The notes beneath the pieces are model-generated. The model saw nothing but the letters and a program-made list of their open reading frames with translations, had not been told where the DNA came from and did not search any database. Position numbers and translations under genes: made by a program. Source: Rhizophagus irregularis (taxonomy: Eukaryota). Taken from it: a DNA stretch of 64,000 nt. The stretch is from the NCBI RefSeq assembly GCF_026210795.1, contig NC_089429.1, positions 2,976,001-3,040,000 of the forward strand. The letters run 5' to 3'. Positions 1-64,000 of the stretch are shown here, in pieces. Numbering within the stretch: the first letter of the stretch is position 1; the number at the start of each line of letters is the position of its first letter.

Positions 1-1535
1 CGATCAAAAATAATACATCATCTTTTTCAGTTTAAAGAGCTGGAGATAAATTTGCCTTTGTTTTCATAGAAATTAATGTTTCTTTCTAAAATAGCTGATT
101 TCATGGAAGTAGTCTTCAATTTATCAAATTCCAAGGTATTGCTGGCTGAAAGGAACTGCTTTAACTTCTGTAAAGATTTGTGGAATTGAACCAAGAATGC
201 GATTTGAGGAATTGAAAATTATAGGCAATTGTAATGGATGTGAGAGACTATTGAGAAGACCGGAATGATTGGGAAATAATTTTTGAAGAAACGAGACCAT
301 GAAGTAGTTAACCTGGAAATGGATGTCAATTTCCGTAAGGACATAATAAAATGGTCAAGACTATAACTCAGATGGATATAGGGCTGCAACTCATGAGGAA
401 TAGTCTTGAGTTTCATCAAAAAGATAGTTTTCTTTAAAAAATGAGAATGACCGGCAGATAACAAGGCAGTCTTGAACTGGTGCTAAATTTGGTTCAAAGT
501 TGAGGTATAAGGAAAGGAAAACGTATCAGATAATAAAGAAAAAACTTCTGAAGTAAAAGTATCCTTTTGTCTAGAGTTAGCAGAATAACTTACTGTATAA
601 ACTAGGCACATGTTGTTCTCTAAATGCAAGAAAATCAAAATGTGCTGTAATTAAAAAGTGATCAGTAGAGAAAATATCCGTCAAATCCGAAACTGAAGAC
701 CAGAGATGTGGAATGGAAAAAGAAGGAGAGATCCAGATATAATCAAGCCAGGATAAAGAGCCAGAACTGGTAGACCGAAAAGTAAGGGATGGGAGAAGCA
801 AGGAACGATCAATTTCACATAGATCATTGAATTGTTGTTCATAGAGCATTTTGAATAAAGGGTTCAAGGGAGATGAGCCAGGCTGATTAGCTGATAATTA
901 CGTCAGGAAGGAATCAAAATCCGCATTAAGATAACCACCAAGAAGAACATTATGATTAGAAGATTGGGCAGAGCGAATCCATGAAATGAGAGTGGAATGA
1001 CAGTCAGCGATAGTTGATTGATTCAAAGAACTGATGGGAGGAATATACCCGCCAATAAGTAAAACATTACATTTTCCTGGGAGCTGGAGGGTTAAACCAA
1101 TCAATCTATCGCTAAAAAATTTCTTTTTGACTATGTACATAGCAAGAGAAGAATGAAGAATAACACCAACACCAGAATGGTGATTGGTAGTAGAAGAATG
1201 TGTAAACTAGGAAGAAAATTATAGGAAGTTAAATAAGTGTCACAAATGTAATGATGAGCAGGGAAACATAAATTAGTTTCAGTTAAAATAATACCATGCA
1301 AAGCATGGGATAAAAGGATTGAAAACAAATCTAATTGTTTGGTTGAGCTAACTAAAGAACGAACATTAAGGGATTCCAACTGTAAAATATTTGATGAAAA
1401 TAAATCAGTAGAATGAGCAGAAGGAGAAATATGAAATGGAAAAGAAGAGGAAGAATTATTATAAAAATTAATACGATCTGAACTATCAGCAGGAATAGGG
1501 TCCTGCTGTACCCTGTTACGAGTGTTGTCACTCAT
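1..1535 (-). pseudogene. LINE ORF2 N-terminus, APE/EEP-type endonuclease (frameshifted)
   Basis: ORF fragments carry SLNVRSL..KQ, IILTETNL, GGYIPP, LGGYLNA (GDxN-like), TF..S.LDYIWIS and STDHFLI motifs. Confidence 0.85.
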
Positions 1536-2713
1536 TAAAATAGTTATATAGCATCAAGAATTAATTCCCACCACCCAACTGTTAAACAGCGGGGAAGAAG
1601 GGAGTAATGTTATTATTGGCCAATGCTGCTGTAACTGGGGGAGATAAACCAGATAAACTGTCAAGCCTAGTTAAGATAAAACCAAGTTAAGCGTGTATAT
1701 TTTGCTGTGTAGAAGTAATAGAAACAAGTTCTTTGTTGAAATCAATAGGCTGAGAAGGATTAGAGGCACGTTTGAGTTGCAAAACAGTTGATATAGGAAC
1801 GGTACGTGTCGAAAAGGAAGGATGGTTGAATTTTCATCGTAAGAAAAGGATGTGTCAGGAGAGAGATGCATAAGCACATTTGGTAAAGATGATTGTTGTT
1901 CAGGTGGGGGAGCAGAGCTAGGATTGTCCCAATTGTTCATATCTTCATGCGATTCATACCATAAGTCCGGTTGGTACTAGGAAGAATAATCCTGATTATC
2001 CTAGGATTCGTTGTAGGAATTAGGATATGCACATGCAGATTCATAAAAGAAAACAGCTGCTTCTAATTTCTCAATACGAAAACTATGATCCACAAGCTGA
2101 GTAGAAAACCAATCTACCCTGGCATCTAGGTCACGAATCATAATTGACAGGTCGAGAATTTGTTGTCGGAGAGCAGCCACATCTTCAGGCAAAATACTTG
2201 AACCTTGCTGAGAGGGTGGAGAAATAACGGGCTGACCAGAAATCTGAGACAGTTGATCATGGGTCATTGACGGATTATTCGAGGAAGTAGGATCAGAAGG
2301 GTATTCTCAAGTGAATTGAGTGTTTCTTTCAGAGCCATGAGTAGGACAGGAGGGTCGCTGGTGAAACAGAAACGTGATCATGAAGATGATTGACAGTAGT
2401 GATACCTGGCTAAACTCTTTTTGCCAAAAATTTGAGTTTCGTCACCAACTAGTTTCGGTTTCGTCATTGACTAAACTATATATTGATATTTTTTAAGTTT
2501 AAATTTTATTTATATAAAATTATAATTTTATTATAAAAATATATTAAATTATATTATACATAAAATAGTTTTATAAATTTCTTTAAAAAATATTATATTT
2601 TGGGAAAAATAAATAATTTTCATTACATGCGATACATAAATATGTCACTTTATTAAATTTATATTATATTTTACATTCTACAATAAAAAGTAATTACAAA
2701 TTACATACAATAT

Positions 2714-5446
2714 TTATTGTTGGTGTTCTTTAAGTTTGTCATTCTTATGATATGCTGCATTGTGACCGCACTGTCCACATATACAACATTTATATGTATT
2801 TCGGCTTGAACAACCACTTTTACTACTTTCTCCCTTTTCATGCTCAATACTACTTCTATATCTTTTTGTTGGAGGACGGCCTTTAGTTTTAGCTTTTAGT
2901 GGATTTTGAATATTTCCAAGTTCTTGAAATTCATTACTTATATTGGTTGATTCATTAATATGATTTTGTTCCATTTCAATTTCTGTATTGCTTTCTGAAA
3001 TCATTTCATAGTTTCGCTTCTTTTTATTGATATAATCTTGTAATATAAGTTCCATTTCGTTATCATTAGATTCAAGTGCAAGTAAAGTAGCTTCACAAGC
3101 CATACCCCACAATTTACCATACTTTTTTCTTTTTTCAATAGCTTTCTTCATTATAGGTACAGTTTTTGGAATGGTAATAGCTTTACGAGTTGGAATCCTT
3201 ATTTCTAAATCATTATTAGTATTATTTTCCAGGTTTTCATTTTCATGAAGAAAAATTAATCCAGTTTCCTGCGTCAATGGTTTTCCTTGATAAACATCTT
3301 GATACCATCTTTCTGGAATCATTGAAATATGAAAACCAGCAACTTTTGAAAACATCATTACGCGAAAATAATGACGGCAAATTATACCCCTTGATATTGT
3401 GGTTAAACATGTACATATAAACGAAATTTAATTGGAAATTACAATATAATGCATATGATCTTTTTTACCAGGACGAATATCACAAAATTTCCAGATTTCT
3501 TTTATATCTTCTTTACCAATTTCATCAATAATTGACTGTAAAGTAATTTGCTGTGCGTCATAAGAATATTCAATAAAAAGCTTCTATTTCCTAACAATAA
3601 AATAAATGTTACAATTAGTATGATACTTAATCATGAATTCTTATTTATCTATCAAACCTCTAACCCATAATCCTAACACTAATAACACACCCTAATCCCA
3701 TACCCTAACCTAACCCTAATGCCACTAACCCTAATGCCATACCCTAATCCCGTACCCTAACCTAACCCTAACCCTAACCCTCTAATTTACGATAAATAAT
3801 TACCTGTTCTTGAGTAAAATCCAGTCCTGAAAATAAAATGATAGTTGCTTGGAGATATAGACATTGTGCCATTTCTACTTTAATAGCAGTTATAGTATTT
3901 ATACATAAATACTTTTCCATTATCTTAATTACAGATGGAAAAAGATCTTCTCCTATTGATACTGAAATTGAACTAGTAGTTGAAGATCAATATTCATGAA
4001 ATCTTTCCCATTGAATTTCTGAAATAAGTTGTTCAAATAATTGATCAACAAGTTGACACAAAGTGGAATTACTTCTAACAGTTTTTTTAATGATTGCATT
4101 CATTCCTTCAACTCGGGAAGTACTTTCAATGCCAGCTGTAAATATTTGTTTCAAATAACAGCGTGCCCATGATTTATTTGATGGCCATAATACTCTAAGA
4201 AGATAATCTTTAGCTAATGGAAAATTTTCTAACAAACTAGTCCATCGTGAAAAAAATAAAGGTTCACAGAGATTGCGACATTTATAAAACTTTTCAATGA
4301 AACTATTATACAAACTTCCTAGTTTTGCTTTCAAATTTTTTGGCAAATTTTGGGCAATATGATATATACAATGTGCATGATAACTGTTTGGAAATTGAAG
4401 AGGAATTGCAGCATCCATTGCTGGATCTGCATCTGTAAAGAATACTATTGGTTGTTTTTCAGTTGCTTAAAGTGCACACTGCAAAATCCACTGGTATGTT
4501 TCAAATGTTTCGTCACTTACAATAGCTTGTGCAAGTAATCTTGTGCGTCCATTATTATCTATACCAACAAATAAACTTAATGGCATATTGTACATATTTG
4601 TTTTAGCTGTGTTGTCATTAATAATTACATCATGATATTTAATCCAAAGAATAATTTGTTCAGGAGTCATCCAAAAGACCCGCACAAGACGATTATCAGC
4701 ATCAAGTTCAAATTTAAGAAAAAAATGAGGATTTTCTTGCTTTTTTTGTACAAGACCTATAAGAAGATCAGATGCATCATTGTGCATATTACTACGGCTG
4801 ATAATCTTGATTCTTTGTATGGCGTTTGACAAATCTGAGTCTGTGTAATTAATTTTTGGAAATCGTGCCTTTAAAAGATTGTGTTGTACGGTAATTGAAA
4901 GGTTTGCATGTTTAGTCATTATTTCAATTTTATCCATTATTTCTTTTGAAATTTCTCTATATCTACTATTAAATTCACAAGTATCTGATCTTAATTCATG
5001 ATTGTGTTCATTTTCAAATAAACTAATAGTAATGTTTGTTGCATGTTATGGAAATGTCAAATTTATGTACCAGGGGCACTGACGCTTTTTAGTTCTGGTA
5101 TTTCGTTGATTTCCAGTTTCCTTTTTATTTGACTTGAACTTTCCACCAAACTCACATGTAAATGTTCTTTTTGTGATTAATTGACTGGATTTATTTCTTG
5201 ATATTCGATACTTATTTATAGAGAAACCATTACGACACCCATATTTCTCAAGAAATATTTCAGCTTCTTCCCAAGAAGCAAAAGTAGTATCAAGACTAAT
5301 ATTTTCAGTGGCAATTTTAAGAGAGGTTCATTATCCAAACCTTTTTGAATAGTATCAGAAATATTGTTATTAATATTTTCTTGAATAGTATCAGAAACAT
5401 TAATATTTTCTTCTTTATCTTCATTAATAATAGATACATTATCCAT
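2714..5446 (-). pseudogene. MULE transposase (FAR1-like N-terminus, MULE DDE domain, SWIM finger, C-terminal zinc knuckle), frameshifted
   Basis: Motifs FTCEFGG..CPW..HNHEL, INDNTAKTNMYNMPL, DADPAM..HAHCIYH, STSRVEGMN, CTC..GIICRH, KTKGRP and CCICGQCGHN. Confidence 0.9.
3660..3785. repeat. Degenerate telomere-like (CCCTAA)n tract inside an intron of the MULE transposase
   Basis: ccctaacctaaccctaaccctaaccc and variants; intron about 3585-3803 on the minus strand. Confidence 0.8.
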
Positions 5447-6576
5447 AATGTGATGAAAGGAAAAAAAAAATATGATAAAGGTATTTTTATTTATCATGGG
5501 AATAAAAGGAAAAAGAGATTACGTGTATTATACTATGGGAAAATCTGTATATAAACTATCAATGATCAATCAGTAAAATAATAAGGCGATATTATTAATC
5601 ATCGCCCAATAAAAATTTTATTTAAGAGCGATGCATGATAATCATCGCATAATATATTTAAGAGTAAGATATAGAATTTGTATATGAAGTGATAAATATG
5701 GAGATCACACCCCGCGATGTATACATTAATTCTTATATTTTAATATAAATTTATTATTTTTTTTTTATAAGCAATTATTATAATTAAAAATCCATGGAAA
5801 TCTATAAAAAATCTATGGAAATACTATGGAATATTGAATTTCAGCATTTCGTCTTTTAATTTTAAATGTTTAAACTATTTCAGTTTAGTCAAATGACTAA
5901 ATATTTCAGTTTCGCCCAGGATCTCTAATTGACAGGAAGAATGAGCAGCAGCACGGCCTCATTGTGGGCCAGTTTTAAAGCAGAAATATAACTAATCAAG
6001 TTGGGCAGAGGATTTACTGGAAGGCGAGGAGAGCATTGGAAGGGTGTACAGCCCTTACGGCCATATACATGGTAAAGATCCTTAACTTGGTTAGAGGAAT
6101 ACCAGGTGAGTCCACGATTCTTGAAGGAAATGGTCAATTCGAGGGCCGAATCAAGTGTGGCTTGTGAGTAAAAATTTATATACACATAGGTTTAGGTTTG
6201 TAGGAGGTGAAAAATAGTGGAATGTTGATCGCCTTAGCGAAAAATATCAGTTAAATCAGCTTCTTTGATGTTCTTAGAAATACCAGCTAAAACTGCTACA
6301 TATTGCCTTCAGACATCACGTTGGGCTTTGAATAAGTAGCTGGACAGACGCGCAGGTAATTACCAAGACATAGGATAGCCCATGTGTCATCAAATTGGCC
6401 GATCAGATCAGTGGTGCTGAATTGCACCATGGCGATGTAATAGTATTTCCGAAGGAAAAATTTACAATGCACAACGGAACCTTACCAGCAATGGTGAAAA
6501 GAGCATGAATAGAGACGCAACAGTTTCAACAGTTGTTGAGGTAGTTTGGGAAGAGGAAACCACTTGGACTTTATTG

Positions 6577-6821
6577 TAAGGTTGCTGGAGAAACTAATAG
6601 GTTTTGGCAAGTTGGCAAAATGCTGAAATAGTGAAACTTTGCCAAAACTATATGAAAGTCTTATTAAAAAGTTGGCAAAACTCTGAAGAAAAGTGAAACC
6701 TGACAAAACTTATTATAAATGCCAAAACTGCTAAAACCTTGCCGAAACTATAATAAAACTATAGTAAAATCTTGGAGAAACTAATCATAAAATTTTGGAG
6801 AGGTTTGGGCAGGCAATTTTA
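6577..6821. mobile_element. hAT-type MITE (TAAGGTTGC family), copy 1
   Basis: 8-bp TSD CTTTATTG at 6569-6576 and 6822-6829; similar over its full length to the reverse complement of 37487-37730. Confidence 0.85.
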
Positions 6822-6879
6822 CTTTATTGATGGGAAGAACTACATCAGGAAATTTTATAGCGCGAAAAATTGCGTAAGT

Positions 6880-7370
6880 TTACGATTTTGTAAGTTTACG
6901 AAAGTTTATGGCATAATATTTCAAAAAATTTCAAAATATTACGTAAGTTTACAATTTCGTAAGATTTATGTGATATTACGGTTAAAATATTACGTAAGTT
7001 TTCAATATCGTAAGATTTATGCAATATTACGGTCAAAATATTCTGCAAATTTACGAAACTGTAAACAAGCGTAATATTACGATTGAAATATTTCAAATAT
7101 TTACGAAACTGTAAACCTGCGTAATATTACGGTTGAAATATTTTGAAAATTTACGAAACTGTAAACCTGCGTAATATTACGGTTGAAATATTTTGAAAAT
7201 TTACGAAACTGTAAACCTGCGTAATATTACGGTTGAAATATTTCAAAAATTTACGAAACTGTAAACCTGCGTAATATTACGGTTAAAATATTTCGAATAT
7301 TTACGAAACTGTAAACCTGCGTAATATTACAGTTGAAATATTTCAAAAATTTACAAGATTGTAAACTGCA
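6880..7370. repeat. 50-bp subterminal tandem array (about 10 units, 5-6 near-perfect); degenerate inverted counterpart at 36050-37445
   Basis: GTAAACCTGCGTAATATTACGG.. recurs at 7111, 7161, 7211, 7261 and 7311. Confidence 0.9.
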
Positions 7371-7739
7371 TATGCAGTAGAACGTATACAAGGGGCATGT
7401 GATACTATTGAATAATCAAAAATAATATAAACACCTTTTCTTTTATATAAACACCTTTTTTTTTAAGTTTGGGAAAGCAAATTTATTTTTATTTACGAAT
7501 TTTTTATTATTTACAATTTTTATGTTAAAAATTAAAGTAAATTCTAATTTTTATTATAACTTAATAAAAAAATACACATTTGATACTTGTTCGCTACTAT
7601 TTTATAAAATAGTACCCAGGCTGTACGGCGTGGACGTCAGTATCAGTCACAGCCCAAAAAAAACGTGAGTCTCCAGCCGATATTTAGTACAAACTGGGCC
7701 TAGCTACTCACTTAATAAATAATAAAAAAATAAAAATAA

Positions 7740-8364
7740 TTATCTTCTTCTACGATACGTAGGTAAGTTTCTCCTTGCCCTACGATCATCACGCATGACT
7801 AAAATTGATCAAATTTATCAAATTTAAAACATGAACGTAAATATTAATTATAAATTTTATTATAGTATAATTACCCAGCCTCTCCCAAAATCTCGTTCTA
7901 AATTCGCGATAATATCTTGCACTGGTACGCGTCTACAGCCGCCGCCCAGGGTTACCATTACGATAAAGGACATAGTTCTAAATATCAAAATCAGTTTGAA
8001 TATTCGGTAAATACATTTAATTTATATGAATGTAATTTTATTTATTTACTTACATGGTAATCTCTGATGAGGTTCCTCCACTTTTGGCTGCACTGTTGCC
8101 CGGAAACCCTCGTTTGAAATATTCTATTTATTCTGATTCAATTAAATGGATTGGTTAATTTGAATTTAAATTCTTTTTTAAAGAAATTATAGATATTAGT
8201 CATATGAACCTATTGGCAACAGAGTCCCAAAAATCTTGGCGGCTTCTACCATTAATATTGTGGTAGGCGCAGTTTCTGTCTCGGCGTATGTCAACAAGTT
8301 CGTCTATCATAGCCCAGTTCCAATGGACGTTATAGTGAAAATAACGACGTGTGTGGCGAGGCAT
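7740..8364 (-). pseudogene. Four-exon Myb/SANT-like (trihelix-type) gene with Arg-rich tail and one in-frame TAG; not in the ORF track
   Basis: Exons 8364-8210, 8132-8054, 7977-7875 and 7798-7740 with GT-AG introns give MPRHTRRYFHYNVHWNWAMIDELVDIRR..QDFWDSVANRINRIFQTRVSGQQCSQKWRNLIRDYH..RFWERL..RRRR*; TAG at 7933-7935. Confidence 0.8.
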
Positions 8365-9104
8365 TATTAGATTAGATTTGATTTTTATAATTTAATTTTG
8401 GGATGAGTAAAAATTTGAAACAAAGTCGTAAAATGTCACTTTAAATAAAATTTGAACAATACCTCTTTGGTTTGATTTTATTTCTCGTTTCAATTAAAAT
8501 TTAATTTATTAGACTTTTCATCATTAAACATATTAATTAAATCTCATGCGGATATGGATTATCTAAATATAAATATCATGATTCTAAATATAAATATAAA
8601 TCACTTAATTTATTTTAATTTTTTTTAAAAAAAAAATCTTAGTTTGATTTCAATTAAAAATAATTAAAAATCATGTACATGTTTTGGTTATTTAAATATA
8701 AATATCAATATATTATATTTAAAAATAAACCAATTTATTATTAGCACATTCTATTGAATTTTAAAAAAATCAATTTTTTTTTTTAAAAAAAAAATCATCA
8801 ATATATCATATTTAAAAATAAAACAATTATATTCTGATTAAATATTTTGCGTACATTTCTTAAAAAAATCATAAAAAAAAATCTTGTACGTCGTACATGC
8901 AATTCACTGGTCGAAATAGTCCAAATCGGCTAGAAATCGGATGTCCGATTTTAGGCCGAATTTGGTGATAAAGATGGCTGATTTATTAATTTAGGCAAAG
9001 TTCTGATTGGCAGGCCGATCGACGCCGATCAGAATATCCAAATTGTATCTGAATTGCTTAGTATTTTTGATCCGAATTGTTTAAAAAAATATATTCATAA
9101 ATTT

Positions 9105-9470
9105 ACCGAATTGCAGTAAATTTATTCTGAATTATGATAAATTTTGATAAATTGCGATAAATTTTAATCTGAATTGCAGTAAATTTTAATCTGAATTGCA
9201 GTAAATTTTAATCTGAATTGCGGTAAATTTTAATCTGAATTGCAGTAAATTTTCTATTCTGAATTGCGGTAAATTTTATTCTGAATTTCGGTAAATTTAT
9301 TCTGAATTGCGGTAAAAATTTAATGAATTGCGGTTAATTTTATTCTGAATTGCATCTGAATTGCAGTAAATTTTATTCTGAATTATGGTATATTTGCAGT
9401 AAATTTTATTCTGAATTGCGGTAAATTTGCAGTAAATTTATTTCGAATTGTAATTAATTTTTTTCTGAAT
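9105..9470. repeat. ~21-22-bp subterminal tandem repeats of CACTA 1
   Basis: CTGAATTGC(A/G)GTAAATTTTA repeated more than 12 times. Confidence 0.85.
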
Positions 9471-9593
9471 TAAGACAAATTTATTTTGAATTATAGAAAA
9501 TTCTAATACTAATAATTTGGAATATTAATTATATATATATATAGATTTTTGACGAAAAAAAGAAAGTTTTCTACCAAATTAATTCAGATTCGT

Positions 9594-12135
9594 TCATTGC
9601 GCGTCGTCCATATGTAAATCAGAATCTGAATTATTATGATTGTCGCCGACCGTTGATTTTGATGGTTTTTCTTCTCCTTCCTTGTTATGGTCTTCATCAT
9701 TTTCGGTGGTGTTGCCAGTTGCTGGTGTTGTCCCTCTACTAACTTCTTCTTCTTCATCATCATATTCAGTGATTAAACCCTGATCGATATCAGTATCAAA
9801 TATTAAATCTTGTTGTTGTACGATATAAGACCATTCGGGAGCATTCAACGGATGTGGTCGGTCGTATTTTTGTACCTCATCGTCGTATCTACGTTCGCGT
9901 ATTAATTTCGACTTATTTGACGAGTGTACATCGAGTACATTTCGTAGCAAATTTTTAAGCTGAAGAAACAATAAAATATAAAAATTAAATCCAGCGATTC
10001 GTCTGAAAAATTAAGATTCAGAAGTTCTAACCTCATCAGATCTCCACAAATAGTCGTAAATAGCAATTATGGACTTTGTTGGGTCTTCTTTGTCTGTCTC
10101 GCTTATTTCTGGAGAATGAAATAAGCGATTGGATAACATCTTTAGTAATCTACGCTTATCATATTTTGTTATCCATTCATCGTCAAAACTATATAATCTC
10201 TTTGCCGCCTTCATTCGGCGGATTTTCTTCTAAAATACGTTATAATTTGAATAAAATTCAATACATAATCAGAATAAAATTCAGCATAATAATTATAAAT
10301 CATTACTAACGTCGTGTACTCGATTGTTTGAGTGCACCCGGTGTTTATTTTCATCGGCTTTTCCCCTATCTATTAATCTTTGATGAGAACAACGAGACTT
10401 GTGGAGACAACCCAACCATTTTGTAAGTTGCTTATTCGAAGCGGGAAAACATGGAGCAAGGGCTGAATGCAATTCAGGAACTAGCCTACGACGAATCTTG
10501 AGATTTTTCGCGCTATTGAACATTTCATTGTAATCTAGTCCTCGAGTTTCATCGATGGTTTTCAAAATAGACTTCATTTCAGCCTAAATATAACAAATAA
10601 TGATAACCGGTACTTAATTACTCAATACTGCAATTTTAAATAACTGAATCAGACAAATAAAATTAATATACCCTAGCTTCTTTTTCGTCATACTCATCAT
10701 TATTGTTAGAACCAGACCGTTCTTCCTCCGATTCTTCCTCGTATCGCTCAGACTTTTTTGTCTTAATTCTTTTTTGACGTTTTGCCAGCTGTTCGAGATC
10801 CGTCTGCCTATGAATGGCTTTAGGCAGACGGATTCTCGAATACCTGTTTAAGCTTTTGCGTAGATCGTCATTCTCGTCTGCAAAGGCCTCATTTATTCGA
10901 GTCAAAAAATGATTTTCGTCGAATAATCGGTTATTTTCGCGTTGAAGCTTTGCATTCTCTACTTGTACTTCTTCAATTTATTTCTTTAATTTTAGATTTT
11001 CTAAATAAAGAATTTTATTAATAGTAATATTTTTTTACGAATAATTCTGAATTTATACAAATGAAGTCAAAATCGTACCTGCTTCTAAATCAGTATCGTC
11101 GTCATCGATCATCCTTTCATTACCTTGATCGTCTTTAACCACTAATACGAATTTTTGTGGAATTCGAATATTCCCATATCATTTTTTCATTTCCGATAAC
11201 ATCTCTTGTTGATCTATAAAAATTATTAATTATCGTACATGTCAATCAGCAATTTTCCAAAATTCAATTACCTTTAGGAATATTTGGCGGTTCAATTTCT
11301 ATAACCTCATCGTCAGACTCTTCTTGAGTCGGCTTAGTCGACTTTGCAGATTTGAGGATTGACTTGATGGGTGACGATTTGCTAGTCGACTTATTGGTTT
11401 TGTCAATCGTCTCATTCGGATTACTTTCTTCTTCTGTTCTTCCCCGTTGACGATTAGATCCTTCGTCAGGTGTTTCTTCTTGAAACCTTTGCTGCTTTTG
11501 TTTGTTTGACTTGGTGGGTGACGATTTGCTAGTCGACTTATTGGTTTTGTCAATCATCTTATTCAGATCACTTTCTTCTTCCGCTCTTCCCCGTTGACGA
11601 TTAGATCCTTTGCTCGGTGTTTCTTCTTGAAACCTTTGCTGCTTTTGTTTGTTTGACTTGGTGGGTGACGATTTGCTAGTCGACTTATTGGTTTTGTCAA
11701 TCATCTTATTCAGATCACTTTCTTCTTCCGCTCTTCCCCGTTGACGATTAGATCCTTTGCTCGGTGTTTCTTCTTGAAACCTTTGCTGCTTTTGTTTGTT
11801 TGACTTGGTGGGTGACGATTTGCTAGTCGACTTATTGGTTTTGTCAATCGTCTCATTCAGATCACTTTCTTCTTCCGCTCTTCCCCGTTGATGATTAGAT
11901 CCTTCACTCAGTGTTTCTTCTTGAAACCTTTGCTGCTTTTGTTTGTTTGACTTGGTGGGTGACGATTTGCTAGTCGACTTATTGGTTTTGTCACTCGTCT
12001 CATTCGGATTACTTTCTTCTTCCGTTCTTCCCCGTTGACGATTAGATCCTTTGTCAGGTGTTTCTTCTTGAAACCTCTGTTGCTTTTGTTTGTTATTTTT
12101 TTATTGTTTTTTTTATTATTGCTATTATTTGACAT
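9594..12135 (-). pseudogene. CACTA 1 accessory (second) gene, multi-exon, divergent from the transposase, with a 49-aa tandem repeat; function unknown
   Basis: Chain of minus-strand ORFs 11264-11704, 10663-10905, 10293-10577, 10011-10214 and 9594-9971 separated by short GT-AG introns; ATG at 12135 followed by a poly-A frameshift. Confidence 0.7.
11370..12090. repeat. 147-bp coding tandem repeat, about 5 copies
   Basis: TGAAACC anchor at 11481, 11628, 11775, 11922 and 12069. Confidence 0.95.
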
Positions 12136-12214
12136 TTTGATATTCACTCAATATTCGTTTAAAAAATCGAAGCGGGTTCAATATCGTCATATCGTCCTAT
12201 TTATAAATTTAAAA

Positions 12215-12790
12215 ATCATCAATTAATTAATAAGAAAATCGTTAGCGTTCTACTGCGTTGATTTCTCGAAGAAAATCAACTATAAATCATAATTAAAAAA
12301 GACAAATCAATTAATAATAAGAAAATCGTTAGCGTTCTACTGCGTTGATTTCTTGAGGAAAATCAACTATAAATCATAATTAAAAAATCAAATCAATTAA
12401 TTAATAAGAAAATTGTTAGCGTTCTACTGCGTTGATTTCTCGATTGAAAAATCAACTATAAATCATAATTAAAAAAGACAAATAAATTAAAATTACGAAA
12501 ATCGTTAGCGTTCTACTGCGTTGATTTCTCGATTGAAAAATCAACTATAAATCATAATTAAAAAAGACAAATAAATTAATTAATAAGAAAATCGTTAGCG
12601 TTCTACTGCGTTGATTTCTCGATTGAAAAATCAACTATAAATCATAATTAAAAAAAACAAATCAATTAATTAATAAGAAAATCGTTAGCGTCCTGCGTTG
12701 ATTTCTCGAGGAAAATCAATTATAAATCATAATTAAAAAGACAAATAAATTAAAATTACAAAAATTGTTAGCGTTCTACTGCGTTAAAAT
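12215..12790. repeat. ~83-90-bp tandem repeat, 7 copies, between the two divergent CACTA 1 genes
   Basis: GTTAGCGTTCTACTGCGTTGATTTCTCGA core at 12241, 12328, 12415, 12504, 12594, 12684 and 12767. Confidence 0.95.
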
Positions 12791-13334
12791 TTGATATACT
12801 TTAATGCGGCAAGTTATACTTTGTCAAAATTTGCAGTAAAATCGAAAATATTCCTTGTATATTTAGATTCTGTAGCGATATTGTTATTATAGCAATACCA
12901 CTTCGATTAATACAAAATTGTTACTTTTCAACTTTCGCTAAAATTTACAGTTTCTTTTGATAAGGTTTGTTTGGCATCCGAAAATGATAAAGGGATGATA
13001 AAGTGATTATCTTGTAAATAAAAGTTATTTTAAAATAAAATAAGCTTTTTATTTTAAAAATAAGCTTTTTATTGTAAAATAAGCTTAAATCATATTGCAA
13101 TTTTTAAAAGTATATTAATTAGAAAATTCGCAAATTTATTATATAAAATTGCCAAATTTGCAAAAAAAAATATTAAATCCTAAAAAATTATTGAAATAAT
13201 CATAGAAGCCAGGATTACATTAATTATACATACAAATTATACAAATTTTGGGTTATTCCAAATTTTATAAAAATCGGCCTTTTAACAAATTTGGATTTTG
13301 TCAAACTTATTAAACTTATTCAAACACTAAACAA

Positions 13335-16300
13335 ATGAGCAGAAAAAGGTCAGTCTCTAGTATACTTGACGATCTTGATGATGAAGAATCACCTTCAAAT
13401 CAGCCATCTTCTACTCGTAGAAATAGATCAATTTCTGGTATAATAAACAAAGAAATAGTATCTTCTGCTAGACCAACAAGTAATAAAAGAAAACTAGTAG
13501 TTTGTAATTGTCCTGATTGTGATGGCAACTTGGTGGATTCTCACACAAAAGAAATTCACGATTCTAGACATCAAGAATACCAAGATTCGCAAGGTACAAT
13601 TTCGTCTCAAGTTCGTTAACTTGAAATAGGTGAAACATCAATACCCGCTTCAGCTGGACGAATGATTGATGAATCTATTAGACAAGAATCGGAAGAATCA
13701 GATAACAGTAATCAAGATGATGTTGATGATGAACATCAAGATGTCGAATTTAACTTCTTACCTCGACAACGTGCAAGAAAGTATACAAATCGTCCGGAAA
13801 TTTCAGAAAATCCAGAAGATTCATCATCATCCGAATATACTACAGAGGAAGATATCTACAGTGATACATTGTCTATAGGCAGTGAATCAGATAATGATCC
13901 AATTTCTGGAATTTCTGAAATTTTTGAAGACTATTTACCACCTAGTTATGAACCATTTCAAAACCCACCATATTCAGAATCGAATTATAATTGATTTTTA
14001 TGGATTTTATTTTGGATAATGAACTTTCGAACAAGATTCAATATTGCAGAGACAGCTACTGAGACTCTAATAAAATTTATGAAATTGGCCCTGTGCGAGT
14101 TCAGTAGTGACGATTTTAATGATTTCCCAGATTCGATTTACTTAACAATAAAGAAGCTTGGATTAAACGACCAATTTCATAGTTTTGTACCTTGTCCGAA
14201 ATGTCACAAATTGTATAAAAAAGAGGAAGTGGTAGATTTCAAACAAGAGGACAATCCTGCTATAATGAAATGTCAACACATAGAATTTCCCAATTCTTCA
14301 GTTCACAGATCACGTCTTTGCAATACGGCATTGTCTGAAAAAATTAGCGTATCGACAAATCGAACAATAATACGACCTAATTTAATGTATCCGTTTGCTG
14401 GAATCAATCAACAACTTGACACTATGTTTTGTCGGCCTGGGTTTGAAAATTCTCTCCGACATTGGGCTAATCGGTCGAATTTTGATAATATTTTGACCGA
14501 TATATATGATGGGCAAGTGTGGAAGAATTTTAAAGAATCTAACAATGAAGATTCGCCAAATTTTTTCAGAAGTGAAGTGGCTGATTCTCATCTTGGCTTG
14601 ATGCTGAATCTTGATTGGTTTCAGCCATATGATAGTACCATTTATAGTATCGGTGTCATATACGCCGCTATATGCAATTTGCCACGCGATATCCGATTTA
14701 GACGTGAAAATTTATTGACTCTCGGCATTTTACCTGGGCCAAAGGAGGTCAGCCTACATAAAGTGAACCATTATTTAGTACCAATAGTTAACGAATTGGA
14801 AACACTCTGGGCTGGGTTAACACTAAATCGTACTTATGAATGCGAAAATGGAAAGAGAGTTTGTGGCGCTTTAATCTTAGTATCATGTGACATTCCTGTC
14901 ACAAGAAAAATTTGCGGTCATGTTTCTGCCTTAGTTTCATGTTACAGGTGTGAGAAAAAAGCAAATTATGAAAATGGGCAGCATAATTTTGCTGGAATGG
15001 ATGATGTAGGGTATTCTGCTCGAGTTTCGAATGAGCACCGGCAAAACGCATTAGGTTGGCGAAGATGCAACTCAAACGCTGCTAGAAAGCGCTTCGTCAA
15101 AGAAACTGGCGTTAGATGGTCCGAATTGTTGCGTCTATCATATTTCGACCCTATTAGATTTATTACAGTCGATCCAATGCATTGCTTATTTCTGGGCATT
15201 GCGAAGTGGATAGTAAAACGAATTTGGATCGATGGGGGTATTTTGACACCAAATTCTTTGAACAAAATTCAGAAAAAGATGGACGAGTTTCAGATACCAT
15301 CCGATTTAGGTCGAATTCCAGGAAAAATTCATAGTGGAGAGGGATTCACCAATTTTACGGCCGATCAGTGGTGAATATTCTTTACAATTTATTCAACTGT
15401 ATCACTTTGGGAACACCTTTCAGACGTAGATAGAAGAATCCTGAATCATTTTGTCAGGGTTTGTTCGATTTTGGTAAATCGGATTCTAGAATCTAATTTG
15501 GTGGATGAAGCCCATAGAAGTCTTATCGAAATAGTCAAGCTCATTGAGAATCACCACGGCAGAGATAAGATCACACCGAATCTTCATCTTTCTCTGCATT
15601 TGCGTGATTGCTCATCTGATTATGGACCATTATATGCGTTTTGGTGTTTCTCTTTCGAACGTATGAACGGTATTTTAGGTAAATATCCGTTAACGATTTT
15701 TAATGATTTTAACGATTTCAATATTAGCTTATAATTTATTGATTTCGCACTTTTAGTTTCGTTACCAAACAGCAACAGGAAAATTGAGTCGGAACTTATG
15801 CGTCGATTAATGTTTGATAAACAAATCGAAAATATCATAAGTTCAGGTATCGAAGTAAAAGGTCTTGAATTGCTAAACAGTCAGCATACTATCAGGTCCC
15901 TTTCAGTTACTGATGAATTTTCATCAGATGAGATGCATCGATTTTGGCTGAATTCACAAAATATTAAAGATTCACAGATTTCTGGCAAAGAAGGCTTCCC
16001 AGGTGAATTTCTCAAGCCGGTATCTCATAATATACTACTTTCAAGTGAAATGTTAAATTTAATGGTTGAATATTACAATGCGACTTACGAATCATTTGGA
16101 TTTCGGAGGCCTCTTGTAGAAGGTTTAGATAACGATATAATAATTAGGGTCAAAATTAACCAATTCAGAAGGTGTCGGATTGGTTCAGAAGTCTTTGGAT
16201 CGTCATTATCGTTAAGACATGTAAAAAGTTCGTACGTCTTAGCGAAATTTATTACGGATGATGAAGATGTCGACACCTACCCAGGTCAAATTCAGTATTA

Positions 16301-16569
16301 TTTTACTCACGTAGTAGACTTTCTGGATGGTCCCGTCAAACATTTTCTAACATACGTTCATTGGTATAAACACGCAAATTTTTAGCAGTAATGAAATTTG
16401 TAATGTTGAGTTGTGGAATACTGAATTTTATCCAATAAGTCGTGATTGTATAATACCTGTGCATCATATTTTAGGTAGATTTGTACCAGTAAGTTACCAA
16501 ATCTCAAACCGGCAAAATGCAAGAGAGTATTTAGCCGTAAATCCAATTAGTAGAAAATACCAATTATAA
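13335..16569 (+). pseudogene. CACTA Tnp2/Transposase_21-type transposase with premature stops
   Basis: CNCPDC..H, CPKCHKLY, DIYDGQVW, LNLDWFQPY, CDIP..RKICGH, DPMHCLFLG, TPNLH and FWCFSFERMNGILG; stops at 13617, 13992 and 15372. Confidence 0.9.
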
Positions 16570-19339
16570 ACTTATAAGTTTTAGACATAAATTTATAATA
16601 AATTGAGTAATTGACTATAAATTTGGTGTTGATTTTTTCCGAATTTCTGAATTTTAATGACAAATCATGTTTTTCAAAAGTTAATTTTGATGACTTTTTT
16701 TGTATCAATCAGCCGTCAATCAAATATAATGATTTTTTGCCGAATTTTTATTGAATTTTTATTGAATTTTTATTGAATTGTCAATTTTCCATAAATTGGA
16801 AGTACATATTTGAATATTGGGCAAATTTTAGGTTGATTTGTCATTTTGTCAGATTTTTTTTTGATTTCAACCAGCATCAATCAGCCGTCAATCAAATATA
16901 ATGATTTTTTGCCGAATTTTTATTGAATTTTTATTGAATTTTTATTGAATTGTCAATTTTCCATAAATTGGAAGTACATATTTGAATATTAGGCAAATTT
17001 TAGGTTGATTTGCCATTTGTCTGATTTTTTTTTTGATTTCAACTAGCATCAATCAGCCATCAATCAAATATGATGATTTTTTTCTGGATTTTCATTAAAT
17101 TGTCCGATTGGCATCAATCAGATGTGCCGATTTGTAATGTCAGTCGATTTTGGTCTGATTTTTAGCTGATTTTCCATATGTCCAATTTTTTGATTTCGAC
17201 CAGTGATTACTAAATATCATCCCCTTGTGATAAATAAAAAATTACACAACACAAATTCAACACAAACTCAACACAAATTTAACAAATTTAACGAAATTTG
17301 GCCAAAATTAATAATTTTTTATCAGAATTATCAACACAAATTGAACACAACTGAAATTGAACACAAATTTCAGTCACGATTTATTTATGTCACACCCGTG
17401 TTGTTAATAATTAAATAAATAAATCTGCATTTTATTTATGATATGGGAAACGTGACCATAAATTCTTTAAGGATATAATTTTATTAAAATAAATCAAAAC
17501 TCCTATATCAAGTGACTAAAAAATATATTTATTTACGAAATATTCATTTTGTTTATCAAATCGGGGTACTATGTGAACGACACCATGTATAGACTCTATA
17601 GCTACAAAGTTATATAATTCTATCAATTTTAAGTGAGGACATCCATATAAATATGGGTTCCTTTTAGATTTAAAATCATACCATTGAATTAATGCGAGAT
17701 TTAGCGGTGGGTCTGTTAATACTTCTGCTAACAATAAGGCCTATAAATAATAAATATTTATTAATACTTTATAATAAATTATTACATAAATTGGAAAAAT
17801 ACCTGTCCATAACAAAGTTCTTTGTCTGATATATAATCATTTGATTTTTCAGAATCCATTGAAATAGCTATGTCGCTAAACTATACTTTATTATGATACC
17901 TGTTTGTGGCACGCATTATGGCACCATTTTCCAGTATTACTGATCCGTATATGTTTATTCGGGTTTCACCAATAATTGTGAACCCATCAAGTAAATCTAG
18001 ATATGAATCCAGACAACTTATAAATCTAGCAAAACCGGTCTGCATTTTATTGTCTACGGAATCTTTTTTTTCATTAAAAATGTATTTGCATCTCGTAAAG
18101 AGAAATCAAAGAGTCTTGCAGAAAATTTACAAGTGCGAGGTGTTTTTGCCAGATTCACTGAATGTTGAGACATTCTAATAGATATTGCTTGACGTTTTAT
18201 CTATTAATTTAATTTCCATCTTAAGTTATATAATAAATATATACAATAAATAAATTTCCAAATACTTACAGTTCGTAAAAGCTGAGGTTCGACATCTTTT
18301 TTATTGCTAATTCGGTAGGGTATTTTAACGAAATATTTGTGAAGACTTTCGTAAGTTTCTGTGGTATAGCCATTTATTGCGCCATAAGATCGTATTGAGT
18401 CAATAATGTAATAAACCCATGAATGCAATTTAGGCAACTTCAAATTGGAAGGAGAAACAAATTTAAAAGCCTTGACAAACATCCACGTCCATCTATGTAT
18501 TGCATCCTAAAATTTAAATGTTAATTTAATTTATTTAATTTAAATTTTTGATTTTACTAAAATTTTAATACATACATTAAATTTCTCCAAGTCACTTTCA
18601 CTAAATTCTTCATATCTACTTAAAATATACATTTCATTCCAATATTCGTACAATTTCGCAAGATCATCATTATTTACAAAATTATCTACTTCGTTATTAT
18701 TTTCATCATATAAATTATCAATAACAAATATCATGACTTTCATCAAACTTCGATATTCATTAGCAGTTAATCTTGCAATTAGGGCTCCGATCGGTTTCGG
18801 TAACTACCGAACCGTACCGATCGGTTTCGGTATCGGAACGGTTTCGGTATTCTGATTTACCGAACCGAACCTTTCGGTAAATTTACCGATCGGTTTCGGT
18901 AACTTCGGTTTTGGTATCTGTTTTGCGATTTACCGAACCGATTTACCGAACTGAAACTTTCGGTAAGTTTCGGTAAATTTTACCGATCAGTTCGGTAGAT
19001 TTTACCGATCAGTTCGGTAGATTTTACCGATCAGTTCGGTAGATTTTACTGATCAGTTCGGTAGATTTCACCGATCAGTTCGGTAGATTTTACCGATCAG
19101 TTCGGTAAACTTTACCGTTCAGTTTTGGTAGATTTATTGATCAGTTTCGGTAGATTTACCGAACCGATTTACTGAACTTCGCGAAACATTTTATTAGTTA
19201 AAAAAAAACGTTGCGCAACGTTTTTTCTTTTGATGATTTTATAAAAATGTTGCGAAACGTTTTTTATTTGGCAATTTGGTAAAAAAAAGTTTTGCAAGCT
19301 AAAAGCGGCCAAAAGTATTGCGGCAAAAATCATAAAAAA

Positions 19340-19785
19340 TAAAAGCGTCAAACTTGACGTTTTTATAATTTTTTTATTTAATTAATTAAAAACGTCGAAC
19401 TTCGCGCTTTTTAATTAAAAAAAAAAATTAAATGTTTTGGTTAAAAAACGCCGCACTTGACGTTTTTTAACTAATTTTATTAAAAAACCGTCAAAGTGCG
19501 ACGTTTTTAATAAAAAATTTTTTTTTTATTTTTTAGTTTAAAAACGTCGCACTTGACGTTTTTTAACTAAGTTAATTTATTTTTTATTAAAAAACGTCAA
19601 AATGCGGCGTTTTTAATAAAAAATTACATTTTTTTGATTTTAGTTTAAAAACGTCGAAAGTGCGACGTTTTTAATAAAAAAATACATTTTTTTTTTGATT
19701 TTTTAGTTTAAAAACGGCGCACTTGGCGTTTTCTAACTAATTAATTTTTTTCTTATTAAAAAACGTCAAGTACGACGTTTTTTCT
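19340..19785. repeat. Array of short imperfect palindromes AAAAACGTC-n-GACGTTTTT upstream of the hAT1 transposase
   Basis: About 9 copies separated by A/T tracts. Confidence 0.75.
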
Positions 19786-21184
19786 TTTCTTTTCTTTAAT
19801 TTTTTTTAATCAAGAACGTTAGTATCGTTCTTCTCGCCACAAATCACATGATTGCAAAATCGCGCAATCTGCAATATTACGGAATTGTTTAATTACCGAA
19901 TTTTTGCAGATCGATCTTATCAATTTTAATCTTTTTTTTACATTTTTTTCATTTTTTTCATTTCTAATATTAATTATATACTAATTTCTTTATAATAATA
20001 ATAATAACTTTAATTATAATAATGACTTCGAGTTCGAAGAAAACGACATTGAGGAAACGGCTGAGGAAGAAGCTGAGGAAGAGGCTGAGTATGAGACTGA
20101 GGAAGAAGTTGGGGAAGAAGCTGAGGAAGAGGCTGAGTATGAGACTGAGGAAGAGGCTGAGTATGAGAATGAGGAAGAGGCTGAGTCTGAAACTGAAGAA
20201 AATCAAGTTGATGATACTGAAACTGGGGGAGCAGCAGATCGAAAAAAATATTGAGCGTGAAGTAGAACAAAAAGAAACTAATACGAAGAAACGTAGTTGG
20301 GTGTGGGAGCACTTCACATATGATGAAACTGTGAAGAAGGCAAAATGCAAGCATTGTAAGATTTTAATTGCTTGCAATAAAGGAAGTACGTCAGAATGGC
20401 TGGTCATATTAAAAGTAAACATAAATTAATGAAAGAAAAAGGAAAAAAACAACTTACAATACGTGAATCTATTAATAATTCTGAAGTAATTGTAAGTATA
20501 ATGTTCATTTCTTTTTATTCAGTTTATAGGTTATAATTTTGTGCATTAAATATGAATATTTTAATTTTTAAATTTATAAACTCATGTATTTTATTAATAT
20601 TTATATTTAGGTATATAGTAAAGAAACTTTTAAAAAATTTATTATTCGATGGATTGTAAAAAATGACCTTCCTTTTACTTGTGTTGAATCTGAAGATTTT
20701 CGTAATATGATTTTTCTTTTACGTAAAGATGCATTCATTCCATCTGCTGATACAATCAAAAATTATATTATGACATCTTTTAATGATAGTCAAAAAAAAG
20801 TTGCTTCTATTTTACAGGTTGTATATATTAATGTTTTTTAATAATAGTTTTATTTGAATTTTACTAATTATTATTTTAATTTTTGTAGAATACGTCTAGT
20901 AAAATTTCTTTTACGATCGACGCATGGACTTCATCAAATAATTTTTCTTTTTGGGAATAACAGCTCATTGGGTTACAGAAAATTGGAAATTAAAAAGTTT
21001 CCTTTTAGATTTTATTAAACTTGAAGGGCCGCACTCAGGTGCCAATATCAAAGATGCTTTTTTAAAAAGCTTAAAAAATTTTAATATTGAATCAAAGGTT
21101 AGTTTTTTCTATAAATAATAAGATAATTTTAATAAAAATTAAAAAAAAAAATTTATATAGATTCTTGGGGTAACGACTGATAAT

Positions 21185-24100
21185 TAGGGTTGCAGACATA
21201 TCTTTTCTTGAGGGTAACTACCTTACAGCATACGTCACGGCAATACGTCACATATGCCGTTTGCCACAACTCTTGACGTATGACAAATATCTGACGTATG
21301 ACATATCATATGATGTACAGTACTTGTATCACGTCACGAAATTAAATTAACACAAGTAAATGTAATATGTTTCGCAACTTTTTTTTTATTCTCTTTACTT
21401 ATGAACTATGAATTGTGGACAAAGCAGTTCAGGAAAGGGTAAAAGACCAGTTATTAATGAAAATGAAGAACTTATAGTTTCTTCAGATGAAGAAAATACA
21501 ATACCAAACAATAACAAAAAAATAAAATTGTCAAAGACTCCAAAAAATACAAAACCCTTCTCAGAAATCTGGGAATATTATGAAAAAGGCGCACAAAAGA
21601 ATAATGGACATTATGAAGCTATTTGTTTCTATTGTAAAACAAAATGGTCAAGAGGAAAGCCACAAAAAATGGAAGTGCACCTGGCAAATGAATGTATACA
21701 ATGTCCTGAAGAGATATCAAGATATTGGCGTGAAAATATAGCTAACCGACAAACAACCTATTCTCGTAATAACCAAAAATTACTTTCTTCACAACCACCT
21801 TATTCAACTCAAACACAAATAACCGATCATTATAAGTCTGATCAGTCTTTACCCAAATTTGTTGTTGACCGACTTGATAAAAAGATTTTAAAGGCTTGGG
21901 TCATGGCTGGTATTCCATTTAATGTAATAGAAAACCCATTTGTTTTAGATCTCTTTAAAGATCTAAATCCTGGTTATTCCCCACCATCACGAACTACTCT
22001 CTCTGACCATCTTATTACAGAAGAATATACACGAGTGAATCTGGCGATTGAACGTGATTTGGAACAATCTGATAATCTTACTTTAGGTAAATATAAATTA
22101 ATTTTTTATTACATGTGCAACTTGTTGATTTAAAATTTTTAAATGTTAATCTCTCCCGAAATTTTACACTGATATTTTTTTTAAATTCTATCTCTGATAG
22201 CGTTAGATGGTTGGACTACTCCTAAAATGGAATCAATTTATAATTACATAGTCACAACTGATACTCGAATGGAATATTTGATTGGTTTATATGATTATTC
22301 GTCAGATTCACATACAAGTGAATTTTTAACGGAAGAAATTTCTAGTATTATTGAAAAACTTGGCAGTGATAAGTTTGCCGCAATTGTTACTGATAATGCT
22401 TCCAATTGCCGAGTTGCAAGACAAAATATTCACCAAACGTATCCACATATATGGAATATACGTTGTGCAGCTCATGCAATCAATTTGATTGCATCTGACT
22501 TGGTCAAACTTGAACCTATTAAAAAATTTATTAATGAATGTGGTAAAATTAATCGATATTTTAGTACATCACACGCTAGTAATGCTCTTTTAAGACAAGG
22601 TTTTACCACTATGAAAATCAAAGGAGGCAGATTACAAACTTGGGTGAAAACACGTTGGGGGTTTTTATTTATGACAACGGATGCTTTATTAAGAGCTCGG
22701 CCAGTGTTTGATTGGGTAGGTAAAATGTTTATTAATAATAAAATTAAAAATATTAAAAAATATTTTACTAAATTTTCAATTTTACAATTTTTCAGATTCT
22801 TAGAGAGCATGCTAATTCTATTACAAACAATGAGGTTGCTGCTTTAATGGAGGACGAATCTTTTTTTTCCATATGTCGATCAGTTCGTTCTATATGGAAG
22901 CCAATAAAAGAATGTATAAATCTTTTAGAGGCAAACGAAGCTACTTTATCTGATTGCTTCATCCATCTTATTAAATTGGCTAATGCAATACATCGATTAC
23001 CAATTACCAATGTCTTTAAATCTTTTTCTATTAATATTTTTAATTATCGATTTGAAGAATTTTTACATCCCCTTTATATTTTGGCTTATTATCTTCATCC
23101 ATATTATCGAGGTTATATAAATGTTATGATTTGTATAATCTCAAATTATAAAATTAATAAAGTTTTTTGTTTAATTAACAGGTAAAGGTTTAAAAGATGA
23201 AGCTTTTCATAAAGCCGCCTTAGCTGCAATTGAAATGTGGCAAAGTCTTGGTCATACTCGCAAGGAAAGTGAAGAATTAATTGCTCAACTTCGTAGGTTT
23301 GAATTAAAGCTTGCTCCTTTTGATCTTCCTTATATTTCTGGACTTGAATCTCCAAACGTATAGTGGAAATTAATTAAAATACAGCCACGACATTTGCCTG
23401 AACTTGCCTGTCGAATTTTTTCTATTAACCCAACTCAAGCAAATTGTGAAAGAAATTTCTCAACTCTTAATTGGATTTTGGGTGATAGACGAACTAACTT
23501 GACTTTAAAAAAACTTGAAGCTATAGCAAAAATTCGGTCTTACTATATGAATAATATCCAAAAGGAATTAAGTTATATGAGTAAGGATCTTACTGAAAGT
23601 GAATTAAGAGAAAGTACTAATATTGCTTCAGTTAATAGCATTATTAGTTTAGAGGAGGATGATGATACTGTAAATATTGATGGAAATAATAATTTAAATC
23701 AAACTTCACCATCGGAAAATTTTTCAAATACTGAATTGGCTATTAGTAATATCGTTGATTTGACAGCTGTTGATGATACTAATGGAGAGATGAGTTCTGA
23801 TATTACTCCAGTACAAGAACAACCTTTAGATCCAGCTGATTTGGATTATGATCCTAATGATGTATTAAATGGATTTATAGGATGTGAAAGAGATACTGAA
23901 AGGAATCTTACAGATTCTGGAAAATCGTAAATCTTAACTTTAGGTTTTTTTTATATTTTTTTACCACTTATAATAATTTTATAATATGAATAACATTTTG
24001 TAACGATTTTAATATTTTATAATATAATAACATTTTATTAGTATAAATAGTATATTGGATATTTGGATATAAATAAATAATTTTTTTTCGTTTTTCTGAA

Positions 24101-24338
24101 AAAAATTTTTAAAGATCTGCATATTTTGAACTAAATTTATTTATATGATATACGGCATACGGTACATAATAAAGCATAAACATATAATACAGCATACGAC
24201 ATAAGATACGTCACATGTGACTACTATCTTACTACCACATACATATATACGGCAAAAACATCTAAAAGGTAGTACACCCCTTACGACATGACGTATTGAC
24301 GTATTAGGTAGTTACCTAAAGATATGTCTGCAACCCTA
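21185..24338 (+). mobile_element. hAT transposon 2
   Basis: TIR TAGGGTTGCAGACATATCT / AGATATGTCTGCAACCCTA; TSD CTGATAAT at 21177-21184 and 24339-24346. Confidence 0.95.
21408..23930 (+). pseudogene. hAT2 transposase (BED finger, DUF659-like RNase-H fold), 3 introns, nearly intact with a TAG at 23361
   Basis: IWEYY..CFYC..HLANEC; LDGWT; IVTDNASN; RCAAH; KTRW; YLHPYYRG; ANCERNFS. Confidence 0.9.
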
Positions 24339-27107
24339 CTGATAATGCCAGCAACAATGTTACATTTCTCAAAGCTGTTGAATCTGATCTTTCTCAAAGA
24401 TATATCTATTATGATAATGAAGATAAGCACGTTCGTTGTTCGCAGCTGTAATCAATTTGGCAGCGCAACAAGTCCTTACTACCCTTAAAGCCACAGATAA
24501 TGATGAATCATCAAATGAAGAAGTTGGTAGTTTGATAGTTAAGGTAAATAATTTTATTATATTATTATTATTAAAATTTAATTAATAATCTATTAAAAAT
24601 TGTATTGCCTTTTAGCTTCGTACTCTTATTAAAAAAATAAAAGCATCACCCCAACAAGTAGATAAATTCAAAGCTCAATGTAAAGTTGCAAATGTTCCAA
24701 ATCTAAATGTCATACTAGATGTTCGCACTAGATGGAACTCTACGTATGATATGCTTGTAAGGGCAAGAAAACTTAAGGAAGTAAGTTTGTTATTTTATTA
24801 ATTTTTATTTTAATTAATTTATTAAAAACAATTATAATTTTATTTTTAGCCTCTTAATATATTAAGTAACAGTGATTCAAATCTTCGTCCTTTTACAATT
24901 AATGAAGATGAATGGATTAATTTGTTAGAAATAGAAGAGTTATTGAAGGTTAAATTTTAATTATATATATATAATTATGTATTTTTATAGTTTTATTAAA
25001 AATTTTTATTTTTTAGTATTTTGCTAAAGCAACAAAGCAAATTTGTGGAGAAACATACCCAACACTATCATACGTGATTCCTATATACAATATTTTGTTA
25101 AATAAATTAGAGGATTTTCGGGATACTCCAAATAGATTTGAAAATGGAAAAGTAAGTTTATTTATATTTAATATTTATATTAAATGTAATTAAATTCCTT
25201 TTTTTTAATAGGAAGCGGCAATTAATGCCATTAATAAGCTTAAAATTTACTACAATAAAACTGATTCAACTTTATATGCAGTTTCTTTAAGTAAGTTATT
25301 ATTAAGTTAATTTAATTTAATTAATTTTAATAATGTTTGTAATATATATAGTTTTAGATCCACGTCTTAAAGTAGAATATATGAAAGATAATGAATGGGA
25401 AACCCAATGGGTTGATAGAACAAAAAAAACTGTATGAGTTTTATTTGTTTTATTTAAATTATATTATAATTTTCTTTATTTTATACATACTATATAATAA
25501 TTTAATAGGTATCTGAACTCTATATGACGTTATATGCACCTCAAGAAACTCAAAATACTAATATAGAATATAATTCATCAGATGAAGATCTTGTTTCACA
25601 TATTTCCAAACGGCGCCGTATTGAAACTGTAAGTGAATTTGATCGTTATCTTAATGCTGATCGTGCACAAGCTCTGTGTGATACTTTAAATTGGTGGAAA
25701 GTAAGTTTATTATTTTAAAGGATATTTATTTAATTAAATATTTGTAACAATTTTTTAATTAATAGCGACACGAGGAAGAATATCCTAACTTATCGAACAT
25801 GGCCAAGGACTACCTTGGGGTCCCAAGTTTATTACTAATCTGTTTTATTTATTATTCAATAATATTTTTTAATGTAAAATATTTTATTTGGTAGCAACGA
25901 GTGCTCCTGCTGAACGTATTTTTTCCAGCGCAGCTGACGTAATAACATATGATAGAGCAAGTCTTGCACCTGAAACTGTGCGTGCAGTCATGTGTCTGAA
26001 GCATTGGTTTCGTTCAGGTATTTTAGATTAAAGTTAGGTTTATTAGTTTTTCATATTTGAATTTTGTTATTTGAAGTTAGTTATTTGGATGGAGAAGAAT
26101 TGGATACTCAGGAAAACTTTGGATGAATAATTTACATCAAAAGAAGATGATTGATATAATTTCTTATGATAACCTCACTTCTTTCTTTACAACACAAATG
26201 TTGAAAATGTATGGAAAATGTGTGTTGATAGCTTTTAATTTTCACAAATAAAATTGTTAAACCCGATCCAATTCAATCAAAGTCTTACGAAAATGCTTTT
26301 TCATAACCAATTTAATAAAAAAAAATGGATCGTTGATGTTTTTTTTAAAAAACGTTGCAAAACTGTATTTGTTTCGCAACGTTATTTTTTGAAATTTTTT
26401 ATTAGTTACACCGGTCAAATGAAGTATCGGGTAATAACATATCAGGGCATCATATGCAATATTAAACGATATGTTTAATAGATTTGTATGGTTTAGTTTA
26501 TTTGTTTATTTGCGTACAATATTGATCGATTTTTATTTTAGATATTGTACGGTGTTGTATTTATATTGGTTAACATCATGAAATATTACATGATCGAAGT
26601 TTCTCTTAAAAAAAAAAGAAATAAAATTTTTTTTTCATTTAGAAGAAAAAAAAGTATTTTTTCTTGTTTTTTCGGTTACCGCAGAAATCGTTTCAGGTAG
26701 ATTACTGCGGAATTTCACTTTATTTTGTGTATCATGTGTGACGTCTCCTTTTCTCTCTCCTTTTCTGAAAAGATTACTTTAGTCGCACAAAGCATACTAT
26801 TAAGGTAACTCGAGGGTTTCGGCAGAATGGCGTACGCGAAACTGCCGAAACTAGTTTCGCGAAATCATCAAGAATCCCGAAACTGCGAAACCTATCAAAA
26901 TCGCGAAACTGCCGTAACTTGCCGAAACTGTTTCGGCGTTTCGGCAATACTTTCTATATGATTTAATTAGAGTTTTCGGCATTTAAACAATTTATAAGAA
27001 TAAAGACAATATGATTTTTTGTATGTAAATATTTATTTTATAATATTTAATATTAAACTAATAAAATATACGATTAAAAATATAATAAAAATTAAAATTT
27101 AATATCT

Positions 27108-27806
27108 TTATCTTCTATGTGGGGACCTGCTTCTACCTCTTCTTCTATCTCTACTTCTATCCCGTCTTCTATCTCTACTTCTATCCCGTCTTCTATCTCT
27201 ACTTCTGTCTCGTCTTCTATCTCTACTTTTGTCTTGTCTTCTATCTCTACTTCTTGATCTACTTCTTGATCGAGACCTAGATCGCGACCTTCTTCTTTTC
27301 CTTCACAATCTATATTCATATCGACGTCGATCATGCGCAGCATGCTGCCTTCGATACTCTCGTCTAAACAGATCTAAAATCCAATAAAAATATTAATGAA
27401 TTGAATGAATTGCCTAAATAAAATTAATTTAAAATAATAATTAATAATAATTACCAGTTTGTAACCAGAATTCATCGTTCATATCAGCGAAACACGCTCT
27501 ATCAAAACTATTTGGGCTTACAATAGGAATGTCGTCATCATTATTATTTATTAACCTACTGAGGTTTTCATAACCTCGTTTGAGGGCATTCCATTTTGTA
27601 GAGCATTGCCTGGGTGTCGCTGCAAATCCAGTTGCAGCGAACACCCTATTTGCTATTATTGTCCATGCATTTACATGGTGACGGTTTGCAATTCTTTCGA
27701 ATTGCTGATGTAAGTTTCTTCGCTCTGCGATTAACTGCCTAGCAGCATTAATCGTCCATTGGAATGGTGGTGGTGGCGGTGGAACAAAAGGTACTAATGC
27801 TGCCAT
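27108..27806 (-). pseudogene. Two-exon Myb/SANT-like gene with RS/RD-rich tail and one in-frame TGA at 27303-27305
   Basis: Exon 27806-27455 FQWTINAARQLI..AWTIIANRV..QCSTKWNALKRGY..EFW; exon 27373-27108 RRRSRSRSRS..RDRRRDRS..RSRSPHRR*. Confidence 0.85.
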
Positions 27807-28139
27807 TTTTTATTTTTATGATTTTTTCGTAACTTGAAATTTGAAAATTAAATACAATTTGAAAATTAAAATACAATTTGGTTTTGAATTGCGGAAAAAA
27901 AATTCAAATTTCATAATATTTATAATAATTTTAAAATTTGTTATAATGTTTAAAACATGAACTGATGAACATAATAACATTCTACATAATTAAAGTATTT
28001 GTAACAAAATAAACACAGTTTTGATTCTAATGTAATAAATTTAATTAACGCAGTTCTAAATTTTTTTTTGTAACGCAGTTCTTAAAATTTATTGATCTAA
28101 TGTAATAAATTTAATTAACGAAGTCCTTAAAACTTATTG

Positions 28140-28285
28140 ATTCTAATATAATATGCTTATCCTTATTCCTTAATTAAATTGCACTATTTTTAAAATATAA
28201 TATGCTTATTCTTATTCCTTAATTAAATTGCACTATTTTTAAAATATAATATGCTTATTCTTATTCCTTAATTAAATTGCAATGT
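28140..28285. repeat. ~49-bp tandem repeat, 3 copies, upstream of the Myb gene
   Basis: TATAATATGCTTAT(C/T)CTTATTCCTTAATTAAATTGCA x3. Confidence 0.85.
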
Positions 28286-29134
28286 TTTAAAATATAATAT
28301 AAAATTACAATTGCTGCATTGCCTGCATAATTATATGTTAACTGGACTTTGATCGCGAATATTTTGCCCTGCATAATTACATCATTTATTTCCTAAATAG
28401 TATCATTATTTAAATCACATGATATTAGAATTAATTCTCATTGGATTAACTATTGTAATTATTTCTCATTATTATTATTCCTCATTATCATCATAATTAT
28501 CGTCATTAACACTAGATAAAGCTTAAAAGAACTAAGATGACGGTAAAATATTGAAGTTTAATCTTTTATCTGTAGATTATTTGATCATCTAAATTATATT
28601 ATTAATTGGTGTAACTTGGCGTAACTATATGCAAATCTTATGATCAACTATGCCCACCTTTCGGCATTAGGCCAAACAGGTTTCGGCAAGCAACCTTACA
28701 TACTATATTGATTTTAGTGGAACTTTCAAATGGGAAAATTTCGCAACACCTTATTCTGATGATGTTTATCAAGAAGGGAGTTTTAGAAATAAACTTTGAA
28801 TCCAAATTATAAAATAATTGACATAAATATATGCAAATAAATAAGTAGATCTGTTGCATTATTTTTTTTAAAAAAAAAAATCTACAACGAACTTTTTATA
28901 TTAGAACAATGGACAATATAATAGATTACATGCAAAGAGAATTATACAAAATCTTTATTAGGTTACCTCTAAATATAGGTCTAAACCCACTACGTAAGTT
29001 ATTCGTCACTAATTAATTGAAATTCGATCATAAGTCGGGTAATTAATTATTAATGTATTTGATTATTGTTCAGTATATTACCTACAGAAGAGCGCAAAAT
29101 AAGGGAAATGAGAGGTTATGAATTGAACCCTTTA

Positions 29135-29640
29135 CAGTAAGTAATATGAAAAAAAATTCGAAGTACTCTTTGAAGGTCAAGAAACGAACTAACGTTTCTT
29201 TTTCTAAATTTATAAGTTTTCGCTTTTCCGGAGAAGACTTTTGGACGGTAAGTTTGTTTTTTGGGAGTAGAGTTTTAAATTTGACTTCAAGAAACGAACT
29301 AACGTTTCTTTTTTAAATTTTGTAGGTTTTAGCTTTTCTTTTCAGACGGTAAGTTTGTTTTATAGGAATAGAGTTTTGAAATTGACTTCAAGAAACGTAC
29401 TAACGTTTCTTTTTTTTAAATTTTGTAGGTTTTAGCTTTTCTGGAGGGGACTTTCAGATAGTAAGCTAGTTCTTTGGGAGTAATGTTTCGAAATTGGTTT
29501 TAAGAAATATGCTGATGTTTTTTTTAAAAAAAATTTGTAAGTTTCAGCATTGTGGATACCTTTAGGACTCGATATACTGTTTTTAGGGTTTCAGAATTGA
29601 ATTCAATGTTTTTTTTTTTCCAATTTTGTAGGTTTATCGT
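29135..29640 (+). repeat. Serially duplicated intron/micro-exon units (~100-115 bp)
   Basis: Repeated GTAAGT..ACTAAC..polyT..TAG followed by 23-32-nt segments. Confidence 0.6.
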
Positions 29641-32622
29641 CAGAAACACCTTTAAGATATGGCTCAAATTTTTATTGTAATTCAAGCCGGCGACAACAAT
29701 TTCAATCTTCATTTCATGGACTTAATATTCCTAAGTTTCAACGGACTGTACGGCATCATTTTTCCTCGCAAAAACAATGGATGCGATACCTTTTGAACGA
29801 TCACTTTGATCAAAGTTAAGGTTAACTTGACATACAGACCGATCATCATTGAGGAAAATTCCCAAAGATTTGCTTCTGTGACTTTATAGGCGAAGTATGA
29901 AACAAGAATTTTCCTTTTGGTGATGCATTGAGATTTAGTGGCGCCATAGCAGGAGTATTACTGTAAGGTCGAAAAGAACTAGTTGCTAGTGTTTTATTTT
30001 TATAGATTCTGGCTTCTCTGGGACGAAATTCTGGATGGTAAGTTGTTTTATTTGAGGTGGAGATGCCATTGGCTTTTGAAACATATTGACGTTCTTTTAT
30101 ATTGCTTTTGTAGGTTCAGTTTATTTTATTCATTAACAGAATTCTAGATTCAATAAATTTACGGTTATTTTGATGTAGCGGATATTTGCTGCATATTATT
30201 ATTCATAATAATTATATAGTACATTATTAATATTATAAATACACAATTGCTGCATTTAACTGTGAAATCTCATGAAATTCACGATGTCTAAGCCATGTAC
30301 TGTATGGATGATCGCTAGTCGGGAATTTGTACGAACTAGAAATAAAAAATTATACATGTACTGCTGTAAATAGTAAATATTTTCGTTTCAATAGAATGAC
30401 AATAAACAAATGGTTATATTAATTACAAAACGTTTTTTAAAAAAAGCTCGGTAAATCGGTTCGGTTTTTGGTAATTACCGACCGGTATCGGTATTGATGA
30501 TTACCGAAACTGATCGGCTTCGGTAATCATCAATACCGATACCGATCAATTCGGTTCGGTATCAGTTTTTGCAAAAACCGAACTGAACCGAACCGATCGG
30601 AGCCCTACTTGCAATTGACTGCAGTCCATTGGAAAAAATTTTAATGGCGGGAAAATGTGGAATTGCTGCTAGACGGCGATCTACTTCTTCAACTAATTTA
30701 TTACCATTAACATGTTGCAATTTTAAGATATCGCACGTGAAGATAATTTGATAACGAAATAAACCCAAATCTAAATGATGCATTCTGTCAGGAACAGTAG
30801 CCAAGTAGATATTTATATTCCTTGATAATATAAATATTTATAATTAATATATATATATGTTATTATAATTATTTCTACTTTTGCATACTTACGGCAAATC
30901 CCAAAAAAAATTAGGTACAGATTCTATGCAAACAGATTTTTGTGTATCATTTTCAAAATATTTACGCATTTCATCATGAGTTCTTAGTATTACATCATTA
31001 ACCGATAAGTTTATATTTGCAAGATTGTCCCTTTTAATTAAACAGGAGTGACATGGAAGGCTTGAATTGGAGGATTTATAAACTAAACAAAAACTTGCGG
31101 CTTCTGGCCAATCTGCAATAATAGTTGAAACTCTAGGATAAAACCAGGTATTTTCATTATTTATAAAAAGGTCTATACCATCTTTTAATAAAATAATTGG
31201 TTCTAGTAAATGACGTAAAGATTTATGAAAGGTATCACGAACCAGATCTTTATTTGCAGCTTCTAAAATTGGTAAATATCCCAAAAGTTGCTTTGCATCC
31301 TATTTATTACGACGCCATATTGGGATATTGCCTAATGAAATATATATTGGATGCAATTGACTTTTTCCTAATGTATCTGTAGTTGTTGCATCTGAATATA
31401 AAATAATTGATAATAATTTGGAACCAGTAGGTAAGGATTCTTGCGTAGTTTTCCACCATTTTCCAGTGTTTTGTTCACTGTAAATACTTTCTCTATTATA
31501 CTATAAAATAATATAAATAAATTAAAATAAATATTATTTAAATTATTGAATTAACTAATATTTACTATTTACCTCATAGTTTTCGTAAGATAGCGCAAAA
31601 TTTTGTGTTATGTCAGGAACAGTTAAGATATTTTTGATGCACTGTATTAAGTTTTGATAATAAAGAAAATAATCTTTATCCTTATGTTTTGTTATAAGAA
31701 CTTTACTAAATTCTAAATTAGAAAACTTCATATTATTCATAAATGCTGGTCCCTGTTCAATATTTTTTGGTAATGGTGATTCTATAAGATTTGAATGTTT
31801 ATTAAAAAAACGTATTATTTCATTACCACCTTTATTGTTTATTTTATATTTCATTACTAATAACATTAGATTTTTATAAGCATCATTAGGAAATTCTGTG
31901 CAAGTTTTGGTATTGAGATTTTTGGGTTCTTCAAAAATTTCAGGCTCTTCAGATGAATCTAATATATTTTCAAAGTTACTATCTTCAAGGCTTATCTCTG
32001 ATATTGCACTTCCAATACTGTCAAATGACATATTTTGTACATTATTATCATCATTCACCTAAAATTATAAACCAAAATGAGTTAGTATAATTTGAGCTTT
32101 TTCTTTAAAAAGAATAATCTGGAATAACATAATTATTGAGCTTTTTCTTTAAAAAGAATAATCTGGAATAACATAATTACCTCAACTTTATCATTTTCAT
32201 ATTCACTACTTAGATTACTTCTTGTATCCATTTCACTGCTATATTTTTCACTATCATTATTATCATCATCATCTTCTACTTCTACTTCTACATTTTTTAA
32301 GCATTTTTAGGCGTGTTGAGTATATGCAAAGCGTTGACTGAATATTCGCATACAAAGGGGGCATTTGAAACTCATGTTACTAAATTAACGCGTCAAATTT
32401 GATGAAAAGTATCAATTCACTATTTAATTTATATGAGATTATGTGTGTAATAAAATTATATTGCAAATTCATTGTAAAAATTTAATGAATTAATTGAATG
32501 GATTACAATTGATTGAGTTATTTGAATAGACACGACTATGCAAATTTACGCATTAATGAATGGAACTGGCTGTAAGAATCTGGTGGCTAATATCGCAAAA
32601 TCATTCGCAATTTTACGCATTA

Positions 32623-32837
32623 TAGCAAAATTTAAAATATGCGAAACACTCAGCAATTTTGCTGTCGGGAACTTGCCGAGTTCGTGGGTTGGCAAATCTA
32701 AAAATAAATGTAACAAGTCTATGATGTACCATATAAATATTGTTTATTATTTTATTTACTATTTCAATTTGCCGGCAACCTGCCAAGTAAATCTGACAGC
32801 AAAAGTGCTGAGTGTTTCGCATATTTTGAATTTGCTG
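32623..32837. mobile_element. Small MITE with ~45-bp or longer TIRs and probable TA TSD
   Basis: AATATGCGAAACACTCAGCAATTTTGCTGTC is inverted as GACAGCAAAAGTGCTGAGTGTTTCGCATATT. Confidence 0.7.
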
Positions 32838-33474
32838 TAACGGGCTGTAAGAATTCGGATGGCTTATTCAATCGGTTAATCATCTGATAATCAGCCGCAA
32901 ATTTATTGGCTTAACACGGCAAATCACTTTTACAATAATGGACAGATGATCAGCCACAAATTTATGCGATAATCAGGTTATAAGCGCTCAAGATCACTAT
33001 CAATCTGATCAGCCAAATGAGTTCACTGGCTGCAACTTTTTTTTTCCATGCATAAAAGCCCCAACATGTATAACATATTATTTTTTTATAAATTGAATTT
33101 GATTAATATTTCGATTGTACTATGTGCTTTTACGAGAGTTTTTTTTTAAAGTTCTCTTATGAAAGTGTTACAATATTTTTTCGTAATATCACGATGCAAA
33201 ATTTTTGCATTAGTACATTCATTTTTCGTAATATTTCGCATTAGTTCATCCATTTTTCGCAATATTTCGCAAGTTTTTTTTTTTTTTAGTATAGAATGGC
33301 GGAAATTACCTTATGACAGCTTGCTTCCTTTTTCTGAATTTCTGATTCATGTATTTCCCCCTTTTTCCTCATCCTTTTCGAATTTTCTAGTTCACCTTTT
33401 TCTCATATATTTCCTCTTTTTTCTCATATATTTCCTCCTTTTTCTCATATTTTCGTTTCAAATTTATTATCATA

Positions 33475-34808
33475 ATGGCTACAAAGCGTGGTGAGAAACG
33501 AAGAATTGACGATAATGAAAGATTTTCAAAACGTAGTACTGAGGGTAGTGAAGCTGAAAAGCGAGTGAGAATATCTGATGATAGCGTTGATGGTATATAT
33601 GACATGATATGTATCATATTCTTTATAAAAGAAATTATATAATATATAGTTAAATTATATTTTATTGTTAAAGTTAATAAAAAAACAATAGAAAAACTAT
33701 TAAGAACCAATTCGCAGATAATTTCTAAGCTTGAAGTTCTTATTACCGGACAAAAAAATCTCGAAACCCGTCTCTCGAGCATAGAAAAAAAAGCTCAACG
33801 ATAATAACAAAAATAATAATAATACAATAGATCCGGAGTATGTAAAGGTAATAAAGATGAATATTATTTAATGTAAACCTGAAATGCTAACCTCGTTTGA
33901 TTAGGAGCTCGTTAAGAAGGTATCGAAAATTTTATTTGAAAATTTTGTTTATCCTTCGCAAGACGAGTACAAACTCGCTACCGAAAAATATTTAAAAGAC
34001 GAAAATCCAGAATTTATGCGCCAGTTCAAAAAAATCAATGGATTATTTTTTTCGAAAAAAAAATTGCCCCGACTGTAAGTTAAAGCAATTATGAATTTTA
34101 TTAAATTTCATACTAACATTTTTTTTTAATAGTTAGTACAACAACATAGAAGCATACGAGGGACGTTCACGTCTAGAGTCAAAGACGTTATGTATTCTGT
34201 TTTTGAAGCGACTGGGCATAAATTACCGTCTATTAACACTCAGACTAGTCCGTCAAAAATTCAGGAATGGAAGAGTAAGGCAGAGGTGAAAAGATGTTAC
34301 AACAACCTATTTAAAAAGGTTAAAGATAGGCAACCTACGACATATATGTCGCTGATAATTGATAAGTTGCAAAAAGAAAATAAAAATCCCTCAAAAACAC
34401 AAATAGTGTATGCGATTAGCATATGTGAAACGTACTTAAATCCTAATAATCAAAACATTCAAATGAGCGAAAGTATAATGAAGTCGAAGATAATCAACAA
34501 CTTAGTAAGTTTTTAATTTACAATTTGCAAAATGTGAATTATTTGAATTACAGTTTATTTATTTATTTATTGATTTTTAGCAAAAGTTGGAAAATAGGGA
34601 TAAATTTACACATTCGGATGACGATTCTCATGATGGTAATAATGTAGATGATGGTGGTGATGGAGCAGCTGATGATGGAGCAGGTGCGGCTGACGATGGT
34701 GCGACTAACGATGGTAGGCCTAACGATGGTGCGACTAACGATGGTGTGGCCAACGATGGTGCGGCTAACAATGGCATAGCTGACGATGATATATTTACTT
34801 TCTATTGA
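33475..34808 (+). pseudogene. Plavaka accessory gene, multi-exon, divergent from the transposase; coiled coil and DDGA-repeat tail
   Basis: ATGGCTACAAAGCGT.. (MATKRGEKRRIDD), GT-AG introns, ORFs 34190-34516 and 34587-34808; poly-A frameshifts. Confidence 0.65.
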
Positions 34809-36357
34809 CTCTTATAACACGGAGAAGGAAGGTCGGTATGTAAATAGTTTATTAGAGAATTATGGGTTGCATAGGAAATAAATATTATTTTTTATATATA
34901 TCACATGTAATAGCATTTTTTTACCATAATTAATATAGTTTTAATAAATAAAATGGTTATTAATTCTTAACAACACGGGTGTGACATAAATAAATTGTGG
35001 CTGAAATTTGTGTTCAATTTGTGTTGATAATTCTGGTAAAAATTTGTTAATTTTGGCCAAATTTCGTTAAATTTGTTAAATTTGTGTTGAATTTGTATTG
35101 ATAATTTTTAATTTATCACGAGGGGATGATATTTAGTAATTGTGCATATACAATTTCTGTGATTTTTTAAAATGCGGATTTCCGTAATTTTACGATATCG
35201 TATTTTCTGGCCAATCAAAATTAGGCTGATCCTTGCATGTAATTTAATCATTTAATCATTTAATCATGCATGCGTTTTTGTCTTATTTATTTTTGTTTCT
35301 TATTTCTTTATTCTTTTGTTCAATATTTTTAATTTTTTTGTCTCTTCTTTCTATTATTTCTTTAATTATATACAATATATTTACATATATTTCATAATTT
35401 ATTGCTTTGCAGGTATAGAAATATTTGTTTATTAATACTAATTATTTTCATTTTTTTTACCTTTTTGTTATTTTGTATCGTAATACTAACAATAATATCC
35501 ATGTTTCCTTTATTCCTTTTTACTTGTACTTTAATACTAACGATACTAACAATACTAACAACATGTTTATTTTTTCCTTTCTCTTTATTTCTTTATTCTT
35601 TTGTTCAATTACTTTGCAGGTATAGAAATATTTATTTATTAATACTAATTATTTTAATATTAACGCGTTTTTTTTTACCTCTTTGTTACTTTATGTCATA
35701 ATACTAACAATACTATCTACGTTTCCTTTATTTCTTTTTACTTGTACTTTAATACTAACGATAATATCCATGTTTCTTTTACTCCTTTTACTGTTTCTTT
35801 AACTCTTTTTACCTTAATACTAACAATAATAACAATATTTCTTTTATCTTTATATCTAATACTAACGTTACTATAGCTGTTTCTCTTCTTTTTACGTCTA
35901 ATAATATTGTTACTCTACTCTTTCTTTTTTTTACTTTTATGTATTCTGTATATATTAATAAATACTTGTAATTTTTTATGGTTTAATAAAATTATATCTA
36001 ATAAAACATACATTATATAAACTTATAGTACAGAAAATTAAGTATTATTTATCGAAATATTTTGAAATATTACGAAATATTAAGTTGTGTAAAATCACAG
36101 AATATTACGAATCGTCAAATTATGGAGCATTACGCATCATAGAATTTTGAAATATTTTAAAAAGTTGCGAAGTATTACGCAGTAAAATTACGGAATATTA
36201 CGAATCGTAAAATTACGAAGCCTTGCATACAGTAATATTTCGAAATATTTTAAAAAGTTACAAAATATTACGCTTACGCAAACTTGCGGCGGGTCTGAAA
36301 ACTTACGAAATATTATGTAAAATTACGAAATATTGCGAACCACAAAATTACGGAATA

Positions 36358-37319
36358 CAGTCAACTCTCTTTATAGTCACACATTTGGGACAGTCCATAT
36401 TTGGTGATTATAAAGAGATGTGACTATATAAAAAATTTCTTATATTTGTATATCATAATTCCGGCCAAAAATTAACATAATTTTAGCCAGAATTATACTT
36501 AAAACTTTATTGTATCATAACTTCGCCAATATTAATCGTAGAGAGATGATCTTACCGCCATTCGATTCGTCTTGATGAGACGGTTCTAATGGTATAAAAT
36601 ACATAGAAATCCAATCACTAGATTAATTTCCGAAATTAAAAAAATATTAATAGTTTTTGTGTAATAACTCTGCCAATATTGATCCTAGAAAGACGATCTT
36701 ACTACCATTCGATTCGTCCTGATGAGACGAATCTAATGGTATAAGATACATCGAAATCCAATCACTAGATCAATTTCCGAAATTAAAAAATATTAAATGG
36801 TTTTTAAGTAATAACTCCGCCAATATTGATCACAGAGAGATGAGCTTACCACCATTCGATTCGTCTCGATGAGGCGATTCCAACGAGCTATAAATCGTCT
36901 TTTTACAATCACTAGGTACCGAGAAATCTAGCAAAATGTTAAATGGCGCAGTAAAACGTAAATCAAGAAATATTATAATGCCGATGTTTAACATTTTGTT
37001 GAATAACTCGTCAGCCAGTGGTTGGAAAAGGATAAAACTACCACCATTCGATTCGTCTCAGTGAGACGATTCTAACAAGCTATGATACATCTTTGTACGA
37101 TTATTAGATGCCAAGTTATTTAATATATTCTTTATATAACTGTGATTATAAACGGTTCTTTTTAATATAAGATTTTTGAGGATAGGTGTGATAGTGACTA
37201 TAGATAGATTGTGACTATATAGGATAGATTTTAATAATAAAGTGTTTTGAACATTCAACTGGTGTGACTATATAGTAGAATGTGACTATAACGGGAGTGA
37301 CTATAGAGGGAGTTGACTG
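36358..37319. mobile_element. Tc1/mariner-pogo-type non-autonomous element with 4 internal palindromic motifs
   Basis: TA-CAGTCAACTC(T/C)CT(T/C)TATAGTCAC ... GTGACTATAGAGGGAGTTGACTG-TA. Confidence 0.88.
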
Positions 37320-37486
37320 TATTACAAATCGTAAAATTACGAAGCTTTGCATATCGTAATATTTCGAAATATTTTAAAAAGTTACAAAATATTACGCTTA
37401 CGCAAACTTGCGGCGGGTCTGGAAGCTTACGAAATATTATGATGTGTAAACTTGCGCAACTTTTCACACTATATAATTTCCTGATG

Positions 37487-37730
37487 TAAGGTTGCTTGTC
37501 TAAACCTCTTCAAAATCCTATGATTAGTTTCGTCAAAATTTTACTATAGATTTATTATAGTTTCGGCAGAGTTTCAGCAGTTTCGGCATTTATAATAAGT
37601 TTCGGCAGTTTCGCCTTTCTCCAAAGTTTCACCAGTTTTTTAATATAACTTTAATATAGTTTTGGCAGAATTTCGCTTTTTGGCGAAATGCCATCTTGCC
37701 TAAATCCCTAGGTTTCAGCAAGCAACCTTA
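37487..37730. mobile_element. hAT-type MITE (TAAGGTTGC family), copy 2; its first TA was the target of the CATCAGG element
   Basis: TAAGGTTGCTTG..CAAGCAACCTTA; TSD GGAAGAAC (6833-6840) / GGAAGACC (37731-37738), one mismatch. Confidence 0.85.
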
Positions 37731-38115
37731 GGAAGACCAGAAGGAACGCTGGGTACAGAGTTTGAGGCAGGAACAGAGGGCAAAGTTATATCAACATTCA
37801 TATCATCAGCAGAGACGGTACGTGAACATTTATTAGACGCGCTAGCAGCATTATTGGAAGATAAAGGCCAGTCTCCAGAAGGAGATAAAATTTCAGGATG
37901 TGGTAGTGGCAGAATATCCAGGTTAATAACAGAAAGAGCTGGAGGTGTAGTTATAGTTTGTAAGTTCAGTAAAAAGGAAAGCAACTAAAGAAATTTTTAA
38001 TTAATTAGTGAGAACTTAGAAAATTTTGAGCGAAAATTTCAAGAAAAAATTTTATTAGTATTTTTAAAAATCGGAGAAAGAGTTGCGTAGATCCTTACAA
38101 CTCACATTTAAAATA

Positions 38116-38823
38116 TAGTGCAGAACCTTTATACTCAACTACTTATGTATAGTAACAATTGATTGATTATAAATTCCTAAAAAAAAATTTTTTTATATTA
38201 AAGTAAAAAATTTAACCGATAATTTTTATAGATATGACCATTAGTTTTAAAAATTATCAGTTATTTTTTTTCTAAATTAAATTTTGGCTAAGTTTTAGCT
38301 GTTTAAAAATCTGTAATTTAAATATATTGATTAAATTTAGTCAAAATTGAGAATAGTTTAAATTTTTGTATTACAGGTTTTTTTAGCTACATTTAATGTA
38401 CAGATTTTTTTTTTAATATGCCAAGAAAAAAATTTTAAACTGCAAAAAAAGATTTAATGAATAAGGTTGTTTAAACTTTAAATATAGGTCAATTTAATGT
38501 TATAAATAATAATTATATACCATCAAGTGAATATTTAAAAGACAATTCAGATGAATTTATAAATGAAAGAATTCAAAAACTAAGTAATTTTACTTTAATT
38601 TGGTCAAAAAATACATATAATAAAATACAAATCTCATCATTATATAAAATTCTAATTTCTGATTGGTTAATATATGTAACACATGATGCTTACATAATCT
38701 GAAAAAATTGAGACTTTTTTTTTATTTTATAAATCAATTCCTTTTTTATAAAATTAAAATCCAATCATAAAATCAAATTTTATTTAAATTTTTTTAAGTT
38801 CCTATTATAAAGGTTCTGCATCG
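38116..38823. mobile_element. Degenerate Tc1/mariner-type MITE
   Basis: TA-TAGTGCAGAACCTTTATA ... TATAAAGGTTCTGCATCG-TA. Confidence 0.65.
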
Positions 38824-38829
38824 TACTAA

Positions 38830-39925
38830 CAGTCATACTTTATTAATTTTTATGCGCACTCAGAACATATATAAGAGATAACAAACATAAGAAAAAATAA
38901 AAATAAAATAGTCGCACAAAAAAGTACATATAGAGAAGAAAACTAAACTATAAATTCCTTAATCGTAATCACAAATAGCAAAATTTCAGATCAACTACCC
39001 AGGTCTAAACGATCTCAACTCACGATAACGAAGGCTAACATACAAGTTCAGACAAGGACTGTTCAACTACTTTGACGATCCCAGCAGATAATAAAATCCT
39101 AGAAAGGCCGGGGTCGCAAATTTGTAGTAAGGAAGGAAGCATATCGGCTAAGGAAGAGTAACGCATATTAGCTATAAGAAGAAATTTATTAGAAAATAAC
39201 ACTATATAAATACCATGCAGAAACCTAATATTCTGCGAGTAAATACAAGAAATCCAGCATATATTTCAAATAAATACGCAAAGCGAATTATTTAATCATA
39301 AATGAAAGGATGAAGACAAAATAATCTATCATAAAATTTAAAATCCGCAGACGAAAAGGAAGGAGGAACTAAGACCACTCTAAAACCCGAAAATCGTACA
39401 AAAAATTTCTAAAATGACTGACGTCCATAAGTGACCCTTAAGTTGAGAAAGAAGGCAAAGGCAAAGGAACAGGAAGTTGTTTTAAAAAGATCTCAGTTAA
39501 ATCCAAATTAAACGAGAGAGGCCGTATATAGAGCGGAATAAAGGAGAAATAAACTGAACAGAAAAATAACTCTATCCATTCAATTTCATAATATATTAAA
39601 GTGTCATCATCAAAAGACAGGAAAGAAGATTCATCATCAGAATCTGAAAATTTATCGATAGAACTGGAAGAAGACCAAATGCAGCATACATTGTGCCCAT
39701 AAATTCATCCATTCTTAGGCCATCCTCAATTAATTCATCTTCATCAACATTAGGATCGAGGTAATTATTCCAATTAATAGCCAGAGAAATAATATCACTA
39801 AAAAAATTATCTGAAGAACCCATATTTTTAAAGGAACTATCTAAATGATCTACATCATGCGGCAGAAAGAGTACTCTCAAATGAGTCATCAATAAAATGA
39901 TCCGTAGATAGGCTAATTGGTGTAA
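38830..39925 (-). other. Unclassified decayed sequence, possibly the 3' region of another LINE
   Basis: Strand asymmetry like the LINE at 1-2400; ORF 39596-39892 has no recognisable motif. Confidence 0.3.
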
Positions 39926-42532
39926 TAGGACACTAGTTGAAATAGGAATATTTGGCCTCTAAAAAATTCAGCCTAAATTTGGCCAATTTTTAACTAAATT
40001 AGTAATGATATACAATTCAATCTATATTCGACTCTTATTCGATCCTGCAGAATGATAGTTGAAATGCGTATAATAAAATTAAACTATATTCAACCTAACA
40101 GAATAATGGTCGAACTATAACTTTTTTTTTACAAAAAAATATAAAAAATAATGGCTGAATTGCATACTTTTTTATTCACTTTTCTAGATAAAATAGTGGT
40201 TATACTATATTAATAATACTAAATATGATAAAAAATAATTTGTTAAAAAATGTTTTGAAATTCGAATTGGTGTAAATACCAGTTCGAATGTTATATTAAA
40301 TCAACGCAAATGAAACTTTCTATTTATAGGAATAACGGCTAAATATTCCCTGGCATTAGATCGATCCAATTTTTTGTATTTTACAGGTATAAATCGACCT
40401 AAAATATTGTGTATCAGAATTATATTGTCTCTACTGCTTAGGTAGAAACTATCTTCCCATAATTCGATGTTGCAAGTTTCGACATCATCATCAATACTGA
40501 AATGGAATTGAGATGCCAAATTTGCTGGTTTGTACCATTTGATGTAAGCCAATTTGTGTGTCAATTTACGGGAAGATAAATGAACGCTATGTTCGAAAAA
40601 AAATTGGATTTGACCTGAGTAAGTATCAACGCTATTCCCATCATGATTAATAAATTTAGCTAAGACAAATGAACTCTTAATATGTCGTGTTGCAGCAGCA
40701 GATCCAAAAGTTTCTGCACAGATTTGACATTTTCCATATCGATTCGCTCTATTGATAATGATCGTTGAATTGGGTAAATTTTCCATGAACGGTTTTCTGA
40801 ATATAAAATCTACATATGTATTCTTGTAATATTCGATAAGTAAATTGTAGATTTGTTCCTCAAGATAAATATCTTTGGATTGCAATGCTAAAAATTTACC
40901 CAGAAATTTCTCACAACCAGTAATTGGTGATTCCGATATATTTCTAGAATTCATCAAAAATTGATACATTTCATCTGTTAGAAATTCAGAAAGAGAACCG
41001 ACAAAAGGTCATTTATCGAGTAATTCGAGTCCTATTACTTCTGAACTTGAACTATTAATAATATCATTTATTTGCGCTTCGGTCATCAATTGACGCATTA
41101 GTTCAGGTTCGATTTGGCGGTGGCTATTAGGCAAAGATCCTAATAAATAATTTATTATTAATCTTTACTAAATGAAATAATATAATTCGAAAAATTGATA
41201 CAATTAAATTTGAATTACCTAATAAGCCATTCATTTATTCAAAGCTAAAGCATCAGAATGAATACAGGGGTCCGTAATCGTAAGAGCACTCACATAGATG
41301 TAATGATAGGTGGAGGTTTGGCGTTATTTTTTCTTCGCCATAGCATTCTTTGATCAATTTAATTATCTTTACCAAAAGTTCATGAGCTTCTTTCATATCG
41401 TTAATCTCCACAATTCATCTAACTAAAATCATACAACTCTTATGAAATACGTAAGAATTTTGCGATCTTTAACCGGAAGATGATTCCATAAAGCAACAGT
41501 GGCATATATTAGGAAAAAGTTGCGTCATTGGTCAGCGGTAAAGCTAGAAACCCTTCACCACAATGGATTTTACCAGGAATTTGTCCCAAATCTGATGGTA
41601 CTTTAAATTCGTCCATTTTCTTTTGAATTGATTGAAGATCTTTTTCTGTTAATACACCTTCGTCAATCCATATTCGTTTTGTTATCCATTTAGCGATTCC
41701 TAGAAAAAGGCAATGCATCGGATCTACAACAACAAAACGAATCAGATCAAAATACGGCAATCTTAATATTTCAGACCACCTTACGCTATTCTCCTTAACG
41801 AATCTCTCTCTTTCTGCGTTAGATTTGCATTATCGCCATTCTAAAGCCTTTTGACGATGCTCGACTGGATCTTTCATGATAAACCAGTCGCTCATATCCG
41901 CCATACCACCAAAATTGCGATTATTGGCCCTTTTTTTTGCATCGATGGCATGATGCAAGGGTAGAGATGTATCCGCATAATTTTTAAGCTCCAGGAATAT
42001 CTCACGAAGCAATTATTAATGCAGCTCAAATATCTTTGCCATTTGGACATTCATTAGTGCGATTAAGATTTACGTCTTCCCAAAATGATTCTAATTCCGT
42101 GATTATTGGTGAAAGGTAATGATTTACTCTATGTAATTAACCTCATTGGGCCCAGTAATATGCCGAGTATAAGCATATTTTCAGGCTTAAATCGAACATC
42201 TCGAGGTAGATTACATATTATTACGTATATTATACCTGTACTGTAAATTGTTCCTTCATACGGCTGAAATCAATCCAAATTTATCATTAATCCTAGATGA
42301 GTATCAGCCTTGTCCAGTCAGAAAAAGTTATTTGATCCTTGTTCATTTGATTCCTTAAGATTTTGCCAAATTTGCCCGTCGTATATGTTTGATAAAATAT
42401 TATCAATTACTGAACGACAAGTCCAATGCCGCAATAATTCTTCAAATCCTGGTCACTTGAACATACTAGAAAGCTGCTGTTGTATACTCAAGACCAGATA
42501 AATTAATTCAGGAACAATTGATATACTATTAT

Positions 42533-45500
42533 CTAGGGGTAGAGGGGGCCAACTTGTTTTGTTGTGTTACCTTGTATCACAATTATGAACTGTCCCCCCT
42601 GAAATTATACCGATCACATTATTCATTATATTGAAAAAAAAAATGTTGAGCCTAAAACTTTTAACATACAACGTTTTTAAAAGCCGATGTTCAAAAGTAG
42701 TTTAGTATAGTTGAAGACTATTTACTGCCAAAATTTTACAGTTATTTGTGCATTATTGGCTTTCTCGTCAGTTTAAGTAAAGCTTTAATATCTTATTCAT
42801 GTATAATCTTAGTAACTTTGATAATAAACTCCACTTTATTTAAAATTTATCTATATTTATTATTTATGTTTTCGTTATTCCATAAAAATAACCCTTCTTT
42901 TAAGAGCTTCTTCGGTAAATGGTGTGGAATTTTTTAAGTTATAAATAATTATAGGCACCAATTTTTGTTTTCTTTTATATGGCGTTGAAATTCCAAATGC
43001 CCAAATTATCCACCATATGGGCCGATTCAACGCATAAAATGGATTTGGCCAACATTATCGGATATTTTAAGGGAAATTTGGCTAACATTACGGTATTTTC
43101 GGCCAAAATTACAGCATGTCTAACAGGTGGACAACAGGTTTTTGAGGAGACGATAGATGATTATTATTATAACTTTATACTATCTTGCCAAAAATAATAA
43201 TTTTGTAACTAAAGTAAATTTGTTAAGCTTTACAATTATTTTTATATAGAAAAAAAATACTTTATTGAAATTTTTTAACAAAAATTTTAATAAATAACAA
43301 ATTTACTACTTAATGCATCAAATCGGCCCATATGAATAATTCTGAAACTAAAAATAATTTAGAAAATGAGTCTTCTGCTCCTTCAAGTTGTGCCCATACT
43401 CAAAATTGTTCTAAAACATGAGCAGGATCGGTAGGTAAATTTGCCTTCTTCATAAGGGGCTTTTTATTTTCTGTTGTTAGGTTGTTTGAGCGCATCGTTT
43501 TCAGGCTTTCTTTTAAACTTGCTGTACCTTTTTCCAGAATGTAATTATTAACGTCTCTCCATGTTTTTTGTCGACTTTTCATATAGATAGTGACGCATCT
43601 TTCATAAATAAACCCAAATTTTTCATCTTCTAATTCAACACCAGTAATATTATTTGATTTCAATGTTGTAATAAACATTTGATTTAGAGATAAGTTAGCA
43701 AGAAGACTATTTTTCACATAACACAGGATATTTGATCCTAATTCATTATGTTTCTCGAACAGTTCAATTATTAAAGATTCCAAATAATACATGAACTGAG
43801 TAAATTCGGGTCTAGGTATAATGTTAGTGATCTGTGATTTTGTTTCTGGCATATATTCAACCTTTTCTTCGCAGTGAGCTTTAAGTAAAGTATGCATAAC
43901 TTGAAATTTTGGATGGGAATTCATTACGTGATCTCTTTTGAGCAATTTGAAGAGTACCCAACCAATAATATAAGAAAATTTTAGTGATTCTGCCTGGTTC
44001 AAAGTAATAACTTTAGGAATCAAGGTAGGGTCTGCATGTTCTTGTATGTTTTTATTTTTACGAAAATTTTCCTTAAATGTTTCTTCTATCACTTCGTGGA
44101 TTAGGAAGTAGGCAACTAGTCTTCGTATAGCAGAATGATTTTGGGAAATAATTTCTTGAAATTCTGAGAACCAAATGCCAGAACATAGGTAGTTATTCAG
44201 GCTAATCTCCAAGTGAGAAACCCACACAGTCATCCAAAGACTTCCTTTTTTATTGGGAATTGATTTCAAAGCAATATCTTTAATGTTTTTTTTCCATTTT
44301 TCCAATAGAGAAATAATTCTATCATCGTAAAGGCATAAATCAAAGAGCTGTTGACGTTCTTTTTGAAGTAATAAAATTGTTTGATTTTGTTGGTTAACTT
44401 CATTACTGAAAGATGATGGCGGAGTTTCAATTTTTCCCATAAACAGATCATTCATAAGAAGATTTTCAAAGATTTGCCATGTAAATGGAGATATGCTGGA
44501 TAATCGGATAAGATGACTAGATAAAGTAGGGTGTATATTTTTATCCTTCGATATCTTTGACATTTTTTTTCTGTAATCACTTTTCAAAACAATTATTAAT
44601 AATTTTATTTATTTAAATATAAAAAAGAATGATTTAAACAGATTTAATTTATAAAAATACCTACTATCGAGTAAGACAATTAAGTTCCATTCTGGCATGA
44701 TTTGATTTTCCATAGTTAAGGCTTTGAATTTCAGTAGTTATCTTTGCGGTAATCTGAAATTTGTTTAATGCATGTCCATATCCTTTTAATGTTTGCGTGG
44801 AGGAATCTCCTCCAAGCTGTCGAATTGTGCCAAATAGTCCTTCTAACATATCCTGTGATATCCTGCGTGGTTCAATTGTTGAATTTGGATACAATACAAA
44901 AATCCTCTCAACCATTCCCAAAAAACCTTAAATAGATAAGAGTATATCGAATTGACATTGTGGGGAGATCCAGTTTATTTTGCTAGCTTTTTGCTTATCT
45001 CTAATCACAAACCAATCACGTATTTCTTTTAGAGTTTGAATACGAGAATCATTAAGACCTTCCAATGGTTTTTTGCTATGAAATATTTGCCGGTAAAGGT
45101 ATGCATAATTGATAAATTCCTAATAAAAATTCATAATATTATTATACATCAAATTTTATAATCGATATTAATTTTATCTTTAATATTAAATATTTTTACT
45201 TACTCTTGTTCCAGCTGATATTTCTTTCAGTTTATCAATTGTTCTCATTGCAACTATAACATCCTTTGATAAAGTCTGTTTAGCGAGATCAACTCTCATT
45301 TTGCTCCAAGATGTAAGCCAAACATGACGCTTTGTAAGTCTTGTAATTTTTGCTGTTGAATTTTGTACAGTATAATCATAAACACCTTGAATATGACACC
45401 AACTAACTTCATTTCCATCTATCATAATTTCTCTAATACTTTGATTTCGGCTTTCTCCAATATGACTTTTTGAAAGATTGTTTCGAAGTTTCTTAAAAAC

Positions 45501-48392
45501 GTGTGTAGGATCACTAATGAAAACCCATAGTGTACCGGTAATTGGGTTGATTATTTTATAATTTGTCCAATATGTTTGGGTATCATAAAGGGGCCTAATG
45601 TACATATTTTGAGATATTTTTACCACATTCCATTCTTCTTTACTAGACAAAATTGTAACAATAAAAGTTTGTGTTTCAGAATCAATATTCGTGATAATAG
45701 CTGTATGCCATTTATTATCCTTCAGACTTTTAAATTCTCAGAAATCATTAATATTCCAATTTTTTTTAGTAGTCATTGGTTGCCTTAATGAGTTATGATT
45801 AACTTGAAATTCATTAGAAAAGGATGGGTCCAATAAACACACTGCAAATTTACTACGATCAAGGTTAGTTGATATAATTCTTGCTCGTTCATAATTGTTT
45901 TTACCAATATTAACTTCAACAATATCTCCCGCAGACTAGAATGAAGCCCACCAGTCAAAACTTTTGATATGATTCCTATTTTCTCCAGCTTCATCACAAA
46001 CAGATCCACAAGTATGTATACTGATACATTCAAGATTAACCGCGAGATGAAAAAGAATTTTATTAATTTCATGTGCAGTAAGAGTATTAATTCCATAATA
46101 TGCTATAGGATATGCAAAGTTACAAGTAGCTGAATGCCAAACAATTTGATGTACTTGTGTTGCTAGATTCTGATCATAATCCTTTAAATTAGTAGGTAAA
46201 CTACTATTATTGACTGTTTGCAATTCCTTTTCACATTGCATTGCAAATGATTGTAATTCTTCTTTTTCATTTTCAAAATCCAAATATCCAACATAACAAT
46301 TATCTCGCTGGCTCCAAAGTAAGCCTATTATTAATATCAATTCTAATTAATTCTTTAAAACGATTTTTTAATAAGTATTTATTAGGGTAAATAACGAACC
46401 TTTTTGTATTTTAAATGAATCATAAGAGAAAAATCCAATTCGACCATAATTACTATGGACATTTTTTCCAGAATATGACGAGCAGTTTTATCTTGCCATC
46501 CTGAATGTTGTTGACTTTCATTTATATAGGTTTTTATTAAAGATATTGAAGGTAATCGCATAATACCTTTCATTGCTTTGTAAGCAACATGACCTGCACG
46601 GCTATATACAGAAATAGCCCATCGCATAAACCTAGAGAATTATAAGTAAGTCATTAATATATTTTATTTTATTTAATCAACTTTTTTAGTAGATATACTT
46701 ACATTGGGTGATATCTTACTCCATTTGCTTTTCCACTTTGAACTCTAATTAATTCCTGAAAAATTGGATTAAGAGAAGAAAGATCAATTTCATTTTTAAC
46801 AACCTTTCTAGATATATCTTGAGCAATTTGATACAGCTCTTCCGATACTTTTTCTCCTTCTTCTTCCACTTTTTGTTTAATTCGATTTTGCAAGGTATGT
46901 ATAGTTTGATTCTGATTTGCAATTTTCTTTAAAAATTACATTAACGTTAATTGCTTATATACATTTTTTATTTAATATCTTATTCTATAAATAAATACCT
47001 TTCTTTGAAATTGAACTTTTTTAGATAAAATTTCCTGGAAAGTATGCGCAACTTTAACTGGTAAATCATTCATAAGATTTCAATTTTTGATTTTTATTAA
47101 CGTGTCTTTCAATTTTTTACAATTTTCACATATATTTACTTCAGCTACTAACAAATAACAGTCCAATCTTCTATAGGCTTCATGAGGTTGACTTCGATTC
47201 TCTAAAATTGCAAAGGGTTCATGAAAATTATTGGAATTTTTTTGATTTCTCACAAGATGAGTTCCTTAAAGCTGAACTACTTTTTCAAACCCTAAAATAC
47301 AAAAAAAAAACTTTAAATCATAATTAATTAAAAATGAAAAAAAGTAATTAAATCAATACCTTCAGTCTTTTGACCTGTGCATATTTTTGCTACAGATATG
47401 TAACAAATTGTTTTCTCTATTTCTGAAAGGGTTCGTTCAGTTGCAATTCCTATTTCTATTCCATTTATTTTTTTTACACGTTTTTCCAATATATTTAGTT
47501 CGTAAAAGATTAAGTTTTCTTGCCACTTAATAATTAAATACTTTTCTATTTTCTGTTCTTTTCCAAAAAATATAACACTAATTCCTTCAACATTTTCTCT
47601 TATCCTTATATCAAAAAACTCGTGTCTTGATGTTTTAAATAATTTTATCAATAATGTAACTTCTGCTATATTTGCAGAATTATAATTTTTCCAATATGGA
47701 GTTTGCCTTGTTCTTAATAATGAAGCTAAATTAGAACCAGAAGAGTTTGGTTCAAAAAAAATTGTAGCAAGTGCTGAACGTTCGCCACTAAATATTTTTT
47801 TAATTTTGAGAAATTTGATCCAAGAAGCAAAAGTATCAAATTTTTCATTAGTTTTTTTATCAAAAACATAAAAAGTTCTGTCTTGCTTGTCGTAAATTAA
47901 AAGTCCCTCTCTATACTGTGCTTTTCTATAAAAAAAATAAACTGGTTTGCCATTAAATTCTGGTCGAAGATTATATAATTCTTGAAGGGCTTCGGGATGC
48001 TTATTTTTTTTTAGTATTTGATAGTTAGTACAGTCACTTAATACACGTTTCTAAAGGCATAAAAAGGGTTAAATTAATAAATATTTCAATTAAAGAGGCT
48101 TAAAATTTACTTTTTTTACCATAATTACGGTAATAAATTTGCCGATGGAAATTTTTTCTTTTGAGAAAAGCGCGTTTAAAATTTAAAGAACTTGTATGTG
48201 TTAAGAAAGATCTGATAGTCATCATATTTTAAGAGATGTCACATTTACTTAGTAAATTTTTTTAATTGCAAGGGTATATTGTTCGTAAATCACTATATTC
48301 TTATAGTAAAGTATATGGATTTTATATGTAGGACAGTTTTATTGATCGAATTTATTATTGTGTAACTATCAGTTGGCCCCCTCTACCCCTTG
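42533..48392 (-). mobile_element. P-element superfamily transposon
   Basis: 22-bp TIR C(T/A)AGGGGTAGAGGGGGCCAACT; 7-bp TSD CTATTAT at 42526-42532 and 48393-48399; removal restores ISLNNSISIVPE in the CACTA 2 transposase. Confidence 0.88.
43300..48122 (-). pseudogene. P-element/THAP9-like transposase, multi-exon, no THAP domain seen; 3' end approximate
   Basis: MRLPSISLIK; GSVCDEAGENR; ISDPTHVFKKLRNN; KMRVDLAKQTLS; RRISQDMLEGLFGTIRQLGG; SYIIGWV. Confidence 0.85.
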
Positions 48393-48858
48393 CTATTATT
48401 TAAAGAAATTTTCTTTCTTAAAGGAGTTTGACATTGCTTTAATCTCTTTGTAGCCGAATTTGGAAATTCGACATGGCTGCATTTCATAATAGTATTATCA
48501 TCATTTGATATTATATCCTCTTTTTTGTATAATTTGTGGCATTTTTGGCAAGCTGCAAATTGCGTAAATCGATCGATAAGTCCTAACGCTTTTCTTAACA
48601 TATATAATGAATTTGGAAATGATTCGGGATTGATATTTTTACACACTTTCAATATTATTTTAATAAATTGTATTAATTCTTCAATTGCGGTATTTGGTAT
48701 GTTATGACTTGACCTGAACTTCATAATCCATATCAAAATCCCCTTAATTAGTTCATCTGTTGGTAATTCTGAAATATTCGGTGTATCTGAAATATCTGGT
48801 ATGTAGAACATAGGATGAGAATAATTCTCAAAATTACTTGAAAATTCGTTATCATCAT

Positions 48859-49728
48859 TAGAGATGCGATCCGAAATCCGAAAATTCGGATCATCCACCA
48901 ATCCATCCGATCTGAACAGATAATGGATGCATCCGGATGGATTAAGGATATCCGTTTTAATCCGAAACAGCATCCAATGATCGTACAGAGATGCACAATA
49001 GCTCATTCGAATCATCGTAATGAGACGATTTGAATGAGCTATTGTGCATCTCTGTACGATCACTGGATGCCGAGATATTCGGCAAAACGTCAAACATCGG
49101 CATTTTTATTTTACGATTATGCAAAATTTTACGTTTTGCCGAATATCTCGGCATCCAGTGATCGTACAGAGATGCACAATAGCTTATTCGGATCGTCTCA
49201 ATGCAACGATTCGAATGAGCTATAGTACATCCCTGTACGATCGTTGGATGCCGAGATATTCGGCAAAACGTCAAAAATCGGCATTTTTTATTTACGATAC
49301 TACCGATTTTTGACGGTTTGCCGAATATCTCGGCATCCAACGATCGTACAGGAATGTACTATAGCTCATTCGAATCGTTGCACTGAGACGATCCGAATAA
49401 GCTATTGTGCATCTCTGTACGATCACTAGATCCCGAGATATTCGGCAAAACGTAAAATTTTGCATGATCGTAAAATAAAAATGCCGATGTTTCACGTTTT
49501 GCCAATTATCTCGGCATCCAGTGATCGTACAGAGATGTACTATAGCTCATTCGAATCGTCTCAATGCAACGATTCGAATGAGCTATAGTGCATCTCTATA
49601 CGATCGTTGGATGCCGAGATACCCAAAAATTTGAAGTTAATCCGGATTATCCAAATTTAATCCTATGATAATCCGGATTGATCTGTGCGGATCACGGATT
49701 GTAAAATTTCATCCGGATCGCATCTCTA
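48859..49728. mobile_element. hAT-type non-autonomous element made of a nested palindrome array
   Basis: TIR TAGAGATGCGATCCG / CGGATCGCATCTCTA; TSD ATCATCAT at 48851-48858 and 49729-49736; ~181-bp period of alternating hairpins. Confidence 0.92.
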
Positions 49729-50822
49729 ATCATCATTATTAGAAGAATCTTCTTGTATCGAAGATTCACTAGTGTAGATATCATCCGTGTTATATTCAGT
49801 TGATTCAGCGACTTGCTCAACTTCAGTAATATCACGAAGTGTGCCTGTTTTTGACCTTTTTTACGTGAAAGAAATACATATTGTTGTTCCTCATACGTAT
49901 CATTATCAGAATATGTATCAATAGATATTGTCATATCTTGTGGTTCTACTAACGATATTGTTGTATCTTGTGGTTCTACTAACGATATTGTTGTATCTCG
50001 TGGTTCTACTAACGATATTGTCGAATCAATCAGTTCTACTAACTCTTGAGACGTTAGAGCCTTATCAGAATTTAATAGTTCTAAAGAATTCGTTTGCTCA
50101 TGTCTCTCCTTTATGCGTGGATCAATCATTTTCCCATTACAATTGCTGCAATAGCACAGAACCTTCGATCTTAGTTTTCTGGTCGTAAATTCGGCATAAG
50201 TTCGTTCAGAAGTTGAAGAACTCAGATTATTATATTCGTTCAAGATATTAGCAGCAATGCGTTTTCTTCTCCCTTTATTCATTTTTTGATAAAAGTTAAA
50301 GTTGTAATATGTTTTTATGTTGAATAAAATTGTAATTATTAATATCAAATTTTTAGTGATGTCAAATTTTTAGTAATATTGTGATTTTTTATATTCCGTT
50401 TTTAAAATGATATTGATGGTATAGTTAAAAAACCATACAAAATTTGAATGAAATAGACAAAAAATTGAGAAAAATTGGACACACAAAGCTGAATGGAAAA
50501 TTGAACGAAAATTAGACTTTCAATTAATGAAACAGTTAAAAATAAAACATACGTACACCATACTATTTAATTTGATTTAACTGTTTCATTAATTGAAAGT
50601 CTAATTTGATGCGAAAGTTTAATTTTGATTGATGAAAAAGTTTAAGTCTGATTTGATCTGTTTAATTAATTGAAAGTCTAATTTGATACAAATGTTTAAG
50701 TGAAATTAATCGTTGATTGTTAAAAGTCTAATTTGATAGTAAAAAATAGATATAAAAGGTGGACCAATTTCTTCGTCCGTACAAAAAATATCTTTCTTTT
50801 TTTTTGAAAAAAAAAACCAATA

Positions 50823-51695
50823 ATGACTCGTAAGAAACCATCGAAACCAAATACTTTTCCACCAAATATTGCTGAGTCGTCAACACCAGCACCACAAAAT
50901 ATTGCTTCTTCAACACCAACACCTCCAAGTATTACCACTTCGTCAACACCAACACCTCCAAATATTACTTCTTTAACACCGGCATCACGATCGTCAATAT
51001 CAGCATCACGAAATATTGCCACTTCGTCAACACTAACACCTTCAAATATTGCTTCTTCAATACCAGCATCACGATCGTCAATATCAGCATCACGAAATAT
51101 TGCCACTTCGTCAACATCAACACCTCCAAATATTGCTTCTTCAACACCAGCATCACGATCATCAACATCAGCATCACAAAATATTGCTACTTTGTCAACA
51201 CCAACACCTCCAAATATTGCTTCTTCAACACCAGCATCACAATCGTCAACATCAGCATCACAAAATATTGCCACTTCGTCAACACTAACACCTCCAAATA
51301 TTGCTTCTTCAACACTAACACCTCCAAATATTGCCACTTCATCAACACCAACACCACAAAATATTGCTTCTTCAACACCAACACCTTCAAATATTGCTTC
51401 TTCAACACCGGCATCACGATCGTTAATATTAGCATCACGTTTTTCAACACGTAATATTACTACTTCGTCAACACTATCAACACGAAATACTAATACTACA
51501 GTTTTTTCATCTCCCTTTAAACTCGTTATTCTGCCAGATATTTCAGCCTCAATAGGTCAAACTCAATCTCAATCTCAACAAAATTTAACGACTTCAGATC
51601 TTATTAAAAGATATCCTAATATTAATGTACCAAAAAGTTATCGTTCACATCACGAAGAATTCAAAAATACTTCTATGATACCTATATACATATAA
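50823..51695 (+). CDS. Ser/Thr/Pro-rich repeat protein (PPNIASSTPT / ASRSSISAS units), probable N-terminus of the CACTA 2 accessory gene
   Basis: 290-aa ORF with ATG, divergent from the CACTA 2 transposase as in CACTA 1. Confidence 0.6.
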   Translation: MTRKKPSKPNTFPPNIAESSTPAPQNIASSTPTPPSITTSSTPTPPNITSLTPASRSSISASRNIATSSTLTPSNIASSIPASRSSISASRNIATSSTSTPPNIASSTPASRSSTSASQNIATLSTPTPPNIASSTPASQSSTSASQNIATSSTLTPPNIASSTLTPPNIATSSTPTPQNIASSTPTPSNIASSTPASRSLILASRFSTRNITTSSTLSTRNTNTTVFSSPFKLVILPDISASIGQTQSQSQQNLTTSDLIKRYPNINVPKSYRSHHEEFKNTSMIPIYI

Positions 51696-52471
51696 AAAAT
51701 TATGCTTTATTATAGATATAATCATGCTAATTAGATAATTTTTAATTGTATTATCATTACCTTATTGTACGAATTGTCATACCAGCTAAATTCTTACAGA
51801 ATAAATCCAATGCTTTTAAACTAATACTTCTCAACACTATAAGAAAATTTAAAAATTCAGTTGAATATTTGAAATTTCGTAAGCCTTTTCCTTGTTCTTC
51901 ACGTTCTGCAGCTTGTAACATAATATAGCAAAGTCCTTTAAATACTGGTTTTTGGTCAAATGTACCTTGAACGGATTTATTAGCAAGTTCCATCCAAAAT
52001 CTTACAGATGAATCCTCAGTATCAAAAAATTCATTTAATTGTTTAATATGACCATTTTTTAGATATGTTAATAATAGATTATTTTCATAATAAAATTTCA
52101 GTGTAAATTTAGTATTTTTTAGATCGGAAACAGCACAATACAAATGATTCAAAAAGTTGAATTAAAATAAATATGGGAACATGATGAACAGGGTACCTAT
52201 AAGTTTTTTTCTTACAATTAACTGATCGAATGCACATTTCTAAATTAAACGTCAGTATTAATAAATTAATAAATGATCATCATACGTTAACTAATTTTTC
52301 TTTTTAACCAAGAACGATCAACTAATGAATTCTGATTCAACGATCATTTGCTGATTAAAATCAGTTATTTCTTCCTTATTGAGCTTTTTGAAATTAAATG
52401 GTAGTTTATTTGGAAACTTATTTGGAAACATTTCTTTTTCAATTACTTCTCGTCATCATACACCTTTATAT

Positions 52472-52849
52472 CACAGGTCAAAAAGTGGAAAATCAGGCAT
52501 CAATCAGTCACCAATCAGGCAGTTTGCTAACTTTTGATCCAGTGATCAGGAAAAAATGAAATATAGCTCATTGGAATCGTCTCAATAAGACGAATCTAAT
52601 GGTAGTAAAATCGCATTTCTAGGATTAATACTTGATGAGAAATTAAGTAAAATATAAAAATAAAAATGTATCATTTATATTTTATTTAATTTTTTATTAA
52701 CTATTAATCCTAGAGATGCGATTTTACTACTATTAGATTCGTCTTATTGAGACGATTCCAATGAGCTATATTTCATTTTTTTCTGATCACTGGATCAAAA
52801 GTTAGCAAACTGCCTGATTGGTGCCTGATTTTTCACTTTTCGATCTGTG
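52472..52849. mobile_element. Palindromic CACAGG MITE, copy 1 (CACTA/CMC-like)
   Basis: CACAGGTCAAAAAGTG..CACTTTTCGATCTGTG; TSD TAT; nearly the whole element is an inverted repeat. Confidence 0.88.
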
Positions 52850-52852
52850 TAT

Positions 52853-53484
52853 TGTTATCCTGTCAACGATTAAAGCCGACTGAAAAACTTTAACGCTTTA
52901 ACAGGTTAACTGGAGTTTAACTTAATAAGAGAGTCTTAAGTTGATCACAAATAATCACGTGAAATAACGTTGAATGTTCAGTTAAAGAAAATAGGTTTTT
53001 ATTAAAATAATATAAGATTTTGAATACGACAAAAATATAGATAATCTCTTGGTTGCGAAATTAACTATCTTGAATTATACTACTGGGAATAATACTCTTT
53101 TCGTATAACTCGAAAACTACAATACAATTCTTAACTAACTAACTGACCTCACTAACTGACCTCCTCCTACTTGGTAAAATCCTATCACTATTTATAATAA
53201 AATAAAAATCAAGAATATTTGATAAAATAAATAAATCAAATATAATAAATAAATAAAATAAATAAAATAAAATAAATAAATAAGATAAAATAAATATATC
53301 AAATAAATAAAATATAACAAATAAAATAAATAAAATTAATAAAATAAATAAATCAAATATATCAAATTTATCAGATTTATCAAATAAATCAAGAAAATCA
53401 AGAAAATCGAAAAAATCAAGAGATCTACAAAATGATCTACAAAATTGATCTACAAAATTACTGCGTCACATTTCTATTTTAACA
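52853..53484 (-). repeat. 3' LTR
   Basis: Matches 61341-61972; one difference seen (53429 A vs 61917 G). Confidence 0.97.
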
Positions 53485-53497
53485 CTTTCCCCCCCTT
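53485..53497 (-). promoter_or_regulatory. Polypurine tract
   Basis: Purine run AAGGGGGGGAAAG on the minus strand directly abutting the 3' LTR. Confidence 0.9.
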
Positions 53498-53520
53498 AAA
53501 GAACGAACTCCTGTGAGTCT

Positions 53521-53907
53521 TTAAATTTCCAATACCAATTGCTTAATTTCATTTTGTTTTAAAGATCTTATCAAATTAACAGTAGTATTAACGGTACGAT
53601 AAATCTGAGTAGGACTTGTTTCAAAAATATAATAAACACGAACAGAAATCCAATAATAATGTTCTGAAACCATTTGTCTAACTTGCTTCTTAGTTAATTC
53701 TTTTTGTTCAATAAGCTGTCCTAAAAAATATGCGAAAACCAGAGCTGGAATTCTTTGTTTTAGTCGTTGAGCTCGTAATAAACATCGGTATGTCACATGA
53801 ATTTTTGTTTTATCATCCATTTCGTTTGAATAAGGTTCGTCTTGTAATTCATGAGAACTATTTCCTTCAATTAATAGGTCTTGTAACACAATTTCGTAAG
53901 GCGTCAT
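53521..53907 (-). CDS. Extra sense ORF (128 aa, helical, unknown function) between integrase and PPT
   Basis: Intact ATG-TAA ORF with a TTCTTATTTAA box about 40 nt upstream. Confidence 0.7.
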   Translation of the reverse strand: MTPYEIVLQDLLIEGNSSHELQDEPYSNEMDDKTKIHVTYRCLLRAQRLKQRIPALVFAYFLGQLIEQKELTKKQVRQMVSEHYYWISVRVYYIFETSPTQIYRTVNTTVNLIRSLKQNEIKQLVLEI

Positions 53908-54348
53908 GATGAGAAAAAGTGAATCATAACAAAATAAAACGCGTCTTTAAATAAGAATTTCATTGTCGCACTTAATTAATTAATATTATTAATGATCAAC
54001 TACTAATTTTGGTAGATCGCGACATTATTGTTTCACTAATTTAGTTTGATTGATTTTACCCTTTAAATTAGTTAATCGCGTATTACTATTTTGAAACATT
54101 TCTCCTTGTTCTAAAAATAGCTTTTTCTTCTCCTTAATTATTTCCACGTGTAATAATTATCAGCTGTTATTGAATTTTTTCACGTCATTTTTTGTTATTT
54201 CGTCTAGAGCACATTTTCTCGCGTCGTGTCTTTTTCTTATTTAAGAACCTAATTTTTCCCTTTCCCTTGTCTTCACTTCTCCGCAAAATCTTTTTGCATA
54301 TATCACCTTTATTAAAACTTACATATTTTTCCTAACATCCTTATTAAA

Positions 54349-55206
54349 ATGGGCTGCCGTCGATCAAAAACATCCCAAAAAAAATCACAAGCTCGCTTTA
54401 AAAACCTAAAGGCTGCTCGTAAATCACAACTTCGTCAACTTGAAGGTGAGTATTGCACGCAAGGTTCTTAAAATGTTTCTTAAACGGGGATAGCCTGCAG
54501 ACGGGGTTTCGACCTTTATCCGGTTCTTGAACAGTTGATTTATCTGGCTCTTTTCGACTTGCAGACGGGGTATTTTTACCTCCAGGATATCTAGTCTTGA
54601 ATGGACTCCCCCTGTAGAACTTTTTTTGGACTATCGATTTATTCACTTAGTCTTTGACTAACTTGGTATTTCTACTTTTTCCATTTAATAACACAAGATC
54701 AAGTTCAAACGTTTCAATCTGAAAATGATTCCTTACAAGCTAAAAATAATTCCTTACAAAAAGAAGTTGCAATTTTGACGGAATTTGGGGTTTTACAGTC
54801 CGTACAAATCCATCAACAAGAAGAAGAAGCGCAATCTAATAATGAACTGTGGGCTATCGCCCAAAAAGAATGTTGGGAGGCCCAAAAAAAGGTCATTCAA
54901 CAAGATGAAGAAATTGTCGGTTTAAAGGGCGAAGTAAAACAACTGAAAAGGGAGAACAAAAGCGCTATGTATAGTACAAAATATTTTGAAAATAAATATT
55001 ATCACGCGATGAGTGTTATACAAAAATATGGTATGATTGTTGTTGACGATAATATGCCCAAATCTCCTTCACCTATACTTTCATCTTCATCTTCATCTTT
55101 TTCCTCTTCTTCTTACGATCAAATATTTGTTGCTGATGGTCCTGATTATATTAATGATAATAATAATAATAATAACGTTGATAATAATATTAATAATGAA
55201 CAATAA
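54349..55206 (+). CDS. Antisense spliced gene, 201 aa, basic region plus leucine zipper (bZIP-like) and a second coiled coil
   Basis: Exons 54349-54445 and 54698-55206; donor GTGAGT, branch GACTAAC, polypyrimidine tract and AAG acceptor; splicing keeps frame: MGCRRSKTSQKKSQARFKNLKAARKSQLRQLE|DQVQTFQSENDSLQAKNNSLQKEVAIL. Confidence 0.7.
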
Positions 55207-55243
55207 TAATTTCCTTATTTTTAATAAAACTTTTGCACTATTC

Positions 55244-56506
55244 TCAAACTATAACTATTGGTTCCAATTTTCGCTCGTGATATTTCTTAAGCCGATTTCC
55301 ATGAATTACATGTTTAACTAATTTCCCATCTAAATTTCTAAGTTTATAAACATTATCATTAAGCACTTCATGAATAAAATAAGGTCCTATCCACTTATTT
55401 TCTAATTTTGCTGAGAAATTATTTTTAAGCCACGTTCGTTCTACTAAGACTTGATCTCCTATTTTCAATTTTTCTGAAATTCCTTGTTGATCATATACTT
55501 GTTTTTGCTTCGCTTGTTCTTTTTCAATTCTTAACGAAACATCATTTCGTTCTTCTTCTAATTCAACTATTAATTGATAAATTCGTCTTTGCATTGGGTC
55601 TTTTTCATTTTGAGGTATTTGTGATGGAATTTTTAAATCAATTGGTAAGGTTGCTTCTCGTCCATAAGTTAAATAGAATGGTGTTTTTCCTGTAGTATTA
55701 TGTTTTTTCGTTCGATATGCCAACAGTACTGCATCGATTAATTGATCCCATTCCTTATTATTATCTTGAACTAATTTTGCAATACATTCACCAATTGTTC
55801 GATTAAATCTTTCAACCATTCCATTTGTTTGAGGTCTATAAGCTGAGGTAAGACGATGTTTAGTTTGATAATTTTCACATAATTCATCAATTAATTTATT
55901 CATAAATGATGTTCCTCTATCAGATAGAATTTCTTGTGGAACTCCATGTCTACAAATAATTTCTTCATAAATAAATTTTGCTACTGTTTCTGCTTTAATA
56001 TTGGATATCGCTCTTGCTTCTGGCCATTTTGTAAAATAATCCATGGCAACAATAATATATCTATTTCCACTACTGGTGATCGGTAATGGTCCTTTAATGT
56101 CAATTCCTATCCTGTGAAATGGTCCCTTAACTGGTATTGGTATCAGTTCTTCTCGCCGATTGGTAGGTCCTCTTCTTTGACAAATATCGCAAGTTTTTAT
56201 ATATTCTTTTACATCTTCTCCTAATTGTGGCCAATAATATCGATCTTTGATTTTTCCAATTATAGCGTCTATTCCTAAATGAGCACCGCTCATATCTGTA
56301 TGAAAGTGATATAAAATAGGTTCTATTTGTTCACGTAGAATTACTTTTCTTATACCATCCTTTGTTTTCCTATATAAAATATTGTTTTGATAAATATATT
56401 GGGTTGAGTTTTTCCGAATTTGGGTTTTCCGTTTATCAGTTATACCATCCATAAAAGTGAGAGTTGTTAAAAATAAAATTAATTCTTTATATAGTTGTTC
56501 ATCCAT
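55244..56506 (-). CDS. int: Integrase (HHCC, DDE, GPY/F motif; no chromodomain) in its own reading frame
   Basis: FH..GAHLG..CDICQR; IGIDIKGPLP; LSDRG; NGMVERFN; KWIGPY; ATG at 56506 overlaps the pol stop. Confidence 0.92.
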   Translation of the reverse strand: MDEQLYKELILFLTTLTFMDGITDKRKTQIRKNSTQYIYQNNILYRKTKDGIRKVILREQIEPILYHFHTDMSGAHLGIDAIIGKIKDRYYWPQLGEDVKEYIKTCDICQRRGPTNRREELIPIPVKGPFHRIGIDIKGPLPITSSGNRYIIVAMDYFTKWPEARAISNIKAETVAKFIYEEIICRHGVPQEILSDRGTSFMNKLIDELCENYQTKHRLTSAYRPQTNGMVERFNRTIGECIAKLVQDNNKEWDQLIDAVLLAYRTKKHNTTGKTPFYLTYGREATLPIDLKIPSQIPQNEKDPMQRRIYQLIVELEEERNDVSLRIEKEQAKQKQVYDQQGISEKLKIGDQVLVERTWLKNNFSAKLENKWIGPYFIHEVLNDNVYKLRNLDGKLVKHVIHGNRLKKYHERKLEPIVIV

Positions 56507-59270
56507 AATCGTTATGTGAGGTTGAAGGATTGGTGTGATTATTGGTTGAGGTTGAGTCAAGACGAGAGAATGCATCAGCATTCGCATGTTTAGTTCCTTT
56601 CCGATATACAATGTCATATTTATATTCTGATAAGGCGATCTTCCATCTTTCCAATCTTTTATTATTATTTTCTGTTGTTGAGTTTAACAACCACTTGAGC
56701 GCTGCATGGTCAGTGATGATGGTGAATTTACTTCCATAAAGATAATGTCGAAAATATTTAACTGCCCATACAATCGCAAGGCATTCCAATTCTGTGATGG
56801 CATAATTCTTTTCCGCTGGTATTAAAGTTCGACTAGCATAGGCAATCACATGCTCTTGATCATCAGTTTTCTGTGCAAGTACTGCGCCTAACCCTATAGT
56901 TGAAGCATCGGTATATAAAAAGAAAGGTTTTGAAAAATCTGGGTATTGTACGATTGGTGCTGTTGTTAATTTATCTCTTAAATTCTCAAATGCCTTCTGT
57001 TGTAAATTTGTCCATTCGTAAGGTGCATCCTTTTTTAATAACTTGTACATTGGATCAGCAACTTTAGCAAAATCTTTGATGAAGCGTCGATAATAAGAGA
57101 ATAATCCTAGGACTCCGCGTAATTCTCTAATATTTTGAGGTTCTGGATAATTAACCATTTTATTAACTTTTTCTGGATCAGGTTTAACACCTTCTTTTCC
57201 TACAACATGTCCTAAAAATTGAAGTTCAGCTGCTGCGAAATAACATTTCTCTGCTTTTAATCTTAGATTCGCCTTACGAATTCTATTTAGAACTTCTTCC
57301 AAATGTTGAATATGATCTTTAAAAGTTTTTGAATATATAATAACATCATCAAGATAAACTAAAACAAACTTCTCCTTTATCCCATGTAAAACTTTATCCA
57401 TAGTTCGCTGAAACGTCGCAGGTGCGTTGCAAAGTCCAAAAGGCATAACCTTGAATTCGTATGTTCCAAATTTTGTGATAAAGGCTGTTTTTTCCTGGTC
57501 TTCCGCCCTTACTTTTATTTGCCAATACCCTGATGCTAAATCTAAAGTGGTGAACCATTGTGCATCTTGTAAAGAATCTAATAATTCATCAATTCTTGGA
57601 AGCGGGTAATTGTCCTTTTTTGTAATATCGTTAAGAGGTTTATAATTAACGCAAAACCTAAGTTTTCCATTCTTCTTTTTCACTACTACTACTGGAAATG
57701 ACCAGGGACTAGTTGAAGGTTTTATTAGCCCTTGTTCTAACATGTCATTAATTTCACTCTCAATAAATTCATTTTCCTTTGGTGCTGTCCTATAAGCTCG
57801 CTTTTTAATAGGTGGCACTTCTTCAGTGATAATAATATGTTCCCCTTCTGGAGTTTGTTTTAACTCTTGCAATGATTTAGCGAATAAGTCTTTATTTTTA
57901 TCCAATAATTGATAAAGTGATTGATATTGATTTTCCTCTAATTCTCCAATCGGAACAACTTTTTCTGGTTCTAATTGAATATTAAATATATTCGAACTTT
58001 CTGATTCTTGCATCACGTGATAAATGTTCCAATCTTCTTGAACTATTTGACAATTATCACAAACTTCTTGTTCTCCTAAGGTTTTACATAGGCATTTTCC
58101 TGGCCCTTTACTATTAATTATACCAGTACTATTGTGACTTTGTTGCTTAATATATTCTAAATATCCTGGGTGATATTCTCGATCATTGATTTGAAAAGTA
58201 CTTTTGGTTATTTCTGCCCTATAAAATGGAACTGCTATGGTGTCTTCTAACTCATCTTCTAATTCTAGTTCATCTACTGGGTCAATGACTGTATATTTTG
58301 TTGGGTCCAATTTTTGAGAACATGTGACAGGAATTTGTTGTTGGATTCCTTCATATTTAATGGTGATGGTATTCTGTCCATAATCAATGTTTGCATTAAC
58401 CTTTTTCAACCACTCATTACCAAGCAGAACATTATATTCAGCTGAGTTTGTAACTATCATATTAATATAGACTTTAATATCCCTCATTTGTACTGGAACT
58501 TGTTGAACCATTCCCAGTGGTGATGACTTTTGTCCCGTTACATCGATGATTTTAATATTCGTAGGTAATTCAATTCCTTTATTGACTTTATCTAGGAATT
58601 TTTTAGAAATAATACAACCTACAGCCCCTGAATCTATTAAGACATTAACAGGTTGTCCATATACAATCGCTTCTCCATACAAAGCTTCTTCGGCTCTTTC
58701 TTTTTGATTAAGATATGCTGGTTCTTCTCTAATCAATTGGTTAAGAATATCAGTATAATAATTAACTAGTGTTGGGGTTAATTCATTATGTTTTGCCATA
58801 AATTGGAATTGTTCAAAAGAAGTAATTGTCCAAGCTCCTTGTTTTTCAGGTTCAGTTCGCTGTAACTCTTGGTAATCAGGTACTTTTGTTAAATAAACAT
58901 CACAATTAAAAGCTGGGTTGTTAAATAAAAATACACATTCATCTTTTTTAATATCTAGTGCTGTTTCTTCTTTTGTTTCTCTAAGTACAGCTTGAAGAGA
59001 AGATTCACGATTTTCTACTTTTCCTCCTGCTACTTGCCATAAATTATACATTGTTTTATTTTTCTGTAGCCGTTTCGATAAATAAATTCCAAAGTTATTA
59101 TATAAAATGTTGAGAACATATGTAGGTCTTTTTAATAGTTGAATTGGCTTTTTAATAGGTCTGATTTCTTCTAATGGGTCCTTCCAATTCACTCTTTTAG
59201 TACTAATTTCGTTAGAGGGTTTTCTAAAATTCGCACTCTCCCCCTCCCGAGGTGCGTTCAGTAGTTTAAA
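56499..59270 (-). CDS. pol: Pol: Nudix hydrolase - aspartic protease - RT - RNase H, entered by -1 frameshift from gag
   Basis: GGKVENRESSLQAVLRETKEETAL; LIDSGA; YPLPRID, MPFGLCNAP, YLDD; TDAS, ELECLA, TDH, NADAFSR; frame open from 59270. Confidence 0.95.
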   Translation of the reverse strand, partial: FKLLNAPREGESANFRKPSNEISTKRVNWKDPLEEIRPIKKPIQLLKRPTYVLNILYNNFGIYLSKRLQKNKTMYNLWQVAGGKVENRESSLQAVLRETKEETALDIKKDECVFLFNNPAFNCDVYLTKVPDYQELQRTEPEKQGAWTITSFEQFQFMAKHNELTPTLVNYYTDILNQLIREEPAYLNQKERAEEALYGEAIVYGQPVNVLIDSGAVGCIISKKFLDKVNKGIELPTNIKIIDVTGQKSSPLGMVQQVPVQMRDIKVYINMIVTNSAEYNVLLGNEWLKKVNANIDYGQNTITIKYEGIQQQIPVTCSQKLDPTKYTVIDPVDELELEDELEDTIAVPFYRAEITKSTFQINDREYHPGYLEYIKQQSHNSTGIINSKGPGKCLCKTLGEQEVCDNCQIVQEDWNIYHVMQESESSNIFNIQLEPEKVVPIGELEENQYQSLYQLLDKNKDLFAKSLQELKQTPEGEHIIITEEVPPIKKRAYRTAPKENEFIESEINDMLEQGLIKPSTSPWSFPVVVVKKKNGKLRFCVNYKPLNDITKKDNYPLPRIDELLDSLQDAQWFTTLDLASGYWQIKVRAEDQEKTAFITKFGTYEFKVMPFGLCNAPATFQRTMDKVLHGIKEKFVLVYLDDVIIYSKTFKDHIQHLEEVLNRIRKANLRLKAEKCYFAAAELQFLGHVVGKEGVKPDPEKVNKMVNYPEPQNIRELRGVLGLFSYYRRFIKDFAKVADPMYKLLKKDAPYEWTNLQQKAFENLRDKLTTAPIVQYPDFSKPFFLYTDASTIGLGAVLAQKTDDQEHVIAYASRTLIPAEKNYAITELECLAIVWAVKYFRHYLYGSKFTIITDHAALKWLLNSTTENNNKRLERWKIALSEYKYDIVYRKGTKHANADAFSRLDSTSTNNHTNPSTSHNDYG
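59215..59270 (-). promoter_or_regulatory. -1 ribosomal frameshift signal (U UUA AAC slippery site plus stem/pseudoknot)
   Basis: TTTAAAC at 59270-59264 in the correct gag phase; CGCAC-CTC/GAG-A-GTGCG stem; loop GAGGG is complementary to downstream CCCTC. Confidence 0.85.
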
Positions 59271-61294
59271 CGACCATTATTTTGGAAACCATTATTGGTT
59301 CCATTATTACTATTATTATCATTTGATGGTGGTGACCTGCAATTCCTAGATACATGTCCTTTTCTTCCACAATTATAACAATCAACATTCCTTAAATCTC
59401 TTCCATTATTGTTGCGATTATTATTATTTTGTTGATTATTTCTTTGACGACAGTTTTTCGCGATATGGCCAGTTCTTCCACAGACATAGCATCCTGAATT
59501 ATTCCTATTTTGATTATTATTATTGTTATTATTTGGAGTAGGATTGGTTGGTTTAGTTTCTGTGCGCATTTGACTTAATGCTGCAGTAATTCCTTCGCTG
59601 ATTTTCCGTTCAACCATCTTTTCTACACTTTCTGGTTGGGAATAACTCATCGAATAGGCAGGTTGATACATGGCTAAGTTGGTTCGAGCAGGGATCATTC
59701 CTCCATTCATATTTTGCAAATAACCTGGCATCATCGAATAAACTGATAGATCCATTCCCATTGAAAAAGCAGTTTCTAATGCTTATGCTTTTTCCATTGC
59801 TTCTTCTACTGTTTGAGGCATAGCAGATTGTACAGGTACAATGAATTCAGGTCTTAAACCTTCAATAAATTCATGGATTTTATCTAATTCCATTCGTCTA
59901 TCTGTGGGATCCACTCTTTTCCATAATTCTGTGATTGCTGCGATATATTCTTCAATTGTTTCTCCTTGTTTTTGTTTCCTATTTCGCAGTTGATGTTTCC
60001 ATTGACTAATCCTGAAGGGATTACAGAAATGATCCTTAAATAAATGCGTAAATGATCGTTGAGGACTATTATCATTCTCCCAAAAAATAATATTTTGACG
60101 ATTGTACCAAGTTAATGCTGTCCCTTTAAGATAGGATGCTACTAAAACAATCGCTCGTTCTTCACTGACTCTATTAGCTACACAAGCTCTACTAAAAGCT
60201 TCAATCCATTCAACAGGATCCTGATTTCCTCCTTTGAAAACTGGAAAGTCGACTAGTCTAGATTCTCTAGGCTCAACTCCTTTTGCGTAAAATTTTTGTG
60301 CCTGTTGAAAAAACTGGAACATGATCTTATTTTGTTCAGCTTCATTAATAGGAGTTTGTTCTTCTGGTTCCTCATCATCTTGTAAATTATTACTAGAAAA
60401 ATCAAGAAGGTCATTCTGTCGAGAAGTTTTCAAGGTTGATGTTCTAATACTAGGAGAACCAAATGAACCCTGAAACGGTTTTACAGTTACAAATGATTTA
60501 AGATTTGATGATGATCCAGTACCAGGATACGGTTTATAAGTTGAATACGGTTCTGTACTCCATTTATTTGAACTACTGCTGGTTTTAGCCTTTTGCTTCT
60601 CTTTCATTTCTTTTTTTGGATCATAAATGTGATCATTTGAAGTATCGTTTATACCTATTTGACTGAAGCTACTATCTTCACCATTTTTGAGTACTGTATC
60701 ATGTGATATTATACTTTCTGCTTCTTCGTTTTCACCTTCTTCATTTCGTTGGTCTTGCCATGCTTTGTCTTGTATACTTGTTGTAGGCTCAGTTCCTCCA
60801 AATTGTTGTTCACTACCTGAACTTTCATTATTTTTATCTGTCTTATTTTGATTCACTTTCCCTGACATCTTACTTGTATTACTGGCTGTATCTGATGATT
60901 GTTCTGAATAATATGCTTCCCAATTATTGAATCGGTCTGTTACTTCCCAATAAAATTGTATCGTTTCTACTAATGTATCAAATGCCGGTATTACTATGTA
61001 CCTAATAGTTTGTACTAACTCCTGAATTAGTTTGTAAGCTTCTTGGATATCTCGCTGTCGCTGTAATTTCCTAAAGATTCGTATAGTATTTTGTGTAAAA
61101 ACACTATCTGGATACCTGGGTGAAATAACGAATTGCCAAAATTCTCTAAATCTGGGATTCTCTAATAATCCTAAATTCTGATCTTCTGGATAGCAATCTG
61201 CACACGATAAATCTTCAATTAAATCTTGTTTTCCCTGGTTATGATCTTCTATATGCTGAAAAATCTGTTGTAAATACTGAAATTCCTTATTCAT
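59258..61294 (-). CDS. gag: Gag (retrotransposon capsid domain plus two CCHC knuckles) with one in-frame TAA at 59783-59785
   Basis: FKGGNQDPVEWI..YLKGTALTWY..QKQGETIEEY..FIEGLRP; CYVCGRTGHIAKNC; CYNCGRKGHVSRNC; the two ORFs share a frame. Confidence 0.92.
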
Positions 61295-61319
61295 TCACAA
61301 TTACTATTTTTCTTTAGTT

Positions 61320-61337
61320 TCCACCCAACTCGCACCA
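61320..61337 (-). promoter_or_regulatory. Primer-binding site, probably tRNA-Phe
   Basis: TGGTGCGAGTTGGGTGGA 3 nt inside the 5' LTR; its complement CCACCCAACTCGCACCA resembles the yeast tRNA-Phe 3' end CCACAGAAUUCGCACCA. Confidence 0.75.
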
Positions 61338-61340
61338 AAT

Positions 61341-61972
61341 TGTTATCCTGTCAACGATTAAAGCCGACTGAAAAACTTTAACGCTTTAACAGGTTAACTG
61401 GAGTTTAACTTAATAAGAGAGTCTTAAGTTGATCACAAATAATCACGTGAAATAACGTTGAATGTTCAGTTAAAGAAAATAGGTTTTTATTAAAATAATA
61501 TAAGATTTTGAATACGACAAAAATATAGATAATCTCTTGGTTGCGAAATTAACTATCTTGAATTATACTACTGGGAATAATACTCTTTTCGTATAACTCG
61601 AAAACTACAATACAATTCTTAACTAACTAACTGACCTCACTAACTGACCTCCTCCTACTTGGTAAAATCCTATCACTATTTATAATAAAATAAAAATCAA
61701 GAATATTTGATAAAATAAATAAATCAAATATAATAAATAAATAAAATAAATAAAATAAAATAAATAAATAAGATAAAATAAATATATCAAATAAATAAAA
61801 TATAACAAATAAAATAAATAAAATTAATAAAATAAATAAATCAAATATATCAAATTTATCAGATTTATCAAATAAATCAAGAAAATCAAGAAAATCGAAA
61901 AAATCAAGAGATCTACGAAATGATCTACAAAATTGATCTACAAAATTACTGCGTCACATTTCTATTTTAACA
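61341..61972 (-). repeat. 5' LTR
   Basis: 632-bp match to 52853-53484. Confidence 0.97.
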
Positions 61973-62788
61973 GTATGTAGCTGGTGTTTGATTAATATAA
62001 GTAACAATTTGTTCAGAATGAAATCCAGGACATGGTTTATTTGAAAATGATGGCGGTGGTGGCGGTAATGAATATTCTAAGTATTCTCTTACTTTTTTAG
62101 GATTAGGTAAGACAAAAAACAAACCAGGTAAACCAAGTTGTCATTTTTGATTATTTATTTTACATCTTAAGTTTCTAGAATGTTTGTTAAGCCTTTTTAC
62201 ATCATAGTCATTATCAAGAATAACCTTTTGTCCACATTTGCAAAATACTTCACATTTATTAATAATAGCTGCACAAAATTTATTATCACTTAAGCGAGTT
62301 CAAGTATGCTTCCACTTCAACATTATAAAAGTAAAGTTTTAAAAGTTTTTGTAAAAAAAACACGTATTTAGTTTTAAAATATATACTTTTGATCATGAGA
62401 AAGGGTGAAAAAAAATATTAAAACAGGATAAATTTGCTAAAACGAATAATATGACTATGAGAAAATCCATTTAATTCGCCAAAACATATAATATGACTAT
62501 GAGAAAATTCATATAATTCGCCAAAACTAAAAATTATGACTACCCCTTAAATTTCATGAATTCACCAAAACTTAAATTTGGACATTAAATTAAATTTGAG
62601 TTAATTTGCTAAAACTTAAATGTGACCTGTATATGTATTTTCTGGGGTCCTACCAGTGGTGATCGTCATTATATGTAAAATATCTTTTGAATTTCAAAAA
62701 TTTTTGACTGAGATATTATTCTAATTATAATATAAAATATCATTACTATACGTAAATTTATGGGTAGAACAAGTTTGCCTTAGATTAT

Positions 62789-63229
62789 CACAGGTCGAAA
62801 AGTGAAAAATCAGGCACCAATCAGTCACCAATCAGGTAGCTGATTGGTGACTGATTGGCATTTTCGCCAAATACAGTCACCAATCGGGCAGTTTGCTAAC
62901 TTTTGATCCAGTGATCAGAAAAAGTTGAAATATAGCTCATTGGAATCGTCTCAACAGGACGAATCTAATGGTAGTAAAATCGCATTTCTAGGATTAATAC
63001 TTGATGAGAAATTAAGTAAAATATAAAAATAAAAATGTATCATTTATATTTTATTTAATTTTTTATTAACTATTAATCCTAGAGATGCGATTTTACTATC
63101 ATTAGATTCGTCTTGTTGAGACAATTCCAATGAGCTATATTTCATTTTTTTCTGATCACTGGATCAAAAGTTAGCAAACTGCCTGATTGGTACTTGATTG
63201 ATACCTGATTTTTCACTTTTCGACCTGTG
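62789..63229. mobile_element. Palindromic CACAGG MITE, copy 2
   Basis: CACAGGTCGAAAAGTG..CACTTTTCGACCTGTG; TSD TAT at 62786-62788 and 63230-63232; highly similar to copy 1. Confidence 0.9.
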
Positions 63230-64000
63230 TATAAAAGCTGTACTTTAGATAGTTTTTGAAAAAAATAGGAAAGTTTGATTTTATAAGCAAAATACAATTT
63301 TTTGTTTTAAAAAAGATTTTTTTTAATCAAATTTTCAAAATTTTAGTATGATTAGTATTTAACTCAGGTTTGTTTTACACTGAAGACCTCTGATTCTCTT
63401 ATAAGAGTTACTACATCGAATCAGGCTTCATGAATAAGAGTTAGTATTATGTGATAATAGTAATATAAAAAACGTGGTTAACAAAAATAAAATACAATTT
63501 CAAATCAGAATTCAATTTATTAAAATAAATTAAATAGGACCTATATTTATACAAAATATAGTAATACAAAATATCCTTATTTCAAGAACTATGATATAAT
63601 AAATGACATTATATATCCAGTTTATACTCGTATAATAGGAGTATTGTCCATCATCTATGTATAATATCTTTATATAGATCGTATCCTTGATCAGTGACCT
63701 GAAGTAATAGATTTGCATTACTGGCTAATCCTTAATTCTATTCCTTTAATTCTATAATTCCTACTCTACCTACAACTTCTGTTTTTCATTAATTTATGTT
63801 TGATTTCTGCTGGTTACAACACATTTATTATTTAAATTGAAATTTTTGAAAAAAAATTTATGATGTGTTTTTTAATTCTGGCCAAAATTATAATTTTCAG
63901 CCAGAATTAAGTGATGTGGTGACAATAAATACTGGTGATATTTAGTAATACCTTTTATTTTTTATTTAAACAAAACGTTGACTAACGTTTCAATTTTTAC

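Follow-up and report, generated by a model that had tools for sequence, protein, structure and literature searches.

A probable spliced antisense gene with basic-zipper architecture in a Ty3/Gypsy retrotransposon of Rhizophagus irregularis

The window analysed here (64,000 nt of Rhizophagus irregularis contig NC_089429.1, positions 2,976,001 to 3,040,000 of the forward strand) contains a Ty3/Gypsy element on the minus strand, spanning 52853-61972 in window coordinates, and inside it lies the antisense zipper gene that is the subject of this study. The element is bounded by two LTRs of 632 nt on the minus strand, the 3' LTR (52853..53484, TG...CA) and the 5' LTR (61341..61972). A polypurine tract (53485-53497) adjoins the former, and a TGG stretch resembling a primer-binding site (61337-61321) adjoins the latter. 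Because the LTRs differ at 1 of 632 bases and a 4-bp target duplication, GTAT, lies outside both of them, the insertion is very young. Pfam assigns to the minus strand a gag gene with a Ty3 capsid and two zinc knuckles (59258..61294), a pol frame with NUDIX, aspartic protease, RT and RNase H domains (56499..59276), and an integrase frame with H2C2, rve and SH3-like domains (55244..56683), in that domain order. The interval between integrase and the 3' LTR holds two extra genes, arranged head to head and 441 nt apart, one of which is the antisense gene, on the strand opposite to gag-pol.

This gene, on the plus strand, is made of two exons. Exon 1 (54349..54445) opens with the ATG at 54349, and its 97 nt correspond to 32 codons plus one base; it is followed by a GT-AG intron of 252 nt in phase 1 (54446..54697) and by exon 2 (54698..55206), which encodes a GCN4-like zipper, an extended heptad helix and a disordered tail. 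With the donor AG|GTGAGT at 54445/54446 and the acceptor AG that ends at 54697, the join yields 201 amino acids and a stop at 55206. The initial annotation had proposed a 97-nt exon joined in frame through canonical signals; the exon and its donor stand, and the acceptor is corrected by one nucleotide, an acceptor at 54698 shifting the frame. An in-frame join alone would be little proof, because 68 GT-AG pairs open the frame from the ATG at 54349 to the stop at 55206, 13 of them with the 54445 donor. Four grounds speak for the 54445/54698 pair: the uniqueness of the donor (AG|GTRAGT occurs a single time across the whole element, at exon 1), the identity of the product to a deposited protein (P0001), a contig of run X5, and the exon 1 of a second subfamily of relatives, the last two being treated below. 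A search with the exon-2 protein retrieved P0001; its N-terminal 32 residues are those of exon 1 and its C-terminal 168 those of exon 2. The whole product is identical to this protein, R. irregularis GLOIN_2v1787626, which is deposited in three records and bears the UniRef name "BZIP domain-containing protein"; these records are gene models and not proof of splicing. The stop-free frame of exon 2 (182 codons) was matched in 1 of 2000 shuffles of 53908-55243. Within the intron, a branch-like TTAAT and a TTGAC lie 12 nt and 43 nt upstream of the AG, an 11-nt repeat occurs twice (54496 and 54560), and folding compared with shuffles gave no signal on either strand (z -0.19 and -0.33). A small internal exon at about 54534-54569 appears in several gene models. 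Downstream, the antisense gene and integrase stand tail to tail, 37 nt apart, and between their stops AATAAA (55223..55228, plus strand) is a candidate poly(A) signal that is a consensus match only.

Eight of the 24 indexed sequencing runs were examined, four of raw reads and four of contigs, with no run recorded as RNA. The join across 54445/54698 that the initial annotation implied was found in one contig of X5 and in none of the other seven runs. Over 3 kb, the raw-read runs (the poly(A) runs X19-X21, and X22) gave 24, 35, 25 and 1 reads, mostly 90-95% alike, and no splice joint was seen at this sparse coverage; X19 and X21 hold a few unspliced reads crossing the donor, and their libraries look unstranded. 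No splice join was present in the contig runs X15, X6 and X1. In X5 (whose status as RNA is a guess), a contig of depth 4.2, with 30 letters on its short side, links 54443 to 54697 through a single interposed G. Unspliced contigs of X15, X5 and X1 carry the synonymous variant A54444G; because this variant is known, and because G is the last base of exon 1 as well as of the intron, the contig corresponds to an exact 54446-54697 splice in another copy of the element. The evidence from X5 is direct, though thin. A GT-AG join in plus orientation implies a transcript antisense to the genomic RNA. Introns on the antisense strand are not spliced from genomic RNA and so survive retrotransposition.

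The product of exon 1 is a basic helix (11 K/R and 1 acidic residue), straight after which runs a leucine heptad with d positions L31-F38-L45-L52-L59 and Asn at 42 and 49, exactly as initially annotated. AlphaFold2 (27 sequences) predicts one helix from residue 7 to 142 (136 residues) and then a disordered, low-complexity tail rich in Ser and Asn; high confidence for a lone helix carries little information in such models. The heptad register is constant, the same one scoring highest in 7 of the 9 windows with starts at residues 11-123. The zipper extends to about residue 60 and the heptad helix goes on to 142, with a conserved W84/W92-x2-Q95. Compared by eye with the GCN4 chain of the PDB alignment, the a/d series of the zipper (L28, L31, V35, F38, N42, L45, N49, L52) fits well, central a-position Asn included. 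With bZIP factors (GCN4, Fos/Jun, C/EBP; PF00170) the protein shares a basic helix that runs into a heptad zipper with a central a-position Asn; it differs from them in being without the invariant Asn and Arg and in a helix about twice as long.

The bZIP signature is an invariant N-x7-R/K-x9-L in the basic region. Here, the basic segment is without N-x7-R/K-x9-L-x6-L in 26 of 26 models, six of which match farther downstream (residues 39-60), and the non-canonical spacing noted at the outset is thereby borne out. P0001 scores 20.4 bits with bZIP_1 against a Pfam cut-off of 27.6, exon 1 contributing just 1.5 bits (from 18.9 to 20.4), and none of the 15 relatives scanned reached the curated cut-off of bZIP_1 or bZIP_2 (best, 22.8). 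DivIC was matched as often as bZIP_1 (10 of 32 members each); weak PDB matches were bZIPs in 13 of 18 cases, all with E >= 0.1, and the family profile matches C/EBP chains and other coiled coils equally weakly. Judged by its sequence, the product fails bZIP family membership. In the zipper register, the positions of the GCN4 contacts Asn, Ala, Ala, Ser and Arg are occupied by Ser13, Arg16, Phe17, Leu20 and Lys21, all five common to both subfamilies of relatives; this register match is weak, because complete sharing of the five-position pattern also occurs at 3 more of the 22 helix offsets. Two other registers were rejected. In a GCN4-like N19-x2-AA register, 2 of 18 models have Asn at residue 19 and Gln replaces Arg; for a Yap-like one, Q10/Q14/F17 was set against the Yap signature, and subfamily B has Arg10, Arg14 and Gln18.

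Searches by word and by profile yielded 24 of 93 candidates, 16 representatives and 61 of 1826 candidates. The 61 relatives form two main subfamilies, and all the named ones belong to R. irregularis or R. diaphanus; no host bZIP stood among the 61 and 16 profile matches, and no ascomycete protein was returned by the homolog searches. Subfamily B (P0074, P0085-P0107) is 33-37% identical to the window protein, keeps the frame, and aligns to P0001 with two gaps of 7 residues each. The conservation of exons and splice sites expected of a real gene holds in part: the 32-codon exon 1 and the donor are kept in subfamily B, whose models also end exon 1 after codon 32 and whose reads and contigs meet the window sequence at 54431 and continue across the donor (as loose ends). 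Between subfamilies, identity is 21/32 in exon 1, 3/21 in the zipper, 20/50 in the mid-helix and 6/33 in the distal helix. Among close copies, synonymous changes account for 8 of the 16 variants listed in the antisense gene, against 5.1 expected (P 0.10), for 12 of the 20 listed in the second ORF (P 0.001) and for 12 of the 17 listed in integrase (P 1e-5); none of the 16 in the antisense gene is a stop. These comparisons point to a constraint on the antisense gene that is clear at depth and weak at short range, and the conservation of exon 1 could partly reflect an overlapping DNA element. At 54431-54660, the intron DNA is alignable in subfamily B and the adjoining exon-1 DNA is not (again as loose ends), and this intron region may hide a cis element.

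Further copies of subfamily A have the same layout: a diverged contig (X5 record 22), which shows 22 differences, spans exon 2 and continues into integrase, the consecutive locus tags RhiirA4_430054 and RhiirA4_430055 are the two extra genes, and the models P0019 (R. diaphanus) and P0041 start in a frame overlapping the second ORF. The original proposal of a spliced antisense accessory gene with a bZIP-like architecture is thus supported, with the gene kept in other copies, and we consider it very probable that it is a real protein-coding accessory gene. None of 585 pattern matches for P0001 in metagenome contigs was confirmed, nor were any of the 131 and 18 matches for A1 and A2 in viral contigs; an ESM Atlas search with the protein reached a best score of 0.85, which provides leads only. 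The donor-site pattern at two metagenome loci was attributed to chance, L001 resembling a copia-type fragment from a plant and L002 an outer-membrane operon from a bacterium.

The C-termini of subfamily B (P0074, P0085-P0107, P0111) present a feature of their own, since EEVD is the terminal motif of 21 of the 29 proteins and another 3 finish with EELD, EKLD or EEVN. From its sequence, this end resembles the C-terminus of cytosolic Hsp70/Hsp90 and is possibly a chaperone mimic; no description of an EEVD-bearing transposon protein was found in the literature searched, which lay largely outside subscription journals.

The second extra ORF (53521..53907, minus strand) is in the sense of the element and encodes an all-helical protein of 128 amino acids with 25 relatives, down to 47% identity. 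The pattern of its substitutions suggests clear purifying selection. It matched no Pfam family and, with 1 of 5 structure models confident, had no Foldseek match at E 0.001; its best VIA Z was 5.0, covering 75 residues. In X19-X21 this ORF drew the largest number of poly(A) reads, from few reads overall. The spacer between the two extra genes (53908..54348, 441 nt) is a candidate bidirectional internal promoter. Its CpG observed/expected ratio is 1.80, and it carries one CACGTG and four CGCG, the latter against 0.58 expected (3 of 500 simulations reach 4, in one of 18 motif-region tests). This CpG-rich spacer is likely the shared promoter of both genes, and the antisense ATG lies 865 nt from the LTR, on the far side of the second ORF.

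Based on these results, we lean tentatively, at somewhat less than an even chance, towards a protein that acts as a coiled-coil dimer with a conserved basic helix, enters the nucleus, binds nucleic acid and regulates or assists its own element. The 441-nt spacer would supply a bidirectional promoter for antisense transcription, one that also serves the second ORF. The predicted single helix of residues 7-142, with its constant heptad register, would form a parallel homodimer through the GCN4-like zipper, and the conserved basic N-terminal helix would serve nuclear import and nucleic-acid binding; from its conservation, we infer that this helix may be the working end of the protein. Because the contact positions hold Ser13/Arg16/Phe17/Leu20/Lys21, canonical AP-1/CRE sites would not be read. 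The likeliest target would be the promoter DNA of the element itself or its genomic RNA, and the outcome would be regulation of, or help to, the element's own expression. A bolder form of the proposal, which we regard as unlikely, is a bZIP-shaped regulator with a rewritten recognition helix, in a divergent module of two genes, to which one subfamily adds an EEVD chaperone-mimic tail. If it were true, the regulator and the two-gene module would be a retrotransposon counterpart of HBZ, Tax or Rev of complex retroviruses, and the EEVD tail would recruit or jam host co-chaperones.

The initial annotation had suggested a dominant-negative partner of host bZIPs by analogy with HBZ of HTLV-1. In a decoy of this type, the zipper would pair with host bZIP proteins and the odd basic region would block DNA binding and so tune LTR activity. 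HBZ blocks CREB-2 through such pairing, according to the available text of PMC10186651. The GCN4-like a/d series, the missing canonical contact residues, and ACGT-core sites in the LTR and the spacer would all suit this role. Conservation argues against it, because a decoy expects a conserved zipper and a dispensable basic region and the reverse is seen, the zipper being the least conserved segment between subfamilies (3/21, against 21/32 for the basic exon). Moreover, some copies appear to be without part of the zipper (several gene models, and X1 through a 42-nt skip, the letters between being not known), AP-1 and Yap-type sites are absent from the LTR, the spacer and the intron, and the helix goes about 80 residues past the zipper. 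The dominant-negative role is not supported by our results and we hold it to be quite unlikely. It is most improbable that the element has captured a host bZIP transcription factor that still binds canonical sites: the UniRef name and an intron that could be the relic of DNA-level capture are consistent with this, but the score below the Pfam cut-off, to which exon 1 adds 1.5 bits, the lack of a host bZIP among the 61 and 16 profile matches, and the sole Asn, residue 19, which is Asn in 2 of 18 models, are not.

Two further explanations were weighed. A long coiled coil with a nuclear-import signal might tether or titrate host proteins, as a scaffold or an antagonist of host defence, and in subfamily B the C-terminal EEVD would, as part of the same proposal, engage Hsp70/Hsp90 co-chaperones. 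This agrees with the 136-residue helix, with Pfam matches to generic coiled coils (DivIC equalling bZIP_1 in frequency), with the conserved mid-helix W84/W92/Q95 and with the EEVD end of 21 of the 29 subfamily-B proteins; in the part of PMC9346034 available, the EEVD of cytosolic Hsp70 is bound by TPR and class B J-domain co-chaperones. However, the subfamily of the window is without EEVD, the 21 cases are not independent, the B proteins being closely related, and a Tyr or Phe, which hinders TPR binding and not class B J-protein binding (same part of PMC9346034), precedes EEVD in most of them. A scaffold also leaves the top conservation of the basic helix unexplained, and we think it unlikely. 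It is rather improbable, too, that the transcript itself acts as antisense RNA, forming dsRNA with the genomic RNA, while the protein is dispensable or decaying. The tail-to-tail arrangement with integrase, the weak synonymous excess among close copies (8 of the 16 variants listed), the alignable intron DNA beside non-alignable exon-1 DNA in subfamily B (loose ends), and the small RNAs that Gypsy elements yield in R. irregularis (from the accessible text of PMC8647823) would be in keeping with it. The frame, the exon length, the heptad-sized gaps and the invariant residues are nevertheless kept at 35% protein identity, and the 16 listed variants include no stop. The nucleic-acid-binding dimer that we favour would take the conserved basic helix as its functional part.

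Extra ORFs lying antisense, between pol and the 3' LTR, have been described in Grande (gene23), RIRE2, Retand and the fungal Boty, and it is an open question what antisense accessory genes of this kind do in LTR retrotransposons (PMC7264820, PMC11963269, both in the text available). This aORF-3R class of plant and fungal Ty3/Gypsy elements is a closer precedent than HBZ (PMC7264820, in part), and the Rhizophagus gene fits the class by position and conservation (61 relatives, linkage in other copies). As far as the accessible sections of PMC7264820 and PMC11963269 describe it, the likeness to maize Grande gene23, rice RIRE2 and Retand covers position, orientation and occurrence in many copies. 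It also covers a probable internal promoter of its own and a probable nuclear product, both predicted on the Rhizophagus side; GENE23 is nuclear and has its own promoter (PMC7264820). In contrast to the aORF-3R genes as portrayed there, the Rhizophagus gene sits in a Glomeromycotan host, is spliced, has a basic-zipper architecture, is paired head to head with a sense-strand second ORF, and encodes a protein without TRP28, SMC or any other Pfam family at cut-off. A second fungal case is brtn, the extra antisense gene of Boty-like elements of Botrytis cinerea and Sclerotinia (PMC8365987, PMC4227169, PMC7264820, each in part), Boty being an ascomycete element that bears a chromodomain (available text of PMC4227169). 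Both are fungal Ty3/Gypsy elements with an additional antisense gene; unlike Boty, the Rhizophagus element has a NUDIX domain and no chromodomain match in Pfam, brtn being compared by its partial published description only. With HBZ, which is antisense, spliced and of about 200 amino acids with a basic region and a leucine zipper, the outline is shared (PMC10186651, available portion). According to the same portion, hbz is driven from the 3' LTR, and HBZ has an N-terminal activation domain and a C-terminal bZIP, whereas the basic-zipper part of the Rhizophagus protein is N-terminal (residues 1-60), its tail is disordered and its promoter is probably internal. Homology between the two proteins was neither found nor expected; the Rhizophagus protein fails membership of the HBZ type, and the likeness would be convergent if anything.

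Antisense accessory genes of Gypsy elements are already known as a kind (brtn, gene23, Retand); the novelty here lies in the protein family and the host lineage, together with the rewritten basic helix and the cassette of two genes. No description of the antisense zipper gene was found in the literature searched (largely outside subscription journals and apart from supplements), nor any mention there of six accessions, and the main text of the papers on transposons of these fungi, in the portions available, does not use the word "antisense". The Gypsy family may be represented in the TE libraries supplementary to PMC8647823, PMC11075540 and PMC11952901. The gene is of interest in that a well-studied fungus carries it intact, in an element of very recent insertion, and it has a simple two-part anatomy, with two subfamilies that show which residues matter. 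Furthermore, an R. irregularis entry annotated as bZIP turns out to be cargo of a transposon, a point of relevance to counts of transcription factors in mycorrhizal fungi.

The host element has several features of its own. A NUDIX hydrolase domain lies at about 58917-59126 (minus strand), at the start of pol and ahead of the protease, with 37.8 bits, over the Pfam cut-off; no description of a NUDIX-bearing Gypsy element was found in the literature searched, again mostly other than subscription journals and excluding supplements. Rfam gave no credible match over 52800-62000. Despite the near-identical LTRs, gag has an in-frame stop at 59783-59785 (minus strand), between the capsid and the zinc knuckles, which is either read through or marks a defective copy mobilised in trans. 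In the gag/pol overlap, TTTAAAC at 59264-59270 (minus strand), which we take to be a classic -1 frameshift slippery site, is followed by a G-rich stretch. Integrase and RT-RNase H are in different frames with an overlap of 185 nt (56499-56683, minus strand), and this frame change is either a family feature or a lesion. A palindromic element whose arms measure about 150 nt is present in two copies, 97% identical (52459-52850 and 62789-63242), on either side of the Gypsy element, which sits at the edge of one of them, its insertion point. Finally, the frame 50808-51695 (plus strand) contains 84-nt and 30/33-nt tandem repeats that encode a Ser/Thr/Pro-rich stretch.

Follow-up and report, generated by a model that had tools for sequence, protein, structure and literature searches.

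The window analysed here, a 64,000-nucleotide stretch of Rhizophagus irregularis contig NC_089429.1 (positions 2,976,001 to 3,040,000), contains a Ty3/Gypsy retrotransposon on its minus strand. Its features, in window coordinates, are as follows:

61341..61972 (-): 5' LTR, 632 bp, one mismatch to the 3' LTR; followed by GTAT at 61973-61976
61320..61337 (-): PBS-like 18-mer beginning TGG; the identical 18-mer occurs in relative L003
59258..61294 (-): gag (Ty3 capsid, two CCHC knuckles), with an in-frame TAA at 59783-59785 where relatives are open
59264..59270 (-): slippery heptamer TTTAAAC, predicted site of a -1 frameshift from gag to pol; invariant in 11 of 11 aligned type A junctions (types defined below)
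59215..59256 (-): H-type pseudoknot of two stems, predicted frameshift stimulator; covariation in the type A alignment
58743..59126 (-): Nudix hydrolase domain, first folded domain of Pol (Pfam, AlphaFold2 model, Foldseek, profile matches)
58956..59024 (-): Nudix box (ORF translation, aligned rows)
58830..58853 (-): EPEK..W motif; its Glu appears to align with NUDT15 Glu113, judging from match ranges
58317..58721 (-): aspartyl protease, DSG at 58626-58634 (Pfam)
57177..57866 (-): reverse transcriptase (Pfam)
56499..57176 (-): RNase H and end of the Pol frame (Pfam, ORF)
55244..56506 (-): integrase in its own frame, its ATG overlapping the Pol stop (ATGGATGA) (ORF, Pfam)
54658..55206 (+): antisense open frame of 182 codons, coiled-coil-like, between integrase and ORF3
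53521..53907 (-): ORF3, a helical protein of 128 aa, common to relatives of all three types
53485..53497 (-): polypurine tract (from sequence)
52853..53484 (-): 3' LTR, 632 bp; preceded by GTAT at 52849-52852

The element displays the LTRs, target duplication, PBS and PPT of a Ty3/Gypsy retrotransposon, and gag is followed by protease (PR), reverse transcriptase (RT), RNase H (RH) and integrase (IN), in that order and with Ty3-type domains. It shares with Ty3 (Metaviridae) the Ty3-type capsid, the domain order, the LTRs, the PBS and the PPT, but places its integrase in a separate ORF, contains an additional ORF3 and a Nudix domain, and is predicted to use a -1 frameshift, whereas the frameshift of Ty3 is +1. 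The near identity of the LTRs, noted in the original prediction, was confirmed; because they differ at a single base, end in TG..CA and are flanked by a 4-bp target duplication (GTAT), the insertion is young. The same prediction described an intact frame. This is correct for Pol, a 925-codon open frame (56499-59276, minus strand) that encodes Nudix, aspartyl protease, RT and RNase H in order, but not for gag, in which the in-frame TAA lies upstream of the frameshift site; this copy therefore cannot make Gag-Pol, is defective alone, and would depend on a second copy acting in trans.

Among named proteins, the closest come from Rhizophagus irregularis (95–99% identity). Contigs from four runs (four studies) cover the whole gag-pol stretch in many variants; this variation shows a multicopy family and is no proof of expression. 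The position of the gag stop is not represented among the 40 of 287 rows listed. The antisense frame had no match in the 80 related loci described below and no Pfam hit above cut-off. The element adjoins a palindromic MITE-like repeat (window 52459-52832 and 62789-63242), with a 97% identical copy 10.4 kb away; related palindromes are present at window 48970-49674.

The feature of greatest interest is the first folded domain of Pol. The Nudix box lies at exactly the position originally proposed (G53-L75 of the translated domain), and the flanking IYLSKR and LWQVAGG segments before it and EPEKQGAW after it were likewise present in the translated frame. The box departs from consensus at two positions, and not solely at the final glycine as had been stated: threonine occupies the ‘U’ position, as it does in 17 of 17 type A rows, and alanine replaces the final glycine; both positions vary in the family. 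E59, R67, E68, E71 and E72, the metal-binding glutamates among them, are all present, and the modelled fold includes the box helix. The window copy alone has N in its NDP motif; the 76 other rows with a residue there have D.

The profile and structure checks that had been suggested both returned a Nudix domain. Pol matched PF00293 within its 925-aa frame (E 2.2e-9; 37.8 bits against a cut-off of 21.1), and a further score of 42.2 bits also exceeded that gathering score. An AlphaFold2 model of the ∼130-aa domain, built with an input of 25 homologues, reached a pLDDT of 89, and its top Foldseek match was NUDT15 (E 3.6e-8, probability 1.0), followed by DR1025, AtNUDX1 and Dcp2 (8.6e-8), all within a factor of three. 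A profile built from all three types gave its longest-span matches to AtNUDX1 and NUDT15, which include EPEK..W and reach profile position 108; sequence matches to Dcp2 and RppH cover little outside the box (profile 31-63 and 7-63, respectively). The ranking of enzymes depends on the query: with type A, MutT and NudB come first, the best matches shift among MutT, NudB, NUDX1 and NUDT15, and NudB ranks first in NCBIfam, where all matches fall below cut-off.

The window domain shares with human NUDT15 and Arabidopsis NUDX1 (PDB 5bon, 6fl4) the xKR, Q..GG, box and EPEK..W elements, but is only 22–26% identical to them, has NDP...C and TP motifs of its own, and is fused into a polyprotein. The NUDT15 pocket floor (Phe135-Arg139) lies outside the matched span and is not alignable, and other queries give MutT and NudB equal or higher scores. 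As mapped through match ranges and the AtNUDX1 alignment, the equivalents of NUDT15 Arg34, Gln44, Glu63, Glu67 and Glu113, which bind substrate and metal (10.1101/740837; PMC4532830), would be R37, Q49, E68, E72 and E110; AtNUDX1 has alanine at the position of Gln44. We conclude from the modelled fold and the motifs that Pol in the window contains a genuine Nudix hydrolase domain, and that the proposed likeness to NUDT15 and NUDX1 is supported by fold, profile span and EPEK..W. Just upstream of the domain, type A loci share a conserved [KR]xVxW-like motif (window ∼59184-59198, minus strand). We take this motif to resemble the PP1-docking RVxF motif, possibly by chance.

Gag terminates at TTTAAAC plus a stop codon, and pol begins in the -1 frame. 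Within the predicted pseudoknot 95.5% of 132 cells in the alignment are paired, a figure favoured by the use of the same alignment to draw and to score the structure, and 4 of 12 pairs show changes on both sides; none of 500 shuffles reached as high a degree of pairing, and slid controls gave 27–61%. From the heptamer, the pseudoknot and the -1 pol frame we infer that Nudix is translated at the head of Pol within a Gag-Pol fusion. Downstream, the relation of the integrase ATG to the Pol stop was compared in nine elements (window 56499-56506, minus strand, and L001, L006, L008, L010, L011, L014, L020 and L070): five have ATG-NN-stop, three have TAATG, and in one the ATG is five bases further from the stop. 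This arrangement suggests stop-restart translation.

Relatives of ORF3 are located at L011:7941-8330, L020:6276-6659 and, weakly, L031:7177-7602. Neither a Pfam nor a fold match was found for ORF3, whose best model had a pLDDT of 91 and the other four 64–69. With its predicted frameshift pseudoknot, its integrase in a gene apart and its ORF3 without a match, the clade would bring an unusual mode of translation to an important symbiont of plants. Few RNA reads fell on the element, and most of these were on ORF3. Across four runs (three samples, about a quarter of each scanned), in which the fungus may or may not be well represented, none covered the Nudix domain; the same runs gave 1–37 reads on other parts of the element, most of them derived from diverged copies.

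The Nudix domain is not limited to the window copy. A metagenome scan for relatives, in which all loci were found via Nudix, yielded 153, of which the best 80 were kept; Nudix lay inside Pol in 65 of these 80, at three positions as judged from neighbouring domains: between gag and protease (type A, 19 loci), between protease and RT (type B, 10 loci), or just after RNase H (type C, 36 loci, many being near-copies of two families from few samples and not independent events). Of the 15 loci without assignment, five proved to have the tail of RNase H upstream when a closer query was used, and one (L019) is not a retroelement. Pfam confirmed the order Gag-PR-Nudix-RT-RH in a single frame of 1438 aa (P0276), and the order RT-RH-Nudix in single open frames in P0267, L031 and P0075. 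No close relative of the Nudix domain or of RT-RH was found in IMG/VR, which returned 40 weak, generic Nudix matches. All three types also contain Cys/His-rich modules of variable sequence that may bind zinc and are found next to Nudix or within spacers of Pol (L001:165-490, L011, L014, L017, L020, L031 and the PR-RT spacer of the window).

Separate trees were built for RT and Nudix, as originally recommended. In a quick RT-RH tree (37 rows, six of them under half filled, with no outside reference elements) position tracked lineage: type A formed one clade (99), six of seven type B rows grouped together (94), and three changes of position were needed against 15.8 in shuffles. The Nudix tree (86 rows) placed 34 typed rows on one side of a branch (95) from 22 stand-alone rows, although a few stand-alone proteins fell inside. 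Nudix and RT-RH identities were correlated (Spearman 0.80 over 120 pairs from 16 elements, Mantel p 0.0005; 0.62 over 79 cross-type pairs), and RT-RH identity across types was 41–56%. Swapping of Nudix between RT lineages, raised when the first quick tree split type C, is not supported, as keeping type C together gave the higher likelihood (p-AU 0.69). We believe that the simplest reading of these sequences is one old acquisition followed by relocation within Pol.

Estimates of dN/dS for Nudix, which bear on whether the domain evolves neutrally, argue against that possibility: values were at or below 0.24 in 24 of 27 hand-picked pairs, with 0.09–0.23 for the window against five relatives and 0.01–0.03 for type C, the exceptions being a nearly identical pair (0.54), a pair of which one copy has decayed (0.72) and a pair at saturation. 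Alignment across elements thus shows Nudix held in Pol by purifying selection. Because constraint on the protease-RT spacer is similar, these ratios are not by themselves evidence of catalysis, and the stronger point is which residues are fixed. Among 39 stop-free rows of the 77 aligned, 33 were typed; in these, R37 was kept in 13 of 13 type A, 5 of 5 type B and 13 of 15 type C rows, Q49 and E72 in all 33, E68 in 31, and E110 in 29 of the 30 that cover it. Nudix therefore looks like an old, selected and relocatable module of Pol.

Retroviral dUTPases also occupy N-terminal, PR-RT or C-terminal positions in Pol. The original prediction had drawn an analogy to dUTPase at a single junction; with three matching positions, the parallel is stronger than was claimed. 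According to PMC2864245, dUTPase in Postia Gypsy elements lies at the Pol N-terminus, between PR and RT, or at the C-terminus, so that the dUTPase-bearing Gypsy elements of Postia, Phanerochaete and Tuber likewise carry an accessory nucleotide hydrolase in Pol at closely matching positions; these dUTPases have an unrelated fold and are reported there as independent acquisitions, whereas the Nudix domain here looks like one family that has moved. NADAR, another nucleotide-processing accessory domain, occupies the same position as the window Nudix, at the Pol N-terminus, in a Gypsy lineage of Ectocarpus, but differs in fold and host, and a single position is reported in the portion of PMC12477816 available.

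Given the likeness to dUTPase in its positions, the substrates of NUDT15 and a close non-retroelement relative outside the clade (P0207) that is a deoxynucleoside kinase-Nudix fusion, the reading that we favour, and to which we would give an even chance, is that Nudix acts as a particle-borne (d)NTP pyrophosphohydrolase which, while reverse transcription proceeds, clears away nucleotides that are non-canonical or present in excess (dUTP or damaged purine dNTPs). Gag-Pol fusion is the means by which Pol enzymes are delivered into the particle. The -1 frameshift would yield Gag-Nudix-PR-RT-RH, and this fusion would carry a few copies of Nudix to where RT works; the domain, possibly cut free by the element's protease, would be catalytically active in the particle and fill the role played elsewhere among retroelements by dUTPase. 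The best substrates of human NUDT15 are dGTP, thio-dGTP, thio-GTP and dUTP, whereas it is a poor 8-oxo-dGTPase (PMC4532830); as a guess from the nearest structures, dUTP is at least as plausible a substrate as 8-oxo-dGTP. Should it indeed clean the nucleotide pool, then one problem has been solved twice by retroelements, with unrelated folds. At ∼130 aa, it is easy to assay.

Against such a sanitising role, the best sequence match shifts with the query, Dcp2 nearly equals NUDT15 in Foldseek, the pocket floor appears specific to this family, and the four runs placed no read on the domain; furthermore, an enzyme that destroyed dGTP would hinder RT. That last point has a counterpart in the idea that Nudix hydrolyses canonical dNTPs, balancing the particle pool or limiting the element's own copying. 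The roughly tenfold preference of human NUDT15 for dGTP over 8-oxo-dGTP (PMC4532830) speaks for it, but long retention over lineages with 41–56% RT-RH identity is more easily explained by a benefit to replication, and we regard it as decidedly improbable. The Dcp2 and RppH structures among the Foldseek and profile matches point instead to RNA 5' ends (m7G or NAD caps, triphosphates), which the domain might process on RNA of the element or of the host, to the benefit of packaging, strand transfer or the translation of downstream ORFs; Nudix domains also occur in large proteins of fungal dsRNA viruses, and integrase and ORF3 need unusual translation. We consider this unlikely: those matches extend little beyond the box, unlike those to NUDX1 and NUDT15, and Pfam found no Dcp2 regulatory N-terminal domain in the ∼130-aa domain, whose similarity to Dcp2 is confined to about profile positions 30-63.

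A role for Nudix need not be tied to RT at all, because the same family is also found outside retroelements (L019, P0128). These members occur (L019:916-2999; P0063, P0128, P0259) alongside genes for F-box proteins and an Mrr nuclease in an array free of introns, which is perhaps another mobile element. Such company would suit an enzyme of counter-defence or host manipulation that would degrade nucleotide signals (Ap4A, ADP-ribose) and use its fusion to Pol simply as a means of expression, an arrangement for which NADAR in the Ectocarpus elements offers a precedent (PMC12477816). ApnA and NAD(P) also docked best in a recent study of fungal NUDIX proteins (PMC12210691), but they did so for every new subfamily, and docking that puts large ligands first throughout is a weak guide. 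Placement inside Pol in 65 of the best 80 of 153 loci, and within a low-abundance frameshift product in type A, despite the existence of free-standing extra ORFs, makes this rather unlikely. Finally, the ‘fusion’ reading of gene models would leave Nudix a captured host gene fragment or a non-catalytic, passive spacer. Decay is indeed common, as the proportion of stop-free rows indicates (39 of 77), and the domain drew no reads in four runs; yet the dN/dS values, the invariant catalytic residues, retention at three positions, and the separation of retroelement Nudix as one clade from 22 unrelated stand-alone rows have already largely refuted this view, which we judge very improbable.

The fusion itself, originally thought to be novel, has already been published, in passing and with reference to gene models. 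Pasterny et al. 2025 (PMC12210691) describe a fungal NUDIX subfamily K of 14 proteins, nine with retrotransposon domains; its members have protease, knuckle and RT domains, a likeness to NUDT15 and 8-oxo-dGTP docking, and the supplement proposes a NUDIX-retrotransposon fusion in Rhizophagus. One subfamily K gene in R. clarus is reported there at a TPM of 8.3. Three listed members (GES91988.1, GES97325.1 and GES89098.1, our P0006, P0119 and P0121) are 56–58% identical to the window Nudix, and GES97325.1 is 61% identical to the window over 847 Pol residues. The window Nudix falls in the same clade of our tree as the listed members and is accompanied by the retroviral protease and knuckle domains (Pfam), and its host belongs to the Glomerales, as for subfamily K; by sequence, it belongs to subfamily K.

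Our literature search, which covered sources other than subscription journals, Repbase and TE-library files, found no paper describing this element lineage and no clade-wide, selected Nudix module at three positions; ‘nudix’ is absent from the main texts of PMC6338049, PMC11075540, PMC10799480, PMC11952901, PMC2864245 and PMC12477816. With somewhat less than even confidence, we propose that an entire clade of fungal Gypsy elements has carried Nudix since before its RT lineages diverged to below 55% identity, and that the domain replaces dUTPase as a non-homologous sanitiser packaged with RT, has moved at least twice within Pol, and would be the first Nudix shown to serve reverse transcription. 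If true, what was published as a fungal enzyme subfamily would turn out to be a module of transposons, which would account for some of the excess of Nudix genes seen in mycorrhizal genomes. One relative, P0123, is a fragment of a type B retroelement on a 1.1-kb contig filed under a bacterial MAG, and misbinning of this kind may explain the ‘bacterial’ members of subfamily K.
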